A DNA stretch of 64,000 bases from Cercozoa sp. M6MM (taxonomy: Eukaryota > Protista > Endomyxa: Ascetosporea). Of this stretch, positions 1 through 64,000 are shown piece by piece (the stretch's first letter is position 1; each line of letters opens with the position of its first letter). The notes under the pieces were generated by a model. The model was not told where the DNA came from, did not search any database, and saw nothing but the letters and a program-made list of their open reading frames with translations. The position numbers were made by a program, and so were the translations under genes. Location of the stretch: the NCBI GenBank assembly GCA_040357565.1, contig JBDODJ010000012.1; one strand, given 5' to 3'.

Positions 1-371
1 GCCTTCTTATCGATGCGACGGTGGCACTTGATGGTCCACTCATTGCCTTGTCTTTCCCACACCTACTCGCAAACAACCAAGGTGGGTCATGCCTCTCGTC
101 GCACCACACGCACACATGAATCACAAGGTACGCAGAGAAGCTTGTCGTCTCCGCTCGTGACGAGAAGTGTCCCACATGGCGAAAAAGCGATCACACGAAT
201 CGGCGCGCTATGGCCTTGCGGGGCATCCTGGGCGGCACCCTGCTTCGTGGGCACACCAGCGACGCTGCTGAACAGCACCTCACGCGTCGCTGCATCCAGC
301 ACTTGAAACGTAGTGTTGTGCGCTACGACCACAAGCGCACCATCGCTGCTCACGTCAAGATGCGAGTCCAT
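1..371 (-). CDS. WD40 protein, probable tRNA m7G46 methyltransferase subunit WDR4/Trm82 (5' part, runs off window)
   Basis: MDSHLDVSSDGALVVVAHN...GHSAPIRVIAFSPCGTLLVTSGDDKLLC then intron then WERQGNEWTIKCHRRIDKK. The WD repeat with SGDDK followed by the RRIDKK motif resembles the Trm82/WDR4 N-terminus. Confidence 0.6.
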
Positions 372-543
372 GCGAGCACACTACTGCTACTACTGTTTTG
401 CCCGACTACAGCACTGCCTGTCCCTGGGAGATTATTCTTCCTTGTGGGTTGAATTTTTTTTCCCGCGCGGATATAATAAAATGCTGAAAATACTGTAAGG
501 CTGAGCTTCCGTGTCTTACGTGAGTCGACGCACACTCTATGGC

Positions 544-2734
544 ATGTTTCCGCCGATTCAAGAAGCGCCAGTCAGGCGTAAGAAAGTCCTGGTTCGTCGC
601 AAGCACGCAAGCCAAGAGCACGCAAGCCAGGGGGCTTTGACAGCCAACAGTGCTGTTATTGATGAGCGACTGTTTCCGTCACATACCACGCGGCGCCACA
701 AATTGCTCGCGAGAAAACTAGAAGCTAAAGAACTCGCTGACGTCGGTTTCCAGGTTGAAGTTGGAGAGAATCTACTTCGAAGACGAATGCAGAATGTGCC
801 ATTTGATTCAATTCCACTTGCCTCGCGGCGTGAACATGAATTGCTAGGCACTTCGCGAGAGTACGAAGAAAGCCAGCTTCTTCATCGACCCGAACTGTTG
901 CAAAAGTCGCCGAGAGATCAGAAGCACGCTGTTGCGGCCGGTTTCATGCGAAGAAAACGACTCCAGGCATGGCGGCACGCCGTTGCGGCCACAATGGTAA
1001 GCGAAGATAGGCGAAATATCGCAACTTGAAATGCTGCGCAGATTATGAATCGAGCTGACCGCCGAAGGAGAACGCGATGGGTCGGAGTTGCGACGGAGCT
1101 TGAGAACAAGCTTGAGCAAAAATCGCTCAGTACCCTCCTCGAGTACGATAAAACCCAGTCTGTGTCGAGTGATTGAAAACAAACGCAGAAAATTTGCTTC
1201 TAACAGCGCCGACCGTCGGTATTACGACCGTGAGAGGCGCGTGTTGCATCGGCACGCTAAACGAGAACGGTCATGGCGTCGAGTCAAAGAAGACCTTGCC
1301 CGAAAGACCAATCGCAATGTTTCCGAGTTATCCATCGAAAAGGTACTGTGCTTCAGTGTGTGTTTCAAACATTACAGCAACTAAAAATGCGCAAGCAGGC
1401 AGATGCTTGGCGCCAAGAAGTGGAAGAAGCAGATTTAATCGTAAAGGCCGTGCCACATGAAGAACGATACTCAGCGTCTGTGTTTGAGCAAAGTCTCCGC
1501 AATGGCGGTGAGAGGATTGTCCCACTTGGCTCTGTTTTTAGTGGTCTTGTCGTGAAAGTCAAGCCCGAGATCAATCCTTTGCCGGAAACTGTTCGAAAAG
1601 TCGGAGGTGCGAAGCTAGAGACACTTAAGTCGAAGCACATGCAGTTTCGAAATGCTCGGTAAACTCAATGGGGTCATCTTCCTTGCTTGCATGTGATGCT
1701 TAAGTTCAGACGAAAGGAGCTTGGGGAGAGAATTACAAAATTGCGTCCGTACGATCTTGAGCATGCAGACGACTTAATTGTTGAGGGGCAGACTCTGATC
1801 TCTTTTTCTGCTCGTCGCTTACCTCGATACCAGTAAGTTTTAATATACGCTATTTAGATGGTATCATCGTGTAAATTTAAACCTGGGCATGACGAGCTCA
1901 TCACGTTTCTGTGTGTTCCTTTGCAGCTGTTGGGAGGAGATCGAACGACATCTGGCATCAAGATCATGTGAGGACATTTTCCTCAAGGAACCGAGTTCGG
2001 TTTCACTCGATCTGCTTCGCCGCGAGCGACCTGCGCAGCAGACGCAACCCAGCCACTTCTCGGCGAGCGCTTCTTCTGCTGGAGCCACTGCACCGGTTGA
2101 AGTGCCAGCCCTGAGTACCGATGTTCTCAGCATCGGTATATCATGCGCAAGCGATGAGATTACAATCGGCCAAAAGATCACCATAACAAACACTTCGGAT
2201 ACCTTCATTTCTGCAACTGCATCGGTGACGCAGCCACGTGGTTGTTTCCTCATTCGAGTCTTTCCTTCGAAGTTCGAATTGTTGCCGGGGAGTGCCATCA
2301 TACTAAACGCCACATTTTGGCCAACGTCCCTCGGATTTGTCGTATCGAAGCTCAGCATCAAAGGCGGCGATTTTCAAAACGAAACCTTGTTGAAAGTGCC
2401 AATTTTCGCCAGCTGCCGAGAAAAGCGCGCCAAGCTCGCACGGTTCGAAAGCCTAGTACAGGAAGCCGTGTTTGAAAGGCTTCGGGCTGATGCTGAGACC
2501 GAGCGGTGCAGAGACGTTGTTCTAGGGGCAGTCGAGGGTGCGCTTCGAACGCACAGAGAATTCTCAAATATCCGCGAGAAGGTCCTCACATTCGTGCGTG
2601 CAAATGACGCCGACAGGTTGAAATGGGATGCAAAGTGGTTTGAGGCATACGAAAGAATCATAGAAGAAGGCGCGGAAGCCGTGATGTCGAAGCGAGAACA
2701 AGCAATCGCTCAACGTGACGTCCTGTACAAGTAA
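544..2734 (+). CDS. MYCBP-associated protein (MYCBPAP)-like, multi-exon
   Basis: Spliced segment SWRRVKEDLARKTNRNVSELSIEK/ADAWRQEVEEADLIVKAVP...LGSVFSGLVVK resembles the MYCBPAP conserved block. Ig/ASH-like stretch ITITNTSD...FELLPG...FWPTSLG in the last exon. Stop at 2732-2734. Confidence 0.65.
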
Positions 2735-2836
2735 AACCCGATTTCTGGTCTGCTTATTTGATTGAGGCTGAAACTGACTGCTTGAAAACGTAGCTCGCAC
2801 GAACTGCGCAAGCTAATTCAACTCATTCGCGATGAA

Positions 2837-4902
2837 ATGTTGCGAAGACAGCTTTTCGAGAAACTCGACGCTGTTGTTGCAGAGTTGCAACGGCCGTATC
2901 CGTGTAAAGGTGCGGTTGGAGCAGTTTTAAAGAAGACGCTCCTCCGAGTGTGCCAGTCTGTACCCGCTCACGCTTCTCTTGGGCGAAGTGAGGAGGAGAT
3001 TCTTTCACGAACAGGTAATCTCTTTTATTTTAATCAGTTGAATAATCTTCGTACCGACATTCACACAGAGGAATGCCTCGCCAAAGCTATAGACGATTAT
3101 GACAGAAGCGTGTGGCTGCAGTTCGATGAAACTGGCCGTTTGGAGGAGTACTCAAAAACGCAGAAGAAGATGCAAAAGAAGCTCTGTCGAAGGCTCCCCG
3201 AACTGCTTCCGATTCTGTCGACACGCTTGTTTCGAGCGTCGGACAACACCTTTCACCAGATCGACATGGGGCCTGACTTATCCCGTGCTAAAGACAGCGA
3301 GCAGACGCACATCACTTTCTTCACGGCAGGCGACAGATTCTCTTTCATCCAGGACTCGCAGTTGCGGTGTTTTCTCGTGAACCACGAGGCGTACACTCGG
3401 CAGTTTGTCACCGCGGCAAAAGCGAGTGAAAGCCACCGACTTTCAACCGACAATCACGAAATAGCCGAAAAACCCGGAGTTGCTGACCAATGCTGTTGGC
3501 AGTTGCCATCTCTTTCAACCGGGTTCCTAGTGCGCCATGTCCGCGTGCTCCTAGAAGGCAACAACTGTGTGCTGCTTGCGGTTTGGGCACCAATGTCAGT
3601 GTTTTTTGCCACCGTGCGTTTGCGCGAAGATACTGCCATCACGATGGAGGCGTTGTCTGTGCTTTCGTTTCCTGCAAGCGCACCAGAATGGCAAAATTTC
3701 GCTAGCGTGTCGCTAGAGTCTGAGAATGAAGCCGAAAAGACTCTACGTTTGGTTGCGCTTCATGATGGACGACTAAAATACGCTGACGTCAAAATCATCA
3801 CTCGCTCTGACGGAAACTGGGAGAACCTTCAGGCTGCTGGTGAAGGTTGGGGTGATGTTGCTGCTCTCGACGAGACGGCAGCAACGATCAAATCAGTCCA
3901 CCAGTGCAACAACATTGCATTTGTTTTGACTAGCGAAAACACACTGTGGCGCTTGGAGACACGCACTCCCAACAGCGCAGAACAGTCGGGCGCAGCCGAC
4001 AAAAAACTGGTCGTCCTTCGGAAGTGGTCAATTTTGGAAGAAGCGGGAGTGATTCCACAGCTGCTGCAACGCATTTGGTCGTTTTCAAACGATATCCTCG
4101 TGCAGCACGCTACCGACGCAAGCACTGCCCTTTTATCTGTGCTTCCAGTTCGAGGCGAAGACGAGATGAAGGCAAGAATGCAGCACCTTGTAAGAGTGGA
4201 CGAAGATACCCTCATCAAATGTGCTTGGAGTGCCGTTATGCAAAGGTATCTTAAATACGCAACCGGTACATTTTTGTACCTCCAGTAATATACTCTGCTC
4301 GTCAAGAACAGCATGATTGTGTTGCAGAGCTTACATTGAAACGAAGAAGCACAAGCACTACTTGTTGCCGTTGTTACCTGACTCCAGCGAAGACGAACAA
4401 AAGCCGAAACTCAGGGAGGTCGAAACGACCAGCTTTGCATTGGATGCGGTGCACGATTTCGGACAACTGTGCCTGTTTGCTTTTCATGCAACAGGGTGAT
4501 TTCGCAGCCCGGCGCTGCAGGAACCACGATCTGACTACTGCCGCGTAAATTAGTATTTACGTAATTTACGACTGCAAGTTTACCACTGCGCGTACCCGAC
4601 GAGCCGAGGCCACGCGAGCGTATTGCAGCTATGCACTTTCTCACTCACTGTGCGCGGCCACTACCGACACAGGAGCTAGTACTGTCTTTTTTTGGTTGCT
4701 TCCAGTCGAGGCGAAATGCGGCAGCCCAGCCAATACTGCGCTGGAACAATAATTTTTATCGATAGATTCCCCGCCTGAAAGAGGTACCGGCGGCCGAAAC
4801 TAAACTTAGTGAGTTAGTTGAGTTTCTAGGAAACCAACTGCCGAAACTAAAAGCGGGCGGAAAGCTTACGACTGACAAGGCGGTTGATAAAACCTGCCGC
4901 TG
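2837..4902 (+). CDS. hypothetical protein, possible beta-propeller-like region
   Basis: 1.4 kb first exon (ORF 2837-4288) with donor at ~4246 and acceptor at 4327 continuing as AYIETKKHK.... Last exon IPRLKEVP...DKTCR*. No family recognised. Confidence 0.6.
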
Positions 4903-4941
4903 AGTGCATCGCATACAGGTGCACTAACAAATGCTAACCAC

Positions 4942-6066
4942 CTATAAGGTACTTCCCAGGAACGGGTTGCTGAAACAGTTGCTTCGCTTCACCCCAAAAA
5001 GGTAGGCCTCCAAAAAGTAGGCTGCCGTGCACACGCGAAGTCTGTAGTCCGAATCCAGCAAGTCCAGACGATAATTACTCCAGCAAGTCCTCAGGCAACT
5101 TGGCATCGTACAAACGCGGGTATCCACCCGGTACGGCACCTGCAGGAAGACAGGTACAAACCCTGGGCTTGAAATGGTGCAAGAAGATCCAGGGTGTGAC
5201 GTACGCATGCGGGCAATGTAGTCTTTGATCAGTGACTCGGCGTGTTCCATTGTGTATTCGCCCGACTGGACCTTCTGGTACACCTATACGACAGAAAGAG
5301 CGAGTGGACATCCAGCAATAGCGGCGATGAACGTACCTGCTCGAAAAGGAAGGCACGAATGACCGGGTCGAATTCGGCTACGTCCAGCGCTTTGTCACGC
5401 AGTCGTTTACCAGTGTTGTTTCTGTCCAGAGAATCCTCTAGAAAGTAGAAAAAATAACAGAGTTCGAACGCACTTTGCATGAACACCCATATCGTATCGT
5501 CTCCAATAGCGGTCAGCCTCTCTGTCACCACGACGGATCATATCCCTGCGTTCAACAAACGATTTAAACCATGTTAGTACTCAACGCGTGTGTTGTCCAC
5601 GCCAAATAAAGAACGCACCAGATGGCGTACACGCCCGTCACAGCCATCACGAAGCCGAGCTGTTTGTAGCCATGCAGCAGCACTTGCTTGAGTGTCACCA
5701 TTTTACTACCAGCCGCAACGAAAGTGACACAAAGAAAATCCTGCAAAACAAAAATCCTTACGACGCGGACTAGGGTGCTAAAGACGGCCGGCACGCTGGG
5801 AACAACACCGTATTTTTCACACACCTGCGAGACACAACGTGTAGCACTGTACGCCCTGGAAAACGCCGTCTGCACACGCGGCTCCTTTAAAAAACGGTAC
5901 CGGGACAGATGGTCCTGTCCAAAAAACATCAGCGACCACCAGTCACTCTGTGGCACTCAATTCTCGCTCGTTTGTTTTCGCTCTCCCAGAACTCGTGAGC
6001 GCTACTGTGCGAGCTCTCAAGAGTATTATTGAGGAAAAAGAAGCCTCCCAGACCTCTGCATATCAT
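4942..6066 (-). CDS. hypothetical protein with a hydrophobic segment
   Basis: Exons in ORFs 5564-5956, 5229-5531 and 4942-5283 join through GT-AG introns. Start codon uncertain. Confidence 0.5.
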
Positions 6067-6113
6067 AGGTGCAAAAGAAGATCGACGCGTAGTCCCACCA
6101 ACACAGACGCAGC

Positions 6114-7157
6114 ATGTCGTTTAAGCTCAAGAAGTTCGTACGTATGCCTTTAGTTGAGTGTGTGCTGTGATTTTGCGCCGTTTTCTTGTGCCGTTTTTAT
6201 TGGGTCCGAGTCGAGTGAACAGTGAACCGGTTGTGTTTTTCGGTTTTCAAGTGACCTACCCTCTTTCCCATGGGGCTTTTCGTGTAGGTCGCGGCCAAGA
6301 TGACCGGCAGCAAGGCCGGCCGCAAGCAGATTATTAAAGTTATGGGCGAAGACGGCGCGCAGCTGGTGAAGCTCTTCACCGACATTGTTGAGATGCACTC
6401 GGACACTGCCACGGCGGAGAAGATGGAGAAGTACATCTTCAAGATTGCCGCCAAGATGCGCGTCTTTTCCGACGAAGGCAAGGTCACGGACGCACAGTTC
6501 AAGCCTATCCGCATGCCTGCCAAGGGTACAGTTGCGTTAGCGTGATGATTGGTTGTATGTCAACTGTGTGTTGTGCTTGTTTAGGCTTCTTGAAGTCGCT
6601 CGCGGATGGTCAGTGGGAGCTCGACGCCGCGCGCGCTCAGCTGGGCGAGGTGCACACGGGTCTGATCGCAGTGATGGAGCCGCTGGTGACGGGTGACTCA
6701 ATTCCGCGCCTCAACTTCATCTTTGAGTACCTGCGTGACTCTGACTTGGTTCGTTTGTTCGCTTCTAGCTGATGCCACATGTTGTCGGTGTGATATGTTG
6801 TCGATGTGTGTGTGTGTGTGCGCAGTTGGACAAGCTTCTCAGCGATGCCGAGTACGCCGCTGCCAAGGACGCGTTGGCGACCACGCTGTCGGACGTGATC
6901 GACTTTGAGGAGCTCAGCGAGCTCGGCGACAACGAGCAGGAGATCAAGTCGGTAGCTCTCACACCTGCTACTCGAGCCTTCACTTGCTTACACACGTCTT
7001 GTGTTGCAGGTGCGAGTTGAGGCCAACCTGGACGCCAAGATGGCCTCTGTTGTTGACACGATCAAGACCTACTGGAAGAAGGTTGGACAGACCGAGACCG
7101 AGATTGGCGAGCCGATGATGGCGGCCTTCCTCGAGGAGAACCCTGGTATGTGTGCTG

Positions 7158-7208
<51 letters not shown>

Positions 7209-7591
7209 ATTGTTTGGTGATTGTTTCGTGCTGTGCGTAGAGCTGCGTCCTCTGTTCGAGAACACGGATTCGCAGGACTTCTCGTGGTGCTGGCTCTACG
7301 GCATCAACTCGCTGCAGCGACTGGTGTCGCGCCTGCAGGAGTACACGTACGGCCTGAAGCTTGCACACGAGCGTGAGGTGCCCGAAGCGACGTACGACAA
7401 GATGCTCGAGTTCTTCTGCAACTACCAGAAGGAGAAGTTTGGTACTCTTGTCCGCTATTTCCAGATTCCTTTTGTCGTTTTGAATGTTTCGCTGTGTCAA
7501 CGCAGGCCGTGCGTTCGGCAAGCGTGTCAAGTTCAGCTTCACCACGCTGTTCAACATTTTGGCCGAGCCGTTCAAGCAGCACGGTGTCTAA
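6114..7591 (+). CDS. TNFAIP8/TIPE-domain protein fused to a C-terminal globin domain (7 exons)
   Basis: Spliced: MSFKLKKF|VAAKMTGSKAGRKQIIKVMGEDG...AEKMEKYIFKIAAKMRVF...LVTGDSIPRLNFIFEYLRDSDL|LDKLL... (TNFAIP8 pattern). Then VDTIKTYWKKV..EIGEPMMAAFLEENP|ELRPLF..LKLAHEREVPEATYDKM..KF|GRAFGKRVKFSFTTLFNILAEPFKQHGV* (globin helices A-H). All six introns are GT-AG and preserve frame. Confidence 0.85.
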
Positions 7592-7840
7592 ACCAAGCAA
7601 CCTGACTGTTCCACTTACCCTCGTCCGCGCAAGTTTGCATCCACGGGGCTGGTTGACCTTTGTGCCTGCTGAAAGCTGCCGTCGCGTGCTTTGTTGATCG
7701 TCCGCTGGCAAAAGCAGAGTCGGTAGTATCGTATCGTGATTTAAACTGAACTTATTGACTAACACACTCCCGGACAGTTCAGCGTCAGCGCTACATGTAC
7801 AGTAGCTTAGCTATTGTTATAATCAGAATCGAATGTTCAA

Positions 7841-9231
7841 TTAAACAACAGAGGGCCCAACGTCCTCCTCCCTGGTACTAGCATTGTCAGATCGTTCGGC
7901 CGTACCCGACTCGGCCGGCGGCACCTCATCCTCGTTGTCGTCATCGTCGTTGTTGTCGTTGTCTTCTAGTTCGAGAAGATCCTCCTGCTGCAGAAAGTGT
8001 CGTACATCACGCGACATGAGCTGCCGCTTTTCGATGTCGTTTTGATCGCAGACTTCGTCGTCGACGTCGTCCTGAACACGTGGACACATATCGATGCATT
8101 GAGCAAAGCCACGAATGGGCCAAGAGGTGGATTAAGAAGCGTTTCGGACCTGCTGCTCGAGGTCAAACACGGCACGGAAGCCGTTGGAGAACACAAGCTC
8201 GGCGTATCGACGGTCATCGTCGAGACTCGCATCGTCATCACTGCGTGTGGTACATTGGCATATTGCTGTTGATACAGCAAGGAAAATGTACGAGTCGGCG
8301 TAGTGCTCGTCACGTGTGACATCCCATTGCAGCTGCAGTTGCTTCAGTAGCATGGCCGTGTGCCACACGTTCCACACCTCGGTGCCGTTGATAGAGACGA
8401 GGCGTTGCTCCTCGATACTCGACATGTGTTGGTTCTACAGTTTTGTGCCAACACATCAACACACAGACACAGACACAGACACAGACACAGAGACACGGAC
8501 ACACAGACACACAGACACACCGCAGACAGATCAGATCTGGTACCGCTTGGATCACGAGTGTACGCGAAACCGTCACTGCGGGGGACACAACAAACCGTAT
8601 ACATCATGCATCGGTGTGACGAAAAGGAAGTACCCAACTCAAAGTTCATGTCATTGAACCTGTCGTCCAGTTCGCCCAAAGGCTAAGTCAAGTCCGACCA
8701 TACACCATAAATCTTTAAAGGCACAGGTGTTTACACTCACTCGTTCCCCTGATACCAAGGTGGGTCGCTGCGTCAGCTCGCGCAGGTGCTCGAAGGCACC
8801 GGTGTGCCGCGTGAAGTACTTGAACATCGAAGGCGACTTGTGATACGGCGCCATCAACGGTTCCGACAGACGCGTCAGCACGATGCCGCCAAACACGACG
8901 TAGGACGACTGATGATCGTACTCGTAAGCTGGACGGTTTCGCGCTGGTTCGCACAGAGTCACATTGACCTCACGTTCTTCCTGGACAGCACTTCTCCAGA
9001 GTCGCAGTGTCACCGTGTCGCCCACGTGCTTGCGTTGCACCATGTAGCCAAAGTGCACTGGCGTCTCCAGTTCTTTGTGCAAACATCAAGACATCATGGC
9101 AGGGGTAAGATTGCACACGCACCTGGCGTACGAACGCGACCATCGCTGCGAATGTCGCAACCGTCCACTTTTAGCAGCACATCACCTACCTGCGTGTGAG
9201 TGAGTGTGTATGTATGCATGTGTGTTGTATG

Positions 9232-9286
<55 letters not shown>

Positions 9287-10533
9287 GTGTGTGTTTAAGA
9301 GGCAGAGGAGTAAGCTGTAGCTACCTCGATGTTCGGCGATGACCATGGTGAGGTACCGACGACAAGGACACCGATGCCTTCTTCAGCGTACTCACTTGGC
9401 TGTAAGCGAAGGTGGGTGCAAGGCGATAAAGGCGAACCAAAAGAAAGGACGTATTGTACAAGAGAGAGACGGCGCTGCAGGAGCGTGTCATCGCGCAGGA
9501 GCTGCAGTCCGAGTCCAAGCGAGGCCAATCGACGCGTCTCCTTTGTGTTGTCGTCCATATAGCTGCCTCTCTCACTGCACATATACATATATACAAATAT
9601 ATATTTTATACACATTTATACACATCTATACAAAGGTGGGGGGTAAAGGTCCCACGCACCGGTTTTGATCATTGCGAGAAGCCTCGCGAAGGAACCATTC
9701 TAACACCGGCACTGGGATCGCGTCGCCCGTGCCTGTGTACATGTGTTGTCAAGGTGGCATGGGGGCGGGGTAACAAGGGGGCACCCTGGTACGCCTTGGC
9801 GTCAAAGCCTTGGTGCACAATGCCGAGCAGTCGCACCTCGTCCGACTGATAAAATAAGGGGTGGCGGGGTAAAGAAGGGGTAAGGGTGTAAACTACCTCC
9901 TGACACAGCAGCGCACCGCCAGAGTTGCCACCGTTGATCGCAGCTACAATCACACCGGAGACATGTGGCACCACATGTGGCATGTGTGACACGTGGCACG
10001 AGTCAAAAGGTACCATCGACCTGCACAACGAGGTGCCGACGGTGCGAGTGCACGTAACTCGCCATATCGACACGCGACACGACACCTTGCGTCGCACTGA
10101 TGCTGCGTCCACTGCCCGGAAAACCGACCACTTGGACCTGTGTCGCCATGGATCAAGAATAATCACATTAAGGGAGCAAGGGTAGCCACACTAAAGGAGC
10201 GAGGGTAGCCATATAAAGGTACAGGCTGTGCACGCTTCGGTAGTCCGTTGAACAACTTGAGCGGCTTCAGGCCTTCGATCTGGGGGAAGGGGAAAGGGTA
10301 AAGGGTTGAAGGGGAAAGCGGAATAAGGTACCACAGAAAGGTGTCGACGATGCCGTTTGCCCTGCAGTTTCTCCGACGAGAAGTCAAGCAACGCAAGATC
10401 GACATCGTGACACTGTCCACATGGGTGAAGTAGATAAGGGGAAGGGGGGTAAGGTAAGTGTACAACAGCAGCGACATGCAGAGGAATTGTCAGCGACTCT
10501 GCGTTAGAATCGAGTCTACAAAAGGGACATATG

Positions 10534-10580
<47 letters not shown>

Positions 10581-10981
10581 AGGTGCTGGATACCGAAGGT
10601 GAGTCGACTCGGCCACACAGTGCGCACATGTGAGCAAACGGCGCCGTCCGTCGTGCTCGATCACCACGGCCGAGCCACTGCACAGAGACGCACCTGCTTC
10701 CACCCACCCACTCGCTCACCACACAACACACACACACACACAAACATACGAGGACTGCTCAGGACTCTCACGACGCCATAAACTGCACAGACAACAATGA
10801 CCATACATTATACCCTCCTTTCCTGCAGTATTGTGGCGAATCACAGATCGCGGTCGAAGCCAACACAGCCGGTACGGATCTTTACAATCGACTTCTCGTC
10901 AAAGATAGACTCCATCGTAAACGCAAGCAGACGAAACTGGTGGGGATTGCGGGCCAACAACAACCGATTGAGTTGTCGCAT
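7841..10981 (-). CDS. Deg/HtrA (S1C) serine protease with PDZ-like domains
   Basis: Catalytic triad motifs LLTCAHCV, HDVDLALL and AAINGGNSGGAL. PDZ-region motifs DVLLKVDG and YVVFGGIVLTRLSEP. Arg/Leu-rich N-terminus MRQLNRLLLAR resembles an organelle presequence. Confidence 0.88.
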
Positions 10982-11282
10982 ACAATCGTACACGCCAACT
11001 TAACGGGTCAATGGATGTGCTCTCGCGTGTACTAATATCCACAGAATAGCACTTGTGCGCTGCGACCTTTTGTTGAAAGCCACACAGCGCCTAATTCAGG
11101 ATATTTGGAGCACTGCTCTGTTATTTGGCTACAGAAAATTAGCAGCCAGGGAGCGGGCTGCAGGCGACCTTTGACCATATTCTTGGGAGCGCGGCAGATT
11201 CAGTTTTCTAGGCGTTTGTTTTACTGTAAGCATAGTGCTGGAAAGTCAGTTTTCAGTTTTCCTTTTTCCTGCAGGTTCGAAG

Positions 11283-11727
11283 ATGCAGCGAGTTGACAAC
11301 GATCTCATTGAGGGCAGTTACATTGTGCACTTCGACCGGTCGTCTTCCTGGCACACCAAATTCGATGAGGTAAAGCAAGTGTGCAATTTTATTGAAAATC
11401 CTGATAACGTTGATCTTACAGGCACCAACCAAGGGCGCAGCGAAGCAGCTCGTCGTTGAGCAACTTGCACAGCTAGGCATCAACGCCTCTCAAATCACGC
11501 ACATCTTCAAGGTCGCCTTGCGAGGTTTTGCCTTGAGGGAAGTCACAAAGGAGCAGGCAAGTCGGTTGCAGTCCATGACCTCTCAGGGCTGGAAGGTTAG
11601 TTTGCCGATTACTCTGGAAACGTCAAGCATTTGCTGCTTGAGTCACCTTCCTTCACCGATCTGTTTTCAGGTGCAACAAGACCGAATGCAGCATATTCCT
11701 AAGCCGCCGAAGCCCGATATCATGTGA
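11283..11727 (+). CDS. stand-alone peptidase inhibitor I9 (subtilisin propeptide-like) protein
   Basis: IEGSYIVHF...ITHIFKVALRGFAL...|VQQDRMQHI. These match the I9 motifs YIV, H.F...L.GFA and VE.D. No S8 domain follows before the stop at 11727. Confidence 0.72.
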
Positions 11728-11815
11728 GTGACGTCCGGTTCAGGTCGCGCGGGTACATACGGTGGGGTATGCGTTAACGGAAACTGAATTGATCGTAGCG
11801 TAACTAAAGCCATAA

Positions 11816-14567
11816 TCAGAGGACCTGATTGAGAAGGTGCACAGCACCAAGAACACTGTTGGCTGCTTGTACTGCCACCGCATTGGCGTACTCGGGCAGC
11901 ACTGCAGTGACACAAAAGAACACAATGACACGACGCCAAAAAGGTGTACAATTTGGGGTACGTGTGCTATCGTCGACCGACAGTCTTAGAACGGGCGGCA
12001 TGGCGAATTCAAAGTCAGCGTCATTGTCGAACCGGCTGCGCGCCTTCTCGCGTTCTGAAATTGAGTTTCACTCATGATACGAGTGTACACGACACCATAG
12101 CATCCTTGTGTAAGGCATCGATACCCTGCTGCGCGACAGCAAAGCCGCGCGGAGTGACAGCGACACACACGAGTCGTGCGATCCGTGTCTCATGCGGATC
12201 AAAGGCGCGAGTGAATTGTCCACGCGGACACAAGAAACCGATTGACTCACGCAGCAGCGCGGAATCGTTGTCGTCCACCACGCAGAGCATCGACCGCGCT
12301 GATCCGCCTGTAAGCAAGTGACAGTGCATGTGCGTCCGCGTTCACGTCTATGTATTTGAATACCACGACCGCCGCGTACACGCGGTGTGCCCGTGCACAA
12401 CAAATACACCTCGCCTCGCAGACGTCCGCGCGGCTGGAAGATGCCCATGCGGCGCTAAGTGACACCGAGTATAAATACTACAGAAGAGTACAACAGCGAC
12501 CGTAAAATTCTACCTGCATGTGAGTGCCTACGCCGATACGTTTCATGGCACCTGTACATACAATGTAAAAGATGTAAACATAAGTCAAAACCTAGGCGAG
12601 TTAACGAACAGTCTTCTGTCGGCAGCAGCACACGGTCGGACGGAATCGCCAGTGGCATCACAAGCTGTTGCAGGTGCTGTCGCAGTTGCTGCGAGACTTT
12701 GCTGCCTGCGGAAAGGGGTACAAGTGTGTGCGTGTGTGCGCGTGTGTGTGTGTGTGTGTGTGTGTGTTTGCAATAATACCTGTGGGATACATCGACAGAC
12801 ACTCTTGCAACACGGCGAGTGACATTTCCGGAGGTGCCACGTGTCTCAAGTGCACCAGAGCCTCCTGAAGTGTCTCGTACGACGGCTCACTCTGATCGTA
12901 CACCTTGCGCACAGAGTCAGGAACATAGTCTTCCTCAGCCGTGTTGTTAATGAAGTGATAGGCCATCCAGCGCAGAGCTCCCTTGGCAGCTGGACTCAAT
13001 AGGCAAGGGTAAAGGAAGTAATCGTAGGGGTAAAGAAAATGAAGCTACCCGTGCGCGCAGCGTGCAGCCACACCGCCTCCGAGTTGCAGCCGCTGTCCAG
13101 ATCACGCGTCGTCGGCGGCAGCAGAATCAGCGACTGCAAGGCCTCCACTGCGCGGGCTCTGCTCATCCCCAGAATATTGATACTGCCGGTAGAGCGATAA
13201 CAACGACGTACAGGTAGTTCTGCACGGTAGTAGCTCCTTTACTCGCATTGTCGGATGCAACCACGTCCTATATGGACACAGCACATGTCGACTAGATAAA
13301 GACTGAGATTAAGCAAGACACACCACAGCAGGGTAGACGTTGCGATGCCAGATGCCGATCATCTTGCCTCGCTTCATGCGTACTCTTTCGAAGGTCTTTG
13401 CTGTGCATACGCAATAAAGCATATAATTACACTTATACAAATGTAATGAGTCAAAGGGGTATGGACACATTTAAAGAGGCGCTCGTTGTGAGACTGCATG
13501 GTCTTGTCCGGCGTGTCCACCAAGGAGACGCACCGGCCCGCTGCCACAGCGTCACGCAGCACCTCTGGCTTGTCGAACGGCACGAACTGGACGTTCTTTT
13601 GGCACACGTTGCAGAAGCTGAAGTCTGGACTCGGCGTTGCGGCCAGATTATCGTTTGTGAGAGGACAGCGGAAGTGCCACTCGTAACCTGTTAAAACTCA
13701 CGTGAAAACAGCAGCAGCAGGGCAAGGGAGGAACACTATCGCACCGTCCGGCAACTCATCGTCGATCGAGAGAACCTGTCGCTCGTGTGCGTGTTCTTCG
13801 TTGGTGTATCTGTGTCAAGGAATGCACATTCTGTCAGAAAACGCAAAACCGTGTTGTTTGAGTACGCGTGTTGAGCGTTTCGCGGTGTCACCATGGGCAT
13901 CTACGCAAAAAGATAAATTGCAAACAGCACAAACTCGGAATGAATGCTGGTACCGGCACGTGCTCGTCAGAGCGACCTGCAATCGGCAGTGCGTACTCGC
14001 AGCCATGCAGTGCTCCCTGATGACCAGATTTGGCGATAGCACTCATCAAAACGCGCCCTACACACACAGCACATACATATTGTTCACACATATCGATACA
14101 AACCCATACAGCACACAGATACATGTACAAATACGTCCGGGTGCATACATACAGACATACATATTTAACTGTCAGTACAATGAAAGGAACGGCCGCGGAA
14201 GCGCCGTTCGGTCTCGCGCAGTTGTCGCGGCGACAGTATCGAGCGATTCTCCAACAGCATGGCGTACACCTACACTTATCCTTGTAAACGCATGTACATC
14301 TCTGTTATGTACTGTTTAATACCTTTGAACCGCGTGTCTCCATCAGTACTACACTCGCAACCCACCTGGTGGCATCATGAAAGAGCGCGGACAGAATGCT
14401 GTTGTACCGTTGTGAAACACGCGGTGCGTAAGCGAGAGCGCACGAACATCCTGCGGGTCGAAGGCAGCGCTGTGCAACACTGAGGTGTGCCAGAAATGTG
14501 CATGTGCGTAAAAGCGGTACTATTTGAGAATTTCGAAGGCTAAGTCGGGAGACAAACGCGCCGACAT
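11816..14567 (-). CDS. F-box protein with internal four-Cys (CP..L..T..FCxxCxKxV..GxCV) module
   Basis: N-terminus spliced as MSARLSPDLAFEILK|YAAFDPQDVRALSLTHRVFHN (F-box pattern). Exon ~13440-13687 encodes WHFRCPLTNDNLAATPSPDFSFCNVCQKNVQFV...AGRCVSL. Last exon ends ...HLLNQVL*. Confidence 0.6.
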
Positions 14568-14790
14568 TTTTGACGACGATACTTGACAATGACCACTGTA
14601 AAGTACTGTACTTAGAGAGCTGCACTGTACAGTTGTAATGGGTGTAGGCACACGCACAGTACCGTGAAATTGTACAATTACGAGCAGAATGAGAGGAACA
14701 TGTTCCTTGCCAACCAAAGAGCGCCTTTCAATCAGGTTCGTTTGTGGGAAAAGAGATATTGATGATCCGGTGACATTCAGTGTTTTCTGT

Positions 14791-14792
<2 letters not shown>

Positions 14793-14839
<47 letters not shown>

Positions 14840-14849
14840 NNNNNNNNNN

Positions 14850-14896
<47 letters not shown>
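14793..14896. repeat. (CT)n microsatellite containing a 10-N gap
   Basis: Directly visible. Similar (CT)/(GA) tracts at 26390-26523 and 47513-47594. Confidence 0.95.
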
Positions 14897-14899
<3 letters not shown>

Positions 14900-15156
14900 T
14901 CGAGTATTGGGAGTGCTCTGCTCGACCGTTGCTTTCAAAAAGTGCCAGCAGAACTTGTAAAGCGTTTTTCCGAACCGCTGGTATAGTTAAGGTATGGATG
15001 GAGAATCCGATGCCGAACCTGCCAGTGGTGCAAATTCCACCAAACGACGTCGGCCGGTACTATGTTTACTGTACGGCCTCTTCCAGCAACTTCTGTTTGA
15101 GTCGTTGGCCAAGTCAGAATCACTGCTCGAGCTCGAACCGGACCTCGATGATAAAT

Positions 15157-18100
15157 TTAGAGGCAATGCTGAAACCTGCGACTCGTATCAGCCACCGTGG
15201 AGCTTTCATAGCAATACTGCTTGTGTGCACGCAACATTTTGACACCAGCAAGCAGCATCGATGGCACAAATCGACACCAACCGCGATCGTGTAATTCCAA
15301 AGGATCCTGCGCCGGTTTCTCGTTAGGAGAACGCCGATGCCATTGACCGTCAATTTCTCGCTTCCCATGTTTCGACCCTTTTATTGCGTGTTATTGGTAC
15401 GATCCCTTACTCATCTTTCCTTGCAGCCAATTTCAACACAGCAGAGCTTAGTGCGTCGCCACCCATGCAACTCCAGAGGAGCATGCGATTTGGTGTTCCC
15501 ATGGCGTAGCGATCCACGGTGCTCTTATATTCGCAAACCAGTCCTGGGACGTTAGACGACCATTGGGCGGGATCTGCGGGACCTACATGGAAAGGATAAA
15601 GAGTAGGTACATCGTGTCCACTAACACACACATACACACGCACATCGCACATTGAGTTGCACCTCTGAAGATTGGTTTCATTTGTGTTCTCAACGCCACT
15701 GCAACACACAAACGCGAGACACCGCTGCATTCTGGAGACATGCGCTCTAAAGCAACAAAACACATCGCACATTCTTCCACGGCCTTCTGGAACAAAATGT
15801 ACGGTTCAAGAGCGGCATTGGTCTGTGCCCACATAAAAGCACGTCGTACTTCCGCAGCAGTGACACGTTCGTTTGAGACGCTGAATACCTACAGTCCGAA
15901 AGTTGAGTATGCGGCGAGTGCTGTTTCTTGCTATGAACAGGTACCAGCCGAAAGACTTGATACACAAGATCTCCCGGAAACGAAAGAATCATGTCCGACC
16001 ATCGCAACTACCCAAGGGGAAAAATGCTACATGCTTTAGAGCAAATGTGCTGAGTATTACCGCTTTTGCGGCTTCCCGTGATTCAGATGACTGCAGGAAA
16101 CGGTCCAGTGCTTGCACCAACCTCTCTGAAAGGTAGTCTTCTGCCAGGGTCAAGTCGTTTAAAAGCCTGGCAAAGTCAACAACGGAAATACACCTAAAAA
16201 ACCTAAACCAAAAAAGGTGTGTTTACAATTTTACAGCCACGACAACTCGGTGCGTGTCGCTTTGCGACGGTTTCGCATGCGTGTGCATCTTCCTACACTC
16301 GGGGTTGGGTTAGAATATTCAAATGAAAGCATTTGGCGAAGTGTGCGATGGATACCGGATAGCACCAACGCATTTGCGTATTGCTCGCAGCACACGCCTG
16401 CAGCTGCTCACCGTGATATCGCGTGCGTATGAGGGCGCGATTCGCAATTTATAGTGCAGATTTCCTGGGAGCACAGTAGGTACTTGGAACTTGATAGCAC
16501 TCGATCCCAGGGTCTAAAGAAAACCAAAGGACTTTGACTTACTTAACTCGAGTGTCATCATTGCTGCCTCTCGCACTTTGCTTTTACTGCCCTGCAGAAA
16601 AACACGGCAACTTTAAGGACGGGTGGGAAGCGGTTTCGTCAACGAGTGAAATTACCTCAAGCCTTAGCCTTACACTTCTAATGGTTTCCCACAGGCTCAT
16701 TGCGATTTGCAAAGCCTGCGAATGTATGCGCACCTGGCAGGATAAACTTACATTTACAGTGCAATACCCCCGGTACCTTCATTTCAGGGGTCTGCTGTCG
16801 ACTTATATACTTCACAAACGCATGGCATAGCACAGGGTCGGCGATTAAGAGATTGAATTGTTGCCGTCTGCCCTGTATAATTTAGCGTTTCGCGCTCTTT
16901 ACCAACTAACTGAAACAAAACCAAACGTTTGAGTGAGTTTTACCATATGAAGAGAATAGTCGCTTCCTTTGGACCGAATTACGGATGCGAGTGCATTGTG
17001 CGTCGAAGCTTCGCTTATGTTGCCTGTCGCAGAGGAAGGGCAAGTGTTGCTTGATGATGCATGTACCTCCAACTAAGTCTTTTCCAGTAAACTTAGTATA
17101 CCCTGAAAATTTACCCGATAGCTCTTCACTGGTTAAAGGACTTGGACTTGGAAGTTCAGTTTCTTCGACCCTGTGTGATTCCTTTAACTCTCCGTGCAAT
17201 GTCAGCATTGACATCAAGTCCGCTTTTGATCGCGGACGGTCATGGTGCGCCGCGAGTAATTTGGATGCTGGTTTTTAATTCAGTGATGCTTCGAGACAAC
17301 ACTAACTCGAACTAATCGTATTGTTACCTCGGCTTCGCGCATCGCGCAGTTCGGGAAGCAAGACCGTCAACAGGAGCAGAACTTGTAAAACGAGCAACGC
17401 ACCTGCTTGAAACGCAGTGCGCGACTGCATGAACACGCGCAAAATGAACAGCGCGAGCAGCACGCCAAGGAGGGCAAGAGAGGCGAGTTGGAGCTGCGCG
17501 ATGCGGCTGACTGCTAAAATCGCTGATGGTACTGACCGCATGCCCGCTGAAGGTTTATAAAGGCAAATTTACATTAATCTTCGTACAAATTTACACTCTG
17601 CAGTTCTAATAGTGGTTCTTATAACAGTACCATTGGCCAGAACAGAGACGCTCCACAGCGCTGCGTACCAGGTTGCGACGAAGGGAACCAAATGGAGTAC
17701 GTGCGTCATAGATTTGGCTCGACAAGCCTAAAGAATCAATCAACTGAACGTTTATGCAGACAGACAAAAAGAAGGCACTATAATTGGGAAATTTTATACC
17801 GGAACGGCAACTGGGATAGCAGCTGACATGGATGGTATGCTTAAGGCCTTGTCTTTCATGCTTAATTTCCCTAAATTTAAATTTTTTAAATTACACTCAC
17901 CCTTGCGGATCGCGGCACCCCCGGAAGAAATTGTCGTACACAATGGTATGCACGCACACGCAACAATAAAAACGCTTGCCAGAACAATGAGTAGAAGTCT
18001 GAAGTGACGGCGTGATTTGCGCTCAAGGACGATTTTGCCTGTTATCCTGTAGACCCACAATTTTAATTTACTTCACATGTAATTTTACCGGGAGGGAAAT

Positions 18101-21100
18101 TGCAATTCTTACCTTTCGAAACAGTCGCGAAGGTCTGTCACATGGCAGAAACGTTCACAACGAGCCAAGGCAACTTATCCTTTATTAAGACAAAAGCAGT
18201 TAAAATAAATTTACCTAGTCCGACGTACAGGATGGACGTTGTAATTGCACCGAGAGCAGCAGTTTCCACCACCGGAACGAGGGCACACTTGTTCTCGGAT
18301 GGTTGACCCAGCAGCAATACACTTGCGATCCTGAACATACACAGACTTTGGGTTGAAACTACCCTCAGTGCGGCTTGTGTTTATGTCATCATTTATTGCA
18401 CCATGTATAAATTTACCCGCACAAGGAGACCCCGATGCCACACCTGCGATACTGCATCATTTGAAGACGTGGCAGATTTTATCAAACAGCTAAAGTTACA
18501 GAAAGATCGGTATCATATGACGAAGGTAGGTCGTATCTCTTGCCAGTCGATAGCTTTCTTTCCACCGGAGCGCTGCGCTCACTGATTTTACAACAAGATC
18601 AACAGGTCTCTGTAAATTCACCTTGCTCGTAATTGACTGTGCTTTCGTCAGCGATGTCCGTAATTTCCGCAGACAAGAAGGATGCGACACCAGAACGAGA
18701 CGATATCTCAGTTCGCAATCGCCGTTTGAGTCGTAGAATGGGCAACACGTAGTTGGCAACAACGCCAAGCCCCACAATGATGCTTACGCTAGCAAGGACG
18801 ATCGAAAGCACGACAAGTGTCGTCGAATCGTCATAATGGCATCTCAAAGCATTAGCTGACAAATGTTGACTTGCATCGCATGCCTCGAGTTCCTTTTTTC
18901 GCACAACCACTGGAAGCACCTCTCCAACGCAAGTCTCATTTGCTGTGACCTCTGTGATTATTATTTACATCTCACCATAAGTGGAGTGGCGGGGAGAGAG
19001 GTTGTTTGCAACTTTCCTAGTTGAGCCAACTTGCACGCTGCCAGTACACGGTCGTGAGGGGGTACCTGCAGAACATAAGCGGTAGACTAACAATTGCAAG
19101 TTGAACGCTAAATGAATATCGACCTCCTAGAAGAGGGTACACTGGAGCCAGTCGCGAACACGATAGTCTCATCTGCAAAGAACGTTACTTCATCGGCTTC
19201 AACCGAGTACGTCCCAACTGCGATTGGATGCTCACTCTTCCCGCGGAAGTTGCGCACGTCGTAAGAAACCTGCACAGATTTTAAAAAGAAGTTACACTGT
19301 TCATTGTGCTGAAGCCAGCAAATTACCCGACGATCACAATTCTCGTCGAATATACGACCACTCTCCGTGTAATTTAGGCCAAGTGTGCGACGTAAATCTT
19401 CATACGTAGTATTTTTCATGTAAGCGTGGACGTCTATGCCAGTTCCTTCGTTTTGCAAGACATGTGACACTGTTCGATTGTTCCCGCTGTTGATCCAGCG
19501 TAAGTTCTTTCCATCTGGGCGGCACAAAAAACACAACTGAAGGGAAATAACTCGACAGTGTACACAGACAGGATTTACTCTGAATCCGTGATCGACGGCA
19601 ATCCATTTTGTATGAGGAGCCTCTCCAACACGGAAGCAAGGACCGCAAACGCCGTTTCATATTGTTCGGTAAAAACGTTAAACTCACCGACTGGCGTTTC
19701 TCTGACGGTTTGCTGGCTGCAGTTAAAGGCCTCGCAAAAGCTACGGGCTATTCGGAAACTTCGCCGTTCGTATTCTTGCATCAACATTGGTGGTATTGGT
19801 GGAACCGCTATCTGCCTACAGTTTTAATAGCAGCAACCGTAGTATTAGATGCTTAAATTTATTTTCCTGTCACGAGACGAATGTACGTGACAAGTACGCC
19901 ATAAGTAGCTTTGACCAACAGTTGCTTCGTTTTCAAAGGTGCATTTGCCACAGTCATTGACATGAGGTCATTCGACAACCACTAATATTTACAGAATAGT
20001 ACAATTCATGGGTGAATGGAAAACTTAGGACTGGAGGTAAATTAAGTTAGTTATGTAAACTTAAGTTTAAGTTTTAAAATTAAGGAGGATTTTTGTTCAG
20101 TTGGAATACCTGCCAACCAGAGCGATATCCAATCATTCTTCGATTAAGCGCTCGAAGCAATGTACTTTCCAACGTGTTCATGGAGCACAAAACCAAAACA
20201 ACGCTGTTGGTGCACGGCGGAAGCGGTCAGTCAAAAACGTAGAGATTTGCTTACAGTACACAAGAGTGTTTGACCTTACCGTGCGGCAGACTGCTCTAAG
20301 ACATCCAAGACGACATCGATCTGTTTTTGAGTGATCGCATCCGTTCGTTCATCTAAAAAAGACGCCGGGGGAGATAAGTTTCAGTTGGGAAACACGAGTG
20401 AAAATGGCGGAATTGAACCTGGTAAAACGAGAAACCTTTCAACAACAGCAATGTTGTTTTGACGAACTAAAACAAATTTAGTCCAAAACTACCCGGGTGA
20501 AGATGGCCCCCCCCCCCCCCGTCATTAAGCAAGCAAGTGTTTGAAATACCTCGATCTCGGACTTGCTGCATGAGTCCAAGTGAATAACCGTCATCTTGAG
20601 TAAGAATCGAGATAGTTTTCCATCCAACTTGTCTGATGAGCTGCACCAAAGCCATGCTCTGTACTAGATTCGACGAGGTTGCGCGACAGAAGAGAGGAAA
20701 TCGCGATTTGTCGGAAAGGTCGGGGTGAGTGGCTGTGGGTGAAATCACCGCCTTGCCGAATGCCGTCGCAAGAGGGGCCACAGCGTCTACTGTCATCTGC
20801 AAATACCGGTGGGGAATCCGTTTTTCACGAACGAGGGAGGTTAGTGAGTTTCAGTCTTAAACATACACCTGACTGCAGGGGACCCATGATCGCAGAAATG
20901 TTCTTGTTTTGGAACACGTTGTTGAACATGTCAAAAGTTGCGACATCCACCGGGCGGATCGCTGAGTGAACGTCTACTACCGAAAGTTGAAGTTGAGGGT
21001 AAATACACACGCACACGTGGCATCGTTTAAGTTTTAACTAGCCTTTAGGGGACTGTGTACCTAAGATATCGAAATGACGGTTTGTTCTTTCGTTCTGGTG
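15157..21100 (-). CDS. class C-type GPCR: Venus-flytrap (ANF) domain + 7TM + cytoplasmic tail with RGS-like domains
   Basis: ANF motifs AIMGPLQS, VISPTATHPDLSDKSRFPLFCR and GWKTISILTQDDGYSLGL. 7TM motifs LLGQPSENKCAL and SK|LWVYRI plus several hydrophobic exons (17340-18820). RGS-like motifs in the tail. Both ends of the gene are uncertain. Confidence 0.7.
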
Positions 21101-21621
21101 ACAAACAGAGCAACACAATTTTACTGTAAAGATGGGGAACGTCTGGGGGGGGGGTCATGAAGTCGTACAAACAGCTGAACGCTCGTCAACGTGAGAATGC
21201 TTGCTCCAAATACCGTTGGCACCCCGAATCCGACGGCCGGGATATAAGCAAACTTCACCTTTAACAAGCAGTATAAGGTGCCCAAGACACTGCATTGAGT
21301 TCAATACCTTGGGTCTTGAGCTATTCGTGTGTCCAAAAACGCGACGCGCTTCGCCTCGACTCGGCATTTTCACTTAACCTTAATTTACGTTGTGTTTTTC
21401 GACTTTGCACCTTCAAGCGCAACTGCCCTGTTTGGGCTATCCAGACGGCTTTGGCGTTTTGGTACACACCCAATATCAGAGCGCCGTCAATCATTCGGGT
21501 TTGTCCGGTAAAACTGAGGAGACTGAACAAGTGAGTTCGGAGTTTTTGAAGAAACGTTTTTCTTTCGTTAACGTGACTTTTCTACGATGACGCTGAAACT
21601 AAGCGGCTCTTATTTGTTACC

Positions 21622-22767
21622 ATGCGCGTACTGACCTACACGATGCGTCAGCGTCGGCTTGCCAGCATGCGTGCACTCTGTAACGTTTTTTTTTGTTTCC
21701 CAGGTGGTGGTGAGTTCATTTACCAGACGGAACCGCGTCGATTGTTTTTTAGTGGCAAAGCTGCACAAGCAAGCTGGTGCGCCGAGAAAGCCTCCTTCTG
21801 CGTACAACCTCTTTGTGAAGGACTACGCCGCTCGCAACCCAGGTACAGTCATGAAGCGATGTGGCATTGTAACAGTCACGACTAGCTTCCCAGGAACAAA
21901 AGACTTGATGAAAAAGGCAGCTCGAGCATGGAAAACCGTGACATCAGAGCAAAAATTGGGAGTAAAGGCTGCAAGTAATTTCGTTGTTTTCTTTCCACCG
22001 CTGGGGATGCGAAACTTTCGGTAGGTATTCTTGCTGGGGAGAAATACGCCGGGGAGATGAGTAAATTCTTGTCGAGCAGCAAAGGACGCGCTTATACCAA
22101 ACAGCGTCAACTTCTACTACACGTAAGCTGTTTAGCACCTGTAAATTTGTTTGCACTTCCTATTATTGACGAGACCTACTCGTAACCTGACGAGCAGAAA
22201 GTGCATCCCGATGCACCAATTCGTCCTCCATCGGCCTTTTTCCGATATCTCGTACCTATTGCTTCAGTTTTTTCAACCAAAAGGGAAGGGTGCATTTAGA
22301 ACATCACAATTATAGACACATCAACGCGCGCAGAATGCTGAAATAACGAAGAACGTGACCGTTACAGAGTTCGCAAAGGTTTTCCAGTTATATTTTCCGC
22401 ATGTTTGTATCCCCTTTGCTTCAAAGGAAGCTTCCCGGCAATGGAAGCTACTGAGCGGGCATCTTTTGCGCAAAGAATTTGAGAAGGAAGCGAGGGCAGA
22501 CACTGAACAATGGAAGAAACAGTACACAAAGTTTCTCACCACCAAGGTACCCTGCACAGCAGCTTCAACTCCGTGCACGTGTAAATTAGTTCGTGCACCC
22601 CCCCCCCCCCCCAGAAAGCAAAGTTGTGGCAAGAAGAGCGTGCGAAACTCATTGAATCGCTTGAACTCACGGCAGCGCGGCAGCGCAAGGAAGATGGAAA
22701 GAAACGAAAGACAAAGACACCAAAAGAGGCCTCTCGTTTAAAGGCATCAACTCCTTCTCCCATGTAA
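21622..22767 (+). CDS. dual HMG-box protein, TFAM/Abf2-like candidate
   Basis: APRKPPSAYNLFVKD...MKKAARAWKTV and HPDAPIRPPSAFFRYL...VTEFAK|EASRQWKLL. Basic tail. Arg-rich N-terminus with no acidic residues. Confidence 0.8.
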
Positions 22768-22959
22768 CGTAAGAATAGCGACGTCGGCATTAGTAAAGTT
22801 CAACTATATTGGGTATCCAGCTTGCAGAAATCAGTTGGGCTCTTTTTGCCGGTGCCTCAAATCACCGACAAATCCTACCGCTTGCGTTGGTTACGGTACA
22901 GTAAGCATAATTGGGAGCAAAATACTGGAGTCGAGTAAATATCTCGTTTTAAGATTCAG

Positions 22960-23494
22960 TTTAGCTTAGTAATTCGGCGACGACCTTGTGCTGTCCGCAA
23001 AGCAACACGAATCCCAGAGCCCACAACAGCAACACAGGGACCCATAGCCTACAGGTTCAACCCAGTTGTCCTACAACACCGTGTATGTAGTGCAAGCAGC
23101 GAGAAAATACCACAATGAGCTCAAGCGGATCTCATTGGCTTCATTCTTGCGAAACAAGTCGTTTCCGTCATTGGCCCGGTCGGCGAAGCTTTTTCGTTTG
23201 TCACTGCTTACTTGAAGCTGAGGAGTTCGCGTTTTCTTAATTCGACGAACAGGAGACGGTGCACCGATATGCCGCGACCTTCTGTACGACCTTGTGTCGT
23301 ACGTATCACTGTAGTGAAAACTCTCGAGACTCGATTCGGACGACGACGCCGCGTGCGCTGCCATCAGCAAGGACAGTGTCAATGTCAACACCAAGTTTGA
23401 TCTGGGACACATGCGCTACTATCAAAGCAGGGCCTGCTGCAGGGTTGACCGTTACTTGAGATTTAATTGGCCTCAATGTCCGAATCCACCACAT
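22960..23494 (-). CDS. small hypothetical secreted/membrane protein
   Basis: ORF 23071-23412 with signal-like LVLTLTLSLLMAAHAA. A possible terminal hydrophobic exon (LWVPVLLLWALGFVLL) lies near 22960-23050. Confidence 0.35.
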
Positions 23495-23623
23495 GCTCTC
23501 TACTTTTCAAATGTTAAACGCCAACGCTGGCATGGCTCACTATGACTGTACTAATGCACAGCAGGGCGTTCATCAGATGCCTATAAAAACAATGGCCGGC
23601 GGGAGTTGACTTGGTTAAGGAAG

Positions 23624-24985
23624 CACTTGATGGCTCAGGGTGAGTGTTCGGAGAGAGTGCTGTTTCAGAGTGAATTATAAGAATTTATAATGAGCTCAGT
23701 ACTGGTCGAATACACATTAGCACAGGAGCTGAGCTTTTGAGAGCGGTAAACGCGGTTTCACGTGTGCTTGGCTTTCTGCCGTTGTAGTTTTCTCTGTTAG
23801 TTAGTACTGTTGCGCAACTGTGCACAGGGCACCCTGTAGTGCCCTGCACTACATTAGTGGCTTAAATCATGATAAACGCCGCGGAGTCGCTGAAGAGAAA
23901 AATTGTTAATTTTTCTCTTGGGACGAAGACGATGAAGCACTTTTTAAACTTTCAAGAAGCGTCGCCGGTGCTGGGATTCGCGGCTCGGTTAGCTCGATTT
24001 CTTGCAAGTTCGCTTTTCCATGTGACTATCTGTTCTATCCATGCACTGACATGACACGTCACTTCACCGTGCGTCAGCCGTCCTTGGTCAACCGACGGCT
24101 GTGCACCAAAGCCCTCGCATCTTCGCCAACACAAACGCAACAGACCACTGCTTCGCGTTCGGTCCTTGCGAAATACTACAACGGGTACGTTGCACCTATT
24201 TACTCTCACTAGTACGTGTAGTATATTTAAGTACTGAGTTTCAATAAGAGTTGGACTGATCATTTGGACAGAGTAAACAGACGTAAAGCAGTCGCATTCA
24301 CGCGAAAGAAGACCTCGTGTCCTTTCGTTGTGCACAAACTGTCCTTTCGTTGTGCACAAACTGCACACCAAGGATTGGTGCCCGTACCGTCGCTGGCGCA
24401 GACCGCGATGCGTGTCGCTGCCACTGACAATGTAGTCTCAGACATTGACTGCCTTTGTTTCGATACTTCTGCATGCTGTGTACAGGTTGTATCACGCGGC
24501 AGGCCGATTGCCACTGCACAAGCTGCTGGCAGACTTCTCGACCGCCGATGACACCCCCACGCTGGTGCTCCTGTCCACTAATTTGCAAGTATGAACACTT
24601 ATGAATCTCATCATTTCTGTAGATAAGCTCGCAGAGTGGCAGCGAGCCGCTCCTACTCGCAGTGAAGCGACGCCGGCCATACATGAAGAAAAAATACGTG
24701 CCAAAGCCGCCGCCCATTCCGCCCGATCTTCAAGACATCTTTAGGAACTGATCATCGGTCTGTACTGAGATGGTTCTTAACGTTTTAAACCCGCTCGTAA
24801 CCTCGGAAAGCCACGTACTCGAGAACCAAAAAGATAACACGCTCATCGTGCTGTACTGGGTTACCTAAATTCGAAATTAGAAAGCCCACGCGACGCAAGT
24901 GGGTATAAGCACACACTCAAACCTAGCATTAGGTCAAAGCAGCGGGGTACAGTTTTGGGACTTCGCCAGAACAAGTCAATTTTTT
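23624..24985 (+). repeat. ~1.3 kb dispersed repeat, copy 1 (inverted relative to 58665-59978)
   Basis: Long near-identical blocks in reverse complement, e.g. 24917 ctcaaacctagcattaggtcaaagcagcggggtacag vs 58700-58736, and 23661 tgtttcagagtgaattataagaatttataatgagctcagtactgg vs 59840-59884. Confidence 0.95.
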
Positions 24986-25175
24986 GCATTCAAGTGGAAG
25001 CTGCTTGGGTTGCTGGGAGAGCACTGTACTGTACAGTACACTACAGCAGTGCCTGAATCGTGCAAACATATACTTGTAGCGCTTAGAGGTATTTATTGAG
25101 GAATGTAGCAGTGCGTGCAACATTGTCTGTGGTGTGTTTCGTGTGTCTGCTGAAGGTGTGTGTCTGTGCAGTTAA

Positions 25176-26386
25176 ATGGGCCAGGTGCAGTCGGGCAGCA
25201 GCAAAGGCGGCCGCACGCAGCAGCAGCGACGGCAAAAGCCGCGCGAGCAGCGACAGCGCGAGAAAGAGCAGCAGCAGCAGAAACAGGAGCAGCCAGAGCA
25301 GCAACAAGAGCAGCAACAACAAGAGCAGCAGCCACAAGAGCGACGCAGTTCGGCGAAGCGCGTGCGCGATGACGACACCGAGCGTGATGACGATGACAGC
25401 GACGACGTCATCGAGGAGCCCGGCATCGAGGACGTCGATGACGACGACGAGGACGACATTCTCATTGAGGACGATGTCAGTGAGGTACCTCTCTTTCCCC
25501 TTTACCCCCTGCCTTCCATCCCTTTGTGTCTATGCGAAGGAGCTGTCGCGCACGCAGCGCCGTCGGCGCGTGATTGCGCCGGACTCGCGCGGTCGCCGGC
25601 GTCGACCGAGGTACCCGTGCTAGCACCGTGTAATATATTCAAGAATACCCCCCCCCCCCGTAGACCGCATGTCGATGCTGAGCTGATCGACATGGAAGAC
25701 GAAGACAAACAGACCGACGATGTGGTACATTCTTGGTGCTTGTGTCATGGTGTGTGTGTGTGTGTACCGAGAGGAAGTTCATATGAAGTCGAGAAAGTCG
25801 AGGAAACGCAAACCGCACACTGTTGTGGTAGCTATAAATACGGGAGGAGGTAAAGTGAGCGGAGCTACGATGCCGTTGTGTGACAGAGGAAAGTGCTCGT
25901 ATGGAAACACGGCGGTAACGACGTCTATGTCGCCGGCACTTGGTGTGTTGAGATCTCTTAACTTACCTCTCCGTGTTATATAGCCATGGCATGACGATGC
26001 GTTGACAGGGACGACATGGAAGCACGTGTCAAGCTAAACCGACGCGCCAATGGCACCTTCAGGTAGTCCTATTTCTCCTTCCTCATCTCTGCACTCATAC
26101 TCTGTATGTGCACAACAGTGCAACCCTCGCATTGCCTGCTCCGGCCACTTTCGACTACCGTTACGTCGTTGATGGACAGGAACGGCATGCCGTTGACCAG
26201 GTGCAGAACCTTACTGCCTACCCTGTTCCTTACTTTACCCATCCCCTGGCTCCCCTCTGTACAGGCCGTGGTAGACATCGATGGCGTGCTGTTCAACCGC
26301 GTGACTACTGCCGTCGGCGAGAATGACGCCGTCATCCAGCAGGAGGACGAGTACGGCTGCGAGATTCCCAACGAAGGTACCTGTGT

Positions 26387-26436
<50 letters not shown>

Positions 26437-26446
26437 NNNNNNNNNN

Positions 26447-26528
<82 letters not shown>

Positions 26529-27715
26529 GTGTGTGTGTGTGGGGCACGTGTCGTCTGCGCAGAACACTACCGAAAGGACCCGCCAACGATGCCGCCGCAG
26601 TTGAAGAGCAACGTGCTGGCACCCAGCCAGGTACTGCTTTGTCTTTAGCATGTGTATCAGTATCTCTAGAACCCATCTTTCTATGTGTTGTCTGTGTCTG
26701 CAGACACAAGCACACACGCGCGACCCGCAGAGTCTGCCACCGCCATCGCATGTCACTTTGCAGCACCTGTATAAGCCACTCGCACACCTTGCCCTTTTCG
26801 TACTGTACCACTCTCCCACTCCCTGTGTAGTTACACGGCCCGCCGACGACGCAAGCAAGTGCGCAGTCTCAAATTAGACCACGCCACCAGCAGCGTGGGC
26901 TCGACCACTAACGCCTCTGGCTCGACGGTTCCCACGCTGCAACAAATCGTACCCTTGCCTGTTCGGCCTACTCTTGTCTGTTTCCTCTATCGAGAGACAC
27001 TTTGGTAGGTGCACAAGCACAAGTCAACAGCGACATCGAGCGAGTGCTTTCGAAGTGCTGTCACCCACCGATATCGTTCTAAGTTTGTCACTACCGTACC
27101 CCTTTTTCTGCCCTTCGCTTGCTTTACCTTCGCTTACACCCCCTCCGAAGGTGTTCTACCGGCCGCCAGTGCGTGACGCGGAAAATGCGCGCGTGGCCGA
27201 GCCCATCCAGCGTCCCAAACGTCATGTACTTGCGTTGCCTATCCCTGGCATCCTGTTATTTTAACCTGTGCATAGGCACCGACCTCCGTAGTCATGCGAC
27301 CCAGACACTCTTCCTCAAGAGGTAATTTTCCACCCCTAACATCTCCATCGACCTGTTCGTGCTCTCTCAGTGCTCGCGTGTTTAGGAACACGATCGCGTA
27401 CGCCGACCTTTGTGGAGCCGCGCTCACGCACTGTTAGCGAACACCGACGCCGGTATATTTTCTTGTATGACAACTAACATGTCGTTTGATTGAAACTTAA
27501 CTTTTGTGGCCTTTTGGGGTGTGGGCAGGAGCGAGCAGCACGACCGCGAGTCACTCAGCCCGCTGCCGGAACAGCCGCTGCGACCACAGCAGCCCGAAGC
27601 AGCTGTACCTGAGGAAGTCAACCCAGTCGACAGCGACCTTCAGGACGATGACGACGATATTGTGGTGGAGGCACCGTCGCGAAACATGTCGCAACTCCTG
27701 CTAGATGACATCTGA
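25176..27715 (+). CDS. AMPK/SNF1 beta subunit (N-myristoylation motif, CBM48, ASC domain)
   Basis: MGQVQS myristoylation motif. CBM48: WKHGGNDVYVAGT...GTF|SATLALPAPATFDYRYVVDGQ. ASC: PPTMPPQL...LPPPSHVTLQHL...AVTHRYRSKFVTT|VFYRP. Confidence 0.9.
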
Positions 27716-28254
27716 TCGAGTCATCCATGAGTCCCGTTCACTCGAGCCCAGTTGTGAATCTAACCTCTAATTTTCTTTTCGTTTTCGCCTACAATTGTAC
27801 TTGCCCCTATAGTCGCACTACAATATCTTGGTCACGAATCACGATAGCGCTACTGTTCAAGTAGCTGCTATATTGTTTGCTTTACTGAAGGGCAACAAAA
27901 ACTCCGCTCGGACTGTTCTGTAGCCAGTAAAAGTAGGGCCCATCTGCCGTGAAGTCAACGTCCACTTGTGTGTGTGAGGGGTTTCAGTAGCTGTAAACTG
28001 CTAGCAGAAAGCACTTCTAACGACAAGACTGTTCGAAACCGCACCAATTTTTTTTGATAACATCACAAGAAACGGTCAGTTTGGTCTGACCCAAACCTGA
28101 AGCGTCTGACCAGGCTTTGCGATCCCTGCAAGAAACTAGCCGTTCTCGCTGCTTCCGAACGGCGATCCAGCGGCTCGTCATCGTTCGTAGGGTTTGAGTT
28201 CAGTTTTGCAGATCTTCATTCAGTTTTTTTTTGCTTGTTTTCGACAGCGTGCGG

Positions 28255-29891
28255 ATGCTTCCGTTTTTTGCTGGATTGTTCGGAGAGGAAGAGTCCTCTT
28301 CTTCGCAAACTCCTCCAGAAGAGGAACAAGATAATCTCGAACGTGCTGTTGTGCTGAAAGCAGGTAGCCTGAACACCCAAACTCACTTGCATCTGATATG
28401 GTGTTTTGGTGTATTCTAAATGAGTCATGCTGGTCCATAGCTGTTGATCGCTGCTCGGGGCTGCTTGAATGTGCAATTTGTCAAGACGAAATTAAATCAT
28501 CGCTTTGTGTGGTACGGCTGTTTTCCCGTGAGTTGTTGACTCGTTAAAAAATAATGCTCGCATGGTGTGTATCTGCAGCTTGGAGGTTGCACGCACTTCT
28601 TCCATACAGACTGTATCCAAGTGAGTTTCCCTTACGCAATATGCATTTACTGGCTTGTACTGTTGCACAGACTTGGGCGGACCGCGAAAACACATGCCCT
28701 GTCTGTCGTTCGCGCTTTGGCACACTCGAAACCGTCAGCAATCTGCCACACTTTCTGTCAACCGGACAGACAGTTGAACTGGAGCCTGTGAGTGCCACGG
28801 AAGTTGGCAATGCGCCCACGAACTCCGAAGAAGAGGGCTCAAGCATAGCGGCTCGCGTTCGTTCGCGCCGCAAGCGCCGACGTGAGAGACCTGCGGAGAG
28901 TGACGACGACAAGGAACCTCCGCGAGCGCGCCGTCGTATTTCTCATATTGAGACTCGGGACCAACGAGGGTGCGTATTCTTTTGGTGTGGCTTGGGTGTT
29001 GTTTGCTATGCTGTGTGCGCAGTCCCGGTCTGCCGATATCTCCGTTGCTATTAATGTTGCTGGGAGCCATTGGAGGAGGCTTTGGGGCTGAAAATGACGA
29101 GGACGAACTCGGCGAAATGTTCCATATGTATGCTCTTCCTTTGTTCCTGATTCAACAAACTTCGAGGCTTACTGTCTTGTTTGTTGGTGTGTTTGTGCAG
29201 GATGCGCCTTTTCAACTTTTTGCAGACAGCAGAGCGCCCACCACCGCCTGCGCGAGGCCGACCAGAGACGCCGCCTCGTGTGTCAACACAGGAGCCTCGT
29301 GCAGCTCATTCGCAACCATTGCGTTCTCCAGTGCGTGTGGCACTGAGGCCACCTGTGGCGGCACCGCCTGCCGTTCTTCCCTCGGATACGCAACCCTTAC
29401 ATCCGCAAGTGCCCCCGCCGGCCATGATGCGCCTCAACGTGCAGAGGTACTGTCTACTGTCTCCTCAGTCCTTCAGTTTGATGCGTGTGCATATCACGGC
29501 ATTTGTTTTCCGCAGGCACAGTGTCCCGCAAGAAGTGCATCGTGCGTTGTTGCACGCACCTTCTGCCGCTATGCGTCACCAAGTGCAACTCCGTACTTTT
29601 TGCAAGAATTTGTATCAAACGTAGCTGCGTATGCACTTTTTATGTTTGTGCGAAGCGGATGGCCGTACGTTGACGTATCACATGCGAGTCCACCCTCCGC
29701 AGGTGCGCCGAAACTCGCGCGACGGTGAGGTGCAGATGGTACGGCAATTCTCGTTCAGCACCGTGCCTGGCGGAATGCCGCCGTACATTCCTGGTGTGAC
29801 GCCGCCGCAAAACTCCGACCAGCAACCACCGCAACCGCAGCAACCACAGCAACCACCAAATCGGCCGAATCAACGCGGTCGTCGCCGGTGA
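28255..29891 (+). CDS. RING-H2 finger E3 ligase with Pro/Gln-rich C-terminus
   Basis: ECAICQDEI...|LGGCTHFFHTDCIQ|TWADRENTCPVCR is a complete C3H2C3 RING. Confidence 0.85.
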
Positions 29892-30129
29892 TGTGAAGTG
29901 GATCTGCGCTGTATCGATCGGTCGATTGATCGCTCGTCGTGTTGCGTTGCCGCGTGCGTGCACAGCAAAGCGCAACTTGAATTGCGCGGCGTTGCGTTGC
30001 GTTGCTTGCGACAAGCGTTCGGTTGGTCGGGTTCAGTTTCGTTGTTTCCTCATTTATCGTCGCGTATCTGCTCCGCTATAACGTAACATCTGATGTACAT
30101 GCATGCGTACCGTACCATACCGTACGACA

Positions 30130-30790
30130 AGCGAAAGACAGACGTGCGGGGGGGGGGGGTACAAGAAATCCCCCTGACGAGCACAACAGCCAACGTCGGA
30201 GTAGTGATCCCGAACCTAGCCGATATAGGACCGAGCGAATAGAATACGAGGAAGATGATGAACCAGCTACGATTGGAATCAAGCAGACTGGCAAATAAAA
30301 CGCGGACCCACTGCAAGACGCACAGAAAGAGAAGCAAAGATAATCAGAGCCTTCAGGTGGGCGAAAGCGAAGGCGTCGATAGATAGAAGGACGAAAGAAT
30401 CAGAATACTGCACCAAAACGTCAACACTTTCAACCATGAACAACACGAAACTCATGCGCAGCATAGCATTATCTCGATGCTGAGCGGACAGAGGCTCGAC
30501 ATCATTTGTCTCAGCGAAACAAGAGCGAACAACACTTTGGTGGCATTTATAAACCACATAGTATCAAAAGAAGACAAACAAAAACCACGCTCATCTACAC
30601 CAAACACACGACAGTAGTCTATGTTGTCGTCAAGAAATGGAAGCCTGAAACTTCCTCAAACATTCACATAAGAACAGGACAGTAAGAATCAAGAGGAACA
30701 CATACAGCACCATGAAACTAATAAGGAACAAGTGGCTCCAACTGATCCGAGAGTTATCAAACAGGCCAGGAATCCGCCAAAAACCGCATC
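30130..30790 (+). mobile_element. decayed non-LTR retrotransposon fragment (AP-like endonuclease N-terminus)
   Basis: Frame at 30387-30617, bounded by stops, reads RIRILHQNVN...RLDIICLSET (EEP motifs I and II). A-rich strand, no introns. Confidence 0.6.
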
Positions 30791-30992
30791 TCATGCAACG
30801 GACCGGGTCAATATTCCCAGTGGCAGTTTCGAGTCAATCACGGTCCTGCAGGAAGCTGAGTCAATGACAAATATTCCGTTCAGGGTTTCCGCGCGGTCCT
30901 TTGACCAGTGCAGACAACGAACGTGACTAGCAATGTCTGCTTGGCCAAAGCAGACGCATCGAGCACTTGTGGTTACCTGGTGTGCCAATGAC

Positions 30993-31443
30993 ATGAAAGG
31001 CGTGTTTCTGTTTGCCTTGCTGAGCGTGCGGGCTGACACATGCATCCCGGAGTCATTGAAAAGAGAATCACTGTTTCCTGTGAACAAAAACATCGAGATA
31101 CGAGTTGGAGGCACTGGCAGCACTGTGGCAGAGGACTCAAACGTCGAAGTTATGACAACCTTGCTCTCGGAAGCTATGGGTGCTTGCTTTTACCTCCTCT
31201 CCCAGTCTGCTACTCAAAACTGTCATTTTGGAAGTAGTTGAAAGCATGTAGGATTCCGGGTCGTTAAAGTGCCATGGGACAACGGTGAGTGCTATAAATT
31301 TTAAAGTATTCAAAATTGAATGCACCCTGCTGGGTCCCAAAAAATTATCCCGTCTGAGCAGATTACTCTTATCCGAACGGAACATTTCTTCAAGTTGTTA
31401 CTGGGTATTGGAACATGTTAAACTAAACTGCCGATTAACGCCT

Positions 31444-31488
<45 letters not shown>

Positions 31489-31671
31489 NNNNNNNNNNNN
31501 NNNNNNNNNNNNNNNNNNNNNNNNNNNNNNNNNNNNNNNNNNNNNNNNNNNNNNNNNNNNNNNNNNNNNNNNNNNNNNNNNNNNNNNNTGTGCACAATGA
31601 GTCCAATAGTGTTAGTTGGGAGTGCCCAAAATAACAAGAGGCTTTGTGTGTATATGCTGTGTGTGTATATG

Positions 31672-31756
<85 letters not shown>

Positions 31757-34700
31757 TGTTCTTTGTTGCAGGTGCTGGTCACGGTTGCTGGGGCACAACG
31801 TGTACCTTTCACTTTGCCCTGAATAAACATACCCGAAGGCATACGAGCATATACACTGTCTAGGGTGTGCCCAATGTGATGATGAACAATACACTGTTCT
31901 CTCCGGGTGCGTCGCACGCCCTGCTGTGGCTGACACTGGTACTTGTATCTCTACTGAGCGGTGCTTACCTTGCTTGATTGTCTGTGTGTAGGATGAGGGA
32001 GTCGCCCTGGGCAGCATGGCTCTCGTGCCACAGAACAAGTGGATGGTAGACGGCGGCAACCGACCGAGCAAGATACCGATACAGGTCAACAACATGGACT
32101 GTCTACGCGGAGTGACGGTATAGCTTTTGCTCTCTTTAACACACGAAAAGTGCAAAATACTGCTGTGGATAGGCGACATTGTCGCCGACCCTACTCACGG
32201 ATCGCAGCGCGTTCCGCGAGTTTCTGCCGAACTTGACGCTTGTGCACAGGTCGGTCTCTGTTTCTTCAATGCATCTTTGTGCATTGTCTCCTTCGTATCG
32301 TATGCCATACGTAGTGCGTGCAACGTCCAAAGTCACTCAGGTCGCATCGAGTTCCGACGACTCTCTTTCTCATGTCGGGTAACTTTACCACGGTGTCCCA
32401 CCTTGGTGTCATCTGGAAAGTGACACTTGCCATGCAGAGAGGCAGCTTTCCCAAACAAGCGTCGTTACTGCCAGAATGTCTGCCACGACGTCATCGGTGC
32501 TACAAATCTACGCACTCTGCACTGTTCCCTCGCGAGACTGTGTTGTGTCCCTTGAGTGCAGGTGTCGTTGTGGCTACACGCAGCCGATGGACGCCAACGG
32601 ACTTGTGCTCGCACAGGTACAGTTTTTGAGGGACTAAAAGTGATGCTTTTCAGGCGAGTGCTCGTGCTTTGCAGGACTGCTTCCGACGCGTGCAATCTCC
32701 CAGCGCCACCGCGTTCGTCTCCTTCGTCGATGCACAGGTTTCTGTCTCCTCAGTTGTAAATTTAAAATGTGGTATTTAGTATGTCTGTGTGTATGTAGTA
32801 CCAGGCCTTTCTTCGGGACGGGCGTTTCAACGACTCACGCTGCGAGAACGCACTCATGCGAGAACTGGGCTGTGCGCGACTGCTACTACCGGTACTCTAT
32901 CAACATCATCCTGTTGGCTCTCAGTTTTGCACAATACACGCAGATTAATATAAACAGAGCAACGACACTGAGCGAGTGCTGGAACGACACGTGGCTGCAC
33001 TAAGTGCACTCCAGCTGACCTCGCTGTCTCAGGTAGTTCTCTCCTTTTCTTGTCTTAGTACCCTGGCTTTTTAATTCTGTCTGCGTAGGTGGCACAAGCA
33101 CAACTCGCCTTGTCCAGAACAGAGTTGTCGGTGCGCGCATTCGCTCCATCAACACTGCTGCTGCCGACTTTGACGCCCATGTTCTTCGCGAATGTACTCG
33201 GCGTACTCGTGCCCTTGTTGGATCGGTACAATCCCATTATCACAATGGCATTATCGCACATCATGTTGCCGCCTTAATATAGTCTCGACGATGTTGAAAC
33301 CAAGTGGCGTCGAACACTTCTGATCGGCGGTGTCGACGAACGGTACCCCACGCATGCATGTACTCTGAGGGGGACGTGTGCTGTATTCATTCTATCTGAC
33401 ACTCCAGGGGCACAAATGCGGTGTTACGTAACCTGGGAGACACCTTGCTGGTGCTACTGGATGCGATCGATATGGAACTCGCCTCGGTGACTCTCGTCCT
33501 GGAGGAAACCGTCGCTGCCTTTCTCGCTGAACGCTTGCGGGTCTGCTTTTCACTCGAGCAATGTTCCGGTAGACATGTACTCTGATATACTGTCTCTTTA
33601 AGCAGACATCGAACGACACCGAAAACGACTTAATGCGAACGCAACTCCTGCTGCTGAACCATGCACAGTTCTTGGTACAGTACTCCACTACTCTACCAGC
33701 AAGCTATATCACAGTATTTTGCTTTCTTACTTGTATGTCAGATGAACTGGACGCCGCAGAAACTGCGCGATATCGCAGAAATCGCGCGACAGGAGAGACG
33801 CAACGACGTGAGTTATATAGCCTACTTTACTTTTCTATCGGGAAACAAGACAATTTATCTCAACGATTGTAGACTGAAACGGTGAAGAACGAAACGAGCG
33901 TGACGACCATGATTGAAGGCATCGATGTCGGTATACGGCACCCTTCCCTAGCTTTTGCTCCCCACGAGTGAGTTGTTGTGTTAATGCACAGTGCCGGACG
34001 GCGAGACCACGCTGCCGTTGCAGGATCTCGACTTGGGCAGCGTCAACTCGTTCGATGATACTGCACGGTACTCCTATTCTCCTGACGGTATGGACTTGTT
34101 GAATATTCAACACACGCAGAGACGCAGTGTCCGTGCTGTCGGGAGCTTCAGTTGCGCCGGTGTTTTTCTCGCGCTTGGTCAACTTCTGGTTGTGTCAGGT
34201 ACCTATTCTTTGTCGTAGTAGCACCTTCTTTTTGTTCTGACGCGTGCACAGTCACTTCGGTTCGTGGACTTGATGGCGCGCGTTTCGTTTGCATGCGTGC
34301 AATCCACCTCCTTTGCTGTGGGTATCTCTGGCTTTTAAACTCGTACCGATACCCACACTGTCCACACTGTCCCCTTAGGTGACACGCACAACGTGACCAA
34401 GGCACTGCAGCAGTTGCAAACACTGCAAACAACGCTTTCACAGTGGCAACAGTTGGGTACAATGCCTATATTCTGTGTCCAAGGATCATGAGGGAAACTG
34501 TGCAGAACTCGATGTGGCGACATGGACTACGTCGTATCCCTTCGACATCGGTCATCTGCTGGCTAACACGTGACATACCACATACCAACTCTTCATGTGT
34601 AAGTTTACTTGGCAATGTGTATGTTTCTAGAACATCGACGGGACAAGTCAATCGAAGTCAGGTCGGCGTCAATCTCGCTAGTGAAAGAGGTGAGTGTTTT

Positions 34701-36046
34701 CAACTTGAAACGTGTCCACTCTGGGTTTCGCGTGACTGTGACTGCTACCCTCCTAGAGTTCAACTTCACACTACGACTGCCGCTGCGAGGACCCATGCTG
34801 CCGCAAGAGTGTACCCTTTTGCTGCATTATACATAGGTGTCCATCACTACCCGCGTTGTGTTCACAAATAGACCCGTTCCTGGAGTTCACGAAATTTGCG
34901 CGGGTGCGCGAAGTGCGCATTTTCTTCGCGTCCAACGCTTCCTTGATCCAACCGAGTATGTTGATCGTTCAGTTCATTAGCGATGCTGCTGGTTTTTTAG
35001 ATGGGTGTCTGCAGACATCACGGGCGACAACGTCACAATCGGCGCCTTTGTCTCCGCCAATCATGATAATAGTGTCTTGGTACAACGACAGTTCAACGAC
35101 ACGCAACTGGCGACCACTGAGGTGAGCTCTTCTTCTTCTACCTTATTACATCCGTGTCACAAGTCATATTTCATTAGTTTTCAATGCCGCCGTTTAATCG
35201 TTCCATCACGGTATTGCTGCACTTTGCGTCCACTCGCGTTGTGCACTGTTAAATGGGCCGTTTAGGTAAGGGAACGATCAGCGACAGGACACACATGTCC
35301 TGACACTCTAAACGATCCCTTCCTTTCGGTAGTGTTGCTTCTTTGTTGTTGCTGTTGTGGATGGGTAAACACACACGAATATGGGTTCGTATAGAACGCA
35401 ACGACGCCAGTGTTTGCGACACAGTTCGCGTGTCATGGCAGGTGAGTGTGCCTTCAGTGTAAATTGAACTGAACTCTCGCATGCTACCATGCTGATAGAC
35501 GACTGCAAGTGGACCCGTTCCGACACATGTGGCTGTCGCCGTATACTTCCTTCCGCGTGCAGTTCGTAGCAACAACGCCGGAAGTTCTGCTGCAGTCAAT
35601 CACGCACGTTTATGTGCAGTTTCGGTATCCCACCTTGGTCTCTCTCACTTACTGCCACAGTATTTTTGCGCTGCAGGTACGCCGGCGTCGAAGCCACACG
35701 GCGAACAAGATATCAATATTCTCGACTGGTACACTGCATCGTGCGATCTTTACACCTTGACGCAATGCATTGTTGCGTGTAAAATAGGGCAGCACACGTG
35801 TCGGCAACGCGACCGTATTCGACATTGGTTGCGTCAAAGTCGCCAATCCCTTCTTCAACTCGAGTAAATTTACTTTTTTAACTTTGCAATGGCAAGGAGG
35901 TTTTGTGGGACGAGAGACACTCTATTTGTGCCATGCGAACAGCAGGCACTCCGACAACAACGCCAGGTGTCATGTCGCCTGCCTCACGAGAACGAGGTGC
36001 CGACGGTGTGTTTCTGCGACCCTTTGACGAGGTAGACCGACATCAC

Positions 36047-36094
<48 letters not shown>

Positions 36095-36617
36095 NNNNNN
36101 NNNNACACACACACACACACACACACACAGGATTGGAGGACGCAATTCTGTTGGTCGCAACCGCCTGTCGCACGTGGTACAACTGGTCTTTGGTGCAGGT
36201 GTATGTTTAAAGGCATGCGATGTATACACACATAGTGATACTGCCGGGTGATGCGACCGCACTGCGCGCGCTACCGACTTCCGTTGAAGACATCTTTCTC
36301 AGGTAAATTACTTGAGAGTGGACCAGCTACGCCCCTGAAAGGATGTGTTTGCAGGAGAACAACGCGAGGTGGCACCGACAATGCGCCCGTGCACTCTGCT
36401 GTCACCCGGTACAGACGCGCACGCCCAGATAAACTCTGTACTTTACTGTGGACAACGTACCTCCAGGGTGCCCTTGGACGCCAGCAAGGCCTCCTGGATC
36501 GCACAATTCGTTGTGCTGATTTTGTTGCTGTCGTTGCTGCCGCCGCTGCGACTTTTTTTGGACAAGCGACAACAACCAATTGTCGAAACTCGTCCCGAAG
36601 TTCCGGTTCAGCAATGA
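30993..36617 (+). CDS. large multi-exon secreted/membrane hypothetical protein (possibly more than one gene)
   Basis: Signal-like MKGVFLFALLSVRA, then VEVMTTLLSEAM|GFRVVKVP. A long series of short exons between GT-AG introns. C-terminal TM WIAQFVVLILLLSLLPPL and stop at 36617. Spans a 100-N gap. Confidence 0.4.
31448..31753. repeat. (GT)n microsatellites flanking a 100-N scaffold gap (31489-31588)
   Basis: Directly visible. Confidence 0.95.
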
Positions 36618-36735
36618 GGCCCAAGCTAGGCTTTAACAATGTGCTCGGGGTGTGATTTACCGCTCGAGCAACAAAAAGTAAAAAGACAAGCAGGATCAGA
36701 CAGGACTTTTTGTTCTTGCAACGCACAGTGCTCCA

Positions 36736-39700
36736 ATGCAAGCTCACGTAGACAAGCTCAAGCTTTTGTACCGCAAGCACACATGTGCTGCCAGTGTCGT
36801 CGGTGGTCGAGTGTACAATTGTTACTGTAGTATATTTTCTCAACACGGCACCTTCAGCCTTCGCCTTGGGAGAGCAGGCACGACGCAAAGCACTTATCGC
36901 TGACCTTCTCGCAGAACGACCTCGCACGAGACCAGCGACCCGTGTCGCAACTGCATTACACGGCAACTGATGCCGAGTGGACGCGCCTCGACGTGCCTGC
37001 TGTCTACGTGGATCGTAAACATTCCTCCTCCCTCACCCACAGGCACCACAGGCAGTGAGCGCGCAACTTACTCGAGCAGGCAGTGCGAAATTGGTGTCGA
37101 CACATGATTCACTCGGACTGTACCTCAAGTCGCACAAGAACGTAGCCTCCTTGCTGTCCTTTGTGTGTTTGCGGAATACCAAGTGAATGGAGTTGCACAG
37201 AAGGACATCGAGGAGACCTGGCTGGACGTTGTTGAGCTCGCCACGGGTCACATCGTGTCTAGTGTACACCGATCACTGTTCTCTGTCCGCGCGGAAGGCA
37301 CTGTGTATGTGTGTGTATGACCAGACACGAGCCAAGACGGCACACGGCAAGATTCTCGCCAACGATCCTTTCGGCACGCCGTCGTTCTCGCCGTAGCCAC
37401 CTCACTTTCTTACCCCCCTGTTTACCCCCCCCCCTTGTTTGTTCCCTTACCTCCATGTGGCAGGTGTGGCACCAAGGTTGTCTACGTTGCCGAGAAGGTA
37501 GATCCTTACCCTATATCGATACCCCTTTTATCGCTTGTCCCCTCAGGCAGCAGGCAAGTCGCGCGAGTTCTTCAACGTGCAGGACGACTGGGACGTCATT
37601 CTCGAGGGTAGGCGCTGACCCTTCCCTTACCCCTGACCCCCTTTACCTCCATTTACCTCCTCCGACAGACAAGGACGACGACAGCAAGAGCGCGGAAAAC
37701 GAGAAACTCGGCGAGTCGTTTTTATTCGAGGTGCCTCGATTTTCTTCCTTTACCCCCCTTTATCCTCTTTACCTCCTTTACTCACCTACCTCCTTTCCTC
37801 ATTACCCCCTCCTTCGACAGGACGACTACGGCGAGCTGTTGGTCGATGTGCGCTGTCCTCGTGTGTGCGTTTCACTTTGCTTCTGTTTACCTCCTGCTCA
37901 CCCTCCTATTGTCCCCCCCCCCCCCCATTTACCCCGTATTTACCCCCTCCCCCATTTACCCCCCTATTTACCCCTCGTTACCCTTCACCCTTTATCCCAT
38001 TACCCCTTTATCCCATTACCCCTTTACCCCCTTTACCCCCTCCCCCAGGTACGTGTTGCACCTGGAGTCGAAGCGCGTGACGCCACTGTCGTCGCCGTCG
38101 CTGCACTCGGCCTTTGCGCCGGTGTTCGCACCGTGCGGCACTCGGGTAGGTGTCCCGTCAAACTGACGGTGTGTGACTGACTGATTGACTGACTGACGGT
38201 GTGTGACTGACCGACTGACTGAGCGTGACACGTGCGCAGGTGGTGTACTGCGCTACACCCGAGCACCCGCGTCGCTTCGGACTGCGTTTCTACAGCGTGC
38301 GTCCGACGCAGCTCGTCGTGTCGCCCGTCGGTTCTGGCGTTCGCGCGGAAACTAGCAGTGTCCGCGCGGATGAGCAGCAGCACACAGTGCTGACTCCTGA
38401 CCTGTACTGCTGCTCGCGGCCGTCCTTCTCGCCGGACGGCTCTGTACGCTGCTGTTTGCCCCTCCCATTTACCCCGTTTACCCCCCCTGTTTACCCCCTC
38501 CCCCAGCAACTGACGTTTCTCTGCTCGCCGGAGGAAGACTGGCACCGTACGTGTTGTTTTAACCCCCCCTTAACTCCTTTACCCCACCTTTACCCCTCTT
38601 ACCCCCTTCCCCCGCAGACTGGACGACGAAGGAGCTGCGCGCGATGCAGTGGTCGAACAATGCCGACGGCAACTCGAACGTTTTGGTTCCGTTGGTGTAC
38701 AAGGTGGGGATTCCTTTTACCCTCCTTACTTCCCTCTTTATCCCCCCCCCCCCCGTTTACCCTCCTGTTCCTACTTGTTTACCGCTTCTCTGTTTACCCC
38801 CTTCTCTGTTTACCCCCCTTCTCTGTTTACTTCCCTTCTCTGTTTACCCCCGTTTACCCCTCCCCGTGTGCAGGCCAAGCCAGGCGAGTTTCCGGGACTG
38901 TACCCAGCGTACTTTCCTGCCAATGCCAGCTGGATCGACACCCACACCATGCTGTAGCTTGTCTTGCTTTTACCCCCTCTACTCTCACCCCCTCTTACCC
39001 TCCCCGTCTAGTGTCACGACACAGTGGAACTCAGAGACGGCACTCGTACTCATCGACACTGTGACTGGTGTTACCCCCTCCCCTACCTCCCTGTAGCCTG
39101 TACCTTTACCCCCTCCCCCGATGCGTGTGTGTGTGTGTGTGCAGGCAAAGTCACGCGAGTGGCGTCGCCGGTGAAGAACGGAAGCGCCGCCATTCTGCAC
39201 CTCAACTCGGCGGCCCGTACCTTCTCTGGCTTTAGCCCCTGTTTACCCCTCTGTTTACCTCCCCCCCCCTGTTTACCCCTCGGTAGGGACGGCACTGGTG
39301 TCGTTCTCGTCGCACGCGCACAGCGGCAGTGTCTACACGATCGACCACGTGGGCACACTGCGACTGGTGCGATCGGGTGCACCGACAGAGACCGTCATGC
39401 GACTGATCGATCACACCGTCAGTGAGAGCGATCAGTGGTTCCAGTCCGTCCTGCTGACGCGGCCTGGGCAGGCGCGACCGGTGCTGCTGTATCTGCACGG
39501 CGGGCCTCACTCCGGTTTCTACCCCTCTCTTACCCCTTCCCCTTTGCCCCCTCTTATCTTTCTCTTACCCCTTATCCCTTTACCCCCCCCCCCCCAACAG
39601 CAATCACAACGGCACACGCCAAGTCGTTCGAAGAGCTGCTGGAGCTTGGTGCAGACTCTTACCCCCTTGCCCCTACTCCCCTTTTACCTCCCTATTACAC

Positions 39701-40905
39701 CCTCTACCTCCTCCCCAGGCTACGACCTGGTGTGTGTCAACTACCGCGGCAGTATTGGCTTCGGTCACGAGTGTTTGGCCTCTCTGCCGGGTACTATCCC
39801 TCTGCCCCCACCCCGTGTTACCCCTCTTACCCCCAACCCTAGGCAAAATCGGCGAGCAGGACGTGAGCGACTGCGTGGCGGCACTGGAGCACTGCGCCGC
39901 CTTGCACCTTGGCAAGGAGGTCGACGAGGATCTGGCCACCTGGGCTGCTCGGTATGTGTCTACTTTTACCCCCCCCCCCCCCACCCCTCCCTGTATTTTC
40001 TTTACCCCCCCGGCAGACGAGGTGTTGGCGTGTTTGGCGGAAGCCACGGCGGTTTTCTCACTTTGCACCTGCTCGGGCAGCACGCCTCCTTGTTCCGGTA
40101 CTTAATCCCTCCCTTTATCGCTTTACCCCTCCCGTTACCCCTTACCCGGCAGAGCGGGCGTGGCGCTTAACCCGGTAGCCGACATGGCGGCGATGTCGGC
40201 GCACACCGACATTCCGGACTGGGTGCAGTTCGAGGCCACTGGCAAGCCTGGTATGTTAGCCCCCCCCCCCGCCACCTCCTCTTTACCCCACCTCTCTTCT
40301 TTACCCTACCCCTCCCTTTTACCCCCTACCACCGCCTGGTGTCTCAGGAAACGTGCATCCGACGTCTGCGGATTTTGCGCGCTTCCATGCACAATCGCCC
40401 GTAGCCTCATCCCCTTTACCCCGCCTTCTTGCCCCCTTTACCCCCACCTTCTTGCCCCCTTTACCCCCACCTTCTTGCCCCCTTTACCCCTCCTCCAACA
40501 GGCAGCGCACTCGAACAAGGTGGTGTCACCTACGCTCTTGCTGCTCGGCGGCTCTGACCGGCGCGTTCCTTTCCCAGGTACTGGACTAGCTTGTTTATGG
40601 CAGGTCTGTATCTACCTGCTACCTGTATCTGTGTCTATATCCGGGGGTGCACACTGCAGGTGCTCTGGCCTACCGCAATCGCTTGCGTGCACGTGGTGTG
40701 GAGTGCAGGTAAATAATTGCCTTGTATGCATGTAATGTTATATATATGTATGGACAGAACGCACTTCTACGCCACGATGACGCACGGACTGCGCGATGTC
40801 GTGGCACAGCAGGCCGACGTCGACCTAAACAAACTGCTGTGGCTCGAGCGACACGTGCGCCGCGTCGACGCACTCGCTCCGGCCGACTCTTCCGATTCGA
40901 ACTGA
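36736..40905 (+). CDS. APEH: acylaminoacyl peptidase (S9C, acylamino-acid-releasing enzyme)
   Basis: LYLHGGPHS, YDLVCVNYRGSIGFG, GEQDVSDC, VFGGSHGGFL (catalytic Ser), LNPVADM..TDIPDW, GGSDRRVP (Asp) and THGL (His). Roughly 30 introns. Confidence 0.9.
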
Positions 40906-41099
40906 CCCGTGAAAACTGAAGCGAACTCGAACTTGGTCTGCCGACTCTACGCTAACTAGATTGTAGTCAAGTACCATACGATGATATGTCTGGCAGCCTT
41001 CACTCAGTTATATCGATTCATCAATCACGTCATGCCGTGCGATGGAAACGCACGGGCGGTCCGCGCCGGTACGCGCGCTTTTTTGTAAAGCACGGCCTC

Positions 41100-42540
41100 G
41101 ATTGCATCCAAAAAGGCCGTGTCACCGACGTAGGTCACAACTAACCATAACAACCATCACCCCCCAACAAGCTAAATTAGAGGCAGGCTTCTTTGTTTTT
41201 GAACAGAGTTACCGCACTGTGCGAGCCAGTGGCAATCGCGACGAAGCGTCTGTTCGGCACTCACTTGAACGGCACGAGCACAGTGTGCCAGCTGTCAAGA
41301 CCACTCTTCTGATTCGTTGATTGATGCCGAGAGGTGTGCTTAAGAAAGAAACGTACGTGTGTCCGGGCATTTCTCAGTGCCACTCGAAGGTCTTTGGCGC
41401 ACCGTCTGTACCGTAGACTTACACCCCACTTCTTCTAAAAAGTACACACGAAGAGCACCGAAACAAACGGCGTCGTGGGAGAGCAGTCGTCACATCGGAT
41501 GCTGTACCGGCACTGTGTTGCACCAGTGTGCACAACACACGAGTGTCCTACCCACAAATGATTGACACTGCTACCTCTACTTCTATCACCATTGGTACTG
41601 CGTACCATTGGCAAAGCATGGCGCCGCAAAAAGAAGGCAAAGAGCGAATCGTCATTGCATCGCACCGAGGCACTCAAGTGACGCAGCAGAATGTTCAGAT
41701 CCTATTGCGTAGGGCAGCGTTGCTTGAAAGGGTCAAAGTATATTACTGAATAAAGTGACTAAGTTTACAGCAGCACCGAAGAGAGCTATCGCGTCAAACA
41801 AAAAATCGTCGCTGCCACACATTCGATCTGCCAGTGCGCCAAGCACTTTGAGCAGTCTGTAAACTTACAGTGTACGAGGAGCGCAGAAGCGCAATTTTAC
41901 AAGTAAAACGTAGTAACGTACTTGTTGTTCACAGCGTCATGCAACAGTTCACGCAGTGGGTACGGCGCCTCTTGACTGCAACCACGGTCATTTGGCTAGT
42001 TCCTTCTGCTGGAAGACAAAAAGTGTACCAGACCTTGCTCACACCCAGCTGCTGCAACAACTGTACAGCACGTTCTTCATCTCCCTATGAGCAAAATACA
42101 GATATGATTTGTTCCTTTAGCTCCTTTCAACGTGTCCAACACCACAGAGTGAGTACATCTTTGACTGCGGTGCGACATTGAATTGAACGTGACCTGCGCG
42201 ACACTGCCACCGCTTTCAATGCGATAGTTTCGCGTACACAACTCGACGCGTGTCTTTTCTGTGTCTATGGTTTAGATAGGTGATCGAGCTATTCAGGAGC
42301 ACCCTCCTCGCTACTCAAATTAAAGTTTGAACGGAACCTGTTCAACACGAGGGCTTTTTTCGCGAGACACGATCTGAGCGTGCTTTGCCGCAGAGATTAA
42401 TGACCGATCTGGTGGCTGTTGGAGCATCTCAGTACTATACACTGGATGTTGTACTGTATGTATGTACAAGTGCTCAGGTTCGGCGATCCAAGGTTTGGTA
42501 TTTACCGATCCCTTAAATATAGCCACCTTGGAACATAATT
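41100..42540 (-). CDS. hypothetical multi-exon protein
   Basis: Coding-like exons between GT-AG signals, e.g. NHICILLIGDEERAVQLLQQLG, YPLRELLHDAVNN and LLKVLGALADRMCGSDDFLFDAIALF. Ends not resolved. Confidence 0.35.
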
Positions 42541-42773
42541 GGCCTCAACACGCAGTAGCGTAGGTGCCCATCGTGTCACAGCAGTTGTGTTGTGCCTCTC
42601 GTAGTTTTCGTAGGTCGTTTTCTTGTTTGTTCGTCGAGCTGGTCTTTTCGTGGTGTTTTGTGGTTTTTCCTCTGCTTCCTCCGCGTGGATGCTTTTTGTT
42701 TCAAAAATACGCTGAGATTTGAAGAGCAGGAGAAACGAAAATGTGTATTGTGTTGTGTGGGTGCAGGCGGAAG

Positions 42774-45422
42774 ATGAGCAACGAGTTCACGGGCCGCACG
42801 AAGCTTGGCCAGCTGGCCAAGGACCCGGCCAAGCTGGCGCGCTTCCAGCGACAACAGGAGCTCAAGGTGCGTCGTTTCCTTGCCAAACATTTGCCTGCCT
42901 TAGCTCTTTTATCTGTTCATCAATTTATCTTCTTGCTTGTTCCCTATTGCAGAAGCGCATCATGTCCGGTGAAGTCGTCACGCAGCCATTGCCGCAGTTC
43001 AAAACGCGCGTATCCTTGACTCTCAATTCTCTGCTCGGACCTGTCCACTTTGGACGCTTGTCTGCCTCTGTCGTTCAAATGTACAGGCTGAGCGACCGGC
43101 GCGTCCGTCGCGCCCGGCACGTCGACAGGGCGACAAGCCGCGACAGACCAACGATGTACAGCACAGCACATACACTCTCCGTTCCCTCTTTTTCAGGACA
43201 GATGATGATGCGCACAGACCGACCTGGTGGGCGACTACAACATCTGGTACCACAAGTACCCGACACGCCGCGAGAACATTGGCGAGCGCAAGCCGGCCGA
43301 GACGCGCGTTGACATCTCACGCGACAGTGGTGCGATTCCCCACCCTCATCCGCTCCCTACCTGTATGTTTGCACCTGGGTGTAGGTTTCACCAAGGCGGA
43401 CGACAGCAAGCGCTACTTGCCGCTGTGTCTCTTCTTTGCCCGCGGGTACTTCTCTCTATCTTTCTGTGCCCCAACTGTACTTTCTATGTGCGTCCGTGAG
43501 TGTGCATGTATACGGTGTGTGCAGATGCTGCTGGAAGGGTTCCCAGTGCGTGTTTCACCACCGCGCGCCGTGCCTCTGGGACGAGCAGAGTATGGTACAG
43601 CCCCCTTTAAACCTCCCTTCCTTTCCCTTTGTTCCGACTCTTCTCATGTCATCAGCCACAAACGCACGACTGCTTTGGCCGCGAACGTTGGAACGACCAC
43701 CGTGATGACATGGGGTAGCCTGCCTCCTCACTTCACCCCGCCCCTTTGCCCCCTTGTTACACCTGTCCCGTTGCTGTGCAGTGGCGTCGGTGCACTGAAC
43801 CAGGAGAACCGAACGTTGTACGTTGGTGCTATTGGACAGCCGCAACCTGAGGTAGCACGCACGCCAAATGTAAATAGATTCATGCAAATGTATGTGTATG
43901 TGTGCCGTAGGACAACCTCGGCTGGGACGACATTGAGGCGCGTATTAAGGAGGAAATGGTAATTCATTTTCAGAACGGCACTGTACTGCTTGTGCTATGC
44001 GCGTGTGACCCCGCAGGAGGATTTCGGACCCACCGAGTACTGCCGCGTCATCAAGCACCTGGTGCCTAGTGTCTTATGCTCCTCTGTGTCCCCATGCACC
44101 TAAACGAATGCACGTCTGACAGGGCATTGCGTTCGTGCGATTCCGCTGGCGTGCGAGCGCCGAGTTCGCTAAGCAGGTGCCTTTTGATCCGCGTGTGTCT
44201 GTGTGTCTGTGTGTCTGTGTCTGTGTGTGTGTGTGTGTGTGTGTGCGTGTGTGTGTGTGTCTGTGTGTGTCTGTGTGTGTGCATGTGGGTGAACGTTGAC
44301 AGGCCATGGCCGGCCAGTCTCTGCATGGCATTCGGTCGTGCCTCAACGTGCGCTGGGCCTACGACGACCCGAACCCGCGCGCGCGTGAGCAAGAGGGTGC
44401 TTTCTCTTTGTTGTTTGGACTCTGCTCTGTGTACATCATTGTTTTCCTCGTAGAGCAACGCAAGCGTTCGCTCGTGGCACAGGTGCCCTTTTTCTGCTTT
44501 GTCCTTTCAATCCCGACTGTGTGCATTACAGTGTCTTGTTGTTGTTGTCCCTGCCGGTAGGCACTTGCGCTTAAGGCGGCCCGCGACGGCGTCAAGCTCG
44601 ACGCAGAGGCACGTCGAGCCGCCAAGAAACTCATCGGGTACACCCTCTCCTCCTCATGTGCTTGTGTGTCTGACGTGTGGCACGACAGACCGGCTCTGCA
44701 CACGATCGAGCGCAAGTTGATGGAGCAGCGCGAGGATGTTATGGCTCTCTCACAGGTATAGCCAGCTCCATGTGTTCTGTGGTCAGAGTAGTACACATTC
44801 ATGTGAGATGCTGCTGTTGTATCCGAGCAGACGCAGTTGACACAGACGGCGGCGTTGGTGTCGTTGCCGCCTTCGTTGGCTGTGGTACGCATGTATTCCC
44901 ACCCAACATGTTTGTCTGTTTGAGTATGATGTGCCCTCCCTGACTGTGCAGCAGCAGCAGCAGCAGCAGCAACTGGCGATCGCTGCGGCACCTCCTGGAT
45001 TGGTATCCATGTTCAAGAGATTACCCTCTATCCGTGCATGTAAGTGTGTATTTGTGTGCTGCAGTCAATGCCACCCGGCCTTAAGCGTCGCCTGCCCGAG
45101 CCAGAGCAGGTGCAGATGAACACGGCCAAGATCGCCGAGTTCTCCGCTCCCGCTGGTACACTGGCCCGTGCTTTGTTCTGTGCTTTGTTCTACTCCCGTA
45201 CTTGCGTATCGACAGGGGAGGAGCACGAGCAACAGCCTGTCCCCGAACAGAGCACGAGCGTTGCGGAGGAGGACGAGGTGCCTCCTCCCTGCCTGTTTGT
45301 GATATCCCGTGTCCTTTTGGATTTGGCCCGATACCGTTCTTATCCATGTGTAGGAATCGCAAGAACCCGCCAGGAAAAAGGCGCGCATCGCCGTGCCACT
45401 CGTGAAGAAGCACGCCGCGTAG
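42774..45422 (+). CDS. CWC2: pre-mRNA splicing factor Cwc2 (Torus/CCCH + RRM)
   Basis: DYNIWYHKY...ETRVDISRDSGFTKAD..LCLFFARGCCWKGSQCVFHHRAP..DCFGRERWNDHRDDMGGVG..NRTLYVG..AFVRF..AEFAKQAM..LNVRWAYDDPNP. Confidence 0.93.
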
Positions 45423-45775
45423 ACGCACACAGAGCAAAACGAGAGTGTGCCACGATTAACCCGATCGTATAGTAGCTGAATAGAGTGTCTCAAACTTTGC
45501 GTTGTCCGCCACCCGACGGCACCCGATTGACCAACGGAGCCGCGCTCCTGCAGCTATTCAAATCACGTGCGCCGAGTTCGGAGCCGACGCGACCGCTGTT
45601 CCTACCGTGCTTCGCTTTGCTAACGTATACGTAGTAAACCGTACGTATATACGTACTAGTACGAGTAGGTTCTGTGAGTACTAGTAGATTCGGATAACGT
45701 TCGGTAAACTAAATTATATTTACGCTCTACGCTAAGTAAAATTAGTATTCGGCTCGCGCCATCCGATCGGGAAAA

Positions 45776-46240
45776 CTACTTGCCGGCCTGCACACGAGCC
45801 ACAGCGAGCTGCAGCCACTGCTGCGATTCCGGCGACTGCGCCGATGGAACACCAACACATTATGAGAGACTCAATTTACACGAGGCAGCAAGAATATGGT
45901 ACGAGGGACTGAGCGGCTTGTTGGACGGCAGCTTCATTCTGCAGCAGCGACTTGAGCATCTCGCGAATCTGCGCATTCAGGTATGCCGAGTGACCATACA
46001 CAGATACACAAACACATGCAGGGGGAGCATAGACGGAGTGATACAGCGCCGACGTGGTCCGCGAACACGTGCTCACTGAGTGGCAGTTCTCCCTGCTCGA
46101 GCTGCGCCGCCGGACTACTGTGCATGATGCCAAAGCCAAGCACGGCCAGCCACTGCGGCAGCAACGACGCCTCGTGCAGCGGCAGGACCCTACAAGGCAA
46201 GGGTCGTGTGCGTGTGTGTGTGTGTGTGTGNNNNNNNNNN

Positions 46241-46291
<51 letters not shown>

Positions 46292-47545
46292 TGTGTGTGT
46301 GTGCAACAGGGAACAGTACTGCTGCTGTGCCAGTTCGACGAGAGCGCTGAAACACTCGCGATTGTCCAGAGCACTCTCGGCCGGCAGCGAGGCAAAGAAA
46401 GGTTGCAACTACAATACACGGACATTACACACATACCCAGGGAACGGGGTAAGCTGCAAGGAGACAACACTACCAGACTCGACACGTTCGGCTTGGATCG
46501 GTGCTTCTTGAGCATCTGCTCACACAGGGGGTACAAGGAAGTACAAGGGAGTATAAGGAGTGTCTGGGGTATGACTTACCGTGGCAGCGGCAGCGAGAGC
46601 GGCATCGTGCGCCTCCTGTTCGAATGCCTCCGTCTCCAACGACACCGAGAGCTCCGTTCCGACCACGCGCACCAGATCTGACCGTACGGGCTAGTGTGCG
46701 AAATAAAGGCACAAAGGGGTAGGGTAGGTACCATTGATAGGCAGCAGCTTGGCCGGCACCACACCTATCGAACACACGTCAGATACAAACTAACCGGAAG
46801 TGGGGGGAGGGGAGGGGTAAGGGGTAAGGAGTACCCGACACGGCCTGCACGTAGCACTGCGCAGCACGGCGCAGTTCCGAGTGAGCGCCTAAGGTAAGGG
46901 GCAGGGAAGTAAGGGGCAAGAAGGTAGGGGTAAGGGGTAAGGGGATAGGGGTAAGGGTAAGTGCCAGTACCCGGACCAGCAACGTTCAGCAGCGGTGATA
47001 CGAGCTTCCGCGTGCCCTTGACAATGTCCTGCACGCACACATGTAGGGGTAAAAGGGGAAAGATGGTAAGGGTAAGGGGCAAAGGGGAGCGAAGCACCTT
47101 CTTGGCCGCAGGCGAAACCGCAGGCGACAGCAGCGGGTCGACGAACAAGAAGACACCCTGCGCGACGGCGTACGGGTCCTCGCGGAAGATGCTGTCCGCG
47201 TGGACACACCGAGTCAGTCCGTTAGGGCCAAGTCACTCAGATATCAATAGAGGTACCTGTCAGCCTTTTTGATTAGCATTTCGGCCAGCGGCACCAGTTT
47301 GCGCTGCCACGTCTTGAGCCACCGGTCGCCCACCTGGATTCCGGGGGAGGGGGGAGGGTAAAGGGGGCAAGGGAGATACAACAGGCAGTACCAGACTGAA
47401 CACAGTGTCGGACAACTGCACCGCCGTCGCCAGCACGGGGTTCTCCTGTATCGTGGCGGCGGGGGGGGGGGGGAAAGGGGTGGGGGGGAAAAGGGGATAA
47501 AGGGGGGGGGTAGAGAGAGAGAGCGAGAGAGCGAGAGAGCGAGAG

Positions 47546-47598
<53 letters not shown>

Positions 47599-49944
47599 CG
47601 CGCTCGTAGAACTCGTCAAGCTGCAGGTCCTCCTCCTGCAACACGTGAGGGAAGTAAAGGAGGATAAAGTATAGGCACGGCTAGGTACCTCATACGAGGT
47701 CTGTCCCTGACGCGTCTTGGCGAGCACCTTGAGCACCTCGTTTCGCATGTACAAGGCACTAAAACAGAGGGATGGGGGTAAAGGGTAAAGGGTAAAGGGA
47801 GTAGAAGGGGGTAAGCAGCAATTACCTGTCGATGGCCTCGTTGATCGTTTCGCCCACTTGCATCAGAACGCTCGAAGTCAGACCGGCCTGGGGTAAAGGT
47901 GATGGGGTAAGGTGGGGCGGGGTGGGCAAAACAAGTACCGGGTAGTAGCGCAGCAGGTCGCCAATGTTGCTCAACAAAGCGACGGTCACGTCGGCGTTTT
48001 GTTCCGACTGCAGGGGGAGGGGGTAAAGCAGACACGCTTGCTCATACAGACAGTGCCAGGCAGTAGCAGTACCTGGATACGCGACTTGAGCACGTTAAGG
48101 ATCTTGACAAAGTTCTCCTTGAGCACCTGTTCAAACCGAAGACTCCCTTCACTCAGACCCCCATAACACAGCGGTGTTTTAATTAAGGGGCTAGCAAAAC
48201 GGACCTTGTCGGGCGCCTGTGCTACGACGAGACAGTTGAACAACTCCGGCAGCACCTTGATCGAGCCCGTGCGGATCTAACATCAAGAGGGGGGAAGAGG
48301 AGGGGGTGAGAGGGCGAAAAGGAAGGGGAAGGGGTAGAGGCAACGTACATCGGCAGAGGAGACGTATTCAACGAGCGGAAGACACGAGGCCAGCAGCGGC
48401 GGCACCAGCGGCGCCATGGCCTGCTGCAGCGCCGTGTTCATCGCCATCTCCAACACCAGTCCTACTGCGTAGTTCTTGGCCTGCTCATGGCGTAGGGGTC
48501 GGGATAGGGTAGGAGTAAGGTTAGGCAGGGAAGGGATAAGGGAAGCACCTGCAGCAGCGAGTTGTTGAGCACGAGGCGACGCATGCCAACGCCCGGAATC
48601 TCCTGCTCGGCCACCAGGTAGCCTGGGGATAAAGGGAGGTAAGAGGCAGAGGGAAATAAGATGGTGGGTTAAAACACCATTGGCAGCATTGACGTGCTCC
48701 GGTACAGGCTCGTGCATCTCCAGCAACTGCGAGGCGTCCACCTATCAGGGTTTAAGGGGTAACGGGGGAGGGGCGAGGGTGTCACAGGATACCTGCATGG
48801 TGTCATTGAGCGCATTCATGACCTGCGGGAGGAAGGGCACAAAGTCGGCACCGAGCACCGTGGCCACGTGGCCTAGCAGTTGCTACGGGGGGGGGGGGGG
48901 GGGCCACGGCGAAAACCCGGGGGGGGGGGTAAGAACCTGTGCGTTGGGAATGTGCGCCACTTGGACCAGTTTCGGCAGCATCTGCAGCGCGTGCGGACGG
49001 AACAGCTCCGGCACACTCTAGGAGAAGGAGTAGGGGATAAGGGTGTCAAGGGAGAGGCTACGGACAAATTGAAATCCTACCTGACCAATGTAGCCAACGG
49101 CAAACATGGCCTGGTCACGCACACCGTCCTGCACGGGGGGGGGGGTAAAGGGACGAAAGGGGATACAACAGCGCCCACCTGCTCGGGATTGCCGGTCTCG
49201 TCGGCCATGGCGAGTTGCAGCAGCGTGGGTCCCGCCCTGCAAGGGGGAAAAGATGGGGTAAAGGGACAGAGGGGGTACAGGGGGCAGGCTACTGCTGGTA
49301 GAAGGCGCGCATGATAGCGTGCGCCTGCTGCGCAAAGGCGTAGAACGGGTGCGTCTCATCCTCGTCGACCTCCTCGACGATCTTGCTCGTCGACTGCGCG
49401 ATCGTCGCCGTGCAGCCCAGTGCTGTACGCATGCCAAGTGACACACACTCACAGACACCGACACACGTGTCCCCAGTGGCACCCACTCACCCGATCACTC
49501 ACAAGGTACCAGTGCGGCGTGCCAGCAGGTTGTACTCCGGCTTGCCGTTCTACCGGGGGGTAAGGGGTAAGAGGGTAAGGGGTAAGGGTAAGGGTTGGGA
49601 AGGGCGTAAAGACAAGGATACGTCGCGCTGCATGTGCTGCAGGAAGCAGCCGAGCAGGTCAGAGAAGTGGCGCACCACCTTGGTCTGACATACACAGGGG
49701 AGATACATACAGACAGGTCCATGTGACAAGGAAACAAGTCCATATGGACGGACAGTGTGTACCGCCGAGACACGGTCCAGTGTGATGCAGACGAGCGTGT
49801 CGATCATGGCGTGCACGCGGAAGTGGCGCGTCGAGTCCTGCATCAGCGGCAGACATCTCTCCAGGAAGGCGTCCACCTCGTCCTCGCCCAGCAGCGCCTC
49901 GTCGCACTGCACACGACAGTACTGTTACCCCACCCTTGCCCCGT

Positions 49945-49993
<49 letters not shown>

Positions 49994-51325
49994 NNNNNNN
50001 NNNACACACACACACACACACACAGACACACTCCTCCCTATCCCCTCCAGCCAGAGAGAATACTTGTGTGTACCTCGAGCAGCCACGACCGCATCTCGTT
50101 GGCCTGCGCACACACATTAGCACGGTGGATACCCTCCCTCGTACCCCTCCAAGGACAGATCACCTGCGCATTGCCGATCGCCGAGGCGACGCGACTGATC
50201 ACGGCGCCCTATATTAAAGGGTACATGTACACACAGGCGGGGGGGGGGATATAAGTTGCTACCAGCACAGCGAGAGCGCCCTGACGACGCTTCCAGTCAG
50301 CACTCTGCAGCTCTGAGTTGCACGGGGGGGGGGGGGGTAAGTCAGGAGGGTAGACGGGATGCATGCGAAGTACCCTGCTGCACACGCGGCAGCAGCACGG
50401 CCACCAGGCGTTCCTACAGGATGTGCAAGCATCAGTCTCAGACAGAGAGAGGTAGGAAAGGGACACAGGTGCGCTACCTCCGACAGAATGTCCGGCAGCT
50501 GGTTCGCGGCCTGGATGGCAAAGGCGATGCCGTCCTGCTCCGCATCGTTTTCGATGTCGTCAAACGTCAGCGTGTCGTCCTTCACAACAACATACACACA
50601 CATGCATACAAGGGAGTACGGGGCAAGGGATGACAGGGATAGAGATGTCAGGGATGGACAACAGGGGTACGTAGACAGCAGCGAACTCAAACACTAGCAG
50701 TGCCAGCGGGTCCTACACACATAAAGTGAACAAGCGTGTTTGCGTACACCTGACGACATTAAAAACCAACCGTCAGAGGCAACGCACGTGCCAGCTTGCG
50801 TTGCACACTCAGCAGTGTCAGGATGCTCTGTGCATACATACTCACATACATACACTCACCAAAACACAGAAGGGGGAGGGGGTAAACCTGATACGCACGT
50901 TGACGCGTGTCGCTTTCGATGTCCTGACGCTCCACCACCGACAGCACGGCACGCACGGCCTGTTCACGCGGATAGGTAAAGATACGACCCTCCGTACAGA
51001 CAGAGCACAACGACGCCTACCTGCTCGAGGTTGTTGGCGTTGCCAAAGACATCGGGCGCCGCATCGAACAGTTCGTTCAGTTCCGAGCACACCTGCACAC
51101 GTGCACACCGACAGGGAGAAGGTAGGGTAGGGGGAAACAGAGGGGAGGGACCAATACCTGCGCGGCAAAGTCCTCATCCTTGGCGTCCACCAGGGCCTGT
51201 GAGAGCGGGTAGGGTGGCAAGGGACAAGGGGCAGGACAAGGGCAAGAGAATGTTGCTACCTGCAGCGACGCCGCGATTAGCGGATGCAGCACCACAAGAT
51301 CCGGCTGCACACAAACACACATATA

Positions 51326-51388
<63 letters not shown>

Positions 51389-52505
51389 CACAACACATAC
51401 ATACATCGAGAGACACAAAGTCACCTTGGCGTGCAGAGCGACGCGTGAGCACGAAATCGCTGCCACACGGCACGTCTGTGTCACACGGGAGATAATAGGG
51501 GTAACATAGATTACAACAGGGGGGGGGGAGACACACAGGGCTCGCGTTGGCCGACGAGATCACACGGCCGCAGAACTGCGACAAAAAGTTCGCCAAACCT
51601 GCGTCCTCCAGTGCCTGTATTCCGGGGAGGTAAAGCAAACAAGAGGGATGAAGAGTAGGGGAGTAAAGAGGAGGGTAAGAGAAGCAGGCACCGCCGGCGA
51701 GTACTCGCAGACGTAGCGCAGCAGAATGAGAGCGGCCTCCTGTCGTGCCACGTCGGCGTCCGTCACCTGCGCAAATGGAATCAACGGAACGCAATGGGGG
51801 AGGCAAAAAGGTCTACCTGAGACATGGCTTGGACGGCCTGGGCCACGTCGTTCCACTGGCGTTTCTCCTGCACGACCTCGCGGCCGTAGATGGCGGCGAC
51901 GCACTGCGCCACGGCACGCACCACTGCGTGCTCCTGCTCGTTGCCGAGACACGACAGCAGCGCCTGCTGCACCTTGCCGCGCACCTGATTCACACACACA
52001 CGCACGCCGTCTTCAATCGGCAAAAAGCATGCGCACTCACGCAAAGAACAAGCGTGCACCTCCTGCGGCGCCTCTGTCCACGTGGTGTCCTTCATCGAGA
52101 TGGCGCACAGCTGCATACCAGACAAGGGTGTGACTTCAAGCAGCAGCAGCAGCAGCAGTAGCAGCAGTGTCCTTGTGCTCTACCTGACGCAGCAGAATGG
52201 CGGCAAACTGACGCAGATGCGGTTCCGGGTGGCCGGCTAGCACCTCAGCGAGCGACGACAGGTACGCATTGCCGTCACTCTGTGCAACCAACAGACACGC
52301 ACTCACTCACACATACACAATACACGAACGACTTTCACAGTACCTGGCGGAGCTGCAGAAGCTGCTGCGTCGCCTGATGACGAACTGAATCGTCACCGGT
52401 CTGCGACGCCGCTGCCGACAGCACGTCCAGGAAACTGCAGCAACAACACCCCACGCCTGCAAAACAAAAAAGCGCCCACTAGAAATGGTAAACTCACTTA
52501 GACAT
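45776..52505 (-). CDS. importin-beta family karyopherin, importin-5/Pse1-like
   Basis: HEAT-repeat protein: LRQFAAILLRQ, QWNDVAQ, SADWKRRQGAL, HFRVHA, VRDQAMFAVG, FVPFLPQVM, PLHE. About 47 introns. Confidence 0.85.
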
Positions 52506-52737
52506 CCTCACGCGCTTCGTGCCACAATACAAAGCGAGTGTTGCTTCGTGCGCACTACACGCCTGTCTGCTTACTGCAACCTGTCAGCTGTGGCTCTGCC
52601 CTTCTGCTTTGGGAATCCAAAGAGCCAGAGACGGGACAATATCGTACAGTTTTGTACTGGACCCGTACGGTAGCCAGCTTCGTAGCACTTAGCACTACGC
52701 ACGCCACAGGTGCTCTCCAGACCGGCTAGTGACGACG

Positions 52738-53534
52738 ATGCAGCGTATCATTCAGAAAGCTCGCGCGGTGGCGCGACGCTCGTTCGCTGTGGCAGAGGGC
52801 GGCTTTGAGAAGTTCACGGCTGAGCAGCAGCAGTACCGAATGGGCTTCGTGCGTTTTCTACACCATCTGCATTCTATGTGCGCAAGCGCTACACTTGTTT
52901 CGGCAGCTTTTTGCAACATCACAAAATTTTCTCCTGCCATGTGTGTTTTGTTGTTGTTGTTGTAATACCATTCCTATGCTTGTTGCGCTGTCTCTAGGAC
53001 TCGGTGCGCCTGTCGACGGGTGCCATCAAGCCGCAGAGCGTGATGAACACGCTGACGACGCAGCCAACACTGATGAACGTACTGCAGCATTTTCTCCACT
53101 AGCGCCAAACGAGCTAGCGCCAAACGAGTGCTTGTTGTGTGCACGACAGGAATTCGCTGCGCTGATGCGACGCACGGTGTTTGCTTCGACGGGCACGTCG
53201 CTTTTCTTCTACCTCGGTCTGGCGGCTTCGGGCCACTACATCGTCAACCAGTTCTGCGACTACGTGTGGGAGGCCAACAACCACTACGTACACTCATTCA
53301 TATCACATGCCTGGTGTTTGTTCTTGTGGTTTTGCTTTTTAATTTCCTCTCGCGAGAGTAGAAGACGCCCGAGTACACGATTTCCTCGTTCCCCGAGATC
53401 ATTGAGGACATGGTACCTTTCTCCTTGCTCTTTTGTTGCGTGTGTTGGTGTGGGCTATCGCCATTTTTGTCCTGCAGATGGAGGACGAAGAGGAGGAGGA
53501 TGATGAGGATGATGAGGAGGAGGAGGAGGACTAA
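52738..53534 (+). CDS. probable cytochrome bc1 subunit 9 (Qcr9/UQCR10)-like protein with N- and C-terminal extensions
   Basis: Core LMRRTVFASTGTSLFFYLGLAASGHYIVNQFCDYVWEANNHY|K resembles the Qcr9 TM plus D..W...N.GK pattern. Presequence-like MQRIIQKARAVARRSF. Acidic tail. Confidence 0.5.
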
Positions 53535-54320
53535 GCGAAGCGTCTGCCCCGGCTGTTCAGTGCGCTCTCCAGTCCATCGCCGTGCGTGGCAGCACTCAGA
53601 GTCGGAGTCGACCAGTTTCTCTCACTGCAACATCCACGCGCGCCCTCTAGCGTTTAGTACATTCCATTTCTGATTCGATTAGACCCCGGGGCCTAACCTA
53701 GTCAGTCAGTTGTTACTGACGGTTGTCAGTGAAAAGAACTAAATAAAAGAAGTAAGTCGTCAATTAGACGAAGCGAGGGAATCAATGATTCAGTTAGTAG
53801 AAGCGAAGTGAAGAATTACCCCAACTGGGTTCTTACGCCAAACTAGACGGAGTTGTAGACGGAATCTTCCGTCACGGGGAAAATCGTGACAAGATTTAAC
53901 AAGAAAACCCCTTCTCTCTACAGCAGCCAATGCTTACTTGTAGAGGTGGATATCAGTACAAACTGCAGAGCAACTGACCAGCTGATGCCAAGTAGATGAG
54001 GTTTTCTCTTTGCCAACTGGCAGGCTCAATCTACAGGACAGGCTTTCAGACAGGTCCAGTCACAGCTCTATGGGCAGTAGTACCGTAGGGCCACAAACTC
54101 TTAACTCTTCTTTTCTCTCTCTTTTCTTCAATGATGGGAGACCAACTGGTCTGTCTGGGTTTATCCGCGCGGAGACTGCATAATCTGAGTCAGTCTGTAA
54201 CACAGTAGTAGCTTGAGGGCGGGACATCGTAATACTGGCTACTAAAATTGAACGAAACTGGCTGAGCTTGTGAGTGTGCATGTGTCCTGTCACGGTCACG
54301 AAAGCTTCAGTTCGCTTGAA

Positions 54321-57300
54321 CTACATCGGGCGCTGCGTGTCCTGGTCACGAAAGCCGCGATTGCGTTCGACAAGTTCGTCCCAAGTCATGTCACCTTTCA
54401 GCGCCTTTGCGTCCGACATTTGTCTGTGGTGTCCTACGATGCAGAACACGAGACGAGAGGTATAATCATACACATACACACGCATTTGTAAGAAGGGAGG
54501 TACGCCGTTTCCTCGCCCGTTCTCCTTTCAGGCGACTTCGCAATTCCTGCAGAAACACGAAACACAAAAATAGATCTAGGTCAATTCAGATGGTCAGATT
54601 AAGTGGTCGTACAGCTCGCTTCTCTGCGGCTGCAACGCTCATTTGATGCAGCGACTAAGCAAGCCAGGCAGAAACACTTGGATATGAAGCAGAAACAGCA
54701 CCACAAAGACAAGGTACCGCAGACATGAGTTGCCACACGTGTTGTTGATGCTGCTCTGCTTGCTCCTGCGTGCGTGGCGAACAAGGGATTTACACAGAGG
54801 CACAGTTACATCCGACAGCTGGAGAGATAGAGGGAGAGCAAGACTACTTGCTGCAGGAAGCTGTCGGGGAACTTCTGCGCCAGGAAGAGGTAGGCGTCCA
54901 GCATGCAGTTGATGCGCTCCAGTTCACGCAAATCTTCCTGCGTAAGTACACATCACACCACCACCACCACCACCACACTGCACGAGCACTGTGTACGTCG
55001 GATGAAGGCGGCTGGTCCGGCAGAGTGAGTGCTGGTAGTTCGACCTGTCAGCAAGGTGCACACTCTCAGGACGCACATACACACAAACAAATTGGGCGCA
55101 GTACAGGCAAGCCGTCGGAGAAACGTTCAGCCCACACGCGAACTAGTCTCTTCTGTGACGACACCAACACGGGTAGTCGGTCAAGAGGGTAAGACACGGG
55201 AGGTAGAGATATAACGTACGTATGCGAGACAAGTGTGGGTGAAGCCGTACGGCGCCACGCAGAAGGTCCACTTGTCGGCTGGCCGCATGAATACGCCATC
55301 CAGTAGGTTGGCCACCTCTAAGGATACACTGATGTACGGGAGGAAGGGGCAAGGGACACAGATAAGGGGCGTACCCAATTCATCAGAGACGTCACCAAGC
55401 TGGAAGGTATTGTTGTCGAGTTCGCACAACTCGCACATCTCTTTAACCTGTGCATTTTAATGGGTATACTCCTTCCCACGCATCTGTGACGAATATACCT
55501 GTTCGGCAAAGGTCTTGCCAGGCACCAGGTCACAGAAAGCCTCGACATGCGACCCCTCGAACAGGTACGTCGCACGTTCCTAGGTACACTTTCGTACAGC
55601 CTGCATAGCAAGGGGCGGGGGGGGGGGGGAAAACGCACCTGTCTCTCCGGCTTTGAGAGCAGCGCTTCCTTCACTTTCTCGATGTTAGCGGCTCCGCGCA
55701 CCTGCAGATAGACACACAATGCACTTCCACATGCACAGGGATACATGTCTGGACAAAGGGGACAAAGGTACGCCGTCGATGCTGATGGTACTGACGTGTC
55801 CGATGCTCTGCTTGCCTTCGCCTGTGCGATCACACACAGAGATAAGGTCGGGCACAAACGACAAGGCTCGGTGTGTACCCTCATAGCGACCGGCGCGACC
55901 GGCGATCTGCAGAGTCTCGCTGACGGTGAGGTCGCGCAACCTCTTTCCGTCAAACTGGGAGGCACAACGGACACAGTGACAAGACAGAAAGCTACGGTAC
56001 ACAACAGGAAGGAAGGTTATCTAAGGGAAACGAACCTTCTGTGTGTCGGAGAAGAGAATACGTCTGATGGCGAGGTTGAGACCCATGCCGACGGCATCAC
56101 TTGTAACCAGCACATCGTAGCCTGCACAGTTACCAGACAGAGCAACATAGACGAGGAGGACAAAGGTATGTGAGACCATGTGGTACCACTGTCCGGGTCG
56201 TTGAAGAGACGCGCCTGCTCTCGTCGCACGTCAGGTGGCAGACGGCCGTATACGATGGCGCACTTCATATTCTGCGGGGGGGGGGGGGGTAAAAGGATAA
56301 CGTGGTTAAAGGGATAGAAAGAGGTACAGTGGTGGTTTCAACGATGCGTTTGATCTCGTGCAGCTTGGCGCGCGAGAAGGCCACAATGGCGTCGCCCTTG
56401 CTCAGTTGTCGCACTGACTGCAGTGGCTACACACAGACACCAAACGCACACTCAAAGGTGGTGCACACAGTAGCATAGATGGACAAGGCAGTACCTTGGA
56501 GACTCGCAACTGCCCGAGTCGCTCGTAAGTGTTGACGACGAGCTCATCGCCGGTGCGCTCGACCATCTTTTCGACGAGTTGTTTCACCTGTGGGGAAGGT
56601 AGACACGGGTCAAGGGAGGGGCGAACAAGAGTAAAGGGTGGGTAAAAGGGCAGGTCGCGAAAGGGAGGGGCAAAACTACCGAAGCATCGCCGCACACGTG
56701 AATCTCTTGAGCCCGCAAACCGAGCAGTGCCGCCGTCCAAGCGTGGCCTCGGTCCGGCGACCCGAGCATCTGGATCTACCACGCCGAGAGGGTACAGGAG
56801 TCAGGGGATGACCAACAAGTAGGTGGCAAAGGTAGGTGTGTATGCATGTGTGTGTGTGTGTGTGTGTACACACCTCATCAATGACGGCAACGTCATAGGT
56901 CTGATTTAAGGGCGCCATCTCGCAGGTGCAGGAGGTGTGCAAAGCACCCAGCACGATTTCCTTCTCCTGGCCCGTCATCAAGTTCGTCGGTACACCGGCC
57001 TGCCCAGTTCCAGATGGTTTACACACTCCTGTCGAGTATCGAGTGAATGCAGGCACCTCGTTCATGCGCTCATAGTTCTCCCACGCCAGCAGACGCAAGG
57101 GTGCCAAATAGATGCCTGCTCAGTACACCAGTCGGCACCTTGCGGAGACATGTGACTACACGGGACCGAGCGTACCAGACCTGGACTGCTTGAGGGCGTC
57201 GATTGCCCGGTGTGTCTGTCACAAAGGTACTTGTACCCTGCAAGGGGCATACCAAGCAGAGGTTGCAGAGAGACATAGACACCTTGCCAGAGTTTGTTGG

Positions 57301-57579
57301 ACCGGCGTGGTAGACGATCTTGCGCCGCATGTCTCGGGCGAACGGGTAGCCACTAGACATGCACACGCATACACACACATGCATGTATCAGCACACAGGT
57401 TATGGGAAGGTACTTCTCAGGGCGGGTCATTTCGAGCAGATCGCCAAACACATTCCGTGAGGCAGGTAAGTTACGCCGCAGCCAGATGCGCATCACGTTC
57501 TGCACGCGCTGCTGCAGGCGCTGCAGGCGCTCGTCTTCACTCTCCTGCCGACATTACATAAACTTACCATTTACACAGG

Positions 57580-57630
<51 letters not shown>

Positions 57631-58560
57631 ACATATGCCTGCAGTATATGCCAGACACCTGATTCTCACTGGAGACGATGTCCTCCAAATCGTCCTCCAA
57701 ATCGTCCTCCAAATCGTCGTCATCGGAGTCGCTATACTCGTCCTCAACGTCGTCGCTAGTCGTCTCTTTGACCACACTAAGAGGATCCTCGCTGCTGTCG
57801 TCGTGCCCCTCGTCGTAGCCCTCGGACTCCTCGTCCTCGTCCTCGGTACCAAAAACGGGAAGAGCGTCGTACCACTGCATTTGCACTCGCTAGGTACACC
57901 ACAGGGACACAGAAAAAGCAGATGAGGCACACACCTCGTGGATGGCACTCAACATGTCCTGCGCACGCGGGTTCGTCGGGTTCTGACAGTAGGCCATCAA
58001 CTGCTCCGACTCCGTCTACACCAGGATTCATTTCATCTTAAAGGATAGGATATATGAAAGAGCAACCTTCAGGGAGTCGAACTTCGCCATCTCGAGCTGC
58101 AAGGAAAGACATGCGTACTGACCTCTGCAACTGCAACAACAAAAGAAGAAATTCACCTCTGAGCAAAGATAGGCGACGTTGTGCGCGATGGCGGCACTCT
58201 CGTCGTCGAGATTTGAAGCTGCATTGCGCAGGGAAGCTGCAAAGTTTCGCGGCATGCGCGGTCTGCCCACTCGCATGAGGGACGGCATCTGTCAAGCGAA
58301 TGCACCGCATGCCGGCAAGGACAAAAATCTAGGTTGTGGTATACCCGCCGCGTCTTCCTTTTCCCCTGTCCCACAGGCCTTCCGTCCTTCTTTTTTTTAA
58401 TAGGTTTCCCATGCTTGTGTGTCCTGCCATGATGCTTCTTCGGCTGTCTCTGCAGGGGAACATCGTTAAGCAGAAGAAGAGCAATCAAACATCATGAGTA
58501 GAGTGATCGCACCGAGGCAAACCGCACAGCTTGGCGCCGCACAGCTAACAACGTGCGCAT
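54321..58560 (-). CDS. SUV3: mitochondrial ATP-dependent RNA helicase SUV3
   Basis: [22 protein letters not shown]|[27 protein letters not shown]|[68 protein letters not shown]. Confidence 0.96.
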
Positions 58561-58664
58561 CACCCAAGTAATCACACACGAGTGCTGTGTAGTCGGCGGG
58601 CTGAGCCGTCGGAAATCAACTCCACGCCATGGGCTCCGCCGATCCCCATTATACCAGGTGATCG

Positions 58665-59978
58665 TAAAAAAAGGACTGTGTTCTGGCAAAGGCCCAAAAC
58701 TGTACCCCGCTGCTTTGACCTAATGCTAGGTTTGAGTGTGTGCTTATACCCACTTGCGTCGCGTGGGCTTTCTAATTTCGAATTTAGGTAACCCAGTACA
58801 GCACGATGAGCGTGTAATCTTTTTGGTGCTCGAGTACGTGGCTTTCCGAGGTTACGAGCGGGTTTAAAACGTTAAGAACCATCTCAGTACAGACCGATGA
58901 TCAGTTCCTAAAGATGTCTCGAAGATCGGGCGGAATGGGCGGCGGTTTTGGCACGTATTTTTTCTTCATGTGTATGGCCGGCGTCGCTTCACTGCGAGTA
59001 GGAGCGGCTCGCTGCCACTCTGCGAGCTTATCTACAGAAATGATGAGATTCATAAGTGTTCATACTTGCAAATTAGTGGACAGGAGCACCAGCGTGGGGG
59101 TGTCATCGGCGGTCGAGAAGTCTGCCAGCAGCTTGTGCAGTGGCAATCGGCCTGCCGCGTGATACAACCTGTACACAGCATGCAGAAGTATCGAAACAAA
59201 GGCAGTCAATGTCTGAGACGTCAATGTCTGAGACTACATTGTCAGTGGCAGCGACACGCATCGCGGTCTGCGCCAGCGACGGTACGGGCACCAATCCTTG
59301 GTGTGCAGTTTGTGCACAACGAAAGGACGCTAGGTCTTCTTTCGCGTGAATGCGACTGCTTTACGTCTGTTTACTCTGTCCAAATGATCAGTCCAACTCT
59401 TATTGAAACTCAGTACTTAAATACTACACGTACTAGTGGGAGTAAATAGGTGCAACGTACCCGTTGTAGTATTTCGCAAGGACCGAACGCGAAGCAGTGG
59501 TCTGTTGCGTTTGTGTTGTCGAAGATGCGAGGGCTTTGGTGCACAGCCGTTGACCAAGCACGGCTGACGCACGGCGAAGTGACGTGTCATGTCAGTGCAT
59601 GGATAGAACAGACAGTCACATGGAAAAGCGAACTTGCAAGAAATCGAGCTAACCGAGAGACAAATTTAACAATCCTTCTTTTCAGCGACTCTGCGGCGTT
59701 TACCATGATTTAAGCCACTAAAGTAGTGCAGGGCACCCTGTGCACTGCAACAGTACTAACGGCAGAAAGCCAGCCAAGCACACGTAAAACCGCGTTTCCC
59801 GCTCTCAAAAGCTCAGGTCCTGTGCTAATGTGTATTCGACCAGTACTGAGCTCATTATAAATTCTTATAATTCACTCTGAAACAAAGGGAGGTGCGACAA
59901 CAGCTCTCCGAACACTCGCCCCTTTAAAAGGTACGAAAACAGCACTCTCCGGGCACTCACCCTCTGAGCCCTCAAGTG
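58665..59978 (-). repeat. ~1.3 kb dispersed repeat, copy 2 (inverted relative to 23624-24985)
   Basis: Reverse complement of copy 1 with substitutions and several indels. Confidence 0.95.
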
Positions 59979-60161
59979 GTACAGTACTGTACTGATATAC
60001 AATAAAAATTAAAAAAGATGACCATGATCGAACAACATTGCAGGCGTTAAAGAACCACGCAGTGTGCGTGCGCGAGCACACGTTTGTGAGTTTTTGTTAT
60101 TGTACTGCCAGGCTCGCCCGCTGTGCGATCGCTTCCCCTTTATCTATCGACGTCTGGGGAG

Positions 60162-64000
<3,839 letters not shown>

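Follow-up and report, generated by a model that had tools for sequence, protein, structure and literature searches.

A spliced gene of the marine amoeba Cercozoa sp. M6MM joins a TNFAIP8/TIPE-like domain to a divergent C-terminal globin

TIPE proteins are regulators of cell polarity and migration that act through a lipid cavity and whose partners are poorly understood. Structures are available for TNFAIP8 (5JXD), TIPE2 (3F4M) and TIPE3 (4Q9V); in this family, six helices and alpha0 form a cylinder that encloses a hydrophobic cavity at its centre. Chimeric globins have revealed uses of the haem domain beyond oxygen transport, and the RsbR protein of stressosomes carries a globin domain devoid of haem. 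N-acylated membrane-bound globins, such as vertebrate globin X, use myristoyl or palmitoyl groups. In TNFAIP8, phosphoinositide binding requires the alpha0 lysines K17, K18, K22 and K26 (bioRxiv 10.1101/2021.03.26.437243). Dictyostelium Gip1 consists of a PH domain and a TIPE-like domain, the cavity of which holds the geranylgeranyl group of G-gamma (PMC6219514). In globin-coupled sensors, an N-terminal S-family globin is associated with a C-terminal enzymatic or MCP output domain (PMC7475203).

The gene described here originates from the marine amoeba Cercozoa sp. M6MM (= Lemnamoeba sinaloensis, Rhizaria) and lies in a window of 64,000 nucleotides, that is, the whole stretch of DNA that was analysed. 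It extends over positions 6114-7591 of the + strand and comprises 7 exons, giving a spliced coding sequence of 975 nt (324 codons and a TAA stop; Table 1). All 6 introns are of the GT..AG type, with lengths of 58-150 nt and compatible phases. The exon translations occupy consecutive residues of the 324-aa database protein P0004 (1-8, 9-87, 89-142, 143-184, 185-229, 231-296 and 298-324), the 3 one-residue gaps in this mapping being split codons. The in-frame splicing of seven exons proposed in the initial annotation was confirmed. The GenBank protein MES1907972.1 ('hypothetical protein') displays the same gene model, exon by exon. MES1907974.1 was matched as well. The TIPE-like and globin domains are both present in 3 of the 3 GenBank isoforms, of which the 312-aa one (P0001) lacks exon 1. 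For searches at the protein level, the identical database entries P0004 and P0001 served as queries.

Transcript support was provided by one run (X1, probably an RNA run) covering exons 1-2. A contig from this run joins position 6137 to 6288, skipping 150 letters bounded by GT..AG with a shorter flank of 129 letters; intron 1 is thereby confirmed, as the sole intron verified by RNA, and transcription proceeds from at least 6009. The exon 4-5 junction, which unites both domains, rests on the gene structure and on the public annotation. The GenBank annotation of M6MM comes from funannotate (train, predict and update steps) supplied with transcriptome reads (PMC11069148).

Table 1. Features of the gene and of its transcript (positions within the window)
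Feature	Position	Strand	Evidence
5' UTR (minimum extent)	6009..6113	+	spliced RNA contig starts at 6009 and continues through the ATG
Exon 1, residues 1-8 (MSFKLKKF), start of basic alpha0-like helix	6114..6137	+	sequence, RNA joint
Intron 1, 150 nt, GT..AG	6138..6287	+	RNA
Exon 2, residues 9-88, first half of TNFAIP8/TIPE domain	6288..6525	+	Pfam PF05527
Exon 3, residues 88-142, middle of TIPE domain	6585..6748	+	inside Pfam match on P0001
Exon 4, residues 143-184, end of TIPE domain and acidic linker	6826..6951	+	Pfam, sequence
Acidic linker, DVIDFEELSELGDNEQEIKS	about 6892-6951	+	within exon 4
Intron 4, 58 nt, GTAGCT..TTGCAG; removal fuses the domains in frame	6952..7009	+	sequence
Exon 5, residues 185-230, globin helices A, B, C (W206, M221 B10, P229 C2)	7010..7145	+	hhalign, hmmsearch, alignment A3
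Exon 6, residues 230-297, CD corner to helix G	7241..7441	+	alignments, sequence
CD1 Phe235 codon	7255-7257	+	exon 6
Candidate proximal His272 codon	7366-7368	+	exon 6
Exon 7, residues 297-324, helix H, stop TAA 7589-7591	7506..7591	+	sequence; G-H alignment

The N-terminal part (residues ~1-165) was recognized by the Pfam TNFAIP8 profile (PF05527) with an E-value of 1.6e-8 and 35.1 bits for a cut-off of 22.5. On P0001, the match links residues 6-156 to positions 19-179 of 181 and is therefore nearly full length; the TNFAIP8-like domain of the initial annotation is thus borne out above the Pfam threshold. Exon 2 by itself is sufficient for a match (E 6e-5, 23.4 bits, profile 13-82). About seven helices are predicted across residues 3-166 at a pLDDT of 50-68, with no alignment behind this half of the model. 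Gip1 (5Z1N) was the sole non-globin structural relative in the search of PDB sequences, with a weak E-value of 0.4. Gip1 (rank 1) and TIPE1 also figure among the weak Foldseek rows obtained for this domain from a poor single-sequence model (pLDDT 39). Basic residues are found at K4, K6, K7, K12, K17, R20, K21 and K25 of the first 25 residues, and the KK...KM...K pattern of residues 6-17 resembles the alpha0 lysines of TNFAIP8.

The C-terminal domain (residues 185-324) proved globin-like in five tests despite the failure of Pfam and NCBIfam. Pfam Globin (PF00042) gave no match at E <= 10 in the exons, the full-length protein or the genome, the NCBIfam search of the protein returned nothing relevant and no globin, and exon-by-exon globin searches against Pfam and PDB sequences produced only noise (a lactoylglutathione lyase and a designed protein). 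A phmmer search of the PDB retrieved Hell's Gate globin I (HGbI, 3S1I/3UBC) with an E-value of 0.0016 over 119 residues (query 188-306 versus 8-129 of 139). A bacterial globin profile was built in-house from 64 bacterial globin domains and compared to the domain using hhalign, which yielded 122 collinear columns (95%, P 4e-8) and a score of 46.5; the controls (TIPE domain, reversed and shuffled sequences) scored <=21, the best of 150 shuffles reaching 21. The same profile used in hmmsearch gave 18.5 bits versus <=4.6 in 2000 shuffles, and helices G-H by themselves align at the expected place (profile 96-142, P 0.0013). The comparison to a globin profile called for in the initial annotation is therefore positive with our own 64-globin bacterial profile and negative with Pfam Globin itself. 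When the domain was compared with Hmp (the E. coli protein and an enterobacterial profile) by BLASTP and hhalign, the similarity was confined to a 17-column B-C-CD motif and the domain was not recognized. The related-locus search with the enterobacterial Hmp profile retrieved Enterobacteriaceae only, and P0004 compared to 401 Pseudomonadota genomes gave matches at chance level, 0 of them in globin genes.

Structural modeling is in agreement with a globin. Our own alignment played no part in the ESM Atlas model, which superimposes on a 139-aa bacterial globin cluster with a TM of 0.66 over 124 residues, and the best ten matches by Atlas features are all globins. Since MAFFT misaligned the E-F region when all 64 globins were included, a subset of 34 sequences was used for the AF2 model built with alignment A3. 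This model is conditioned on the chosen globin alignment; its helices A, B, G and H have a pLDDT of 84-95. Globins fill all of its best 50 VIA-align rows, with Z reaching 14.0 (rmsd 2.7 over 128 aligned residues), and its best Foldseek match is HGbI (TM 0.71, rmsd 3.1). A single-sequence AlphaFold model was discarded as useless (pLDDT 39), its Foldseek list being meaningless. The C-terminal ~140 residues thus match both a globin profile and a globin fold, and thereby withstand the refuting condition that the initial annotation had set for them.

The Trp, Pro, Phe, His and Tyr that the initial annotation had singled out as globin motifs are present and fill the expected columns: W206 in helix A, P229 at C2, F235 at CD1, H272 at F8 and Y281 in helix G. 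All alignments place F235 in the column of the invariant Phe. H272 occupies the invariant His (F8) column in A3 and lies 1-2 residues off in the hhalign and phmmer alignments; of 6 sequence subsets aligned with MAFFT, 2 put it at F8 and 4 did not, the E-F region being hard to align. The globin domain contains two histidines in 140 residues, and H272 is the sole one available at F8. On the distal side, Met, Phe and Trp stand in for the customary Tyr B10 and Gln E7, with Met221 at B10, Phe243 or Gln241 at E7 (an uncertain assignment) and Trp247 near E11. The C-terminal domain is therefore a divergent 3-on-3 globin of the bacterial single-domain/flavohaemoglobin (F) type, which by sequence alignment has kept the CD1 Phe235 and has His272 at or adjoining F8 (F8 +/- 1).

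The fusion was found in one species only. About 5.8 billion proteins were screened by word matching, using as query either the complete protein or residues 185-324; the protein itself was the only hit, and neither the fusion nor the globin domain had a homologue among them. Exon 6 compared to 1.84 billion representative proteins returned itself and two repetitive junk proteins (P0002 and P0003). Pfam Globin and Bac_globin had no match in the draft genome, in which no other globin or flavohaemoglobin was detectable. The initial annotation knew of no description of this fusion; likewise, none of the TIPE-globin pairing was found in the literature searched, where no TIPE partner is named for chimeric globins.

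A paralogous arrangement is present in the same genome (G000:C35), where a TIPE-like domain precedes in frame a complete G-alpha (PF00503, E 1.5e-49). The TIPE-like domains of the two fusions are 31-41% identical, exon 3 being 41% identical to the corresponding exon of the paralogue. Both proteins start with MS.KLKKF, and in both the splicing of short GT..AG introns brings the TIPE-like part into frame with a partner domain, which in the paralogue is a signalling domain (a complete G-alpha) instead of a globin. In the G-alpha fusion, the TIPE-like domain sits where the acylation site is normally found. These two fusions suggest that the TIPE fold is a portable N-terminal lipid-docking module in this rhizarian lineage.

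One gene thus encodes one protein of 324 residues, composed of a TIPE-like domain, an acidic linker of ~20 residues and a C-terminal 3-on-3 globin, from which we infer a function as a lipid-docked or sensing haem protein. The explanation that we favor, and to which we would give an even chance, is that of a lipid-tethered haem protein whose TIPE-like domain docks while the globin performs haem chemistry at a lipid-signalling site. The globin would bind haem via His272, in a distal pocket predicted to be apolar and aromatic (Met221 at B10, Phe243 or Gln241 at E7, Trp247 near E11). The TIPE-like domain would dock the protein on a lipid, either a membrane phosphoinositide or the lipid group of a partner protein, possibly through the basic alpha0 helix and the hydrophobic cavity, by analogy with TNFAIP8, TIPE3 and Gip1. 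Ligand binding or a redox change of the haem would then occur at, or be coupled to, the lipid-signalling site. The TIPE-like module may by analogy replace the N-terminal acylation of other membrane-bound globins and of G-alpha, and a role as anchor is suggested because the paralogous module occupies the position of the G-alpha acylation site. The missing Tyr B10 and Gln E7 make an O2-dependent enzymatic role (e.g. NO dioxygenation) less likely, which weakens the form of this explanation in which the tethered protein is a targeted enzyme.

The initial annotation read the protein as a haem-based sensor, which is in our opinion possible but rather unlikely. In this reading, a conformational change of the globin in response to O2, NO, CO or redox state would gate the TIPE-like cavity, placing lipid transfer or the release of a lipidated partner (prenylated G-gamma, small GTPase) under gas or redox regulation. 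The architecture fits this as well as it fits a tethered haem protein, chimeric globins are often sensors (PMC7475203), and a distal pocket that is apolar and devoid of Tyr B10 and Gln E7 suits signalling more than O2 chemistry. Moreover, ferric neuroglobin acts as a GDI on G-alpha-i (PMC7475203) and Gip1 holds the prenyl group of G-gamma (PMC6219514), so that both domains have kin tied to G proteins. Against this reading, the globin of known globin-coupled sensors is N-terminal and of the S family, and the linker is predicted to be flexible (pLDDT below 60), with no obvious allosteric route. What stands of the initial interpretation is the two-domain architecture, with RNA coverage of exons 1-2 and a globin domain that escapes Pfam Globin.

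Haem binding itself is questioned if the globin fold is a degenerate helical module for protein-protein or lipid binding, like the non-haem globin domain of RsbR. The unconserved distal residues, the divergent E-F region, the failure of Pfam Globin, a stressosome N-domain among the structural matches (7B0U, Z 8.9) and a draft genome without other detectable globin or flavohaemoglobin would agree with this. We nevertheless consider it improbable, as the domain, with so few histidines, has kept one at F8 +/- 1 besides CD1 Phe235, and its best matches are haem-binding globins. Still further from likely is the erroneous joining of two genes. Retention of intron 4 ends the frame at an in-frame TGA (7018-7020), 22 codons into the intron by our count, and the next ATG (7040, Met195) lies 20 nt later, just before helix A; a TIPE-only protein and a separate globin of 130 residues could thus be read, at a junction outside the coverage of the RNA run. 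These 20 nt between coding regions are, however, too few to accommodate a 3' end together with a promoter. Intron 4 is of the GT..AG type with a TTGCAG acceptor, is similar in length (58 nt) to introns 2 and 6 and splices in frame, all three transcript-aided GenBank isoforms carry both domains, and the TIPE-like domain of the paralogue is likewise fused in frame, to G-alpha. The observation of a TNFAIP8/TIPE domain and a globin in one spliced gene holds.

The covalent link between TIPE and globin points to a direct tie between haem chemistry and lipid/G-protein signalling. The gene might tentatively, although we think it the lesser prospect, represent a eukaryotic haem sensor of new design, in which a TIPE-like lipid cavity is controlled by an F-type globin according to its ligand or redox state. 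If so, phosphoinositide transfer or the release of prenylated G-protein subunits would be under O2, NO or redox control in an amoeba, as part of a rhizarian toolkit that builds TIPE-like domains directly into signalling proteins such as G-alpha. The finding is of limited value, since it comes from one species with no orthologue found and the function is inferred.

Among known systems, HGbI of Methylacidiphilum infernorum is the best match to the globin domain in sequence and, by Foldseek, in modeled structure. The two share the 3-on-3 fold, a very short CD region without D helix, the CD1 Phe, the F8 His and a Pro-x-x-x-x-x-Phe motif in C-CD, with a CD1-to-F8 spacing of 37 in the M6MM globin versus 39 in HGbI. 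Identity to HGbI and to bacterial single-domain globins of the F family is about 11-23%. Unlike HGbI, the M6MM globin has Met221 in place of Tyr B10, an uncertain E7 (Phe243/Gln241) and a Trp near E11; it is encoded by a eukaryotic gene, its two introns lie at unusual positions, it follows another domain in the fusion and, unlike the bacterial globins, it escapes Pfam Globin.

The N-terminal domain resembles the TNFAIP8/TIPE family by its near-full-length Pfam match, its predicted all-helical nature and its lysine-rich, alpha0-like N-terminus. The statement in the initial annotation that TIPE proteins are normally single-domain applies to the metazoan members (~185-290 aa), whereas the M6MM protein adds a C-terminal globin of 140 aa; it does not extend to Gip1 (PMC6219514) or to the TIPE-like-G-alpha fusion of this genome. 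Gip1 (5Z1N) likewise presents a protist TIPE-like fold within a multidomain protein, in the reverse position: its PH domain is N-terminal and its TIPE-like domain C-terminal, whereas in M6MM the TIPE-like domain comes first. Globin-coupled sensors (HemAT, AfGcHK, DosC), flavohaemoglobin and androglobin have in common with this protein a globin covalently linked to a non-globin domain. The likeness to globin-coupled sensors invoked in the initial annotation does not, however, hold in the family sense, as the globin is F-type and C-terminal instead of S-type and N-terminal, with a partner domain of the lipid-binding type; the AF2/A3 model accordingly gave Z 13-14 to haemoglobins and flavohaemoglobins versus 9.3-9.8 to HemAT, DosC, AfGcHK and GsGCS. 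Globins of the globin X type offer a functional analogy, implying no sequence kinship, in that a globin is held at the membrane by an N-terminal lipid-interacting device; globin X uses acyl groups for this, whereas in the M6MM protein a folded lipid-binding domain would serve as the tether.

The plus-strand gene at 6114-7591 encodes a protein of two domains, one TIPE-like and one of globin fold, the latter with a phenylalanine at CD1 and a candidate proximal histidine. The draft assembly (G000; 23.6 Mb, 2235 contigs, the window being C12:62001-126000) belongs, by exact protein match, to Cercozoa sp. M6MM, an amphizoic marine amoeba obtained from fish gills and placed in the Apofilosa (Rhizaria) (PMC11069148), later named Lemnamoeba sinaloensis (PMC13746701). 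The gene model was searched exon by exon, and the database protein P0004 was used as query thereafter. Exon 6, compared to 1.84 billion representative proteins, retrieved P0001 (312 aa, 100% identical), whose cluster mate P0004 (324 aa) corresponds to GenBank MES1907972.1/MES1907974.1, 'hypothetical protein MHM6MM_000992'. The translations of all seven exons map to consecutive positions of P0004, which is therefore the product of the gene model proposed in the initial annotation, and the in-frame splicing is borne out exon by exon. The six introns (58-150 nt) are all GT..AG with compatible phases, and the spliced coding sequence of 975 nt comprises 324 codons and TAA.

Coordinates of the TIPE-globin gene (window positions) and of the G-alpha fusion locus L001
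Feature	Position	Strand	Support
Exon 1	6114-6137	+	window sequence
Exon 2	6288-6525	+	window sequence
Exon 3	6585-6748	+	window sequence
Exon 4	6826-6951	+	window sequence
Exon 5	7010-7145	+	window sequence
Exon 6	7241-7441	+	window sequence
Exon 7	7506-7591	+	window sequence
TIPE-like-G-alpha fusion	L001 (G000:C35:22964-26347), ~1218-3331		PF05527 24.7 bits
L001 introns	1930-2008, 2153-2209		GT..AG, in frame
L001 P-loop exon	2210-2416		P-loop of the G-alpha part
L001 G-alpha profile match	2834-3331		PF00503 E 1.5e-49

A 268-nt contig from X1, probably an RNA run, covers 6009-6137 and 6288-6426 with a joint 6137->6288 at GT..AG; the gene is therefore transcribed and intron 1 is spliced as modelled. 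Among the coding exons, X1 coverage is confined to exons 1 and 2; the later junctions, including 6951|7010, at which the two domains are joined, rest on gene structure and annotation. Long (GT)n microsatellites are located in introns 5 and 3 (7149-7218, left out of RNA read mapping as a repeat, and 6806-6820), consistent with the unusual simple-sequence repeat load reported for this genome (PMC13746701). The next gene downstream lies tail to tail on the minus strand, ends at 7841 (ORF 7841-8089) and carries an acidic Asp/Glu-rich tail; about 250 nt (7592-7841) are available for both 3' UTRs.

The TNFAIP8/TIPE domain claimed for the N-terminus was recovered near full length by the Pfam TNFAIP8 profile, which detects exon 2 alone (E 6e-5, 23.4 bits, above threshold) and the full protein (E 1.6e-8, 35.1 bits vs a cut-off of 22.5; profile positions 19-179 of 181). 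Apart from globins, the search of PDB sequences recovered a single structural relative, Dictyostelium Gip1 (5Z1N, E 0.4), of TIPE-like fold. Residues 1-25 are rich in lysine, with a KK...KM...K pattern recalling the alpha0 lysines that TNFAIP8 requires for phosphoinositide binding (bioRxiv 10.1101/2021.03.26.437243). GenBank holds a 324-aa form (ATG 6114) and a 312-aa form (ATG 6300, without exon 1); because the latter lacks K4, K6, K7 and K12 of this basic alpha0-like segment, the two forms might not bind lipid alike. In the model built without an alignment for the N-terminal half, the pLDDT of that half is 50-68.

The C-terminal domain very probably adopts a globin fold, as the initial annotation had proposed for the last ~140 aa. 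Pfam Globin gave no match, whether run on the exons, on the complete protein or genome-wide, and NCBIfam gave no globin match in the protein; only 17 columns could be aligned to an Hmp-only profile, and P0004 gave chance-level matches in 401 Pseudomonadota genomes. Using phmmer against PDB sequences, the top hit of P0004 is Hell's Gate globin I (HGbI; 3S1I/3UBC) with an E of 0.0016 (residues 188-306 vs 8-129 of 139). A custom profile of 64 globin domains from Pseudomonadota genomes scored the domain at 18.5 bits in hmmsearch, whereas the highest-scoring of 2000 shuffles reached 4.6. With the same profile, hhalign yielded 95% probability (P 4e-8) over 122 collinear columns (domain positions 13-137 vs profile 14-142 of 152) and a score of 46.5, vs 14.0 for the TIPE domain as negative control, 9.6 for the reversed domain and 21.2 for the best of 150 shuffles. 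Helices A to CD contribute ~38 of this score; in the E-H half alone, helices G and H align at the correct profile region (P 0.0013).

Structural comparisons point the same way. The ten nearest neighbours by ESM Atlas features are all globins (score 0.88), and the ESM Atlas model, independent of our alignment with 34 bacterial globins (A3), has a TM of 0.66 over 124 residues to a 139-aa bacterial globin cluster. The AlphaFold single-sequence model was unusable. The model conditioned on A3, which indicates compatibility with the globin fold rather than independent proof, displays a pLDDT of 84-95 in helices A, B, G and H, falling to 70-80 in E-F; Foldseek ranks 3S1I first (TM 0.71, rmsd 3.1), and the 50 best VIA-align matches among 48,161 chains are all globins (Z up to 14.0, with rmsd 2.7 and 128 aligned).

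That two genes were wrongly joined is very improbable. Intron 4 (58 nt, GTAGCT..TTGCAG) resembles the adjacent introns and its removal keeps the frame, and both domains are present in all three isoforms of the public annotation, produced by funannotate train/predict/update with transcriptome reads (PMC11069148). Retention of intron 4 would end the frame at TGA 7018-7020, and the following ATG (7040, Met195) lies only 20 nt later, which leaves no space for two independent eukaryotic transcription units. Met195 directly precedes globin helix A. In principle, a TIPE-only protein could arise from a transcript that keeps intron 4, and a separate 130-residue globin from internal initiation.

Haem binding is likely in view of the pocket residues, which include CD1 Phe235, in the invariant column of all alignments, and His272 as candidate proximal ligand; Pro229 is at C2. 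His272, one of two histidines in the domain, occupies the invariant F8 column in A3 and is off by 1-2 residues in hhalign, phmmer and four of six MAFFT subsets. Deletion of one residue on each flank of helix F would explain this ambiguity. The distances between key positions nearly match HGbI: 37 residues vs 39 from CD1 to F8, and 9 vs 10 from F8 to the helix-G Tyr. Unlike bacterial F-type globins, the domain has Met221 in place of Tyr B10, Phe243 (A3) or Gln241 (phmmer) at E7, and Trp247 near E11. Of its two introns, one interrupts the codon of Glu230 in the C helix and the other that of Gly297 at the G-H corner; neither is at the classical B12.2 or G7.0 position. A globin fold devoid of haem is given little probability.

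We rank highest, at roughly an even chance, a lipid-tethered haem protein, whose TIPE-like domain would dock onto a phosphoinositide or lipid-modified partner and thereby put the haem domain at a lipid-signalling site. The true sensor favored by the initial annotation, in which the haem state would gate the TIPE-like cavity, appears less probable, if well ahead of the non-haem fold. Membership in the globin-coupled sensor family is ruled out, because domain order and globin lineage both differ.

Among 5.8 billion clustered proteins, the whole protein and residues 185-324 each retrieve only themselves, as does exon 6 in an exhaustive HMMER search of the 1.84 billion representatives. The globin part has no paralogue within its own genome, and Pfam Globin, Pfam Bac_globin and the custom profile reveal no other globin-like locus in this incomplete draft with split exons; the fused domain may thus be the only detectable globin of the organism. 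A full-text literature search found no link of TNFAIP8/TIPE to a globin domain. Chimeric globins are a known kind of protein, but no earlier report of one joined to a TIPE-like domain was found in the literature and databases searched, and the architecture appears so far in one rhizarian amoeba.

The sole other TNFAIP8 match of the genome, on C35, shares the MS.KLKKF start (MSKRLKKF), is 31-41% identical and continues through short in-frame introns to a complete G-alpha subunit. This TIPE-like module thus stands in place of the usual N-terminal acylation site. Since Gip1 binds the G-gamma prenyl group, its TIPE-like cavity holding the geranylgeranyl (PMC6219514), the module could provide the protein with its own means of solubilisation or anchoring. 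At lipid rafts, ferric neuroglobin serves as a GDI towards G-alpha-i (PMC7475203). Kin of both domains are therefore tied to heterotrimeric G proteins. In the lipid-tethered haem protein, the TIPE-like domain would occupy the position of the acyl anchors found in G-alpha and in membrane-bound globins.
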